NCBI GenBank assembly: GCA_031549735.1
Contig: JAVBPF010000002.1
Coordinates: forward strand, 19,790 to 83,789
Reading direction: 5' to 3'
Length of the DNA: 64,000 bases
Source: Oscillospiraceae bacterium
GTDB taxonomy: Bacteria > Bacillota > Clostridia > Oscillospirales > UBA929
The notes below the pieces were generated by a model that was not told the DNA's origin, searched no databases, and saw only the letters and a list, made by a program, of their open reading frames with translations. The position numbers and the translations under genes were made by a program. Below, in pieces: positions 1 to 64,000 of this stretch (positions within the stretch are counted from its first letter, which is position 1; each line of letters begins with the position of its first letter).

Positions 1-8164: not shown

Positions 8165-8493
8165 ACGATTTCCCCCTAGACTGAAGTGTTGTGTTCGTGC
8201 GCTGCCGTGGATGTCAAGCCTCGAGCGCGCCGCGCGGACAGTCGTACTGTTTGCTCCGTGTGTGACTAAACAGTTGGGCTGCGGCCCGCCTTGGTTTAGC
8301 CGCCCACTGCGCTCACTGTACTCCTTGCGCGTCGACTCGGCTCTTCGATGGCAAGCCTCGCGACGGTCGGCGGGCGGTCGTCTTTCGCCCTCCGGCTTTT
8401 GAACCGGTCGCCCCTGCGGGGCGCTGCGCTTCAAAACGCCTGCGGACTCCAAGTCTCCCTGCCGACCTGCTCGGCTCTTCGGGTCTACATAAT

Positions 8494-8522
8494 CAAAAAA
8501 AGCCGGTTGAAAAACCGGCTGG
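8494..8522 (-). terminator. Intrinsic terminator, expression platform of the L-box
   Basis: Minus strand AGCCGGTT-TTTC-AACCGGCT followed by TTTTTTTG (plus-strand arms 8501-8508 / 8513-8520, A-run 8495-8500). Confidence 0.8.
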
Positions 8523-8574
8523 TTTTGTATATAATGTAACGCAATGAGCGAAACCTCATACATACAAAGCACAG

Positions 8575-8745
8575 ATAGCTCTTCATCCAAACGGATGACA
8601 GTCGCTTGGCTGTTGGCCAAACGCCCAGGATCCGTGCGTTCACCGACGTCCGATCCTTCGGCAAGCCTCCCTTTCACGCGATGTCACCGAGCCGGTGAGC
8701 TCTGCATCGCGGTACTGATGAGGGTTGCGCCTCTATCCACAACTA
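8575..8745 (-). promoter_or_regulatory. Lysine riboswitch (L-box) aptamer
   Basis: Minus strand reads GGATAGAGGCGCAACC...GTGAAAGGGAGGCTTGCCGAAGG...GCGACTGTCATCC. This matches the conserved L-box blocks ATAGAGGTGCGAAC / GAAAGGGGAGCGTCGCCGAAG / GGCTGTCA of B. subtilis lysC by eye. It lies upstream of a lysine-pathway operon. Confidence 0.8.
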
Positions 8746-8761
8746 TTCTGTTGTTCTTATT

Positions 8762-8790
8762 ATATTAGCATGGCTCGGACATAGTGTCAA
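8762..8790 (-). promoter_or_regulatory. Sigma-A-type promoter driving the L-box/asd-dapA-dapB transcript
   Basis: Minus strand TTGACA (8785-8790), 17 nt, TAATAT (8762-8767), ~15 nt upstream of the riboswitch P1 region. Confidence 0.6.
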
Positions 8791-8810
8791 TCATTTGTTA
8801 GGAGGTTCCC

Positions 8811-10535
8811 ATGAAAAATTTTAAAAGACGTTTGGCGGCGCGCGTGACCGCCGCTGTGCTGATGATTACCCTGCTCGCCGGGTTTCAGGCGCCCGTCGCC
8901 CGCGCCGCCGTGGAAGCCAATCCGATGATGAAAATCGGTCTGTTCTATGGCGACAACGCGCTGGCCACGGCCAATCTGCAAAACCTCGTGGGCAGCGGCT
9001 ATCAGTTTGGATATTTCACCACCGGCCGCCAGTTCATCCAGACCGGCGCCACCGCGCAGACGGCCATTACCGTAGTGAAGGATCGCAATGTCTATATGAA
9101 GGACGGCGTGTATTACGAATCTTCGGTTACGGGCGGCCTCACCATCGGCTGCTACCACATTGATTTGGGCATCACGTTTGGGTCATCGGCCGCGGCGGTC
9201 AGTCAGGCCAGTGCGCTCCAATCGAGCGGGCTGGCGGCCTATCCGGTGTATGCCAACGGTCAGCACCGTGTGCGCGTGGGGATGTACGCCTCCTCGACCA
9301 TCGCTTCCAACGCCCTGCCGACCGTGAAGGCGCTGGGCTTTTCGTCGGCCGAGGCCATGACCGGCAGCACCAATTGTGTCAGCGTCGTCGTGACCGCTAC
9401 CGGGGCGCCCCTCTATCAATATGACGGCACGCTGGACGAATGCTTTGGCATCAATCCGGTCGCGGCCGCCGGCACCAAGCCGATCACCTGGTTCAAGAGC
9501 TATCGCTACAACGGCATGTTCGAGTATCGCCGGCAGTCGGGCAATAACATGAGCGTCATCAATATTCTGCCGCTGCAAGATTACATCAAGGGTGTCATTC
9601 CCTATGAAATGAGTCCGAGCTGGCCGATCGAGGCGCTGAAGGCACAGGCGCTGTGCGCCAAATCTGAGGCCGTGACCAAAACCAGACACAAGTCGGCCGG
9701 GTTTGATGTCTGCAACACGACCGACTGTCAGGTCTACTACGGCACGGTCAACGCCACCGACAACAGCAACCGCGCCGTCGACGAAACCTACGGCCAGTAT
9801 GTCTACTACAACGGTCAAATCGCCTCGTGCTACTACCATTCCTCCGATGGCGGCTCGACCGAAAGCGCGTTGAACGTCTGGGGGTCCGAAATTGCCTATC
9901 TGCAGGCCGTTACGGACATCTACGAAATTACCGAGAAGTCTCAGTACGGCATCTGGCAGTCGGAATACTCACCGGCCGATGTCAAAAAGGTACTGGCCGA
10001 CAAGGGTGTGACCACCGGTACCATTGTCGATCTCTATGTGGATCAGTTCACCCCGGCCGGTAACGTCTATCGTATTGTGGCGGTGGACAGCGCCGGGAAA
10101 AAGTATACCTATGAGCGGGAACGGGCCCGCACCATTCTCAACAGCTCCTACACCGGCCTGCAGGTGCGCAGTCAGCGTTACACCATCACGCCGGGCGGAA
10201 CAGCCGCCAGCGGGCTTTCGATGATCGCCGCCTCAAGCGGCGGGAGTACGCAAACTTCCACCGTTACGTCGACCAACGGCCTGTATGTCCTCTCGGGCAG
10301 CGGCACAACCGACGCGATAACCTGGCCGCTCAGCGATATTCAGGTGCAGACCGGCTCGGGCGCCGCGTCGCTGACGACCGGCGGAGTCGGTAAAACGGGT
10401 AACTTCGTTATCAGCGGCCGCGGCTGGGGCAACAATGTGGGCATGAGCCAGTACGGCGCGCGAGACATGGCCAACCTGGGCTTCGACCATGAGGACATCA
10501 TTGCGTTCTATTATCAGGGCGTGTATGTGGACTAA
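8811..10535 (+). CDS. SpoIID/LytB domain-containing protein (secreted)
   Basis: Signal peptide (..FQAPVARA/AV); LPLQDYIKGVIPYEM, ALKAQALCAKSEAV, FDVCNTTDCQVYYG, YYHSSDGGSTES, GRGWGNNVGMSQYGA motifs typical of SpoIID-family lytic transglycosylases. Confidence 0.88.
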   Translation: MKNFKRRLAARVTAAVLMITLLAGFQAPVARAAVEANPMMKIGLFYGDNALATANLQNLVGSGYQFGYFTTGRQFIQTGATAQTAITVVKDRNVYMKDGVYYESSVTGGLTIGCYHIDLGITFGSSAAAVSQASALQSSGLAAYPVYANGQHRVRVGMYASSTIASNALPTVKALGFSSAEAMTGSTNCVSVVVTATGAPLYQYDGTLDECFGINPVAAAGTKPITWFKSYRYNGMFEYRRQSGNNMSVINILPLQDYIKGVIPYEMSPSWPIEALKAQALCAKSEAVTKTRHKSAGFDVCNTTDCQVYYGTVNATDNSNRAVDETYGQYVYYNGQIASCYYHSSDGGSTESALNVWGSEIAYLQAVTDIYEITEKSQYGIWQSEYSPADVKKVLADKGVTTGTIVDLYVDQFTPAGNVYRIVAVDSAGKKYTYERERARTILNSSYTGLQVRSQRYTITPGGTAASGLSMIAASSGGSTQTSTVTSTNGLYVLSGSGTTDAITWPLSDIQVQTGSGAASLTTGGVGKTGNFVISGRGWGNNVGMSQYGARDMANLGFDHEDIIAFYYQGVYVD

Positions 10536-10622
10536 GCATTTGCTAATCCATATGGGGTAGTGAGACATTGAATTTGAAAATACGTGCGCCCGCACAGAAG
10601 AAAGGTTCGTTGCAAGCTGTCT

Positions 10623-11639
10623 ATGAGAACATCTGACTTCTATTACGACCTGCCCGAGGAGCTGATCGCCCAGACGCCGCTTGCGCGACGGGACGCGTCA
10701 CGGCTGATGACGCTGGACAGAGCCACCGGACAGGTCGGACATCATGTGTTCCAAGAACTGCCGCATCTTCTGCGGCCCGGAGACCTGGTCGTGTACAACG
10801 ACTCCCGGGTGCTTAAGGCGCGGCTGTTTGGTGTGGGAGAGACGGGCAGCGCCGTCGAAACGCTACTGCTGCGCGACTTGGGAGATAACCTCTGGGAGTG
10901 CCTGGTGAGACCGGGCAAAAGGGCACGACCGGGGCATCGGATCGTCTATGGCAACGGGGTTATGACGGGGGAAATCGAGGGGGAGACCGAAACCGGAAAC
11001 CGTCTCATCCGTTTTTGCTACGACGGCATCTTTCTGGAGCGGCTGGACGAACTGGGAGAAATGCCTTTGCCGCCCTATATCAAGGGGCGTTTGAGCGATC
11101 CGGAGCGCTATCAGACCATCTTCGCCTGCACTCCCGGGTCGGCCGCCGCGCCGACAGCCGGGCTACACTTCACGCCCGAAGTGCGTTCCGCCCTGTTGGA
11201 AAGCGGCGTCGGTGTAAAGCCGGTCACTCTGCACGTAGGGCTTGGGACGTTCCGGCCTGTAAAGGCAGACGACATTACAGACCATATCATGCACGCCGAG
11301 TGGGCGGAACTGCCCGCCGAAACGGCGGAGGCCATGGCGGAGACAAAAAAAGCGGGCGGACGTGTCGTCGCTGTGGGCACCACGGTCTGCCGCACGCTGG
11401 AATCGGCGGCGCAAAAGGGGATGGATAGCGGCTCGTTTTGGACAGACATTTTTATCACCCCCGGATATACCTTCCAGGCCATCGACGGGCTCATCACCAA
11501 TTTCCACCTGCCCTGCAGTACACTCATTATGCTGGTGTCAGCATTGGGCGGACGGGAACCGGTATTGGCGGCCTATGCAGAGGCCATCCGTGAGCGGTAT
11601 CGTTTCTTCAGCTTCGGCGACGCCATGCTGATTGTATAG
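10623..11639 (+). CDS. queA: S-adenosylmethionine:tRNA ribosyltransferase-isomerase
   Basis: Start at ATG 10623 (MRTSDFYYDLPEELIAQTP); PLPPYI, AAPTAGLHFT, GTTxxRxLES motifs. Confidence 0.93.
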   Translation: MRTSDFYYDLPEELIAQTPLARRDASRLMTLDRATGQVGHHVFQELPHLLRPGDLVVYNDSRVLKARLFGVGETGSAVETLLLRDLGDNLWECLVRPGKRARPGHRIVYGNGVMTGEIEGETETGNRLIRFCYDGIFLERLDELGEMPLPPYIKGRLSDPERYQTIFACTPGSAAAPTAGLHFTPEVRSALLESGVGVKPVTLHVGLGTFRPVKADDITDHIMHAEWAELPAETAEAMAETKKAGGRVVAVGTTVCRTLESAAQKGMDSGSFWTDIFITPGYTFQAIDGLITNFHLPCSTLIMLVSALGGREPVLAAYAEAIRERYRFFSFGDAMLIV

Positions 11640-11733
11640 TAAAACTACTTGCCCGGATAAAATGTTGAAATACACAATACGAGCAGGAGCCGAACGTGCT
11701 CTAAGAATACGATGGTCAACTTGGAGGGAAGGA

Positions 11734-12858
11734 ATGTTTACTATAAACGGCACCGACGGCGCGGCGCGGCGCGGTTCCTTTATCACGCCGCACGGTGTTA
11801 TTGAGACGCCGGTGTTCATGAATGTTGCCACGCAGGCGGCCATCAAGGGCGGCGTGTCTGCTCTCGATTTGCTGGACATCCACTGCCAGACCGCCCTCTG
11901 CAACACGTACCACCTGCACCTGCGTCCCGGTGAGGATGTGGTGGCCGAACTGGGCGGACTGCACGGTTTTATGCGCTATCCGGGGCCCATTCTGACCGAC
12001 AGCGGTGGATTTCAGGTTTTCTCCCTGTCCGGCCTGCGCAAGATCTCCGAGGAGGGCGTCCTGTTTGCATCGCATCTGGACGGTCGTCGCATTTTGATGA
12101 CACCTGAATCATCGATGATGATTCAGGGAAAACTGGGCTCAGACATCGCGATGGCCTTCGATGAGTGCTTCGAAAACCCGGCCACGCATGATTATGCTGC
12201 TGCGTCCATTGAACGGACGACGCGCTGGCTGACGCGCTGCCGGGACGCTTGGCTTTTGGGGCGAGATGGGTCAACCAATCCGGGGCAGGTGCTGTTCGGA
12301 ATCAATCAGGGTGGCGTTTACAATGACCTACGCGCAAGGCATATGACGGCCATTGCGGCGCTCGATTTGCCTGGCTATGCCATTGGCGGGTTGGCCGTGG
12401 GGGAGAGCGCGCAGCAACGCGAGGATGTGCTTCGGCACCTGTTGCCTCTGATGCCGATTGACAAACCGCGGTATCTGATGGGAGTGGGCAAGCCGGGCGA
12501 CATTTTGCTGGCCATTGCGCTGGGCGTCGATTTTTTCGATTGTGTGCTTCCGGCGCGCAACGCCCGGCACGGTCATGTCTATACCCGGCAGGGCTGCCTC
12601 AACCTGAAAAACGAAAAGCACAAGCAGTCGGAGCTGCCTATTGACACTGAGTGCCATTGCCCAACCTGTACCCATTTTTCGCGCGCCTACCTGCGTCATC
12701 TGCTGGCGGCCGGTGAAGTGCTGGCGCTGCGGTTGTGCGTGCTGCACAACCTCTATTTTTACAATACGATGATGGAGCAGGTGAGGCAGGCCATTGAAGA
12801 AAAACGATTAATGACCTATTTTTGGGAGAATGCCGAGCGGTTTGACCGCCGGATTTGA
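11734..12858 (+). CDS. tgt: Queuine tRNA-ribosyltransferase
   Basis: Start at ATG 11734 after GGAGGGA (MFTINGTDGAARRGSFITPHGVIETPVFM); TDSGGFQV, DEC, zinc motif CHCPTC..H. Confidence 0.93.
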   Translation: MFTINGTDGAARRGSFITPHGVIETPVFMNVATQAAIKGGVSALDLLDIHCQTALCNTYHLHLRPGEDVVAELGGLHGFMRYPGPILTDSGGFQVFSLSGLRKISEEGVLFASHLDGRRILMTPESSMMIQGKLGSDIAMAFDECFENPATHDYAAASIERTTRWLTRCRDAWLLGRDGSTNPGQVLFGINQGGVYNDLRARHMTAIAALDLPGYAIGGLAVGESAQQREDVLRHLLPLMPIDKPRYLMGVGKPGDILLAIALGVDFFDCVLPARNARHGHVYTRQGCLNLKNEKHKQSELPIDTECHCPTCTHFSRAYLRHLLAAGEVLALRLCVLHNLYFYNTMMEQVRQAIEEKRLMTYFWENAERFDRRI

Positions 12859-12968
12859 CCGCGAGAATCATAGAGAACCCCGGATTGTCACCTCTGTTTC
12901 GGGATGTGGACGCGTCCGGAGTTCGTCCGCTCTTTTCCCCATTTTTAGTCCGTCTCCCGATTTCGTCA

Positions 12969-12997
12969 TTTACAAAGCGGATGTCGTATAGTAAAAT
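12969..12997 (+). promoter_or_regulatory. Sigma-A-type promoter ahead of the Na/Pi cotransporter gene
   Basis: TTTACA (12969-12974), 17 nt, TAAAAT (12992-12997). Confidence 0.45.
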
Positions 12998-13088
12998 ACA
13001 CTGGGCTTTTGCAGGGGATTCTGTCGATGTGGCACATAGGCCAGAGGCATCGATGGTCCGGACAACGGTTACCGGGGGAGGGCGCTTC

Positions 13089-14867
13089 ATGACAATCTTC
13101 AACATCATCACTCTGATGGGTGGCGTGGCGTTATTCCTTTTTGGCATGAGTTTTTTGGGCACTGGCCTGGAAAAAATGTCGGGCGGTCGGCTTGAAACCG
13201 TCCTGGAACGCATGACCGGCAACGTCTTTAAGGGTGTTTTGCTGGGTGCGGGCGTGACCGCGGTCATCCAGAGTTCTTCCGCAACCACCGTCATGGTCGT
13301 TGGTTTTGTCAACGCGGGCATTATGAAGCTGGCTCAGACGGTCGGCATTATTTTCGGTGCCAACATCGGCACGACCGTTACGTCGCAAATTCTGTCTCTG
13401 GGCGACATCGACAGCAGTCAAGTCGCCTGGCTTGCCTTGTTTAAACCCACGACGTGGGGTCCGATCATCTGTGTCATTGGCGTCGTTCTCTACATGTTTA
13501 CCAAGCGGGATCGCAAGCGGAGCATCGGGCAGATTTTGCTGGGGCTGGGTGTTCTTTTTGCCGGTATGAATATTATGGAAATGGCGGTGACTCCGCTCGG
13601 TTCCGACCCCGGGTTCGCCAAGCTGTTCACCATGTTCTCCAACCCGCTGCTCGGTTTGTTGGCCGGTATGCTGGTGACCGCCATCATTCAGAGCTCTTCC
13701 GCCTCTGTGGGTATTTTGCAGGCGCTCAGTGCCACTGGCGCCATTCCGTTTTCGGCCGCGGCGCCCATCATCCTGGGTCAGAATATCGGTACCTGCATTA
13801 CGGCGCTTTTGGCCAGTGTCGGCGCCAGCAGAAACGCCAAACGCGCCGCGATGATCCACCTGTATTTCAATGTCATCGGTTCTCTGGTCTTTCTGGGGGC
13901 GCTGTATGCCATCAACGGTCTGTTCCACTTATCCTTCTGGGACGACATCGTCAACCGGAGCATGATTGCCAACTTTCATCTGGTTTTCAACAGCGCCTGT
14001 GTGCTTTTTCTGCTACCCTTCAACAAACTGCTTGTCCGGCTGGCCGAGAAGACCATCCCCGACAAAGGGGATAAGCTGGTTGAAATCAGCGTTTTGGATG
14101 ATCGCTTCCTGCAGACGCCCGCTTTGGCGCTTGAGAAGGCCAGAGAGATGACGGTGCAGCTGGCTCGCTACAGTCTGGATAACTATCGGCGCTCCGTTGC
14201 CCTGTTGGAAAACTACGAAGAAAGAAAGCAGGATCAGCTCAACGAAGTGGAAAATGTCATGGATCGCATGGAGGCGCGGCTGGACAATTATCTGGTGCAG
14301 CTCACCAAGCGCACCTTGATGAGTGATGAGAGCTTCTCCATCAGCGAGCTGTTGCGCGCCATCGGCGACTTTGAACGGATCGGCGACTATGCCATCAACC
14401 TCTCGGAAGCGGCTGAAAACATCTTCCGCAAGGAACTATCCTTCTCGGATCATGCCAAGGCTGAGCTGAAGATCATCACCGATGCGGTCGGGGAGATTCT
14501 GGCCAACACGGTCGTCTGCTTTGAGGGCGGCAACTACGAAAAGGCCATGGAGATTGAGCCGCTGGAGCAGGTCATCGACCGAATGCAGGAGCTGCTGCGG
14601 GACAAGCATATTGAGCGACTCAAGAACGGATCCTGCTCGGTTGAGAGCGGCGCGCAGTTCCTTGAACTGCTGATCAATTTGGAGCGTATCTCCGACCACT
14701 GCTCCAACGTAGCCGTCTATGTCATCCAGCGCCGCGAGTTTTCCAAACGGGTGCCGGCGTCTCTCGATCCTCACGAATTTCTGCGCGAACTCCATGAGGG
14801 CAGCAGCGATACCTATATAGCGTCTTACCAGCACTATAAGGCGAAGTATTACGAGGCCTTGCGCTGA
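13089..14867 (+). CDS. Na/Pi cotransporter family protein with C-terminal PhoU-like repeats
   Basis: Start at ATG 13089 after GGGGGAGGG (MTIFNIITLMGGVALFLFGM). Duplicated QSSSA(T/S) transporter motifs are present. C-terminal soluble part has two E..ERI(G/S)D(Y/H) PhoU-type repeats. Confidence 0.88.
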   Translation: MTIFNIITLMGGVALFLFGMSFLGTGLEKMSGGRLETVLERMTGNVFKGVLLGAGVTAVIQSSSATTVMVVGFVNAGIMKLAQTVGIIFGANIGTTVTSQILSLGDIDSSQVAWLALFKPTTWGPIICVIGVVLYMFTKRDRKRSIGQILLGLGVLFAGMNIMEMAVTPLGSDPGFAKLFTMFSNPLLGLLAGMLVTAIIQSSSASVGILQALSATGAIPFSAAAPIILGQNIGTCITALLASVGASRNAKRAAMIHLYFNVIGSLVFLGALYAINGLFHLSFWDDIVNRSMIANFHLVFNSACVLFLLPFNKLLVRLAEKTIPDKGDKLVEISVLDDRFLQTPALALEKAREMTVQLARYSLDNYRRSVALLENYEERKQDQLNEVENVMDRMEARLDNYLVQLTKRTLMSDESFSISELLRAIGDFERIGDYAINLSEAAENIFRKELSFSDHAKAELKIITDAVGEILANTVVCFEGGNYEKAMEIEPLEQVIDRMQELLRDKHIERLKNGSCSVESGAQFLELLINLERISDHCSNVAVYVIQRREFSKRVPASLDPHEFLRELHEGSSDTYIASYQHYKAKYYEALR

Positions 14868-14982
14868 AGGGTGGCCGGTGATATCTGTCCAGCGCGATTT
14901 TCTGCGGGATCGGCCGCTTTTTCGCTTGCATTTTTGCGGAGAAACACATATAATAAGCAAAATCATTTGCGGGAGGACAATC

Positions 14983-15336
14983 ATGTTTCAGAAATTCTTT
15001 ACCCTTTGGGCGACAACCGCGCCCGACGCAGCTGGCGACGGCGCCGCGGCCAACGACGGGAACGCCATGATTTTCAATCTGGTATTCATCGTGGCCATCG
15101 TCGCTGTGTTTTACTTCTTCATCATCCGGCCCGAGAGCAAGCGCAAAAAAGCGGCGGAAAAGATGAGAAATGAGCTGGTGGTCGGCGATGAGATTACCAC
15201 GACCAGCGGCATCATTGGTCGACTCGTACAGTTTGGCGACGATTTCATCGTTCTGGAAACCGGAAATGAACGCAACCAGATTAAGATGGTGCGTCAGGCC
15301 ATCGCGTCCAAGGTATCACAGAGCTCGCAGAAGTAA
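14983..15336 (+). CDS. yajC: Preprotein translocase subunit YajC
   Basis: Start at ATG 14983 after GGGAGGA; single TM then FFIIRPESKRKK..L.VGDEITTTSGIIG..V motif; classic position after queA-tgt. Confidence 0.85.
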   Translation: MFQKFFTLWATTAPDAAGDGAAANDGNAMIFNLVFIVAIVAVFYFFIIRPESKRKKAAEKMRNELVVGDEITTTSGIIGRLVQFGDDFIVLETGNERNQIKMVRQAIASKVSQSSQK

Positions 15337-15451
15337 TTTCGTTTGCGGCATTGATTTGTGACGGTTATACCCCCTGTCCCTTCCGCATAGAATGTGTTGT
15401 CCACCGGGTTTGTCTTTCCCGGTTTGACACAGGTGATGAGGAGGGGTTCAT

Positions 15452-15862
15452 ATGACCGGTCACGAGGATTCGGCAGCTCTGCCCAAGGGCATTGTTCCCA
15501 AGCTGTTGCTTCGGCTGTTGTTCAGTCTCGCGCTTTCCCTGCTTTTGCTGTTGACCGCCGCGTTTTTTGTCTCGGGCGGCACATTGCCCGGCAGCGTTAT
15601 GCACGGGGCGCCGATTCTGGCCGCGGCGGTTGGTGCGTTTTATGCCGGGTTCACCGCGTTTCGCTGTCTGAAAAGCCGCGCGCTTGTGATTGGATTGGCG
15701 GCGGGGCTGATTTATTTCCTGTTGTTGTTTGTCTTGGGCGCGCTTTTCTTCTCGCACTGGGGTTCTGGCGACAGTACGCTTGTTGTGTTGCTGGTCTCGC
15801 TCGGCACGGCGGCGCTGGGGGCCGTTTTGGCGGCGTCCGGCAAGAAAAAGCGCCACAGTTAG
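15452..15862 (+). CDS. Small integral membrane protein (YrzE/TIGR04086-like)
   Basis: 136 aa, four hydrophobic helices, GAGGAGGGG before the ATG, position after yajC as in Bacillus yrzE. Confidence 0.65.
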   Translation: MTGHEDSAALPKGIVPKLLLRLLFSLALSLLLLLTAAFFVSGGTLPGSVMHGAPILAAAVGAFYAGFTAFRCLKSRALVIGLAAGLIYFLLLFVLGALFFSHWGSGDSTLVVLLVSLGTAALGAVLAASGKKKRHS

Positions 15863-15922
15863 CGCAAAATCTACGGCCGGACGAGGCTTTTCGAATTTTA
15901 CATATGCTAAGGAGAATGTGAA

Positions 15923-16105
15923 ATGGTACACATCAAAACACTGCAGCAGGCCACGCTGAAATCCACGGTGCAAAAGGGCGGATGCGGCGAGTGTCAGACC
16001 TCCTGCCAGTCGGCCTGCAAAACATCCTGCACTTTGGCCAATCAGACTTGCGAGCAGTTGAATCCCAAAGACAAGCCGTTTGTGAAGGCATCTGCGCAGA
16101 AGTAA
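15923..16105 (+). CDS. scfA: Six-cysteine peptide SCIFF (ranthipeptide precursor)
   Basis: MVHIKTLQQATLKSTVQKGGCGECQTSCQSACKTSCTLANQTCE matches the highly conserved SCIFF core GGCGECQTSCQSACKTSC. AAGGAGA precedes the ATG. The gene is followed by the cognate radical SAM gene. Confidence 0.92.
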   Translation: MVHIKTLQQATLKSTVQKGGCGECQTSCQSACKTSCTLANQTCEQLNPKDKPFVKASAQK

Positions 16106-16119
16106 TAAGGAATCCCTTC

Positions 16120-16189
16120 GCAAAAGCGCTTTTGCCTTCGGACAAAACCCAATACGAATTGCGACGCAGGGCGGCCACATTGGGCCGCC
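16120..16189 (+). promoter_or_regulatory. Two intercistronic hairpins between scfA and scfB (possible attenuator)
   Basis: Perfect palindrome GCAAAAGC/GCTTTTGC (16120-16135); GGCGGCC (16170-16176) / GGCCGCC (16183-16189) with 6-nt loop. Confidence 0.4.
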
Positions 16190-16234
16190 TCTACGTTTGC
16201 CCATTTTGCCGTTCGCGGGCGAGGAGGAACACAC

Positions 16235-17569
16235 ATGATACACACCTTTTCAGGCTTGGGGCTCCATCTGGCACTGGATGTGGAGAGCGGCGCGGTACAT
16301 ATTCTTGACGACACGGCTTACGCGCTGATTCCCCACATAACGCCCGACGCTACCGACGCGTTTCCCGAAGCGGCGGGTTCTCCGGATGCCGCACGTCTGT
16401 CGGCATGGAATGAGCTGCGTTCTCTGCAGAAGGAGGGCGTGTTGCTTTCGGACCCCGTGACAACGGAACAGCGTCCCAAACCGCAGTTGAAAGCTATGTG
16501 CCTGCATGTTTCGCATGACTGTGACCTGCGCTGCGGTTATTGCTTTGCCGGTACCGGTGCCTACGGCATGGCGCGCCAAGTGATGCCAGCCGAGGTGGCG
16601 TGCCGGGCCATCGACCTGCTCATTCGCGAAAGCGGCGCGCGCGTGAATCTGGAGATCGATTTCTTCGGCGGCGAACCGCTGCTGGCCATGGACACCGTGA
16701 AGCAGACGGTGGCCTACGCGCGTGCCAGGGAAAAAGAGTTCGGGAAACGGTTTCGTTTCACACTGACCACCAACGGGCTGGCGCTGGACGACGAGACGAC
16801 CGATTACATCAATCGTGAGATGGACAATGTGGTGCTCTCCATGGATGGCCGGCCCGAAACCAACAATGCTCTGCGAAAAACCACATCGGGGCAGGGGAGC
16901 TTCGAAGCCGTCTTCCCCAAGATCAAGCGACTGGTGGAGAAAAGAACCGGTCAGCACTATGTGCGGGGCACCTTTACAGCGCGAAACCCGGAATTCGTCG
17001 ACGATCTCCTGTTTCTGGCCGACCAGGGCTTCAAGGCGCTGTCGATGGAACCGGTGGTGTTGGCGCCCGGACACCCGCTGGCGCTCACCGTGGCGCACAT
17101 GGATTCCATCGAGGCCGCCTACGATCGACTGATGGAGACACTGGCGCGGCGGCACGATTTCTCCTTCTTCCACTTCAACGTCGACCTGTCGCAGGGGCCC
17201 TGTGTCTACAAGAGACTGCGCGGCTGCGGCGCGGGCACCGAATATGCGGCCGTGACGCCTGAGGGGGATTTGTATCCCTGCCACCAGTTTGTCGGGCGCG
17301 ATGAATTCCGCATGGGCCATGTCGACGACGACCGGTTCACGCCGTCCGAACGCTTCGAGTCCTGCCGCGTAGAGACGAACGAGGACTGCCGAAACTGCTG
17401 GGCCAAGTTCTACTGCGGCGGTGGCTGCGCCGCCGGAAACCTTACCGCAAACGGGGACATTCACAACAATTATCAATTGGGATGCCGACTGGAACGCAAG
17501 CGCACCGAATGCGCGCTGCTGTTAGCGGCCAAGCATGCCCTTGGGAAGGCGGCCGCGTCAACAGAGTAG
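16235..17569 (+). CDS. scfB: SCIFF radical SAM maturase (thioether cross-link forming)
   Basis: 444 aa; CDLRCGYCFA (CxxxCxxC) radical SAM cluster; C-terminal SPASM-type Cys clusters (CGAG...C..C.AKFYCGGGC); N-terminus MIHTFSGLGLHLALDVESGAVHILDD typical of ScfB. Confidence 0.9.
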   Translation: MIHTFSGLGLHLALDVESGAVHILDDTAYALIPHITPDATDAFPEAAGSPDAARLSAWNELRSLQKEGVLLSDPVTTEQRPKPQLKAMCLHVSHDCDLRCGYCFAGTGAYGMARQVMPAEVACRAIDLLIRESGARVNLEIDFFGGEPLLAMDTVKQTVAYARAREKEFGKRFRFTLTTNGLALDDETTDYINREMDNVVLSMDGRPETNNALRKTTSGQGSFEAVFPKIKRLVEKRTGQHYVRGTFTARNPEFVDDLLFLADQGFKALSMEPVVLAPGHPLALTVAHMDSIEAAYDRLMETLARRHDFSFFHFNVDLSQGPCVYKRLRGCGAGTEYAAVTPEGDLYPCHQFVGRDEFRMGHVDDDRFTPSERFESCRVETNEDCRNCWAKFYCGGGCAAGNLTANGDIHNNYQLGCRLERKRTECALLLAAKHALGKAAASTE

Positions 17570-17888
17570 GCGAGGCGTTCGTCATTCTCACCAAGCGGCC
17601 GCCAACTGCGCCAGACAGGGTTTTCGCTGTATCCACCGAAGTTATCCCCCGGATGGGGAGAGGTTGTCGATAATTCCGGGGAACATTATCTGCGGTTCTC
17701 CTGTACGGCGGGCATCGGGTTCCCCCACGCAACATGTGGCATTTTTCACAACCGACGGGGCAATATTTTGCGGATATTACGCTGCGTAAAAATGCGCGGC
17801 GTTTTCATTACAGCGCTAGTTAACATAATATTGTTAACATAAGTTTTTGTAATTATGGACAAAAGTGATTTTGTTCCCTAAACACCCC

Positions 17889-17917
17889 TTGCTATTCGAA
17901 TAAAAATGACGTATAGT
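17889..17917 (+). promoter_or_regulatory. Sigma-A-type promoter ahead of proC
   Basis: TTGCTA (17889-17894), 17 nt, TATAGT (17912-17917); leaves a ~155-nt leader. Confidence 0.5.
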
Positions 17918-18078
17918 GTTATTACCTCGTTATGTCAAACACTTCGCCGACTTGCTTTTGCTTGTGCCAGAGTCGAAATTGCTTTCGCGTGGCGGTCGAC
18001 AGCGTACAGGCGGTCGTGTTTGATTATACGGGTGTTTCCGTCTCTTGGGGCGGGTTATGTCATCGGGAGGGATTGTTG

Positions 18079-18888
18079 GTGCTGGACAATCGGCTGGGGT
18101 TCATCGGTGGCGGAAACATGGCGTCCGCCATCATTAGCTCGTTGCTGGAGGCCAAGTTGATACCGGCCGACCGCATTATGGTCTTCGAGCCCGATGCCTA
18201 TCGTTTGGCGGAACTGACGCCGCTGGGCGTGGTATCGGCCCCGTCCAACCGCTCGCTGGTGTCTTCTTGTCAACTCACGCTGCTTTGCGTCAAGCCTCAG
18301 GTCATGGGCACCGTACTGATGGGCATCGCGCCTGTGGCGGATGGTCGGCACTTTATTTCCATAGCCGCCGGGCTCTCGACTGACTTCTTTAAGGAACGCC
18401 TGGGGCCGGACGCGCATGTTTTGCGTGTGATGCCCAACGCACCTTTGGCGGTGGGCTGTGGCGCGACCGTCATCGCCAAGAATCCGCGTACGCCCGATTT
18501 TTTGCTCAAGGCAGCCCGCTCTATTTTTGCCTGTGCCGGTGACGTGGTTTTCCTGGAGGAAGACATGATGAACGAGGTCACGGCCGTCAGCGGTTCCGGG
18601 CCGGCGTACTTCTATCGGTTCTGCAGCGCCATGGCGCTGGCCGCGCAGGAGATGGGACTTCCCTATGATCTTGCTGTCCGTTTGGCGGCCAAGACCATGC
18701 AGGGTGCGTCCAAGATGATTTTGGAGTCGGATATGTCGCTGGAGGCGCTCATTCGTCAGGTATCCTCGCCGGGCGGCACCACGCTGGCTGCGCTGAAGGT
18801 CTTTGATGACGACGGACTGGACGATGCCGTCATGCGCGCCATGTCGGCCTGTGCGCGACGCGCCTATGAGCTTTCCAAATCTTTTTAA
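18079..18888 (+). CDS. proC: Pyrroline-5-carboxylate reductase
   Basis: Start set at GTG 18079, 7 nt after GGGAGGG (..LDNRLGFIGGGNMASAII); SGSGPAYFY and SPGGTT motifs. Confidence 0.88.
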   Translation: MLDNRLGFIGGGNMASAIISSLLEAKLIPADRIMVFEPDAYRLAELTPLGVVSAPSNRSLVSSCQLTLLCVKPQVMGTVLMGIAPVADGRHFISIAAGLSTDFFKERLGPDAHVLRVMPNAPLAVGCGATVIAKNPRTPDFLLKAARSIFACAGDVVFLEEDMMNEVTAVSGSGPAYFYRFCSAMALAAQEMGLPYDLAVRLAAKTMQGASKMILESDMSLEALIRQVSSPGGTTLAALKVFDDDGLDDAVMRAMSACARRAYELSKSF

Positions 18889-18966
18889 TGAAACTGCATT
18901 TCCCCGGTTTTGATTGTCATAATGCCGCCCCCCTTGCTCATAAAAATGGGACAAGGGGTGTAGCAG

Positions 18967-19596
18967 ATGAAAATGACCACGCGATGGAAGTTCCCTTTGT
19001 CCCGCATCGATCCCGCGTTTGTCTTCTCTTTTGCCTTTTTCCTCTGTGGTGCCGTGGTCGGACTGCTTGTGACCACGCGCATCAGTGGAGACGGTGCGGA
19101 GTCTCTGATGCAAACGCTTACGCAATATGTGGAGAGTCTTCGTTCCAGCGCGGGCGCGCCTTCTTCGGTCGGACAGTCCTTTCTCAATGCATTTGAGTAT
19201 CACACGGTTGTTTTTTTGGCCGGATTTACGTCTTTGGGCGTTGTCGTGGTGCCGGTTGCCATGGCGGTTCGCGGCTTTTTCCTGTCCTTCTCCATCACAT
19301 CGTTCGTACTTGTCTTCGGATGGCCGGGATTGGGTTTAGCGTTGGGCGCCTTTCTGGTTCAAACCTTGATCCTGCTGCCCTGTCTCTTCATTTTGGCCAA
19401 TCAATCGTTTACCTCGTCGGTGCTGCTGCTGCGCATCTCCACCGGCAAGATGCCCCGGCCGCCCGGACGGTTGTTCCGGCCGGTCTATTACCTTCGTTTC
19501 GGTGTCATGGCCTTGGTCATGACCATGGTGGCGCTCTATGAGGCTTTCCTCTCGCCACTGCTTTTATCCTGGCTTGTACAATTGTTTTCCTTGTGA
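18967..19596 (+). CDS. spoIIM: Stage II sporulation protein M-like membrane protein
   Basis: 209 aa, ~5 TM; architecture and C-terminal LYEAFLSPLLL resemble B. subtilis SpoIIM (LFETYVSPVLM); located upstream of xerD as in many Clostridia. Confidence 0.6.
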   Translation: MKMTTRWKFPLSRIDPAFVFSFAFFLCGAVVGLLVTTRISGDGAESLMQTLTQYVESLRSSAGAPSSVGQSFLNAFEYHTVVFLAGFTSLGVVVVPVAMAVRGFFLSFSITSFVLVFGWPGLGLALGAFLVQTLILLPCLFILANQSFTSSVLLLRISTGKMPRPPGRLFRPVYYLRFGVMALVMTMVALYEAFLSPLLLSWLVQLFSL

Positions 19597-19727
19597 GCTT
19601 CTGTGCCCTGATTCAGAGGACGGGCAGCAAGCGTCACTCCAAATACATCCCAGTACCGGAGCGGTCGGTCGTTTAATCTGGCTGCATAGGGTGTTCCGGT
19701 GCGATTTGTGATGAAAAGGGCGGAAGT

Positions 19728-20615
19728 ATGATGCACAATATGGTTGAAAAGTTCGCGGATTATCTTGAGAACGAGAAGAACTCTTCTCGCAATACCATTG
19801 CCTCCTACGTGCGGGATGTAACGCAGTTTGAGCGTTATCTTGCCGAGGGTGCGGGGACGGATTTGGCCGAAGTATCCCATCAGGCTTGCTCGGAGTATCT
19901 GCAGCATTTGTCCGCCAATGGAAAATCTCCGGCGACGGTCACTCGTTGCGCCGCGTCATTGAAGAGCTTCTATAATTTTTTGCTGTTGCGCGATGTCGTT
20001 TCAGCCAATCCTGCCAAGAATATCGTTTCGGCCAAATACAACCGCAAGCTGCCTCAGGTGCTGACCAGCAAAGAGGTGGAGCTTCTGCTGATGCAGCCGC
20101 GTCCCACCGATCTCAAGGGTCACCGCGACCGAGCCATGTTGGAGCTTCTGTATGCCACCGGTATCCGCGTTTCAGAGCTCATCGCACTCAATCTCAGCGA
20201 TGTCAATTTGAGTGCGGGCTTCATACGCTGTGTCAATGGCCAAAAAGAACGCATCATTCCGCTCTATCCGGCGGCCGTACGCGCGTTGTCGGACTATACA
20301 CTGCTGGCGCGCGGCAAGATGATTAACCGCATGAATGAACAGTCGCTTTTTGTCAATGTCAACGGTGAGCGCATGTCGCGCCAAGGGTTTTGGAAGATCG
20401 TCAAGCATTATCAGGAGACGGCCAAGATCAACAAGCAGATCACACCCCATACGTTGCGCCACTCCTTCGCGACGCATCTTCTCGAAAACGGCGCCGATTT
20501 GCATTCCATTCAGGAAATGCTGGGTCATGCCAATATCTCGTCGACGCAGGTCTATGCTTACCTTGTCAAGCATAAGCTCAGAGACGTCTACAACCGCGCG
20601 CATCCGCGGGCATAA
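19728..20615 (+). CDS. xerD: Site-specific tyrosine recombinase, XerD-like
   Basis: 295 aa; N-terminal SAM-like domain (FADYLENEKNSSRNTIASYVRD); catalytic R..HTLRHSFATHLLENGADL..IQEMLGHANISSTQVY. Confidence 0.8.
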   Translation: MMHNMVEKFADYLENEKNSSRNTIASYVRDVTQFERYLAEGAGTDLAEVSHQACSEYLQHLSANGKSPATVTRCAASLKSFYNFLLLRDVVSANPAKNIVSAKYNRKLPQVLTSKEVELLLMQPRPTDLKGHRDRAMLELLYATGIRVSELIALNLSDVNLSAGFIRCVNGQKERIIPLYPAAVRALSDYTLLARGKMINRMNEQSLFVNVNGERMSRQGFWKIVKHYQETAKINKQITPHTLRHSFATHLLENGADLHSIQEMLGHANISSTQVYAYLVKHKLRDVYNRAHPRA

Positions 20616-20777
20616 ATCCCCCTGGTTTCTGACAAGTAAAGTTGCTTTACACACCGAAAGAGATGTATGAGCTGGGAAGTGGACGGCACTTTTCCGGGTT
20701 CTTCGGATTGTTATTACTGGTCAAGAGTCGATAGAGTACGCGTCTCCGGCGCAATCGCGCGGGGGTGTGAGACTATA

Positions 20778-20822
20778 AGAGACGAGCCTTCCCGCACAGC
20801 GTGTGCGGGAAGGCTCGTCTCT
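20778..20822. terminator. Long perfect hairpin between convergent recombinase genes
   Basis: 21-bp perfect stem AGAGACGAGCCTTCCCGCACA (20778-20798) / TGTGCGGGAAGGCTCGTCTCT (20802-20822), 3-nt loop; only TT follows on either strand. Confidence 0.45.
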
Positions 20823-20922
20823 TTGGAGAAACGCGTATGAAAACCGCATATAATGGCGCTGAAGATCGTTTTGCTTTACAGGGGAGAGTCTCTGTAAAGC
20901 ATGGCACACAGGAGTGTAAAGC

Positions 20923-21945
20923 TTATCGGCCTTCCAGCATGTCCGACACCTTCTTTTTTTGCTTTTGGTGGGCGAGGGGATTGGCCATGGCGGCCTCTCT
21001 CAGTTCGGCCGCGTCAATGTGTGTGTAAATCTGCGTCGTGTTCAGGTGGTCGTGCCCTAAGAGCTCCTGTAGGGTTCGAATATCCACCCCGTTTTGCAGC
21101 ATCAGGGTAGCGGCTGTGTGGCGGAGCTTGTGCGTTGAATACACGTCGGTGTTCAGGCCGGCGGCCCGCAGATGCTTCTTGACCAGCAGGTGCACCGTCT
21201 GGGTGCCGATACGCTTGTTCAGACGGGAAATGAACAGTGCCTGTTTGTCGGGGGGATGTAACGTACGGCGCACGACCAGATAGCCGTCCAGCGCTTCACG
21301 GCAAGCGGCGTTCAGGTAGAGGATGCGCTCCTTGTTTCCCTTGCCCAGCACACGAACCGTATCGTCCCGCACGTCATGCAGGTTGAGACCGACCACTTCG
21401 GAAATACGCAGACCGCAATTGAGCAGCAACGTGAGGATGCAGTAGTCCCGTTCGCGGTTCTGTCCGTCGACGGCCTCCAATAAATCCAAACTTTGGGAGA
21501 GAGTGAGGTAGCGGGGGAGTGTCTTTTTGGTTTTGGGGGCGTCGAGATCTTGAACGGGGTTGGTTTCCAGTTTGTGCGTCTTTACGGTGAGGTATTTGAA
21601 GAAGGAACGAATGGAGGCCACTTTGCGCGCGCGCGCGGCCTCGTCCAAACCGTAGGCCGATTGATCGCTGTTGGGGTGCTTTTTTCGATCGCGGGACAGA
21701 TAGGACATGTATTCGTAGACCTCGGTCAACGTCACGCGTGATAAAAAAGTTAAATCGACGTCCTGAATGGTGATTTCGTCAAAGCGTGACAGGTCAAGAT
21801 GCAGGCGCAGTATCTTCAGAAAACGGAAAAAGGAACGGAGATCGAGGAAATACTCATCAACGGTCTTTTTTGAGTGGCCTTTAATGGTCTCATGAAAAGT
21901 GAGAAATTCGATCAAAATTTCCGGAGCGCCGTCACGGTAGTCCAT
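20923..21945 (-). CDS. Tyrosine recombinase/integrase family protein (XerC-like)
   Basis: 340 aa; RISEVVGLNL, HKLRHTAATLMLQNGVDIRTLQELLGHDHLNTTQIYTH catalytic region. Confidence 0.8.
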   Translation of the reverse strand: MDYRDGAPEILIEFLTFHETIKGHSKKTVDEYFLDLRSFFRFLKILRLHLDLSRFDEITIQDVDLTFLSRVTLTEVYEYMSYLSRDRKKHPNSDQSAYGLDEAARARKVASIRSFFKYLTVKTHKLETNPVQDLDAPKTKKTLPRYLTLSQSLDLLEAVDGQNRERDYCILTLLLNCGLRISEVVGLNLHDVRDDTVRVLGKGNKERILYLNAACREALDGYLVVRRTLHPPDKQALFISRLNKRIGTQTVHLLVKKHLRAAGLNTDVYSTHKLRHTAATLMLQNGVDIRTLQELLGHDHLNTTQIYTHIDAAELREAAMANPLAHQKQKKKVSDMLEGR

Positions 21946-22200
21946 TTTACAGCCCTCCAGGCAGAATGAAATGATGTGGGCATGGGGTCAAGCCATGCCG
22001 TATCGGCTGTGCGCCCGGCGGCCAAACCGGATGCGCGTAAAACGAAAGCGCATCCGGTTGGATAGCGATCAAGCGCGGGCGCAGCCGGCAGAAACCCAAT
22101 CTCCCTGGCCTTGGTACGCTGAAAAAATGCGCCGCAACATCGTTTTCCCTGGACGGCGCTTTTGGCGATATCATCGGTTCCCTGAACCGAAGCTATGCCC

Positions 22201-22234
22201 CGAACTATACAAAATTTTTATTTTGTATAGTTCG
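22201..22234. repeat. AT-rich perfect palindrome in divergent intergenic region
   Basis: CGAACTATACAAAAT (22201-22215) TTTT ATTTTGTATAGTTCG (22220-22234); 15-nt arms; presents TATAGT on both strands. Confidence 0.6.
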
Positions 22235-22342
22235 CCAACAAACTTCCCGATTCAGGGGATTTCTTCATATCAGGGATTGAGCACATACTTTGCGCCACGG
22301 TGCGGGACAATAGAAACAATCCTTTTGACGGGAGGCATCGCC

Positions 22343-22531
22343 ATGAGCATCATTCCCTGCACCAGCGAATGCATTTATCAACTTGAGGGCCTCTGCCGAC
22401 TGGAACATGCCGCGAGCGGCTGCGACGGCCTTGAGGACTGCGCGCATTTTGTGGGACGCGCGCGCAATCACAGCAACCCGCAACCTTCGGCGGTCTCGGT
22501 CAATCAAACACACGAGAAAACGCTTCTCTGA
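22343..22531 (+). CDS. Small Cys-rich hypothetical protein
   Basis: ATG 22343, 7 nt after GGGAGG. The 62-aa protein begins MSIIPCTSECIYQLEGLCRLEHAASGCDGLEDCAHF. Similar small Cys proteins are recalled from Clostridia, but homology is unverified. The 3' end overlaps the convergent radA by 32 nt. Confidence 0.4.
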   Translation: MSIIPCTSECIYQLEGLCRLEHAASGCDGLEDCAHFVGRARNHSNPQPSAVSVNQTHEKTLL

Positions 22532-23879
22532 CATTGCTTACACGTAGCAACGTCAGCCCGTCCGGGTCGGCTAACCCCTTGGTACCCTGTTTGGGAATGA
22601 CGCAGTGCGTGAAGCCCATGCGCCGAATTTCGGTCAAGCGCTGACGCAGCCCACTCACCGCGCGCAGCTCGCCGGTCAGGCCGACCTCGCCCAGTGCGCA
22701 GAGCTGCTCACGGATGGCCACCTCGCGTACGCTGGAGGCACAGGCCAACAATACCGGCAGGTCGACGGCCGGTTCATCAATCTCCAATCCGCCCACAATG
22801 TTGATGTAGGCGTCGCTGCCGCCTACGAACAGGCCGGTTCTTTTTTCCAGAACGGCCAGCAACAGCATGGCGCGGTTGTGATCCAGCCCGCTCACCATCC
22901 GGCGGGGGGTTCCGAAGCTGCTCTTGGCGATCAACGCCTGCACCTCGGCCAATACCGGGCGCGCGCCCTCCATGACACAGGCCACGCAGGTACCCGGCGC
23001 GTGCAGAGGACGACCCTCCAGCAGGAATTCGGAAGGGTTTGGCACCTCGACCAATCCCTTCTCCTGCATGTCAAACATGCCGATTTCATTTGTCGAGCCG
23101 AAACGGTTTTTGGCCGCGCGCAATACCCGGCAGGACAGCTGCCTGTCCCCTTCAAAGTATAAAACGCAGTCGACCATGTGCTCCAGCACCTTGGGGCCGG
23201 CGATGGCGCCCTCCTTGTTGACGTGACCGACGACAAAGACCGTGATGCCACGGGTTTTGGCCAATTCCATCAGCAATAGCGTGCATTCCTTCACCTGGGC
23301 CACGTTGCCGGCCGAGGCCGCCAGCCCGCGCGTGTAGATGGTTTGGATGGAATCGACGATCAGGATGCCCGGCGACAGCTTGTCCACCGCGTCCAGAATG
23401 ACGCCTGCATCGGTTTCCGGGAATATGTAGAGGTTGGGGCAATCCCCCAATCCAAGCCGTTGGGCGCGCAGTTTGACCTGCTGCGGCGACTCCTCCCCTG
23501 TTACATACAGTATTTTCTGGTCGCGCGACAGTGCCGAACAGATTTGCAGCAGCAAGGTTGATTTGCCAATGCCGGGCTCTCCGCCCACCAGCACAACCGA
23601 ACCCAAGACGGCGCCGCCGCCCAGCACACGGTCGAGCTCGGAAAGACCGGTGGGAAAGCGCAGGGCGTCGTTTTGCGTTATTCCTGGCAACGCAACAGGG
23701 CCATGCTCTCCCCTGATCTGCACACGCGCCCCTGAAACGCGCCCGCCCGACCGGGCGGGCGAAGCTTCTACCGGCTGTTCCACCAGTGTGCTCCACGCGC
23801 CGCAGCCGGGGCACTGGCCGTTCCAGTTCGAGTATTCATTGCCGCACTCGGTGCAGAAAAAAATGCTCCTTGTTTTCAT
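22500..23879 (-). CDS. radA: DNA repair protein RadA/Sms
   Basis: Start at ATG 23879 (MKTRSIFFCTECGNEYSNWNGQCPGCGAW zinc ribbon); Walker A GGEPGIGKST; KNRFG; Lon-like C-terminal domain. Confidence 0.93.
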   Translation of the reverse strand: MKTRSIFFCTECGNEYSNWNGQCPGCGAWSTLVEQPVEASPARSGGRVSGARVQIRGEHGPVALPGITQNDALRFPTGLSELDRVLGGGAVLGSVVLVGGEPGIGKSTLLLQICSALSRDQKILYVTGEESPQQVKLRAQRLGLGDCPNLYIFPETDAGVILDAVDKLSPGILIVDSIQTIYTRGLAASAGNVAQVKECTLLLMELAKTRGITVFVVGHVNKEGAIAGPKVLEHMVDCVLYFEGDRQLSCRVLRAAKNRFGSTNEIGMFDMQEKGLVEVPNPSEFLLEGRPLHAPGTCVACVMEGARPVLAEVQALIAKSSFGTPRRMVSGLDHNRAMLLLAVLEKRTGLFVGGSDAYINIVGGLEIDEPAVDLPVLLACASSVREVAIREQLCALGEVGLTGELRAVSGLRQRLTEIRRMGFTHCVIPKQGTKGLADPDGLTLLRVSNVREAFSRVFD

Positions 23880-23975
23880 AGCGTCGCGAACGGGAGAATG
23901 CATCCCCCCGTTCACCCTCCGGTTCTTTTGTTGGATCTGAATTACGCGGCGCATATTACATCGGGCGGTAAAACC

Positions 23976-24863
23976 CTACGCCGGCGTCGTTACAGCCGTC
24001 TCGCGCTGGGCGTCCTCCCACCGCAAAAATGCGGCTGTGATGGCGGCGGCCAGTTTGCGCTGATAGGGATCCTCCCGAAGCTTGCGCTCCTCTGCGGGAT
24101 TGGTGAGAAACCCGCACTCGACCAAAACGGCCGGCACGGTGACATTATTCATCAGATAGATCGAATCGGCCACCGCTTTGGCGGCGCGCGTGTTGGTCGG
24201 ATCCACCGACTGGGCGACCAGATCTTGGAGCAACTCAGCCAGTTCGCGACTCCCCTGCTTCTGACCGTAAAAAGCTTGCAGACCGTAGTATTTTGCCTGA
24301 TCGAAGCTGTTTTGGTGTATGCTCAGCAGCACAGCGCGATCCACCCCGTTGACCAGCGCGGTACGGTTCTTGAGGTCGGATACCTTTTTCTCCCGCAAGG
24401 TCGACGCCGACGCGTCGTGCAGGGAAATGTCACTTTCTCTCGTCATCACAGCCGGGACGCCGTAAAACAGCATGAGCCACTGCGTTTTCTCGGAGATCTG
24501 CAAATTGATCTCGGCCTCGCGCACCCCCGTGAGGGAATTGGCGCCGCCGTCTTCGCCGCCGTGCCCCGCGTCAATCACAGGACGCCACTCGGCCAAGCGA
24601 ACGAAAGGCGAGAGTGTTGTTTGGGACGGCCGCCCCCAGAGGAGCCACGCGCCGCCACCCATCAGAAGCAGAGCCGCAAGCGACAGAACCAGCCAGCGGA
24701 TGCGCCCGGACTTCGGACGTTGGGGGGCAGCTCCGGGCACATTGCGCCAAAGGGCGGCCCGCAAACTCTCGTCGGAGGGCTGCTCGGTAGAATACCGCGT
24801 CAGCCGGGGCGGCTGATTGTTGTGATCGTCCTGACTCAATGTAGCACCCTCTCCCGCGGTCAC
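23976..24863 (-). CDS. N-acetylmuramoyl-L-alanine amidase (Amidase_3), CwlD-like, membrane anchored
   Basis: N-terminal TM (WLVLSLAALLLMGGGAWLLW); IDAGHGGEDGGA, E..INLQIS, MTRESD, SIHQNSF motifs. Confidence 0.8.
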   Translation of the reverse strand: MTAGEGATLSQDDHNNQPPRLTRYSTEQPSDESLRAALWRNVPGAAPQRPKSGRIRWLVLSLAALLLMGGGAWLLWGRPSQTTLSPFVRLAEWRPVIDAGHGGEDGGANSLTGVREAEINLQISEKTQWLMLFYGVPAVMTRESDISLHDASASTLREKKVSDLKNRTALVNGVDRAVLLSIHQNSFDQAKYYGLQAFYGQKQGSRELAELLQDLVAQSVDPTNTRAAKAVADSIYLMNNVTVPAVLVECGFLTNPAEERKLREDPYQRKLAAAITAAFLRWEDAQRETAVTTPA

Positions 24864-25104
24864 CGGAAAAGCCCGGCGCCTGTCTCTCTATCCTATGAGG
24901 CCGCGTTGTCTGCTATTCGGCTCGGTCGTCCTTGCGACAGATGATCGAGCGGCTGGTTAAAATGGGATGAAACCCGCAGTCATACCCGCACTGCGCCAGG
25001 GCAAGCCAAACGGCGGACAGAGGAATGGACTCAGTGTAGCGCAAATCTCAATCACTCCCGTGTTCATGGCGACGCGATGTCTCCCGAATATGCGTGGCCA
25101 CGTG

Positions 25105-26412
25105 TCAATCGATTACCATATCATTGCGCAGCAAGTCGTCCAGCGTCTCCCGGCGCAGAACCAACTTGTCCTGTCCCTGAGAGACCATGACGACAGGCGG
25201 CTTGGGCACACGGTTGTAATGCGAGGCCATGGAATAGTTGTAGGCTCCGGTGGACAGCACGCACACCAGGTCGCCGGCCTGAACCGGCGGTAGCTGAATA
25301 TCGCGGGCGATCAAGTCTCCCGACTCGCAGCAGCGTCCGGCCAATGTGACGGTCGTATCCTTGGGCAGCTGAGGGCGTTCGGGCAAAAGCGCGTCATACC
25401 GCGCCTGATAGAGCGCGAAGCGCGGATTGTCGGTCATGCCGCCGTTGACCGCGACATAGGTGCGCGCATTGGGAATGCGTTTGACCGAGCCGACCGTGTA
25501 AACGGTGACGCCCGATGTGGCCGTAATGGAGCGACCGGGTTCAAGGACCAGATGCGGCAGCGGCAGTTGATACCGGGCACACTCGGCCTGAACCGCGTGT
25601 GCGGTGGCCGACACCACCTCGTCGATGGAACGGGGGTCGTCGTCCTGCGTATAGGCAATACCGAAACCGCCGCCCAGATTGAGCTCAAACAGCGGCAGTC
25701 CATATTCCTGGCACAGTTCAGCGTAAAACGCCATCATCACCGAAACGGCATGGGCGAAAGGTTCCGGGTCAAAGATCTGCGAGCCGATGTGGCAGTGCAG
25801 GCCGACCGGTTTGACATGCGACATCTTGGCCGCGCGGCGTAAAATATCGAGCGCCTCGCCGGTCTCGAGCGCAAAGCCGAACTTGGAGTCGATGTTCCCG
25901 GTCTGTACGAACTCATGCGTGTGCGCGTCGATGCCGGGCTTAATGCGAAAGGAAATCTCAGGGCAAAGCCCTCTCTCCTTGGCCATGCGCTGAATGGTCT
26001 CGAGCTCCTCGGCGTTGTCGACCACGATGCGCCGGATCTTCTGGGTGAGACACAGGTCAATCTCGGACTCGGTCTTGTTGTTGCCGTGAAAACAGACACG
26101 ATCCATCGGAAAACCGGCCTTCATGGCCGTATACAGCTCCCCCGCCGACACCGTATCCAGTCCCATGCCCTCCTCGGCGGCGATACGAGCCATATACAAG
26201 CAGGTGAACGCCTTGCTGGCGTGGGCGATGGTACCGGCGCCGGGGTAATGGCGCTTCAGCGCGCCGGTAAACTCCCGGCAATGGGAACGGATGTCGTCCT
26301 CATCCATAATCATCAGCGGTGTACCGTACTGCTCGGCCAGCTGGGAAATCTCACGCCGGCCGATGGTGAGTTGTCCCCTGTCGGAGATCCCCAGAGCTGC
26401 GGGCAAAAACAT
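25105..26412 (-). CDS. lysA: Diaminopimelate decarboxylase
   Basis: 435 aa; PLP-fold AHASKAF (Lys), GLHCHIGSQ, LNLGGGFG, EPGR, CESGD motifs. Confidence 0.93.
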   Translation of the reverse strand: MFLPAALGISDRGQLTIGRREISQLAEQYGTPLMIMDEDDIRSHCREFTGALKRHYPGAGTIAHASKAFTCLYMARIAAEEGMGLDTVSAGELYTAMKAGFPMDRVCFHGNNKTESEIDLCLTQKIRRIVVDNAEELETIQRMAKERGLCPEISFRIKPGIDAHTHEFVQTGNIDSKFGFALETGEALDILRRAAKMSHVKPVGLHCHIGSQIFDPEPFAHAVSVMMAFYAELCQEYGLPLFELNLGGGFGIAYTQDDDPRSIDEVVSATAHAVQAECARYQLPLPHLVLEPGRSITATSGVTVYTVGSVKRIPNARTYVAVNGGMTDNPRFALYQARYDALLPERPQLPKDTTVTLAGRCCESGDLIARDIQLPPVQAGDLVCVLSTGAYNYSMASHYNRVPKPPVVMVSQGQDKLVLRRETLDDLLRNDMVID

Positions 26413-26463
26413 ACGCAGTCTCCCCTTCCTCGCTTCGCTTTATCCACTGTCTCTTAGTAGGCG

Positions 26464-27225
26464 TCAAAAAGACTCCGTGACCACGGTATTGGTCAATGTT
26501 CCAATGCCTTCGATGTCCACACTGATGGTATCTTCCGCACGCATCGGCCCGACGCCGGGCGGCGTACCGGTCAAAATGACATCACCGGGCAGCAGTGTCA
26601 TCACCGATGACACAAAGGCAATAAGGCGCTCAATGCTCCAGACAAACTGCGAGGTACGCGCCGACTGACGTACTTCCCCGTTGAGCAACGATTGGATTCT
26701 GAGATCACTCGCGTCGAGCTCGGTCTCAATCCAGGGTCCGATCGGGGCAAACCCGTCAAAACCCTTAGCACGCGTCCATTGTCCGTCCTGTCGCTGCAGA
26801 TCCCGGGCCGTGATATCGTTGGCGCAGGTGTAGCCGAAGATCACGTCCTTCGCCTGCTCGGCCTCCACATCGGCGGCGGTCTGTCCGATTACGACGGCCA
26901 ACTCGGCCTCATAGTCGAGCCGGGTTACGGTGGGGGGATATGGGATTTCAGCGCCCGGTCCAATCAGCGCCGAGGGCGGTTTCAAAAAAATCACCGGTTC
27001 GGCCGGCTCATGTCCCAGTTCGGCGGCGTGTTCGGCAAAATTGTGCCCAATGCAGACGATCTTGGACGGGCAAACCGGCGCTAGAAAATGGAGGTCTCGC
27101 AATGGTAGCACCTTAGCCTCGGGCGCGACACCCAGCCAAGGCGCCTGCGACAGAGGGCGGACAAGGCTGCCCTCCAAAATGGCCCAGCCCGTTTGTGCCC
27201 CGGTGCGGTAGCGGATAAACTTCAT
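26464..27225 (-). CDS. Fumarylacetoacetate hydrolase (FAH) family protein
   Basis: Start at ATG 27225 after AGGAGAGG (MKFIRYRTG); KIVCIGHNF, DYEAELAVVIG, ANDITARD, TGTPPGVG motifs. Confidence 0.85.
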   Translation of the reverse strand: MKFIRYRTGAQTGWAILEGSLVRPLSQAPWLGVAPEAKVLPLRDLHFLAPVCPSKIVCIGHNFAEHAAELGHEPAEPVIFLKPPSALIGPGAEIPYPPTVTRLDYEAELAVVIGQTAADVEAEQAKDVIFGYTCANDITARDLQRQDGQWTRAKGFDGFAPIGPWIETELDASDLRIQSLLNGEVRQSARTSQFVWSIERLIAFVSSVMTLLPGDVILTGTPPGVGPMRAEDTISVDIEGIGTLTNTVVTESF

Positions 27226-27261
27226 TGGATATCCTCTCCTTGCCTGCATCGTAGTTTTGCC

Positions 27262-27849
27262 TTACGAATCGTGCAATGCTTTCTCCATATCAGACAACAC
27301 GGCGTCTCGTCCGGCCTTTTTCTCCGCAGAAAATGGAATGGGCGGCTCGGGCAACACAAGCGTTTCCCGGATGCGCTGGCAGTGGGAGGGAATTTCCGAG
27401 GGCTTGAGCTTGTCAATTTTGTTGGCAATGACCGCGTAGGGTACCATGGTCATCTGGAAGTAGGACGCCATGGTAATATCCTGGGCGGTGGGCTTGTGGC
27501 GGGCATCAACAATCATGTATCCCTTTGTGATGGCACGCATATCCTCAAAAAACCGCTCCATTAAATCGGCCCACCTGGCCTTCTCGGTGTGCGATACATT
27601 GGCATATCCATAGCCCGGCAAGTCGACGAGACAGACATCGCCGACCGCAAAGTAGTTCACGGCGCGCGTTTTGCCCGGGGTATGGCCGACCTTGGCCAGT
27701 TGTTTGCGCCCGAGCAGGCAGTTGATGACCGAGGACTTACCTACATTGGAACGACCGGCAAAGACAAACTTGGGTCGGTCGTCGTGAATGAATTGCTCGG
27801 GTGAAAAGGCGGACAGCAGGAACTCGGCCTGCGTTACATTCAGCGCCAT
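27262..27849 (-). CDS. engB: Ribosome biogenesis GTP-binding protein YsxC/EngB
   Basis: Start at ATG 27849 immediately after the lon stop; G1 GRSNVGKSS, DLPGYGYA, NKIDK. Confidence 0.9.
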   Translation of the reverse strand: MALNVTQAEFLLSAFSPEQFIHDDRPKFVFAGRSNVGKSSVINCLLGRKQLAKVGHTPGKTRAVNYFAVGDVCLVDLPGYGYANVSHTEKARWADLMERFFEDMRAITKGYMIVDARHKPTAQDITMASYFQMTMVPYAVIANKIDKLKPSEIPSHCQRIRETLVLPEPPIPFSAEKKAGRDAVLSDMEKALHDS

Positions 27850-27850
27850 A

Positions 27851-30250
27851 TCAGCACAACTCCGCGTGCGCGACCGGCGGCCGCGCGGCGGACAGCATCG
27901 ATTCCAGCGGAACGTCGTCTCCCCTGACCGGCCGTTTGGCAAAGTCGATGGCGGCGGGCAACACGGCGTCCATGTGATCGGCCAGCACAAAATGCAACGC
28001 CTGCCGAACGGCCGGATCGATATCGGCCAGGTCTTTTTCGTTGTCGCGCGGCAAAATTACGGTGTGCACCCCGGCCCGGAAGGCGGCCATGGTCTTTTCT
28101 TTCAGTCCGCCGATCGGCAGGACGCGTCCGCGCAAAGTGATCTCACCGGTAAGCGCCACATCCCGGTTGACCGGCGCGCCGGTGAGCGCCGAAATCATGG
28201 CCACGGCCGAGGAAATCCCGGCCGACGGGCCGTCCTTGGGAATGGCGCCGCTGGGGAAATGAATGTGGATGTCATAGTTCTTGTGAAAATCGGGCTCGAG
28301 TCCGAGCGCCCCGGCACGACTGCGGATGTAAGTGAGCGCGGCGCGCGCCGACTCCTTCATCACATCGCCCAGGTTACCGGTCAGGTCAATTTTTCCGCTT
28401 CCCTTGACCACGCCCACTTCCATATCGAGCAATTCTCCGCCGACGCGTGTCCACGCCAGACCGGTGGCCACACCGACTTCGCCGGCGCCATGGAGCCGTT
28501 CGGGTTTGTATTTTCGGACACCGAGATAGGTTTCTAAGTGTTCAGGTCTAATGGTAACTTTTTCAGCGCCGCCGACGATCTCCATCGCCGATTTGCGGCA
28601 AAGCGCCGCCAGCTCCCGCTCGAGCTGACGCACACCCGATTCTCGAGTGTATCCGGCGATGACTTCACGAATGGCCGTGTCGGAGACGCGGCATACATTT
28701 CGGGACAACCCATGGCGAGCCAATTGCTTCCGCCACAAATGCTTTTTGGCGATTTGCAGCTTTTCCTCATCGGTATAGCTGGAAAGCTCAATGATCTCCA
28801 TACGGTCAAGCAACGCGGGCGGGATGGTTTCGGTCGTGTTGGCCGTTGTGAGGAAGAGAATATCGGACAGATCGAAGGGCAATTCAACATAGTGATCGCG
28901 GAACTCGGCGTTCTGCTTGACGTCGAACAACTCCAACAGAGCGGCCGCCGGATCGCCGCGGAAGTCATGCCCCAGCTTGTCGATTTCGTCGAGTACCAAT
29001 ACGGCGTTTCGCGTGCCGGCCTGGGACACAGCGGTGAGGATGCGGCCGGGCATGGCGCCGATGTAAGTCTTGCGGTGGCCGCGAATGTCGGCCTCGTCCC
29101 GCACTCCGCCCAACGACAGGCGACCCATTTTGCGGCCCATGGCGCGTGCCACCGAGGTAGCTACCGAGGTCTTGCCCACCCCCGGCGGGCCGACCAAACA
29201 GAGGATTTCCCCTTTTAGCTGAGGGGCGAGCTTTTTCACGGCCAGGAACTCCAAAATGCGTTCCTTGACCTTGGCCAGACCGTAGTGATCGGCGTCCAAC
29301 GTCCGGCTCGCCGCCGCGATGTCGAGTTTCTCGCGGGTATTCTTGTTCCAGGGCAGCGCCAGACAGGTATCCAGCCAGGTTCGGATCACGGCCGACTCCG
29401 GGGAGGACGTGTGCATGTGGGACAAGCGGTTGACCTCGGCCAGCAACTTGTCTTCAGCGAGTTCGGCCAACCGCAGTTTTTTGATTTTGTCGCGGTACTC
29501 GTCCACTTCCTGACCCAGGTTTTCCGACTCACCCAGCTCGTCCTGAATGGTTTTGATCTGTTCGCGGAGAAAATACTCGCGCTGGTTTTTGCTCAACTGC
29601 TGGCGCAGTTTGTTTTGAATGTTGTGTTCGATGTCCAGAATCTCGTTTTCGTGCGAAAGCAGCGAGATAACCCTGGTCAGCCGGTCGATGGGGTTGCTCA
29701 ACTCCAGAATGGTCTGCTTCTCCTCATGGCGAACGACCATGTTCTGGGCGATGAAGTCGGCCAGATGACCGGGATCGGTGATCTCGGTGACGCCTGCGGC
29801 CAACTCGGCCGACAGACGCGGCGCCAATCGCGCGTATTCATCGAAAAAAGCGTAGGCCTGGCGGATGATGGCTTCGACTTGATCCTCCGATACACGGCGG
29901 CGGCGCGCTTTGACCGGCGCGATCTCGGCAAGGAAATAGGGCTCGGAGGTCATGCGGTTGCTGATTTTGGCGCGGGCGACACCCTCCACCATCACGCGCA
30001 TGTTATCGCCGGGCAGTTTGAGAATCTGGCAGATACGGGCGACGGTGCCCACCTCGTAGAGATCGTCAAAATCAGGCTCCTCGGAGCGCAAATCACGCTG
30101 CGCCACCAAAAAAACCTGTTGATTTTCACTCATGGCCGCTTCAATCGCCCGGATGGACTTTTCCCGTCCGACGTCGAAGTGTACCAGCATTTGCGGAAAA
30201 ACAATAAGGCCGCGTAAAGCCAGCAACGGGAGGGTTTTTATCTCATCCAC
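27851..30250 (-). CDS. lon: ATP-dependent Lon protease
   Basis: [16 protein letters not shown]-domain, Walker [10 protein letters not shown], proteolytic DGPSAGI with Ser. Start set at GTG 30250, 7 nt after AAAGGAG (ORF-track start 30274 is an upstream GTG without RBS). Confidence 0.9.
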
Positions 30251-30305
30251 AAAAACACTCCTTTCTTGTGTCACTGTCGAAAAGCAATGACCAACATATT
30301 TCTGT

Positions 30306-30334
30306 ATTATATCTCACGTTGCGACGCATGTAAA
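30306..30334 (-). promoter_or_regulatory. Sigma-A-type promoter for lon
   Basis: Minus strand TTTACA (30329-30334), 17 nt, TATAAT (30306-30311). Confidence 0.55.
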
Positions 30335-30458
30335 GAAAAAACCGGATCCTGTCAGGGCGAACGCACTCTGAGAGTCATTCACCTTGACCAGACCCGGAAA
30401 AGATAACCAAAGGACAACGACGGTTGTATCGAAATAGTTGCTCCCCAATCGTCGCACA

Positions 30459-31187
30459 TCAGGGTGTACTAGGTTTCTCAACGTGGTTTTCAAAATAATT
30501 CTCAATGCTGAGGGTCGCCGTTCCGGCGTTGCCGGTACCGGTGAACGTGATTTTGTAGATCTGATAGTGGTCGCCGGCGCCGCCCGACAGCACAATTCCG
30601 GATGCGAAGGGTATTTTACTATATATGGAGCCCGATTGTGGTGGGAAGCCCTTGCTGTCCGGCACCTTGGTCACGCATTCCAAGGTGGCCGTGACAGCTG
30701 TGGGACATTCGAGGGACATCGTATATTGACAGCCGAGCGACGATTCATCCTGTCCCCGATTCATTACCTTGACGTAATAGACCAGCTCTTGTGGCTCGGG
30801 CGGTTGCGGTTCCTCAGGAGGTTCGGGGTTTTCTCCCGGTTCCTCGGAAGGCTCATCGGAAGGTTCCGACGGATCCTCAGGCTCGGGGACGGGCGTCGGG
30901 AAGGACAGCGCCAGGTCAGCGCGGTGAGATGTATCACCGACAAGAGGCACCGTAGGCGCAATTCCTGTAAAGGAGGAAACGTTGTTGCCAAGAGAAACGG
31001 AGAAGTTGTATTGCCCGGCGCTGATGCTGTTGTTTGCCACGCGGACGGACAGGGTTTGCACCGCCAGCGCCGTCATCTGCAAAACAAAAAGCACAACCAC
31101 AAGCGCCGTCAGGAAGCGGACGATCCTGCGGCTTTTCATCCTAGTGTGCGTACTACGCTCATGTGTGTGGTCGTTGCTGCGGGGCAT
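30459..31187 (-). CDS. Secreted/membrane-anchored hypothetical protein with acidic Pro/Glu linker (last gene of the SipW/TasA-like operon)
   Basis: Start chosen at ATG 31187 (alternatives 31205, 31139). Hydrophobic N-terminal segment FLTALVVVLFVLQMTALAV. Two domains are joined by PEPEDPSEPSDEPSEEPGENPEPPEEPQPPEPQ. Confidence 0.6.
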   Translation of the reverse strand: MPRSNDHTHERSTHTRMKSRRIVRFLTALVVVLFVLQMTALAVQTLSVRVANNSISAGQYNFSVSLGNNVSSFTGIAPTVPLVGDTSHRADLALSFPTPVPEPEDPSEPSDEPSEEPGENPEPPEEPQPPEPQELVYYVKVMNRGQDESSLGCQYTMSLECPTAVTATLECVTKVPDSKGFPPQSGSIYSKIPFASGIVLSGGAGDHYQIYKITFTGTGNAGTATLSIENYFENHVEKPSTP

Positions 31188-31246
31188 ACCTTCACCTCGT
31201 CTCAAAGAGATGGTACGAATGTCAAAACAATCAGCGCCCTATGAAA

Positions 31247-32383
31247 TCACGGCTTTTCGGCTTGTTGGTGCCGCCGTTCCTCTTCTTGCGCGGTGGGACA
31301 GGCCAGAAGCGACTCCAGATCCGGAAGCGAGGAGTGCAGATCACCGGCGTCGCCCGCCCAGTCGTGCGTGGAGCGAACCGGCTCGGGGATGGGTTCGAGT
31401 TTTGCCTTAGGTTCGGCTTTGGCCTTGCTCTTGGGTTTGGATTCAGGCACAGATACGGGCTCCGACGCAGGCTCTGGGTCAGGATCTGGCTTGGGCGTTC
31501 GTTTCGATCTTAAAAACATTGCTTTTGGCCCGGATTCCGAATCGGATTTGGGCTTCGGTTCGGGTTTGCGTTCGATTTCAGACTCCCCTTCGAAGACAAG
31601 CATGGACTCAGCCTTCTCCGTTCTTTCGGGTTCCGCTTCAAGCTTAACATTGGTTTCCAGAACGGGATCGCCCGGAATGGGCATTTTTGTTTCGAAGTCA
31701 ATATAGGAGGATTCGGAAGGAAGATCCTCTCCCCGCTCCAGACGCTGGAGCTTACTCTTCAACAGTTCCAGTTCCTCTTGGGCCTTCATATATCTTTCTT
31801 TTTCCCCGTCAAGCTCAGCGTTGAATTCTTCCTGCTTTTCAACACGGTAGGCTTTCCAATGGCGAAGAAAACGAACGGTCAGATACGCGATCAAGAGTAC
31901 AAACGGAAGCAAAACCAGAATAAGGTATCCGGCAGTGGAGCGCAAGTAGTCAAAGAGATAACCCGCGCTGGGAATGCGGAAACGATACTGCCCCAGGACG
32001 CTGCTCTCAGGAGCCGGTACCGCGTCGACAACGCCGTTGGCCACACCGATGGTGACAAAGGCGGGTTCGCCTTCGTAGGTGGTGCGCTCATATATCTGGT
32101 GCGTTACCACCAGCCCGAAATTGGCCGGATCGATTGATTCAAAGGTTATGACATCGCCGGGTTGAAGCGTAGCCGGGTCAACGGTCTGCGAAACCACAAC
32201 ATCGCCGGCGTTAAATGTGCCTTTCATCGAGTCGGACAGCACGACAAAGAACTGAAAGCCGAAAACACCTTTTTGATTGTTGAAGCTTGTAAAGGAAAGA
32301 ATGGTGAATATCATGACAATGAAGGTAAACACCATCAGCAGAGCCACAAGAACGCGCCGGGCCACCCGCAGGACTTTCTTCAT
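31247..32383 (-). CDS. sipW: SipW-type (archaeal/ER-type, Ser-His) signal peptidase I with ~200-aa C-terminal extension
   Basis: N-terminal TM; VVLSDSMKGTFNAGDVV (compare B. subtilis SipW LSGSMEPEF); VVTHQI His box; second TM ~aa 150-171; then 207 further residues. Confidence 0.8.
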   Translation of the reverse strand: MKKVLRVARRVLVALLMVFTFIVMIFTILSFTSFNNQKGVFGFQFFVVLSDSMKGTFNAGDVVVSQTVDPATLQPGDVITFESIDPANFGLVVTHQIYERTTYEGEPAFVTIGVANGVVDAVPAPESSVLGQYRFRIPSAGYLFDYLRSTAGYLILVLLPFVLLIAYLTVRFLRHWKAYRVEKQEEFNAELDGEKERYMKAQEELELLKSKLQRLERGEDLPSESSYIDFETKMPIPGDPVLETNVKLEAEPERTEKAESMLVFEGESEIERKPEPKPKSDSESGPKAMFLRSKRTPKPDPDPEPASEPVSVPESKPKSKAKAEPKAKLEPIPEPVRSTHDWAGDAGDLHSSLPDLESLLACPTAQEEERRHQQAEKP

Positions 32384-32451
32384 ACCGAATCTCCTTGGAA
32401 TGAATAGATAAACCTATTATAAGGCCTTTCGGTGGCCGGTGTCCAATCCTT

Positions 32452-33132
32452 TTAGAAATCAATCTCATTGTTGGTGTATTGCGTCGCCGAAACGTGGAGG
32501 TCGGCGGTCAGGATCAGACCTTGATAACTATTGCCCGCCCAGTCGCACATTTTGTAATCAAGACGGTAAATCCGTACCGAGGGGTAATCCGGTCCGTTGG
32601 ACGGCGGGCTGGCATCCAAATACTCGTAGCCAAGATCCAGGTCAACCAGATCGGGCAGTACGCTCCAAGGGCCGGAAGGAACGGGTACCAGTGTGTCGTC
32701 GGCAAAGGACGGCACCTCGGTGAGACCGTCAAGCGGGGTCAAGCGGTATAGGATGACTTCCTGCAAGCGGCTGTTTGGGACAATTACATCGAAGCTGAGG
32801 GTGTATTTCAGGTCCAATGAACCATAGTTGACGAATTTAATGTATTTGGTGTTCCAGAGGCTGGGCTCCATGAGGTCATCACAAATCAGAGGCGGGGTTG
32901 TCTCCAGGGCGAAATTGTTGGTAACCGTGTCCAGCGGCGCGACGCCGTCGGCGTGGATGGGGGTACCGTACTTATCATAGCCCAGAACTCGAAGCTGCAG
33001 CGTCCCCATCTCGATGCGCGTACCTACATTGCCATACGTCACCGAAAACCACGCCAAGGTGGTTCCGGTCAGCATGACAAACGCCAGCAATATCGCACAC
33101 AGGGACATGAAGATGTTTCGCTTTTTATTCAT
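32452..33132 (-). CDS. TasA/CalY (camelysin, M73)-like fibre subunit candidate with SipW-dependent-type signal peptide
   Basis: 226 aa; signal LLAFVMLTGTTLAWFS followed by GTLQLRVLGYD; paralogous to the N-terminal ~200 aa of 33275-35164. Confidence 0.7.
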   Translation of the reverse strand: MNKKRNIFMSLCAILLAFVMLTGTTLAWFSVTYGNVGTRIEMGTLQLRVLGYDKYGTPIHADGVAPLDTVTNNFALETTPPLICDDLMEPSLWNTKYIKFVNYGSLDLKYTLSFDVIVPNSRLQEVILYRLTPLDGLTEVPSFADDTLVPVPSGPWSVLPDLVDLDLGYEYLDASPPSNGPDYPSVRIYRLDYKMCDWAGNSYQGLILTADLHVSATQYTNNEIDF

Positions 33133-33197
33133 ACAACAAGCTCCGTACTCCGGACAGGGCTTCCGGAGTTAATGGGGGCACTGGAAAGCCGCCGGGT

Positions 33198-33228
33198 GCG
33201 GGCGGACGCCAAGGTGGCGTCCGCCCGC
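33198..33228 (-). promoter_or_regulatory. Intercistronic GC hairpin between the two TasA-like genes
   Basis: Perfect 13-bp stem GCGGGCGGACGCC (33198-33210) / GGCGTCCGCCCGC (33216-33228), 5-nt loop, no U-tail. Confidence 0.4.
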
Positions 33229-33274
33229 AGCAGCGGGGTGCTGTAATGGTTATCGGTGGTTTTGCGGGGTGGGT

Positions 33275-35164
33275 TTAGCCGATGTAGAATCGCAAGAAGT
33301 CGGGTTTGCCGTCATAGCTCTGCCCAATGATTCTGGGGCTTCCGGTGATGCCTGTGTTGTTTGCGATCAGTCCATCAATATAGGCGTCGGTGAGTCCGGC
33401 CGTGTCCTGGTTGGCACGCTGCCAGGCGCCTCTAAAGGCTACAGGAGCGCCGGCTCGAGTGTCCATGGACTTGTTGATGAAAGTGTTGCCGGTGAACAGC
33501 GGATAGACGATATCCTCTTTGCACCAGCCACTGTAATCGGAGTTGCCCGAAAGCGTAAAGTCGTTTAGGAAAATGACCACGCTGTCATCAAATAGGTTGT
33601 CACGCACGATCAACTGATCCGGATTGGCGTTTTTGCCGGCGCCCTTGTTTATGCACAGCGCGCTGTTTCGGAAGTTGTTGTTGATGATGGTGTACGCACC
33701 CTTGGCGCCCATCATCAAGCCGACGGCCTGGTCACCACTATTGCCCCAGAAATTGTTCGAATCAAAGGTGCAGTTTTTGATGACACCGGAAGCGTCCGGT
33801 CCGTACTCAAGCAGTTTGCCATCAATAGAAATGTAGCCGGGATTACTGTCGTCATGGAAAGTAAAGGTAAAGCCATCCATAGTAACGTTGGAAGCTGCGA
33901 CAAACAGAGCCTGTTGACGATAGCCCATGCCGCTTTCGCGCTTGAACGTGATAATGGTGTTGTCGGGATCCTCGGCAATGAGTGTGATGTTGTCCGTCGT
34001 GATCATCAGGTTGGCGACATCTGCAACGAGATTCGATTCAGGCGACGTGGTGTTATAGATACCGGCGGGCACAACCGCGACTGCTCCATCATCGAGATCC
34101 TCAACGGCCGCAACAAACTCAGCACCCGTCATGCCATCCGGAAGAATAACAAGATTGTCTATTTCTGCTACGGTGGCTTCGTTGTGGAAGTCTCTCACAT
34201 TGCCGGTGCCCGGAGTCGCATCCAGTCCAAGGTCAGTATCAACTAGGAACAGACGCAGGTCGGAGCAAAGGTTGATGACTGTGTTCGGAGTATTAAATGC
34301 AACGCTCTTGGCAAAAATCTTACCATTCGCGATGTCCGAAGCACAGGAGAGATCATACTCAAAAGAAATGTCCACGCCCGGGGCATCCAACTTGTATCCG
34401 TTCAGATCAAAGTTGTGCGCCTTGTCGATCGTCAGAACCAAAGCCGTGCTCGGAGCAGTAATGTCGGCGCCGAAGATGATGGTCGATCCTTCGTCGGCGG
34501 CAATCGCGGCGAGCAGCTCATCCCATGTGCTGACTACCGTCATCTTGGCATCGTCGATATCCTGGATGGCCGTGACCAAAATGTCAGCCTCGAAGGACTT
34601 ATTCTGATAATAGTTACCGGCCCAGTCGCAGAACTTGTAGTCGATTCTATAGAATTTTGAATCGGTGCCGACTGGAAGCTTGACAAACTCGCCGCCCTCA
34701 GAAGTCAACTCACTCATGGGTTTCCAGTTATCAGTTTTGTCAATGTCCTTTCGGTCGCCCAGTACGTCAACCGGAACCAAACGATACAACAGAACATCTT
34801 CCAAACCGCCGTCATTGGCGCTGAACTGCAGCTTAAATTTGAGATCTAAAGTGCCGTTGTTTTTGACCTCTATGTACTTGTGTCCAACCAGGCTGGGTTC
34901 CCAATTTTCCTCGCTGATGAGCGCCTCGGTACTCGTCAGAGCGAAGTCGTTGGTAGGTTCCAACTCGGTGACCGCATAGGAGTTAGCGTCGTAATCATAC
35001 CCCAAGACCTGAATCTGCAGCGAACCGGAATCAATCCGATTGCCCTTGTTGCTGGCCACCGAGGTGAACCAGGCGAAGGTGGTCGCGGCCAGCAGCACGA
35101 CGCACAGCAATAGTGCGACGCCGCTGAACAACAGCGAACGTTTGGTGTGGGTCTTTCTTTTCAT
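33275..35164 (-). CDS. TasA-like N-terminal domain fused to a parallel beta-helix-repeat region; SipW-dependent-type signal peptide
   Basis: 629 aa. Signal is LLLCVVLLAATTFAWFT, then GSLQIQVLGYD...YRIDYKFCDWAGNYYQ. The C-terminal ~400 aa has periodic short repeats rich in N/G/D/T/I (e.g. NCTFDSNNFWGN, TIINNNFRNS, LIVRDNLFDDS), as in pectate-lyase-like beta-helices. Confidence 0.7.
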   Translation of the reverse strand: MKRKTHTKRSLLFSGVALLLCVVLLAATTFAWFTSVASNKGNRIDSGSLQIQVLGYDYDANSYAVTELEPTNDFALTSTEALISEENWEPSLVGHKYIEVKNNGTLDLKFKLQFSANDGGLEDVLLYRLVPVDVLGDRKDIDKTDNWKPMSELTSEGGEFVKLPVGTDSKFYRIDYKFCDWAGNYYQNKSFEADILVTAIQDIDDAKMTVVSTWDELLAAIAADEGSTIIFGADITAPSTALVLTIDKAHNFDLNGYKLDAPGVDISFEYDLSCASDIANGKIFAKSVAFNTPNTVINLCSDLRLFLVDTDLGLDATPGTGNVRDFHNEATVAEIDNLVILPDGMTGAEFVAAVEDLDDGAVAVVPAGIYNTTSPESNLVADVANLMITTDNITLIAEDPDNTIITFKRESGMGYRQQALFVAASNVTMDGFTFTFHDDSNPGYISIDGKLLEYGPDASGVIKNCTFDSNNFWGNSGDQAVGLMMGAKGAYTIINNNFRNSALCINKGAGKNANPDQLIVRDNLFDDSVVIFLNDFTLSGNSDYSGWCKEDIVYPLFTGNTFINKSMDTRAGAPVAFRGAWQRANQDTAGLTDAYIDGLIANNTGITGSPRIIGQSYDGKPDFLRFYIG

Positions 35165-35543
35165 GTGTCTGTCTCTCCTTTGCCATACTCAAAATATGTA
35201 CAGTGGAAGCCCACCGTGTCACAAAAAATACCGCAAACGCGGGATGAAATCGATTGAGCCTCATGGCGTTTGCCGGAAAAATAGGAAACGCGACACTCGA
35301 GCAAAAATTCCATTAAGTGAGCAAACTGCTGAATGTACACGCGAAAAATGAAGGAGAATTAATAAATATGCATAAAGTATTATACCGCGCGAAGAAAATT
35401 TTGTCAATCTGCAATAATATTTACAGTCGTACAGATTTATTATGTTCACCAACTTGTTACACGAGTCCCATGATATAGCAAAGGCCGCCATCGTCAGCTA
35501 TAACAGCGACAATGACGGCCTCGTGAGCGATTGGAAGTGCGGT

Positions 35544-36860
35544 TTATGACGCGTTTTCGCGGCTGTCCACCGCTTTTTCACTGGTCTTAACAGAGGACTT
35601 GACCGGCGTCTTCTTCTTTTTCTTCTCGGGGTTATACTTGATGTCAGGCGGGGCGCCGTCTTTGACCGATTCTTCGGTGATGGTGACCACCTCGATGGTC
35701 GGGTCGGACGGGATATCATACATGATGGGAATCATCAGATTTTCAATGACTGAACGCAGACCGCGCGCGCCGATGTTGCGCTCGATGGCCCGATCGGCCA
35801 ACGCGCCCAAGGCCCCCGGCTCAATGGCCAAATCGACATCGTCGTACTCAACAAGTCGTTTGTACTGCTTGGTCAGCGCGTTTTTCGGCTCGGTGAGAAT
35901 TTTCACCAGCTCATCCCGGGACAGAGAGCCCAGCGGCGCGATGACCGGCAGGCGTCCGACCAGCTCGGGAATGATGCCGTACTTCAATAGATCGTGGGGC
36001 TGGATTTCTTTAAACAGCGTCGTGATGTCTTTTTCCTTCTTGCTCTCGACCACGGCGCCAAAGCCCATGCCCTTTTTGCCCAAGCGATCCTCGATGATCT
36101 TGTCGATACCGTCGAAGGCGCCACCGCAGATGAACAGGATGTTGGACGTGTTGACCTGAATGAACTCCTGGTGGGGGTGCTTACGGCCACCCTGCGGCGG
36201 GACATTGGCCACGGTACCCTCCAGAATTTTGAGCAGCGCCTGCTGCACCCCTTCCCCGCTGACATCGCGGGTGATGGAGGTGTTCTCGCTCTTGCGCGCG
36301 ATCTTGTCCAGCTCGTCGATGTAGATGATGCCGCGCTCGGCCAGTTCCACATCGTAGTCGGCGGCCTGCACCAGACGGAGCAGGATATTTTCCACATCTT
36401 CACCCACATAGCCGGCCTCGGTCAAGGTGGTGGCATCGGCGATGGCAAAGGGAACATTCAGAATTTTGGCCAGTGTCTGCGCGAAATAGGTCTTGCCGCA
36501 GCCTGTGGGCCCCAGCATCAGGATGTTGCTCTTCTGCAGCTCGACATCGTCGCCGCCGCCGAAGTAAATTCGCTTATAGTGGTTGTAAACAGCCACCGAG
36601 AGCGCGATTTTGGCCGCCTCCTGACCGATCACATACTCATCGAGCGTCTCCTTGATCTCACGCGGACGGGGCAACGTGTCGAGCGACTCGGGTGCTTTCT
36701 GCACAACGGTGTCGTGGTTCTCATCCAAAATGCTGAGGCAGAGATGCACACACTCGTTGCAGATGTAAGCTCCCGGGCCGGCGATCAGGCGTTTGACGCG
36801 GTCCTGATGTTTGCCGCAAAAGGAACATGTGATGGTCTTCTTGTCATCCATTCTTGGCAT
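35544..36860 (-). CDS. clpX: ATP-dependent Clp protease ATP-binding subunit ClpX
   Basis: Start at ATG 36860 after GGAGG; zinc finger CSFCGK..C..C; Walker A GPTGCGKT; [10 protein letters not shown]; IGARGLR. Confidence 0.95.
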
Positions 36861-36917
36861 AAAAACCTCCTGAGATGGGCGCACACATTTTTGCGTTATT
36901 TTAAAAATAGAAACCAC

Positions 36918-37499
36918 TTAATGCTTGTCAATAACCTTATCGATGATGCCGTATTCCAGCGCTTGCTGGGCGGTCATGAAATTGTCGCGCTCGGTGTCGC
37001 GTTCAATAATGTCGAGGCTCTGGCCGGTGAGGTTGGCGAGCATCTCGTTCATTCTCTTTTTGATGCGGATGATGTGCTCTGCATGGATTTGGATGTCGGT
37101 GGCCTGACCCTGCGTGCCGCCGGAGGGCTGATGGATCATGATCTCGGCACTGGGCAGCGCCAAACGCTTGCCTTTGGCGCCGGCCGCCAAAAGGAACGAG
37201 GCCATCGAGGCCGCCATGCCGATACAGATGGTGGACACGTCGCACTTGATGTAGTTCATCGTGTCAAAGATGGCCATACCCGCCGTGATGGAACCGCCCG
37301 GGCTGGAGATGTAGAACTGGATGTCGCGGTCGGGATCCTGCGCTTCCAAATACAAAAGCTGCGCCACCACCAGACTGGACGTCACATCGTTGACGTCTTC
37401 GGACAGGAAAACGATGCGGTCGTTGAGCAGGCGGGAAAAGATATCATAGGAGCGCTCTCCGCGGTTGGTCTGTTCGACAACAATAGGCACTAAACTCAT
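36918..37499 (-). CDS. clpP: ATP-dependent Clp protease proteolytic subunit
   Basis: 193 aa; [11 protein letters not shown], catalytic GMAASM Ser, MIHQP His. Confidence 0.95.
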
Positions 37500-37562
37500 A
37501 TCGTAACCTCCATCGACATTCTTAACGGTTAAAAAATCTTTATTCGTTTGATCCGTTTCTTC

Positions 37563-39002
37563 TTACTCGGCCGGGGTCTCCGCCGTATCTGCCCCGGCGT
37601 CCCTGGTTTCCTCCGGCGTGTTCTCTTTCGCGGCGGTCTTGGCCGGCGCGGCCTTCTTGGCGCGCGGTTTCTTGACGGGCGCCTCGGCGTCGGCAGGCGC
37701 TTTTACATCGACGACTACCGGCTCCTCGTTCGTCTCGATCGCTTTGGCGCGAACCAGCTGGGAAGCTTTGAGACAGAGTAGGTCGCGGCGCAGAGATTTG
37801 ACCGGGATGCTTTCCTTGACGCGCTCCAGCGTCACACTGTTGTTCTCGGCGATCTTTTGATATTCTTCCTCAAGTTCCTCATCGGTGACCGTCAGGTTCT
37901 CCTTGCCGGCGATGGTCTCGAAGGCGAGATTGGCGGTGACCTGCTTGAGGGCGCGGCGGCGCATATCCTCGTTCAAGCTCTCCGGGGTTTGCTGCGTGAT
38001 CTGCAGATAGGTGGCAAAGTCGATGCCCTGCGATGAAAGCCGATAGCTCAGATTCTGCAGGAAAGTGCTTGACTGCTCCTCCACCATCGGATCGGGCACG
38101 GTGACCGTTGTGTTCTCGACGATTTTGTCGACCAGCTGACCCTCCACCTTGTCCTCGACGTCCCTGTCCTTACTCTCGGCCATCTTCTTCTTCATATCCG
38201 CGCGGAATTCGGCCAGCGTGTCGAACTCAGATACATCTTTGGCGAACTCGTCATCCAGTACGGGCAGTTCACGAGCCTTTACCTCATGGATAAACACACG
38301 AAATACGGCCTCTTTGCCCGAGAGTTCGGGCGCGTGGTACTCTTCGGGGAAGGTCACCTTGACTTCGCCCGACTCTCCGGCCTTCTTGCCGATCAACTGT
38401 TCTTCGAAGCCGGGAATAAAGCGGCCCGAGCCCAACACCAGCGTGGCGCGCTCGTCCTTGCCGCCGTCAAAGGGCACGTCATCGACGAACCCCTCATAGT
38501 CGAGAATGACCGTGTCGCCGTTTTGCGCCGGGTCGGCACTTTCGACCATGCGGGCGTTGCGCTCCTGCAGGTGGGACAGCTCATGATCGACTTCCTCTTC
38601 CTCGACCGTGACGGGGGGTTTGTAAACGGTGAGGCCCGTGTAGTTTTCAATCTCGGCGGTGGGCCGCACAAAGAACCGCGCGATGAAGGTGAAGCCCTCC
38701 TTGGAGAGATCGGTCACCTCGATGTCGGGGCGCTCGACCGGATCCAACCCCTTTTCCTCGATGGCCGCATCCACGGCGTCCGGATAGGCGAAATTGACGG
38801 CGTCCTCATAAAAAACCCCTTCGCCGTAAAGGGTTTCAATCATTTTGCGCGGCGCTTTGCCCTTGCGAAAGCCGGGCACGTTCATTCGCTTTCCGTTTTT
38901 CTGATAGGCCAAATCAACGGCCTTCTCGAACGGCTCTTTCTCCACCGTAACGGTAAGCGCAACGCGGCCGTTTTCTTCGGTTTCCATGGATTTGATGATC
39001 AT
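37563..39002 (-). CDS. tig: Trigger factor
   Basis: GGAGGA 8 nt before ATG 39002; GFRKGKAP ribosome-binding signature; FKBP-type middle domain; position upstream of clpP-clpX. Confidence 0.93.
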   Translation of the reverse strand: MIIKSMETEENGRVALTVTVEKEPFEKAVDLAYQKNGKRMNVPGFRKGKAPRKMIETLYGEGVFYEDAVNFAYPDAVDAAIEEKGLDPVERPDIEVTDLSKEGFTFIARFFVRPTAEIENYTGLTVYKPPVTVEEEEVDHELSHLQERNARMVESADPAQNGDTVILDYEGFVDDVPFDGGKDERATLVLGSGRFIPGFEEQLIGKKAGESGEVKVTFPEEYHAPELSGKEAVFRVFIHEVKARELPVLDDEFAKDVSEFDTLAEFRADMKKKMAESKDRDVEDKVEGQLVDKIVENTTVTVPDPMVEEQSSTFLQNLSYRLSSQGIDFATYLQITQQTPESLNEDMRRRALKQVTANLAFETIAGKENLTVTDEELEEEYQKIAENNSVTLERVKESIPVKSLRRDLLCLKASQLVRAKAIETNEEPVVVDVKAPADAEAPVKKPRAKKAAPAKTAAKENTPEETRDAGADTAETPAE

Positions 39003-39183
39003 ACTCTTATTCCTCCGTTGTCTCTAGGCTCATCTGTATGTTCCCACTCGGTTATCGCTCATACTATCATACAATCAAAAAGAATTCCACAAAAATATCA
39101 TTCAGACAAACCCGCAACTTTTGTGCAATCTGCCCGTGATGTTCCTCTACGGCCATCTTGTTCCGGGTGAGGCGAGGCCCTAT

Positions 39184-39897
39184 CTACAGCACTCTGACCG
39201 GCTGAAAACGCAAATGGTCGGCCGAGACGAGCCGATAATCGATGCCATCATACAACCCCTCGATGGCGCGCGCGCATACGGCGCCGTGCAGATGGCCAAA
39301 ATAACACCGCTTCACGCGATACTTTTTCAAAATCTCTATGATTTCATCGCAGCGATAGCCCTCATACAGCGGCGGGTAGTGCAAAAACGCGATGGCCCAT
39401 TCCCCTTCTTCGGGAGGATCCACAATCCTCTTGGCCGCCTCCCTCAGCGAGGCCTCCAGCCGCATGCATTCGCGCTGAAAGACCTTCTGGTTGTGCCCAC
39501 CCTTTCGGTCTTCCTCCAGAAACCAGCCCCGCGTTCCCACCAGCATGATATTGTTGTATGCGAGCGCGTTGTTGTGGAGGATTTCGAAGCGGATATAGCC
39601 CTGCGCGTCGAAAAACGACTGCATTTTGGCGGCGGTTGTCCACCAATAGTCATGATTGCCCTTGATCAGGATCTTTCGGAACGGAAATGATTCCAAAAAA
39701 GAAAAATCGGCGGCGGTCTGCTCCAAACTCATGCCCCAAGACGTGTCGCCGGCCAAAACAAGCGTGTCGTCGGTGGTCAAGGCGGAAAGGCTCTCTTTTA
39801 TTTTCTCCTGATAACCAATCCATGCGCCGCCAAAGACGTCCATCGGCTTGTCGACGCCCAATGAGAGGTGCAAATCTCCTATTACGTAAAGCGCCAT
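39184..39897 (-). CDS. Metallophosphoesterase family protein
   Basis: MALYVIGDLHLS, GD..W, GNHDYWW, GHLH motifs of calcineurin-like phosphoesterases. Confidence 0.85.
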   Translation of the reverse strand: MALYVIGDLHLSLGVDKPMDVFGGAWIGYQEKIKESLSALTTDDTLVLAGDTSWGMSLEQTAADFSFLESFPFRKILIKGNHDYWWTTAAKMQSFFDAQGYIRFEILHNNALAYNNIMLVGTRGWFLEEDRKGGHNQKVFQRECMRLEASLREAAKRIVDPPEEGEWAIAFLHYPPLYEGYRCDEIIEILKKYRVKRCYFGHLHGAVCARAIEGLYDGIDYRLVSADHLRFQPVRVL

Positions 39898-40143
39898 GAC
39901 CGACCTCCTGCTTGAGTATAAACAGCCGACATAAAGTCTATACTAATTATATTCCCCGGGGCGCACGGTGTGCATGCCAGGCATAAAAATGCCGATTATC
40001 CGGCATTTTCCGATGGAAAACATGTCGGGTTCAGCCCAACTGACTGCCCTCTCCCCCGACGCGTTGGCCGTCCGTGTCTGATCCGGATTTCCCTAGAGCC
40101 GATGGTGCCATATGGCATCGGCTACCTGAGTATAAAGGAGAAA

Positions 40144-40338
40144 ATGAAAGATATGTTTGGAAACCACGACCAGAGCAAGAACACCAAGATTACAGGCGTC
40201 AACTGCAGCGTGTCCACCTGTTCGCACCACGGCACTGGCAACTGTTGCCGTGCGACCAACATTCAGGTCGGCACCGAATACGCGACCGACAAAAGCGAGA
40301 CGTTTTGCTCCACGTATAGGCAGAAGCCTGGGACCTAA
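40144..40338 (+). CDS. DUF1540 domain small Cys-rich protein
   Basis: ATG 40144 after AAGGAG; GVNCSVSTCSHHGTGNCCRATNIQVG...ETFCSTY matches the DUF1540 pattern as recalled. Confidence 0.7.
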   Translation: MKDMFGNHDQSKNTKITGVNCSVSTCSHHGTGNCCRATNIQVGTEYATDKSETFCSTYRQKPGT

Positions 40339-40370
40339 GTAACCGTCGGAACAAGCAATATAAGGACTTG

Positions 40371-40403
40371 AAAAGGGTTCACGGACAGTCCGTGAACCCT
40401 TTT
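40371..40403. terminator. Bidirectional intrinsic terminator between DUF1540 gene (+) and thrC (-)
   Basis: GGGTTCACGGA (40375-40385) / TCCGTGAACCC (40389-40399), 3-nt loop, flanked by AAAA and TTTT. Confidence 0.8.
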
Positions 40404-40450
40404 ATCCGGCGAAAGATTTATTCTTCTCGGACAGGTTCTCGACCGTGGCG

Positions 40451-41941
40451 CTACTTGGACAAGAACTGGTCAACTGCCTTTTTCAGCTCGTCCCGCGCCA
40501 GCGACTGAGTAAACCGAACCGGTTTACTTTGCAGCTCGGCCAGAGGTTTGGGTATAGGCTGACCGGTGTGTTCGGACAGCAAACGCATCTTCTCAAATTC
40601 GTCGTCCGGTGCTACCAAAGAGAGCGCCTGAAGCACGGCGTCAGAGAACTTAAAGGGACTCGCGGTTGAGCAAATCAGCATAGGCCTGTCCGAATTACGG
40701 GCGGCACGGTACCGCTCGGCTACGCAAAAGGCCACGGCCGTGTGCGGGTCAAGCAGATAGTGCTCCCGCGCGAAGACATCCGCGATGGTGGCCAGAGTCT
40801 GGTCGGCGTCGACCGTGTCGGCATGGAAAACGGAGCGGAACACATCAAGGCGCTCGGAAGACAACTCATAATGCCCTTCCTTGCCCAGCGTGCTCATACA
40901 ATCGCGGACAAAGTCAGGCTGGTTGTGCGACAGATGGAACAGAGCTCTCTCGAGATTGCTCGAGATGAGAATGTCCATTGAGGGTGATGAGGTTGTAAAG
41001 AAAGGCCGCCGGGCGTTGTATCGACCGGTTTGCAGAAATTCGGTCAACACATCGTTCTGATTGGAGGCGCAGAGCAGCTTGCGTACAGGCAACCCCATTG
41101 TGCGGGCAAACAGGGCGGCCAAAATGTTTCCGAAGTTACCGGTCGGGACACAGATGTCGATCTCCTGCCCCATGTCGAGGCTACCCGCGGACACCATGTC
41201 ACAGTACGCCGATACATAATAGGCTACCTGCGGCAGCAGACGCCCGAGATTGATGGAGTTGGCCGATGAGAAAAAGCGACCGTGCGAACGCAGCGCGCCG
41301 CGCACCTCCTCGTCGGTAAACAGCGTCTTGACGGCCGTCTGAGCGTCGTCAAAGTTTCCCAAAACTGAGAAAACGCCGACGTTGTCCCCTTCCTGTGTAA
41401 CCATCTGCAGCGCCTGCATACGCGAGGTGCCGTCCTTGGGATAGAACACCAGAATTTCGGTGCCCGGGATGTTAGCAAACGCCTCCAGCGCGGCTTTGCC
41501 CGTATCGCCGGAGGTGGCGGTGAGGATGAGCGCCGTTCCCTCCTCGCCGACGTTCTTCTGCGAGCCGAGCATCAGACGCGGCAGCATTTGCAGCGCCATA
41601 TCCTTGAAGGCACAGGTCGGCCCGTGCCAGAGCTCCAGGACGTGCATCCCGCCGCTCAGAGCTGAAACCGGGCAAGGCTGCGCGCCGAATTTATTGAAGC
41701 CGTAGGCCTGGCTTGTAAACTCACGAAGTGTGTCATACGAGAAGTCTTCGCTCAAAAATAGCGACATCACATAAGCCGCACGATCGGTATAGCCGAGCGG
41801 AAGCAACGCGGTGATTTCCAATATCGAGAGCGACGGGAAGGATTCAGGCGTATAGAGACCGCCGTCGGGCGCCAGACCGGAGACAATGGCGCGCGCCGCC
41901 GATACGGGCAGACTCTGTCCTCTTGTGCTTACGAAGTGCAT
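40451..41941 (-). CDS. thrC: Threonine synthase
   Basis: 496 aa; MHFVSTRG, PTCAFKD (PLP Lys), TSGDTG motifs. Confidence 0.92.
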   Translation of the reverse strand: MHFVSTRGQSLPVSAARAIVSGLAPDGGLYTPESFPSLSILEITALLPLGYTDRAAYVMSLFLSEDFSYDTLREFTSQAYGFNKFGAQPCPVSALSGGMHVLELWHGPTCAFKDMALQMLPRLMLGSQKNVGEEGTALILTATSGDTGKAALEAFANIPGTEILVFYPKDGTSRMQALQMVTQEGDNVGVFSVLGNFDDAQTAVKTLFTDEEVRGALRSHGRFFSSANSINLGRLLPQVAYYVSAYCDMVSAGSLDMGQEIDICVPTGNFGNILAALFARTMGLPVRKLLCASNQNDVLTEFLQTGRYNARRPFFTTSSPSMDILISSNLERALFHLSHNQPDFVRDCMSTLGKEGHYELSSERLDVFRSVFHADTVDADQTLATIADVFAREHYLLDPHTAVAFCVAERYRAARNSDRPMLICSTASPFKFSDAVLQALSLVAPDDEFEKMRLLSEHTGQPIPKPLAELQSKPVRFTQSLARDELKKAVDQFLSK

Positions 41942-42840
41942 ACGTTGTCCACAACCCTCATCAGTGAATTGAAGAAAATGCTGTTGGCCGTTGCCTCGGA
42001 TAGGTTTTTTCGCAGCAGGAGCTCATACAGGGCCGGCAGATCCTCCAGACCGGCGCAGCCATAAGGCGCGTCGATTCCTCCGTCGAAATCACAACCCAAT
42101 CCCACGTTTTCGGCCCCCCCAAGACACAGAAAATGTTCGATATGCCGCCACACATGCTCCCATGTCGCGGGTTTCCCGGATGCGAGAAAGGGGGCGTGCA
42201 GGTTGATGCCGACAAAACCGCCGGATCGCACGATGGCGCTGAACTGGTCGTCGCGCAGGTTGCGGCGATGCGGACAGACCGCAAACGCGTTGGAGTGACT
42301 GGCGATGACGGGCTTCGATCCGGCCCATTCGATGACGTCCCAAAAGCCGCGTTCGGAGAGATGGGAAACATCGACCAAAACCGGCTGAGAAAACAGGAAT
42401 TGAGTGCACCGGCGCCCTGCGTCGGTCAGTCCCAGCTCGGGTGTGTCGGCGCCTCCCGCTAAGGCGTTGGGGGCGTTCCAGGTGAGCGAGACCATACGCA
42501 CGCCGGCCTGTACGGCCGCTTCCAACCGTGCGGGATGACAGTCCACCACATCGGCGCCCTCGATGGAGAGGAAGGCCGCCAGCTTATGCTGCGCGAAGGC
42601 AACGCGCGCCTGCGCCCCCGTCCGGCACAGCGATACGAGGTCATTGTGCCGCGACAGTTGGCGGGTGAAATGCGCGTGTATCTTCGAAAAGGAGAGCTTC
42701 CAATAGGCGAAAAATCGTGCGTGCGGCGCGTAATACTGTGAGCGCGTCAGGTCGACCTGGCCGACGTTGTCTCGAAGGTCTCCCCCGTTTTCATACAGGC
42801 TCGATGCCGTGTCGCAGTGGGCGTCAAAAAGCGGAAGCAT
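41929..42840 (-). CDS. Membrane dipeptidase (peptidase M19) family protein
   Basis: Start at ATG 42840, 7 nt after GGGAGG (MLPLFDAHCDT); VDVSHLS, ASHSN, DFDG motifs; 13-nt overlap with thrC. Confidence 0.85.
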   Translation of the reverse strand: MLPLFDAHCDTASSLYENGGDLRDNVGQVDLTRSQYYAPHARFFAYWKLSFSKIHAHFTRQLSRHNDLVSLCRTGAQARVAFAQHKLAAFLSIEGADVVDCHPARLEAAVQAGVRMVSLTWNAPNALAGGADTPELGLTDAGRRCTQFLFSQPVLVDVSHLSERGFWDVIEWAGSKPVIASHSNAFAVCPHRRNLRDDQFSAIVRSGGFVGINLHAPFLASGKPATWEHVWRHIEHFLCLGGAENVGLGCDFDGGIDAPYGCAGLEDLPALYELLLRKNLSEATANSIFFNSLMRVVDNVCTS

Positions 42841-42884
42841 ACACAAACCTCCCTGATTTCAGGGGGTACGCCCGGCGCAGGTCC

Positions 42885-43256
42885 TTAGCGCTCGCTTGCG
42901 TCAAAGGCGTCCATGATATGGTGTATGCGCGGTATGTTGTCCGAAAGACCGGGCAAAACCTCAATGACGTCAAAACGGGCGGGATACTCGTCGCGTTTGT
43001 CCTCACTCAACCAGAGCGCCGCCGTCTTGATGAGTTTCATTCGCTTGGCCGGCGAAACCGCGTCGGAGGGACGGGCAAACCGTTCGGAACTGCGCGTTTT
43101 GACCTCGACAAAAACGTAACAGCCGTTTTTCTCGGCGATGATGTCAATTTCTCCATACCGAGAATGCATGTTGCGCGCGACAATCGTATAGCCGTTGGCC
43201 TCCAAATGGCGACAGGCCAACTCTTCGCCTTGCGCGCCCAGCGCCTTGGCGGTCAT
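42885..43256 (-). CDS. yraN: YraN family (UPF0102) endonuclease-like protein
   Basis: 123 aa; GEELACRHLEANGYTIVARN..RYGEIDIIA....VFVEVKTR. Confidence 0.88.
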   Translation of the reverse strand: MTAKALGAQGEELACRHLEANGYTIVARNMHSRYGEIDIIAEKNGCYVFVEVKTRSSERFARPSDAVSPAKRMKLIKTAALWLSEDKRDEYPARFDVIEVLPGLSDNIPRIHHIMDAFDASER

Positions 43257-43888
43257 GACGGCCGCCCCTGACTCACCACACGGGTCAGAAAGGAAGCGCG
43301 GTGGAGCGGCGTGAGTCCAAGCTCACGAATCCTCTGCAAGTGCAGCGCCGTGCCGTAGCCCTTGTGCTTTTCCAGCGCATACCCGGGATACTGTTCGGCC
43401 AGTGAGACCATCAGGCGGTCGCGCGTGACCTTGGCCACAATGGACGCGGCCGCGATGCAGGCGCAAGTGCGGTCGCCGCCGATCATGCACTCGGTCGGAT
43501 AGGCCAGACCGGGATCAGCGTTCCCATCCACCAGCACGAGATGGGGGGATACGGACAGCCCGACCACAGCGCGGGTCATGGCCAGCTTGTTGGCCGGGAC
43601 GATGCCCAGCGTTTCAATCTCCTCAACACTGGCTTCGGCCACGCACCAGGCGATTGATTGCTCGATGATGAGAGGATACAACATCTCACGGCGGCGCTCG
43701 GTCAACTTTTTGGAATCGTTGAGCCCCGGCAGGTCGGCGTCCTCACGCAGAATGACCGCCGCGGCCATAATCGGTCCGGCCACCGGCCCGCGACCAACTT
43801 CGTCAACCCCGCAGACATAAAAGGGCAACAGGGCGGCGGCCTCACGGCGCAACCGCTCCAAGGCAAACAAATCGACCGTTTCGGTCAT
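43253..43888 (-). CDS. rnhB: Ribonuclease HII
   Basis: GVDEVGRGPVAGP, DSKKL, AASIVAKVTRD, GYG motifs. Confidence 0.93.
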   Translation of the reverse strand: MTETVDLFALERLRREAAALLPFYVCGVDEVGRGPVAGPIMAAAVILREDADLPGLNDSKKLTERRREMLYPLIIEQSIAWCVAEASVEEIETLGIVPANKLAMTRAVVGLSVSPHLVLVDGNADPGLAYPTECMIGGDRTCACIAAASIVAKVTRDRLMVSLAEQYPGYALEKHKGYGTALHLQRIRELGLTPLHRASFLTRVVSQGRPS

Positions 43889-44790
43889 GTCGCATCCTCC
43901 TGACGGGGGTTAGCAGGTTCAGCCGCGCTCACTGCGACGTCGGGACGCTCCAGAGTGATGCGTCCCAGCTTGCCGCCGCGAAACTCATCCAAAACGGTAT
44001 GCGACATCCGCTCGGTATCGGGCACTCCTCCCGAAAGCAGAAAGCCGCGCTTGCGGGCGGCGGCTTCCAGCAGGTGAAAGCCGATCGGCGGTTCGACATC
44101 CTCCGCCGAAATCTTATATCGCGCGCGCAGCGCGTCGGGGACAAGGGAGGAAAGCCGTTCGAGCAGCAAAGAGGCCAGCTCTTCGGTGTCGAGGATATCG
44201 TCCCGGATGGCGCCGGTGAAGGCCAGCAGATGTCCGGTCTCCTCATCCTCAAACTTGGGCCAGAGCACGCCCGGCGTGTCCAGCAGATCCAGTCCGTTGG
44301 CAATATGATACCACTGCTGCCCGCGCGTGACGCCGGGCCAGTCGGCCACGACGGCCGACTTGCGGCCGGTCAGCTTATTGATGAGTGAGGATTTGCCCAC
44401 ATTGGGGATACCCAGAATCATGACGCGCAGGGCTTTTCCGGTCTGTCCCTTCTCCTGAAGACGCTTGAGCTTCTCGGCCAGGAGCGCGCGCACCGACGGT
44501 ACAAAGGACTGGACGCCTTCGCCGGTATTGGCGTTGATCGTGATCGCGGCAAAGCCACGGGCGCGGTAATTGTCAACCCAAAGCTTGTTCATCTGAACAT
44601 CGGCCAGATCGGGGCGGCTCAACACGATCAGACGGGGCTTGCCCGGCGCGATGATGTCCATATCCGGGTTTTGTGAGGCGCGGGGAATGCGTGCGTCGAC
44701 GATCTCACAGACCGCGTCCACCAGCTTCAGCTTGTCCTCAATCCCACGGCGCGCCTTGGTCATATGGCCGGGAAACCATTGAATTCTCAA
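43885..44790 (-). CDS. rbgA: Ribosome biogenesis GTPase A (YlqF/RbgA)
   Basis: MRIQWFPGHMTKARR; circularly permuted GTPase (VLSRPDL before GIPNVGKSS, DTPG). Confidence 0.92.
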   Translation of the reverse strand: MRIQWFPGHMTKARRGIEDKLKLVDAVCEIVDARIPRASQNPDMDIIAPGKPRLIVLSRPDLADVQMNKLWVDNYRARGFAAITINANTGEGVQSFVPSVRALLAEKLKRLQEKGQTGKALRVMILGIPNVGKSSLINKLTGRKSAVVADWPGVTRGQQWYHIANGLDLLDTPGVLWPKFEDEETGHLLAFTGAIRDDILDTEELASLLLERLSSLVPDALRARYKISAEDVEPPIGFHLLEAAARKRGFLLSGGVPDTERMSHTVLDEFRGGKLGRITLERPDVAVSAAEPANPRQEDAT

Positions 44791-45500
44791 GACACCGGCC
44801 CCAGCTTACTGATGGGCCAGAGGCGCATCAATACCCGCCCCAGAATGTAGCGCTTATCGATGGTGCCGACTGTGGGACTGCGGCTGTCCAGACTGTCTCC
44901 CCTGTTGTCGCCCATTACAAAGACATGTCCCTCGGGCACAATGAGCGGGAAGGAAACGCCTTCGCTGGATGTGGTTGGAACTTTGATGTAGGGCTCGACC
45001 TGTAAGACATCATCGACCCACACCTCGCCCCTTTCAAAATCAATATCTACCTTCTGCCCGCCCACCGCAATGATGCGCTTGACCAGAGGGCGGTCGCTGT
45101 TTGAATCAATGCCGTCAAGATAATTCAGATGAAGGCCATGCTTGGTGAAAACCACGATGTCGCCCTGGGTGGGTTCATAAAATAGGTTGGAGATGAGGAC
45201 TTTCTCGGTGTTCATCAAGGTGTTTTCCATCGACCAGCCTTCCACGCCGATGACGCGCGCGACAAAAATGAAAAGGAAGCCTACAAAAATGATGGAGGTG
45301 ACCAGCGCCTGCGCCCAGTCAAACAGCTCGCGCCTGAAATCGCCGTTTTCCTTAGGCGGCGTCTCGGGTTCACCCTTTTCGTCATCGGAGGCCAAAATCT
45401 GCTTGATTTCGTCCAGTTCCATTCGAAAATCGGGTTTTGGCGTCTCTTCGCTGCGGGACGCTGGGGTCATGCGGTCGTTGTCGGGATGATTGGAATCCAT
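44787..45500 (-). CDS. lepB: Signal peptidase I (LepB type, Ser-Lys)
   Basis: GWSMENTL Ser box, VKRIIAVGG Lys box, MGDNRGDSLDSR; ~55-aa acidic N-terminal cytoplasmic extension. Confidence 0.9.
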   Translation of the reverse strand: MDSNHPDNDRMTPASRSEETPKPDFRMELDEIKQILASDDEKGEPETPPKENGDFRRELFDWAQALVTSIIFVGFLFIFVARVIGVEGWSMENTLMNTEKVLISNLFYEPTQGDIVVFTKHGLHLNYLDGIDSNSDRPLVKRIIAVGGQKVDIDFERGEVWVDDVLQVEPYIKVPTTSSEGVSFPLIVPEGHVFVMGDNRGDSLDSRSPTVGTIDKRYILGRVLMRLWPISKLGPVS

Positions 45501-45623
45501 AAGACGGCCTCCCTTTTCAATTCGTTAGAAACATGAGCTGTCGGCCTGTTGCGTAGGTTCTTCGGCGGAAATAGACGATTGAGGGAGACAGCGTCTCCCT
45601 CAATCCAAAGCGGCGAAGCCCGC

Positions 45624-45965
45624 TTAAATGTCCTGTTTGACCTTGGCTCGTTTGCCGACGCGGCCGCGCAGATAGTACAGCTTGGCTCGGCGCACCTTAC
45701 CGCGGCGCACCACGGTGATGTCGGCGATGTGGGGGGAATGCAGCGGGAAGACCTTTTCGACGCCGATGCCGTAGGACATGCGGCGCACAATGATGGTTTC
45801 CTGAATGCCGCCGTGCTTGCGGGCGATGATGGTTCCCTCGAAAATCTGGATGCGTTCGCGGGTGCCCTCTTTGATTTTCAGATGGACGCGAACGGTATCG
45901 CCGATGCCCATCTTGGGAAGTTCGGGCTTCATGTGCGGCTCGGTGAGCGCTTTAATGAGATCCAT
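45624..45965 (-). CDS. rplS: 50S ribosomal protein L19
   Basis: Start at ATG 45965 after AAGGAGGAAA (MDLIKALTE..); [32 protein letters not shown]. Confidence 0.95.
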
Positions 45966-46038
45966 ACCGGATTTCCTCCTTGCAAGGACATTCTTACCGG
46001 GAAAACCGGCAGAGGACTGCCCAAAATCATACTTAGGT

Positions 46039-46067
46039 ATTCTACCATTGCGCGACAGGGAATGCAA
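46039..46067 (-). promoter_or_regulatory. Sigma-A-type promoter for rplS
   Basis: Minus strand TTGCAT (46062-46067), 17 nt, TAGAAT (46039-46044) with upstream TG; ~65-nt leader containing CCGG-TTTTC-CCGG hairpin. Confidence 0.55.
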
Positions 46068-46180
46068 TGATTATTTTCTTGTTTTGTGAAAATTCTTATC
46101 AACCCGTCGAAAATATTCATCAACCCGGATTTGAAGCAGAGAAAGGGCGGCACGATTGGTACCGTGCGCTCAGCGGCAGC

Positions 46181-49100
46181 CTAGAACGGAAGAATCTGCA
46201 GCGGGAACACCGGACGCGCGGCCACGTCGACCTCTACGTCGATGTCGAGCGAGAAAAAATAGAGGTGAGCGCTGTCGACCGGACGGTCCAGCATGGCTTG
46301 CAAGACGTGGGCGTAGACCGACAGCTGCATGCGATAGCGCTCGACAAGCGCGTTCAGCCCGTCGGCGCCTACTCGATCGCTCTTATAGTCCATTAAACTC
46401 AATCGGCCGTCCGACACGCAATAGCAGTCGATCACGCCTTGCAGGAGCAAGTCCTCCTCGGGCCCGGACGCGAAAATGTCGCGAGAAGAAATGAGCTGAG
46501 AGAACTTGAACTCGCGCCGCACCTCCTGCGCCGTGCGAAGTGTTAAACCCAGCGGAGAGCCAAAGAAGGCATGCAGACGCCGCGCCTCGATGATTTGGTG
46601 CTGCTCCGGTGTCAGAATCCCTCTCTGCCGCAAACGGTCGAGCTCCAGCACAATATCATGCTCGTCCGACACGTGATCCAGCCGGATGTGTTGGAGTGCC
46701 AGATGCAGTGCAGTGCCGCGCTGGGCGGGCGTAAGGGGTTGGTCGGATCCAAACCGTGCGCGGCGGAACGTTTGCGTGCGCGGAGGCGCGCGCCCGAGCA
46801 TGTGCTCCGGGGTTCCGTCCAGCTCACGTTCGATCAGGCGGCCCTTCAATTCGGAAACCGTGACCTTCGAGGGCCAGAAGCAGGCCGGTTCAAAGGGATA
46901 GGAAAAGGTAAGCAGTCGCCGGAGTTGCTTCCCTGCCAGTCCCGCGCCATCGTCCTGAACCTCGGCCGGTGATTCGAACACCACCGGCCGTGCGGCGTCG
47001 ACAGACGCCGGCGGCGCTACCGTTTCCGCTTCGGAGGTGGGCTCATCCGGCACCGAAAGCTGTTTCAAAACGACGCGCATCGGCAAACCTTCTTCCTGCG
47101 CGGCGCAATGGCTCAGCCAGTTGGCAAACGAACGGCACTGCGAAACGGTTACATTGGACAGCGAGCCCTGCCACTTCCTGCACTGTGCCGCCCAGGTGTC
47201 TCTGAGCGCCGCCGATAGGATCAGCTTTTCGTGCGCGCGTGTCATCGCGACATAGAGAAGACGCATCTCCTCAGAAGACTGCTCCTCCGACAACCGAACC
47301 GCTATGGCGCGGCGCGCCAGTGTCGGATACTCGACGCGGCGGTCGGTTTCGCGGCGGCGGATGCCCAAACCCAGCTCGGAATGAAACAGAATAGGCGCTC
47401 TTTGATCCTCGGAATTGAATTTTTTGGCGCAGTCGGCGACAATGACAACCGGGTACTCCAACCCCTTCGAAGCGTGGATGCTGCACAAGGTCACACCGTT
47501 TTGTACGGCGTTCCGGCCGGGTGTACGCAAATCACTGTCCCGCAGCTTTCGAATCCAGCGCAGAAACGAGAAAAAACCGAACCGCGCCTGCGGAGCGCAC
47601 GCCAACTCCAGAAAAGCATGCCAGTTGGCGTCACCCCCGTCCGGATCGGCCGCCTGAAGTGTGGACGCCTTCAAATGAGCCCCGACGCGGCTGACCAGTT
47701 GATAAAGCGTTATTGACCGCGAAAGCCCCCGAAAGCGCTGTAGGTCGTCCACAAATCGCGCCGCCCGCTCATATATTTCCGCCGGAAGCGCACCGGGAAA
47801 GTCGTTCTCCGAGACTTCCGCTCGCTCCGCGTTTACAGCGCTGGCCGCGGCGCACAGAGCCTCATATAAACTGCCGTCGGGATGCCATTGACGAAGCGCG
47901 TACAGATTGTCAACCGAAAAACGGTAATTCGGCGCGGTTAGCGCGGCGGTCAGGGACAGCTCGTCTTGGGGGTTGTCAACCAGGCTCAAGAACGCGAGAA
48001 CAACCTTTATCTCGGGTGAATTGAGCGGGTTTTGCGTCTCGGAGCCGGCCACCGGGATGCCGCGTTCGTTTAGCGCCTGCGAGAAAGCGTGGCGTATGCC
48101 ACCGATGGAGCGCGCAAGGATACAGATATCAGCATAGTCAACCGGTTTCGTGCCGCCGTCATGATCGCTGACAGGGAATTTTGCGTCGATCAGCCCGCGG
48201 ATTCGGTCGGCGACCATACGAGCCTCTTCCAGTGCCAGCGACAGCTTCTCCTCGTCTTCATCGCTTTGGCGGGCAGCGCCGTCCAGCTCCAGCACAAGCA
48301 ACTCGGTCGCGTAATCGGCGCCGGTTTCGGGGAAGGAACCCTCGGCGCGCAGGTATTCATCCTCTGTATAGGAAAACTCGCCGCAGTCCTCGGTCATGAT
48401 TCGGGCAAACAGCCGGTTCACCGACGACAAAACCTCGAGACGGGAGCGGAAATTGCTGGTCAACCGCACCTTCCGTCCGGGCAAAAATGTGTGTAACAAA
48501 TCGGCTTTGCAGTCTTTTTCGGGTTCGACCTGTGCTTGGGCCTGCTCAGCCTCATCCGAAACGTCGGCAAAGGTCTTGAACTTGTGGAGAAAGATACCCG
48601 GATCGGCCAGACGGAACCGATAAATCGACTGCCGCACGTCGCCGACCATAAACAGATTGCCGCCCCCGCGGGAGACCGCCTGAATGATCCTCTCCTGCAA
48701 GGGATTGATGTCCTGATATTCGTCCACCATAATTTCAGCGTACTGCGCCGCAATCTTTTGGGCGGTTGGGGTTGCGCCTGTGCCGCTCGACGGGTCGACC
48801 AACAGTGACAGCGCCAGCTGTTCCAAATCGGAGAAATCAACGCGCCCCAACCGGTGTTTTTCGCGGCGCAGTCGTTCCTCAAAGCGCAGGACAAGAGCCG
48901 TCAGGCCGGAAATCACCGGCGCGGTGGCCAACCGGTCTACCTCATGCAGGGCCATTGGCCCGGCCATGAGCCCAAGAAGCTCCGCCTGCGCCTTTTTCCA
49001 TGCGTTGCGCGCCATCTGCACGTCGGCCAGCCACGCTGTATCCTCAAACTTCCGCACCGAACCCAGGCGCGGATGCTCAATCCGTCGGAGCGTCTCCCAA

Positions 49101-49936
49101 GTCTCATCCCAACCCCGCCCGGCCGCCGCGCGAACCTCGCCGCAATCGGCGGCGGCGGCGGCGAACACCGGCGCATAGGCTTGCTCCACCGCCGGATATT
49201 CGGACAGCATAGAACGGACACGCGCAAGCGCCTGCCCATGGTGTCCGGCCAGGCGGCGCACCTGACGCAGCACGAGCGCCGCGTAAACAGTCCAAGATTC
49301 CCGGTAGGCGGCATCCTGCGCCTCCAGCCAGCGGCCGGGGTTAACGTGGCTGCGCGCCTTGTCGAACACGGTCAGTGCCATGTTTATCAACGGTTCATCG
49401 CCCCGCGCATCGCAGACGGCGCGTTCCAGGTCGGCAAAGTGCGGCAGGGGTTCCGACCGCTGTGCGGCGCTCCCCTTTCCGGACAGCAAAGCATATTGCT
49501 CGTCAAGCAGATCGGACAGCACCGCGCGCTGCATCATAGCCCGTTCGGCGTCATCCATGACACGGGTTTGGGCGGGCAGCAGATCGAAGCTGTTCTCTCG
49601 CAGAATCTTCTGACAGAACGCGTGTATGGTCGAGATCTGCGCGCGCCGCAAGCGGGACAGCTGCCGCCGCAGATGCCGGTTGTCCGGCTGTTTGGCCAGT
49701 CGTGCGCCGATGGCGCCGCGAATGCGCTGTCTCAGTTCGGCAGCAGACGCCTTCGTATAGGTGATGATGAGAAATTCGTCGATGTTTCGCGGACAGACGG
49801 GATCACAGATCCAGCGCATCAGCCGCTCGACAAGCACGCGCGTTTTGCCCGAGCCCGCGCCGGCCGAAACCAGAAGCGCCGATCCGCGCGTGGCGACCGC
49901 CCGTTCCTGTTCAGGCGTCAGTGAAAAACCGCTCAC
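46181..49936 (-). CDS. addA: Helicase-exonuclease AddAB, subunit A
   Basis: 1251 aa; UvrD-type N-terminus LTPEQERAV..SAGAGSGKT, VDEYQD, C-terminal RecB-family nuclease (GVIDCY..DYKSD). Confidence 0.92.
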   Translation of the reverse strand: MSGFSLTPEQERAVATRGSALLVSAGAGSGKTRVLVERLMRWICDPVCPRNIDEFLIITYTKASAAELRQRIRGAIGARLAKQPDNRHLRRQLSRLRRAQISTIHAFCQKILRENSFDLLPAQTRVMDDAERAMMQRAVLSDLLDEQYALLSGKGSAAQRSEPLPHFADLERAVCDARGDEPLINMALTVFDKARSHVNPGRWLEAQDAAYRESWTVYAALVLRQVRRLAGHHGQALARVRSMLSEYPAVEQAYAPVFAAAAADCGEVRAAAGRGWDETWETLRRIEHPRLGSVRKFEDTAWLADVQMARNAWKKAQAELLGLMAGPMALHEVDRLATAPVISGLTALVLRFEERLRREKHRLGRVDFSDLEQLALSLLVDPSSGTGATPTAQKIAAQYAEIMVDEYQDINPLQERIIQAVSRGGGNLFMVGDVRQSIYRFRLADPGIFLHKFKTFADVSDEAEQAQAQVEPEKDCKADLLHTFLPGRKVRLTSNFRSRLEVLSSVNRLFARIMTEDCGEFSYTEDEYLRAEGSFPETGADYATELLVLELDGAARQSDEDEEKLSLALEEARMVADRIRGLIDAKFPVSDHDGGTKPVDYADICILARSIGGIRHAFSQALNERGIPVAGSETQNPLNSPEIKVVLAFLSLVDNPQDELSLTAALTAPNYRFSVDNLYALRQWHPDGSLYEALCAAASAVNAERAEVSENDFPGALPAEIYERAARFVDDLQRFRGLSRSITLYQLVSRVGAHLKASTLQAADPDGGDANWHAFLELACAPQARFGFFSFLRWIRKLRDSDLRTPGRNAVQNGVTLCSIHASKGLEYPVVIVADCAKKFNSEDQRAPILFHSELGLGIRRRETDRRVEYPTLARRAIAVRLSEEQSSEEMRLLYVAMTRAHEKLILSAALRDTWAAQCRKWQGSLSNVTVSQCRSFANWLSHCAAQEEGLPMRVVLKQLSVPDEPTSEAETVAPPASVDAARPVVFESPAEVQDDGAGLAGKQLRRLLTFSYPFEPACFWPSKVTVSELKGRLIERELDGTPEHMLGRAPPRTQTFRRARFGSDQPLTPAQRGTALHLALQHIRLDHVSDEHDIVLELDRLRQRGILTPEQHQIIEARRLHAFFGSPLGLTLRTAQEVRREFKFSQLISSRDIFASGPEEDLLLQGVIDCYCVSDGRLSLMDYKSDRVGADGLNALVERYRMQLSVYAHVLQAMLDRPVDSAHLYFFSLDIDVEVDVAARPVFPLQILPF

Positions 49937-52900
49937 GATTCATCGCTCCCTTCCTCCGACAGCCTCTGCCACACCTCCGGGGGTCTCAGCGTGGGGAGAA
50001 ACCGCACGCGTTCTTCCCGTGCGGGGTCAAACAGGCAGACCGACGCAAAGTCACAGGAATCACAGGGCGTTTGTCCGGAAACCCCGGTCGGGGTGCATCG
50101 TACATCGCCAGAGCGCATCAGTTGCGCCGTGTCGTTCATGATCCTGGTCACGTGTCGGGAAAGAAGCCCGAACTGTGAGGCTGTCGCCACCGAGGACGTG
50201 GCCGACAGAGCGCCGCTTTTGTTGTAACTGAGCGGAAGTGAGGCTCTGCCCCGGTCGCGCGCCATCGCGTCGATCACTTCCTCGCTGTCAAGCAAAAGCC
50301 CTGAACGGACGCTGTCCTCCTGTTGCCCCGCTTGATATTCCGCGTCGGAGGGTCTCGACTTCATTGTCAAGGCTTTTGGCTTCACAGGGACATAGAGCAC
50401 GCCGGCCGGACGAATAACCGGCGCAAGAGTGCCGTATTGCCCGGACGAGGTCAGCGTGAACAGATAATGGAGCATTTGCAGGCCGAAGCCGTGGTAGATA
50501 TCGCTCAAGCGGAACTTTTTTACGCCCGTTTTATAGTCGATCACGCGCAGATAAAGCGTGTCGCCATTCTGCCAGCCGTCGACCCGATCGGCTATCCCGC
50601 CCAAGCTGCCTTCCGAGTGTCCGGACAGGGAGAGCTCCACATCAAGCGGCGCAAAATCGCTGTCGGCCAGCTCTCTCGCCGTGTCGCCGACGATATCGTC
50701 CATGGCCAGGCGCAAATGCGCAAGCTGCGCCAACGCCTTGGGACGCATTCCGGACAGCGCGGCTCTATCCCGTTCCTGCGCAAAGGCCTGCTCGGTGAGG
50801 TCATGGAGTTTCTGTTCCGATACCCGGCGGAAGCCGCCCTCCCGCATCACGGCCCGGGTGACCTGCTCTAAAACGCTGTGCGTCAGCAGTCCCACATGAA
50901 GCGGTTCCCACTCGGCCGGCTTCAGCGGCCGGAGTTTTAGCCCGTAGCGCAGCAGATAGGCATAATGACAGGTGAGATAGGTCTCGAGCCGCGTGACCGA
51001 AAGCGGACGGTTGTCGGGCAGCAATCCTGTGTGGACAACCGCTTCGGGCGGACGGCCAGGCGCAGCGGTCAGCCTGGAGAAAGCGGGCAAACCCTGCCCG
51101 GCTTCCCGTGCCCGTTCGGCGGCGGGATGAGAGGGATGGCACTGCAGCCAATCCGCACAGGGCGTGGGCGCGGCGGTATACAGGTCGATTTCATCGACCT
51201 CGGATACGGGAGTTGTCAGTCGTTCCGACAGCCAGTCGATGACAAAGGCGGGCGGGCTCTCCTCATCGGCTGTACTCCGCAGCGGATGGAACAGGATGAG
51301 CTTTTCGGTGACGCGCGTCAGCGTTTTGTACAGCACCCGCAGTTCCCTGTCCTGCCTCTCCTGCCAAGTTTGGCCGTAGGTCAGGCCGAGCGCGCTCATC
51401 TCCTCCCGGCTGTCGTCGTCGAGCAGACCCTGCGCCTCTCCCGCGCCGGGAAAAGCCTCCTCCGTCATGCCCAGCACAATACCGCAGCGCGTCTTGTGCG
51501 CGCGGGAACGGTCACAGGAGCCGCAGACCACGCGGTCGATGGACACCGGGATGGAGCCGACCTGATAGGCCGACAATGTCAGCAGAAACAGATCCCTGAA
51601 CTCCGACAGTTCAGTGGGGTTGTCCGCCAGAATGGCGGCGCACTGGGTGAGCGCCGAGACGACAATGTCCCAGAGCTGCTCGGTCTCCTCGGCTTCCTTC
51701 AGCAAATGAAGCGAGCGCATTTCCGCGCAGGCATTCTCCAGCCGTTCGGGCAGATGGGTGATCTCGAAATATTGATTCAGCGCCACGGCGCGATGCCGTG
51801 CTGTCCGCACGCCGGTCATTTCGGCCATGAGCGCGCGCAGCGGCTCGGCCACAGTCTGTCTTGTCTCGTTTAACCGGGTCAATTGCGCCCTGTCCTCCGG
51901 CGTCCATTCGGAGACCACTCCGCGCGGATGATGATTCAGATCTTTTTCCGAGAGAAAGCGGCGTCCGTGCAGCGCCCAGACCAGCATATATCGAGCCAGT
52001 TCATCGGCCCTGTCCTGCGGAACGTCCAGCAGACCGTCCTTGAGCAGGCTCATCAGAGCATCGAAGGGCGCCCGATACAGCAAAACGTCCAGCACCCAGC
52101 GCACATGCAAAAACAATGGCTTTTCGCCGACGGCGTCCATTTCATCGAAGAAAACCGGGATGTCGTACTGAATGGCGGTCTGCTCCCAGACGTCCCGGTA
52201 CTGGCTCATATCGTGCGCCGACAGGGCAATGTCGCGGTAGCGATACCCCTCCAGCGCCACCAGACGACGGATGCGCGCGGCCGCCGCCCGGCACTCTTCA
52301 GCCGGAGAGCGGGCCCGCCAAAGCTCGATACCGGAATCAGCCGCCGTTGACGCGGGAGCGTCATCCTCAAACGCGTGCGCCCGGATAAACCGGATGCCGG
52401 GCGGAACCGGCGCGATATCCTCGGCCAGCGTTGTTTCATGGAAGGGGCACGGAACCGAGGCAGCCAGTGAGGCCAGGGATTCCTTTGTGCGATGCAGCGT
52501 GGCAAACAGCTCGTCGCCGGCGGGACGGCAGGGACTTAAGCCGACCGTGATGTCGGCGACTCGGGCGATTTGCTTGATCACATCCAGCTCCTGACGGCTG
52601 AAATCGGAGAAACCCTCCAACCACCAGACACTGCCCGGCAACAGGGTGGCCTGTGGCAGACGTCCGGCGGTCAACGTCAGCGGGTCGCGTGGGTCGAGCG
52701 CACCGGTCAATGTCTCGGCTTCATAGCTTTCCAGCAGCAGCGCGATGTCGTGGTAACGGTCGGCCGACGGGCCGGATACGGCATCCGAAAGATCTCGGAA
52801 GTCCTGTATGGTTATTCGGTCGCATTTGATTTGATCAATGGTGCGCATCAGACTTTGCAGAAAATCGGGCTTGCGGCAGACCGGCCGGAAGTGCCGCAGG

Positions 52901-53202
52901 TGATTTTGAACGTGACTGACGGCGCGCCAGAGCGTGAGAAGCCGCCCGCCGGCATCCAGCACCAAAGCCTGTCCCGTCTCAGACAGCACACGGTCGGCCA
53001 GCCGGCTGAAGGTGAGCACCTCGGCGTACAGGGAGATGGAAGCGCCGCCCCATACGCACAGTTGGCGCTCCGCCTCGTGGGAGTACTGTTCGGGCACAAG
53101 CAAATAGGTGCGGCCGTCCTGGCCTTGGGCGCGCGCAACCAGGCCGGTGAGTAATGCCTCACTGACCTGGTCGTCGGTATGACCCCAAAGCAGGGATACC
53201 AT
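49933..53202 (-). CDS. addB: Helicase-exonuclease AddAB, subunit B
   Basis: Start chosen at ATG 53202 after GGGGAGGGGA (ORF track 53229); C-terminal nuclease IDYKTG and Fe-S Cys cluster (C...CDSCDFASVC); 4-nt overlap with addA. Confidence 0.88.
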   Translation of the reverse strand: MVSLLWGHTDDQVSEALLTGLVARAQGQDGRTYLLVPEQYSHEAERQLCVWGGASISLYAEVLTFSRLADRVLSETGQALVLDAGGRLLTLWRAVSHVQNHLRHFRPVCRKPDFLQSLMRTIDQIKCDRITIQDFRDLSDAVSGPSADRYHDIALLLESYEAETLTGALDPRDPLTLTAGRLPQATLLPGSVWWLEGFSDFSRQELDVIKQIARVADITVGLSPCRPAGDELFATLHRTKESLASLAASVPCPFHETTLAEDIAPVPPGIRFIRAHAFEDDAPASTAADSGIELWRARSPAEECRAAAARIRRLVALEGYRYRDIALSAHDMSQYRDVWEQTAIQYDIPVFFDEMDAVGEKPLFLHVRWVLDVLLYRAPFDALMSLLKDGLLDVPQDRADELARYMLVWALHGRRFLSEKDLNHHPRGVVSEWTPEDRAQLTRLNETRQTVAEPLRALMAEMTGVRTARHRAVALNQYFEITHLPERLENACAEMRSLHLLKEAEETEQLWDIVVSALTQCAAILADNPTELSEFRDLFLLTLSAYQVGSIPVSIDRVVCGSCDRSRAHKTRCGIVLGMTEEAFPGAGEAQGLLDDDSREEMSALGLTYGQTWQERQDRELRVLYKTLTRVTEKLILFHPLRSTADEESPPAFVIDWLSERLTTPVSEVDEIDLYTAAPTPCADWLQCHPSHPAAERAREAGQGLPAFSRLTAAPGRPPEAVVHTGLLPDNRPLSVTRLETYLTCHYAYLLRYGLKLRPLKPAEWEPLHVGLLTHSVLEQVTRAVMREGGFRRVSEQKLHDLTEQAFAQERDRAALSGMRPKALAQLAHLRLAMDDIVGDTARELADSDFAPLDVELSLSGHSEGSLGGIADRVDGWQNGDTLYLRVIDYKTGVKKFRLSDIYHGFGLQMLHYLFTLTSSGQYGTLAPVIRPAGVLYVPVKPKALTMKSRPSDAEYQAGQQEDSVRSGLLLDSEEVIDAMARDRGRASLPLSYNKSGALSATSSVATASQFGLLSRHVTRIMNDTAQLMRSGDVRCTPTGVSGQTPCDSCDFASVCLFDPAREERVRFLPTLRPPEVWQRLSEEGSDES

Positions 53203-53604
53203 GGTGCGTCTCCCCTCCCCGCGTGTCATGACAAAGAAAAGTACTGCTATATGCCCACATAGATGTCACTTTTTAGGTGTTGCGTTAAACGGAGGACGTG
53301 ACTTTCTTCACGCCAAGAAAGTCACCAAAGAGGCGTTTTGGGGACGCGAGGTTTGCTTTCCGCTCAAACCGTTCTGCACAAACGCTGTCATCCGGGCTTT
53401 GCCGGTTGTCACACAACCTCCGAACCGTTGAGATCAAAGGTCTTCGGGCAGCATGGTCCTGGTTTCAGCCTGTCTCCCTGAGTAATGATGCCTCGTACGG
53501 TTTTGTTTCCGCAGGACGCGCTGTTTTTGCGCAAATCATTTTTTGAATCAATATGTATGCTTAATTAAGCAAAGGGAAGCGTTGAGTTATTAGATATGCA
53601 AAAC

Positions 53605-55116
53605 TCAGTCGAGAGTATAGGTTTCTCCGGTCTCGATGACGATGGTGTTTTCCGACCCGAGCCAGGAAATGTTGAAGTCGAAGAGTTCGCCGATGTCGCG
53701 CAGTTTGAAATAGTTGTTGCCGCGGATCAAACACGTCTTGAGGTATACCTGCTGTCCGTCAAGCCAAATGGCGGATTTGGTGGGCACCGGTTTTTGAACG
53801 CCCGGGCCCTTGCCCTCCATCTCGCCGCCGACCGGCGTATAGGGAAGACCGCCGGTAAGGGTGATGGTGTTGCTCAGACCGTCCCAATCCACCTCGAACT
53901 TTTTTTCCGTTTCGGTGAGTACATAGGCGATATCACGCAGTTTGAAATAGTTGTTGCCCGCGATGTAATAGGAGTCAAAGGCGATTTCCTCGCCGTTGAC
54001 ATATACCGTCGAGGTGGTCGGGGTGGCGGTCAGATTGGACAGGCTGTTGAGCACGCCGAAGATCAGATTCTTGCTCTTGGGCCAGTTGACCATGTCCGAA
54101 GTGTAAAACTTGGCCATTGTGGACGAATCGGCCGTGTTGTAGGCGGCAAATTCCAGGCAGATACCCGGGCGGCTAAAGCGATAGCGGAACCAGTTCTCAA
54201 AACCGCCCGCCCAACCGTCCCAAGCGCTGGCGGTGCTGGGCATGCGCGTGTAACCGGTGATCTGCGAAATCGTTTTGGAGAGCGCCTCATCGCCGGGCAC
54301 AGCGCCGTTTTTGTTGTCGCGCCAATATAGGATCTTGCCCATCACATGACAGCTTACCAGGTGCTCGAAGGGTACCGATTCGCATAGCGCAATCAACGCC
54401 TTGGTCTCGGCCTCGCTGCCGGCGGACGGACCTTTATAGTACAGGTAATTGCTGTTAGAGACGTCGTTGCGGTTCTTGGCCCAGTCAAAGGGGAAATTTC
54501 GGTTGAGATTGACGCCGTTGGCGTTGCTTTTCCATGTCTTGCGGTTGGATACCGTGACGTTGGATTCCCCCCGATCGGTGACAATGTCCACGCCATCCGG
54601 ATTGGTCATCGGAACAATGTAGATGGTGAACTCCTCGAGCAGCCACTGTACTTTTTCGGCGGTATAATCACCGTATGATGCGTGATTGGTGTACGCATTG
54701 GCATACTCCTCGGCCGTCAGCATCAGAAAAGCGGAGGTGACCACCTCTCGGGAGTGCATTGCCCCGGCCCATAGAACGGCGCGCTTGCCCTTGCCCAGCT
54801 TGAGCAGTGGAATGTCCTTGCCCAGCTCGCTCTGGCCGATGTATTCCAGCTGGATGATGTCCGGATAGTTATTGGTCAGTGTGAGCACATCTTCATTGAG
54901 TCGCGTACTTGTATAGGGCGTCAGCGGGTCGACCACGCCCAGCTCTGGAACGGTCGCGTCCATAGCGGTGGTCAGCACGGCGGGGAGGTCGCCGGTCATG
55001 TCGGCGTCCGCCTCGGTTTCCGCCGCCAGCGCCATCGGCGCCATCATCATAAATATGTAACACACCAGGAAGGAAAATACGGAGATTTGTTTCTTTTTTC
55101 GATTCAGATTCTTCAT
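53605..55116 (-). CDS. Secreted M14 zinc carboxypeptidase (gamma-D-glutamyl-meso-DAP peptidase-like) with two C-terminal copper-amine-oxidase-N-like 'stalk' repeats
   Basis: Start at ATG 55116, 7 nt after GGAGG. Signal peptide ends MAPMALA/AE. M14 motifs HSRE(V) and NPDG are present. Two repeats carry GNNYFKLRDI(A/G). Confidence 0.82.
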   Translation of the reverse strand: MKNLNRKKKQISVFSFLVCYIFMMMAPMALAAETEADADMTGDLPAVLTTAMDATVPELGVVDPLTPYTSTRLNEDVLTLTNNYPDIIQLEYIGQSELGKDIPLLKLGKGKRAVLWAGAMHSREVVTSAFLMLTAEEYANAYTNHASYGDYTAEKVQWLLEEFTIYIVPMTNPDGVDIVTDRGESNVTVSNRKTWKSNANGVNLNRNFPFDWAKNRNDVSNSNYLYYKGPSAGSEAETKALIALCESVPFEHLVSCHVMGKILYWRDNKNGAVPGDEALSKTISQITGYTRMPSTASAWDGWAGGFENWFRYRFSRPGICLEFAAYNTADSSTMAKFYTSDMVNWPKSKNLIFGVLNSLSNLTATPTTSTVYVNGEEIAFDSYYIAGNNYFKLRDIAYVLTETEKKFEVDWDGLSNTITLTGGLPYTPVGGEMEGKGPGVQKPVPTKSAIWLDGQQVYLKTCLIRGNNYFKLRDIGELFDFNISWLGSENTIVIETGETYTLD

Positions 55117-55382
55117 TCTCATGCCTCCAGCAGAAAACGTTTGAGCCGCCAGCTGTTGTCGAAACTGTTCCTGTGGAAACGGCCGTCGCTTTTGATTATA
55201 TCACAGGATATGAAAAAAGACAGCGTTATGTCTACAGGGATTTCAGGGGCATTCTGGGAGGTAGGGTGCCGGGCGCTCCACGTGCCGGGAAAAGACGCGG
55301 CAGCGCCGGGTTGGACGTTAAAGAGCCCTCGACCCGCAGGCCGAGAGCCCCTCCGTCAATCACAAACGAAACTTCGACGGCA

Positions 55383-64000: not shown

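Follow-up and report, generated by a model that had tools for sequence, protein, structure and literature searches.

A probable SipW-dependent operon for TasA-type fibers in the clpX-lon interval of an Oscillospiraceae bacterium

The window, i.e., the whole 64,000-nucleotide stretch of contig analyzed here, carries the genes tig, clpP, clpX, lon, and engB/ysxC, whose identities, already proposed in an earlier note on this DNA, are backed by scores far above the NCBIfam cutoffs. Between the clpX stop (position 35544) and the start of lon (most likely the GTG at 30250) lies a gap of 5.27 kb filled by four open reading frames (ORFs) on the minus strand. Their coordinates bear out the four consecutive genes described in that note: g1 (33275 to 35164, 629 amino acids [aa]), g2 (32452 to 33132, 226 aa), g3 (31247 to 32383, 378 aa), and g4 (30459 to 31187, 242 aa from an ATG behind a GAGGTG ribosome-binding site, or 248 aa from an alternative TTG upstream). 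In the closest relatives (ca. 30 at the family level), the gap measures only 60 to 270 bp, and no homologues of g1 to g4 were found at this position among the 80 clpX-lon loci compared. The cluster does interrupt the clpX-lon block, whose junction is tight in all the family-level relatives retrieved, and it is plausible that the operon is an accessory cassette inserted into an ancestrally tight junction.

The first two genes encode paralogues. Residues 1 to 205 of g1 share 38% identity with g2 over 215 residues (E value of 4e-39), delimiting a common domain of ca. 200 aa with all the motifs reported previously, that is, a signal peptide of the A(T/W)F(S/T) type with TT(F/L)AWF, followed by G(S/T)LQ(I/L)xVLGYD, EPSL, and YR(I/L)DYK(F/M)CDWAGNxYQ. 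The assignment of both to the TasA-like proteins stood, although not by direct profile scores, which fall just below the curated cutoffs of Peptidase_M73 (19.7 bits versus 22.5 for g2), TIGR04088 (the model of the SipW-cognate signal), and TIGR04090; it is based instead on transitive and structural evidence. An exhaustive HMMER search with a g1/g2 profile retrieved 5,558 cluster representatives (2,316 with an E value of <1e-10), nearly all of which show an N-terminal GTTFAWFTD signal and then a domain of ca. 200 aa. Among the 32 closest homologues, 28 match Peptidase_M73, 24 match TIGR04088, and 8 match the BsaA family. When the profile of the domain was compared to the PDB, the top matches were the TasA entries 8aur and 5of1. 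The AlphaFold2 model of g2 (pLDDT of 85.8) has the TasA fiber 8aur_A as its sole significant match (E value of 4.6e-5), as does the model of g1 (8.7e-4), which also matches the archaeal bundling pilus 7ueg_A (E value of 6.6e-3, probability of 1.00). The superposition on 8aur is modest (TM-scores of ca. 0.4), with sequence identity of only ca. 13% in the structural alignment. Altogether, g1 and g2 are members of the TasA/camelysin superfamily with the TasA fold. In TasA, the N terminus acts as a donor strand, and the interface between protomers is where conserved residues lie (PMC9674648, PMC10151520). Among the most conserved columns of the g1/g2 family are W28 and F29, with which the mature protein is predicted to start, as well as I40, G43, and L45, and residues 31 to 40 of the g2 model have no regular secondary structure. 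With a signal ending in GTTLA before WF and nothing but the TasA-like domain behind it, g2 is the candidate major fiber subunit.

The larger paralogue is, as claimed before, a fusion in which a long C-terminal passenger follows the TasA-like domain. The signal peptide (residues 1 to 31, with predicted cleavage between ATTFA and WF) precedes the TasA-like jelly roll (ca. 32 to 205), and a confidently modeled second domain (206 to 310) resembles the "adhesive" domain of Pectate_lyase_5 (PF20585, 22.2 to 22.7 bits versus a cutoff of 24.3). The remainder (311 to 629) is poorly modeled. The labels "beta-helix" and "enzyme" given to g1 fared less well, but residues 461 to 562 contain four PbH1-like repeats where 0.24 would be expected, making a beta-helix probable.

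Judged by its sequence, g3 is a SipW/ER-type signal peptidase I, as had been suggested, since it scores 90.8 bits with TIGR02228 (cutoff of 51.85). An N-terminal transmembrane (TM) segment is followed by a catalytic domain with Ser52, His95, and Asp120, invariant in five homologues, and by a second TM segment (ca. 152 to 173). The g3 profile aligns with human SEC11A/C across the SxSM, H, and D positions. Behind the second TM segment there is a tail of ca. 200 aa, with a coiled-coil-like stretch and then one rich in Pro, Glu, and Lys. The protein fails the equivalog model of Bacillus SipW (89 bits versus 190).

The fourth protein had been described as unrelated to the others, which proved incorrect. 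Its N terminus comprises a basic n-region, a TM/signal segment with QMTALA ahead of VQT, and a TasA-type first strand (NNSISAGQYNF). Comparison by hhalign of the g4 family with the TasA-like profile gave a probability of 87% and an E value of 3.9e-6 over the signal peptide and the first mature strand, showing N-terminal homology to the TasA-like paralogues at the level of sequence profiles. Beyond this point come a 40-aa acidic Pro/Glu linker (38% P, 30% E) and a beta-rich C-terminal domain of ca. 105 aa that has no detectable relatives and no similarity to TasA or TapA by hhalign (probability of 3.5%); the whole protein had no match in Pfam, NCBIfam, or the PDB. When all ORFs of the window were searched with the TasA-like HMM, g4 was the only match besides g1 and g2 (E value of 0.004). 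The TapA protein of Bacillus subtilis likewise has only the N-terminal segment in common with TasA (PMC10151520). Because of its N-terminal homology, its being the only other match in the window, and its syntenic homologues at four other loci (L083, L085, L086, and L089), we regard g4 as a TapA analogue rather than a foreign component and propose that it is a TapA-like initiator or anchor.

These same four loci carry the complete module, namely, a fused TasA-like gene, a second one of ca. 230 aa, a tailed sipW, and a g4-like gene, and locus L082 has part of it. Besides this genome, the module is thus conserved in no fewer than four metagenomic lineages, which carry it at differing places in the chromosome. 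In three contigs, it follows spoIIID immediately, with spoIIM close by, and elsewhere its neighbors are infC or leuA.

The operon is driven by its own predicted consensus promoter. A promoter scan located a sigma-70-type site upstream of g1 (35379 to 35407, minus strand; TTGACA, 17 nucleotides [nt], and TATAAT) that agrees with the consensus at 12 of 12 positions. It is followed by a 5' leader of ca. 215 nt (35165 to 35378, minus strand) in which a long hairpin (ca. 35232 to 35276) and a T6 run (35223 to 35229) precede the AAGGAG ribosome-binding site of g1 (ca. 35175 to 35180); this arrangement may function as an attenuator-like element. The leader has no match in Rfam, and related loci do not conserve it. 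In the spacer between g1 and g2, another hairpin (33197 to 33229, minus strand) has a perfect 15-bp GC-rich stem and a 3-nt loop, and lacks a U tract; the spacer as a whole folds strongly (-64.8 kcal/mol, z = -5.1). Similar GC hairpins are found between the TasA-like genes of L083 and L082. The hairpin of g1-g2 probably sets subunit stoichiometry, acting in mRNA processing or stability or as a partial terminator. That the strong hairpin is located 3' of g1 and not of g2 is not predicted by a simple model with g2 as the abundant subunit. The spacer between g2 and g3 has a second promoter-like site (32416 to 32445, minus strand; TGGACA, 18 nt, and TATAAT) identified solely by its match to 11 of 12 consensus positions.

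Taken as a whole, the cluster is probably an operon, complete in itself, for extracellular fibers of the TasA type that depend on SipW, and its three secreted proteins most likely build biofilm fibers of this type. We infer that g3, with its Ser52/His95 dyad of the ER/SipW type, would cleave the unusual signals after TTFA in g1, TTLA in g2, and TALA in g4, exposing at each mature N terminus a conserved strand, V.T..V..NN.I.AG in the case of g4 and WF...N.I..G.L for the two paralogues. In a donor-strand exchange like that of B. subtilis TasA, this strand would then enter the beta-sandwich of the following subunit, chaining the domain-only g2 into a fiber. With its adhesin-like domain and probable beta-helix added to the same fold, g1 could decorate or tip the fiber with a binding or glycan-active module. 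Finally, g4, in which a donor-type strand and an acidic linker lead to an unrelated C-terminal domain, may donate the first strand and nucleate the fiber like TapA, and could possibly anchor it too.

About 90% of the 153 family members listed have long C-terminal extensions of varied sequence (200 to 900 aa), which makes the TasA-like domain look like a delivery module and fits monomeric secreted proteins as well as fibers. The domain could then be a nonpolymerizing carrier or cell surface module, and g1, g2, and g4 SipW-processed monomers, such as a glycan-active enzyme or adhesin (the second domain of g1 is indeed adhesin-like, and PbH1-like repeats follow) with accessory proteins. We find this unlikely, however, because g2 is the TasA-like domain without any passenger, the best structural matches are two donor-strand fibers (TasA and AbpA), and the conserved synteny extends to a TapA-like partner retaining just the N-terminal strand. 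In addition, the family conserves few residues as strongly as those right behind the predicted cleavage site, a pattern that a role after secretion would produce. TasA was originally described as the spore-associated protein CotN. PDB entry 5of1 names it "Spore coat-associated protein N," and the position of the module next to spoIIID in three contigs, together with the clostridial affiliation of the ClpX relatives retrieved, would fit a structure on the spore surface or a spore appendage instead of a biofilm matrix. The chances of this are slim given the perfect vegetative sigma-70/sigma-A consensus of the promoter and the lack of a consistent link to sporulation genes, the neighbors being clpX and lon here and infC or leuA elsewhere. 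It is more improbable still that g1 and g2 are metalloproteases of the camelysin (M73) type: the only Pfam family of g2 and its homologues is Peptidase_M73 ("Camelysin metallo-endopeptidase"), but HExxH is absent from both proteins, no His or Glu occupies an invariant or nearly invariant column of the family, and the member with a solved structure is a fiber subunit (PMC9674648).

Regarding the origin of the cassette, acquisition is plausible. The interval (30275 to 35543) is indeed AT richer than its surroundings, with a GC content of 52.4% versus 56.8% for the remaining window, as the earlier note had remarked, but the signal is weak, at ca. 1.2 standard deviations (SD) of the gene-to-gene spread (SD of 4.1%). 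Both GC and GC3 lie within ca. 1.2 SD of the other genes, g4 (55.6%) is at the window average, some other genes have even lower values, and the minima of the interval are located in the promoter and intergenic stretches. No integrase, transposase, other mobility gene, tRNA, or flanking direct repeat was found around the cassette. All this would also suit an old cassette inherited vertically in a poorly sampled lineage, with no recent acquisition. The insertion could be ancient, since the nearest relatives compared are only 60 to 71% identical in ClpX, and the lineage of L083 keeps the module at one site in three contigs. We consider vertical descent a real but lesser possibility, as every Oscillospiraceae-like relative retrieved has clpX and lon close together, the module occupies different loci across lineages, and the contig of one relative also bears Rep3 and ParA genes.

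A close known counterpart of these putative fibers is the tapA-sipW-tasA operon of B. subtilis (8AUR, 5OF1; PMC9674648, PMC10151520). Both systems have a dedicated ER-type peptidase beside its substrates, a TasA-type jelly-roll/beta-sandwich subunit, a cleavage region in which A is followed by (A/W)F and then by a conserved N-terminal strand, and a minor partner (TapA there, g4 here) sharing only that strand. The composition is nonetheless different, as the earlier note maintained. Here, the subunits come first, followed by sipW and the TapA analogue; the operon encodes a pair of TasA-like subunits rather than a single one, the larger with domains that add ca. 420 aa; no sequence similarity links g4 to the Ig domain of TapA, and it matches no YqxM/TapA family; and, unlike SipW, g3 has its long tail. 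This architecture is less unusual than it had seemed, because sipW operons with several paralogues are already known. Clostridium perfringens sipW-bsaABCRSD (PMC7395162) is a clostridial example with several secreted paralogues, one of which forms very stable polymers while the others are accessory, and with a hairpin/terminator inside the operon that modulates the transcript ratio (PMC7395162), comparable to the internal hairpin described here. However, its sipW comes first and a two-component system is part of the operon, neither of which applies here, and the BsaA proteins are single domain. With the model of the BsaA family, g1 scores no more than 12.5 bits (cutoff of 60). The organization of g1, with a TTFAWF signal, a domain of ca. 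200 aa, and a variable passenger, is the usual one in the very large, uncharacterized family of TIGR04088/PF12389 proteins with C-terminal extensions, from which g1 and g2 diverge in their subthreshold scores, in lacking the usual D after AWFT, and in an (L/V)LGYD motif specific to their subgroup. No experimental study of a passenger-fused member of that family was found in the literature searched. The AbpA/AbpB bundling pili of Pyrobaculum calidifontis (7UEG; PMC9245690) are also donor-strand fibers whose subunit has the TasA fold, and their assembly is proposed to start from a TapA-like protein encoded downstream (PMC9245690), but the relationship is very distant and a dedicated signal peptidase is missing from the archaeal locus. 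Compared with all of these, the operon between clpX and lon is an uncharacterized variant of a known system and not one novel in kind.

The four minus-strand genes between clpX and lon form a well-delimited accessory operon for what is probably a SipW-dependent matrix fibre system of the TasA/BsaA type, a known kind of system in an uncharacterised architectural variant. In order of transcription, g1 (33275-35164, 629 amino acids) encodes a TasA-like protein with a long C-terminal passenger, g2 (32452-33132, 226 amino acids) a TasA-like protein consisting of the domain only, g3 (31247-32383, 378 amino acids) a SipW-type signal peptidase, and g4 (30459-31187, 242 amino acids counted from an ATG preceded by a GAGGTG ribosome-binding site) a candidate TapA-like protein. 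The flanking tig, clpP, clpX, lon and engB/ysxC all scored far over their NCBIfam cut-offs. The stop of clpX lies at 35544, and the lon ORF extends from 30274, its likely start being a GTG at 30250 with an AAAGGAG site ahead of it. The promoter scan returned three minus-strand sites, namely a perfect TTGACA-17-TATAAT promoter at 35407-35379, a promoter-like site (11/12) in the g2-g3 spacer at 32445-32416 and lon's own promoter (11/12) at 30334-30306. As a side observation on annotation, the listed clpX ORF has a GTG start 19 codons 5' of MPRMDDKK (36861-36917, minus strand), and translation probably begins at the internal ATG, since homologues and NCBIfam models align only from approximately residue 20 to 25.

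Residues 1 to 205 of g1 and the g2 protein share 38% identity (E 4e-39), and their membership of the TasA/camelysin superfamily had to be established indirectly. The Peptidase_M73 model (PF12389) gave g2 19.7 bits, under the gathering cut-off of 22.5, and did not match g1 at E<=1. The signal-peptide model TIGR04088 gave g1 14.6 bits (cut-off 19) and no match to g2, despite a TT(F/L)AWF motif that is visible in both, while the BsaA model TIGR04090 gave g1 only 12.5 bits (cut-off 60). Word-indexed searches with either protein returned essentially self-matches, and phmmer found nothing in the PDB for g2. By contrast with these direct searches, the g1/g2 profile, used in an exhaustive HMMER search, recovered 5,558 cluster representatives with E<=1e-3 (2,316 at E<=1e-10). 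In nearly all of them the N terminus consists of a basic n-region, an h-region and GTTFAWFTD, and a domain of about 200 amino acids comes next. Among the 32 closest homologues, 28 match Peptidase_M73 (best E 6.5e-14) and 24 match TIGR04088, with weak matches to the BsaA family in eight and matches to TasA itself in two. When the family profile was compared with the PDB, the top matches were the TasA entries 8aur and 5of1 (E ~0.01), the aligned motifs being PG...NxGSL and NxYQG...ATQ.

The predicted structures agreed with this placement. The AlphaFold model of g2 (pLDDT 85.8, pTM 0.76) had a single significant PDB match, the TasA fibre 8aur_A (E 4.6e-5, probability 1.0), and that of g1, confident at residues 45 to 310 with an N-terminal domain at pLDDT ~85-93, matched 8aur_A (E 8.7e-4) and the archaeal bundling pilus AbpA (7ueg_A, E 6.6e-3). 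Both models thus show the jelly-roll/beta-sandwich fold of the TasA type. In addition, g1, g2 and g4 flank the sipW-type gene in one co-directional cluster, and sipW adjacency was likewise found in the related metagenomic loci L082, L083, L085, L086 and L089. Because of the transitive homologue matches and the structural matches, we regard g1 and g2 as belonging to the TasA/camelysin superfamily, if as divergent members, judging from sequence profiles and models. The earlier note had let its TasA-like assignments depend on profile searches; taken directly, these came close to overturning them, and it is the transitive and structural matches that still place the two proteins there. This shows that curated cut-offs miss this subgroup. 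A reading of g1 and g2 as camelysin proteases was rejected, as neither has an HExxH motif or any conserved His or Glu.

The C-terminal part of g1 is less clear. Residues 206 to 310 are modeled with confidence (pLDDT 83-94) and were found in many family members by local jackhmmer, and residues 210 to 279 gave 22.2 to 22.7 bits with PF20585, a putative pectate lyase-like adhesive domain (cut-off 24.3). Residues 311 to 629 are mostly below pLDDT 70 and have no Pfam match, and phmmer found nothing in the PDB for the C terminus. PF13229 (Beta_helix) did not match g1, its match to the syntenic homologue P0007 was weak (16.6 bits, cut-off 25.9), as was that of the NosD model to g1 (E 0.12), and Foldseek with the g1 model returned weak matches to PL6 and pectate lyases. 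Between residues 461 and 562 there are four PbH1-like motifs (h-h-x-(N/D)-(N/C)-x-F) at intervals of 27 to 37 residues, against an expectation of 0.24, and none of 2,000 shuffles gave four. A right-handed beta-helix in this part of g1, as proposed from the sequence alone, is probable, and the passenger, described in the earlier note as an enzyme or adhesin, is not distinguishable as one or the other.

The identification of g3 as a SipW-type signal peptidase held, since it passes TIGR02228 (signal peptidase I of the ER/archaeal type) with 90.8 bits (cut-off 51.85). It stays under the cut-off of the Bacillus SipW equivalog NF046067 (89.2 bits versus 190), and g3 belongs to the same type as Bacillus SipW without being an orthologue-level match. 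Residues S52 (SDSM), H95 (THQI) and D120 are invariant in g3 and four syntenic homologues (n=5 alignment), and in the profile alignment they fall on SGSM, HRV and D of human SEC11A/C; we take them to be the catalytic residues from established knowledge of SEC11 and SipW. The enzyme thus has a catalytic Ser and His (plus Asp) rather than the Ser-Lys pair of bacterial SPase I. No PDB match to the catalytic domain was found by phmmer. Bacillus SipW has about 190 amino acids in total, and g3 carries past its second transmembrane segment a tail of about 200 amino acids (residues ~176-378; 31250-31858, minus strand) that is coiled-coil-like and then rich in Pro, Glu and Lys. Tails are shorter in the syntenic homologues.

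For g4, word-indexed searches found essentially only the protein itself. Neither g4 nor its family had a relevant match in Pfam, NCBIfam or the PDB, TapA included, the hits of the family in the PDB and Pfam being low-complexity noise, and g4 shows no sequence similarity to the TapA/YqxM family or its Ig domain. The gene directly 3' of sipW in L083, L085, L086 and L089 has the same N-terminal design as g4: a long basic n-region, a transmembrane segment, (S/T)A(L/F)A and then x-T-x-x-V-x-N-x-(G/N)-N-x-I-x-A. In L083 and L085 the resemblance to g4 extends to the acidic linker and the C-terminal domain. In L085 the g4-like gene is split across the acidic linker into two ORFs (2111-2455 and 2702-3082); possible causes are a frameshift, decay into a pseudogene and misassembly of low-complexity sequence.

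When the g4 family was aligned with the TasA-like profile by hhalign, the match (probability 87%, E 3.9e-6) ran from the h-region through the cleavage region to the first mature strand; g4 as a single sequence gave 52%. Moreover, the TasA-like HMM, run against all six-frame ORFs of the window, found only g1, g2 and g4 (E 0.004 for g4). At its N terminus g4 thus has a stretch similar to the putative donor strand of its cognate TasA-like subunit, and the earlier statement that the fourth protein is unrelated does not survive the family alignment. A complete TasA-like domain in g4 was considered as well and rejected, the C-terminal alignment ('V.I.NGG...F.YSL' with 'YI.V.N.GSLDLKF') having a probability of only 3.5%. 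The overlap between TapA and TasA is itself confined to the N-terminal AFHDI/AFNDI segment, and it is this strand that TapA donates when it initiates the filament (PMC10151520, PMC9674648). Because the TapA-TasA relation is equally limited, g4 is best read, by analogy and from its sequence, as a non-homologous TapA analogue.

The noncoding parts of the cassette contain potential regulatory structures. The g1 leader (35165-35378, minus strand, ~215 nt) contains a long hairpin with TTTTTT behind it, about 60 nt ahead of the start codon; in sequence this looks like an attenuator. No riboswitch or known leader was detected in 30000-36000 with Rfam at a permissive threshold, and the leader sequence is not conserved in related loci. 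Elsewhere, the sole Rfam family over its gathering score in the entire window was the lysine riboswitch RF00168 at 8568-8743 on the minus strand (99.6 bits, E 2.9e-25). The g1-g2 spacer (fold z = -5.1) holds, at 33197-33229, a perfect 15-bp GC hairpin without a U tract, and comparable GC-rich hairpins separate adjacent TasA-like genes in L083 (9849-10000) and L082 (582-763). Such hairpins may recur as elements of mRNA processing or stability. They suggest that subunit ratios are tuned post-transcriptionally, in a direction that the position of the hairpin, after g1 and not after g2, does not reveal.

Whether the cassette was acquired, as the earlier note proposed, was judged from composition, mobility signatures and synteny. 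The interval is indeed AT-richer than its flanks, with a GC content of 52.4% compared to 56.8% for the rest of the window, but the signal is weak (about 1.2 SD of the gene-to-gene spread), and g4 is at the window average. Since ORFs of clearly lower GC are found at 1071-2384 (45.7%) and 59438-60983 (~48%), the cassette is not the most deviant part of the window in composition. No tRNA in the window, flanking direct repeats, integrase or other mobility ORFs were found, so that the combination of deviant composition and mobility features of an acquired island is missing. Interrupted synteny, on the other hand, is evident. The clpX-lon gap is 5.27 kb here and 60 to 270 bp in about 30 Oscillospiraceae-like loci of the 80 retrieved with ClpX; many of the remaining loci, e.g., those of Clostridium, have gaps of ~0.4 to 3.4 kb. 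None of the 80 loci, all distant at 60 to 71% ClpX identity, contained g1-g4 homologues, and the nearest ClpX proteins came from Oscillospiraceae and Pseudoflavonifractor metagenome-assembled genomes (69 to 71%). Gene order therefore supports insertion of the cassette into an ancestrally tight clpX-lon junction, while the age and transfer route of the insertion are not supported. Each of g1 to g4 was a singleton 90% cluster among ~15 billion public proteins, with a single NCBI contig and a single SRA run as their origin, and the source lineage, within the Clostridia, is poorly sampled.

Comparison with the related loci showed that the cassette recurs as a module. L083 has the same order (fused TasA-like gene, TasA-like gene of ~230 amino acids, sipW with tail and g4-like gene), and L085, L086, L089 and L082 carry it in part or in varied form. 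Across these loci, SipW identities were 49 to 62% (~40% in L086 and L089) and subunit identities 30 to 41%. Its location differs, being after spoIIID in L083, L084 and L093, beside infC-rpmI-rplT in L086 and beside leuA in L089. A metagenome scan with the SipW alignment gave only two distant loci, and L087 is a high-GC locus with an unrelated arrangement. Separately, L090 has a g1-like fused TasA-family gene (P0013, 67-4661) that is probably plasmid-borne, judging by its sequence context, because it shares a 5.3-kb contig with Rep3 and ParA-type genes.

By analogy with TasA/TapA (PMC9674648, PMC10151520) and BsaA (PMC7395162), g3 would cleave the three precursors g1, g2 and g4, and the N-terminal strands so exposed would engage in donor-strand exchange. 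Following the same analogy, g2 would build the fibre shaft, g1 would co-polymerise and display its passenger, and g4 would nucleate or anchor the fibre. W28 and F29 (the predicted first mature residues), I40, G43 and L45 rank with the best-conserved columns in the family, and residues 31 to 40 of the g2 model have no regular secondary structure, which lends indirect support to the polymerisation by N-terminal donor-strand exchange that we infer.

To our knowledge, no donor-strand fibres other than those of the TasA type are known from Gram-positive bacteria, and the studies of TasA-type fibres that we are aware of are almost all on Bacillus, with some work on C. perfringens. If fused subunits co-polymerise, this would explain the passengers on most of the ~5,500 family representatives and would point to a general route by which anaerobes present binding or enzymatic modules on fibres. 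The cassette and its relatives offer a compact, recurring four-gene version of the TasA-type system in uncultured Clostridia, with a domain-only subunit, a subunit fused to adhesin-like and beta-helix-like domains, a long-tailed peptidase and a candidate TapA-like initiator. We can only speculate, and consider it rather unlikely, that gut and other anaerobic Clostridia have a so far unstudied class of "decorated" donor-strand fibres of the TasA type, with large beta-helix adhesin or glycan-active passengers on a display scaffold and a non-TapA initiator of the g4 family sharing only the donor strand. On this reading, the long coiled-coil tail of g3, presumed to be cytoplasmic, could link processing with assembly or with regulation, and, were the fused members in their thousands all to polymerise, Gram-positive bacteria would have a widespread fibre-display system.

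Since TasA homologues are widespread, if patchy (PMC9245690), and sipW operons with multiple paralogues are already known (PMC7395162), a specialist would find the fibre-system reading plausible and not startling. The value of the locus lies in the fused subunit, the non-TapA initiator and the recurrence of the module, which make the decorated-fibre hypothesis testable. As for the known initiator, g4 is like TapA in that only its N-terminal segment resembles the cognate TasA-like subunit, and it differs in having no relation to TapA beyond the donor strand.
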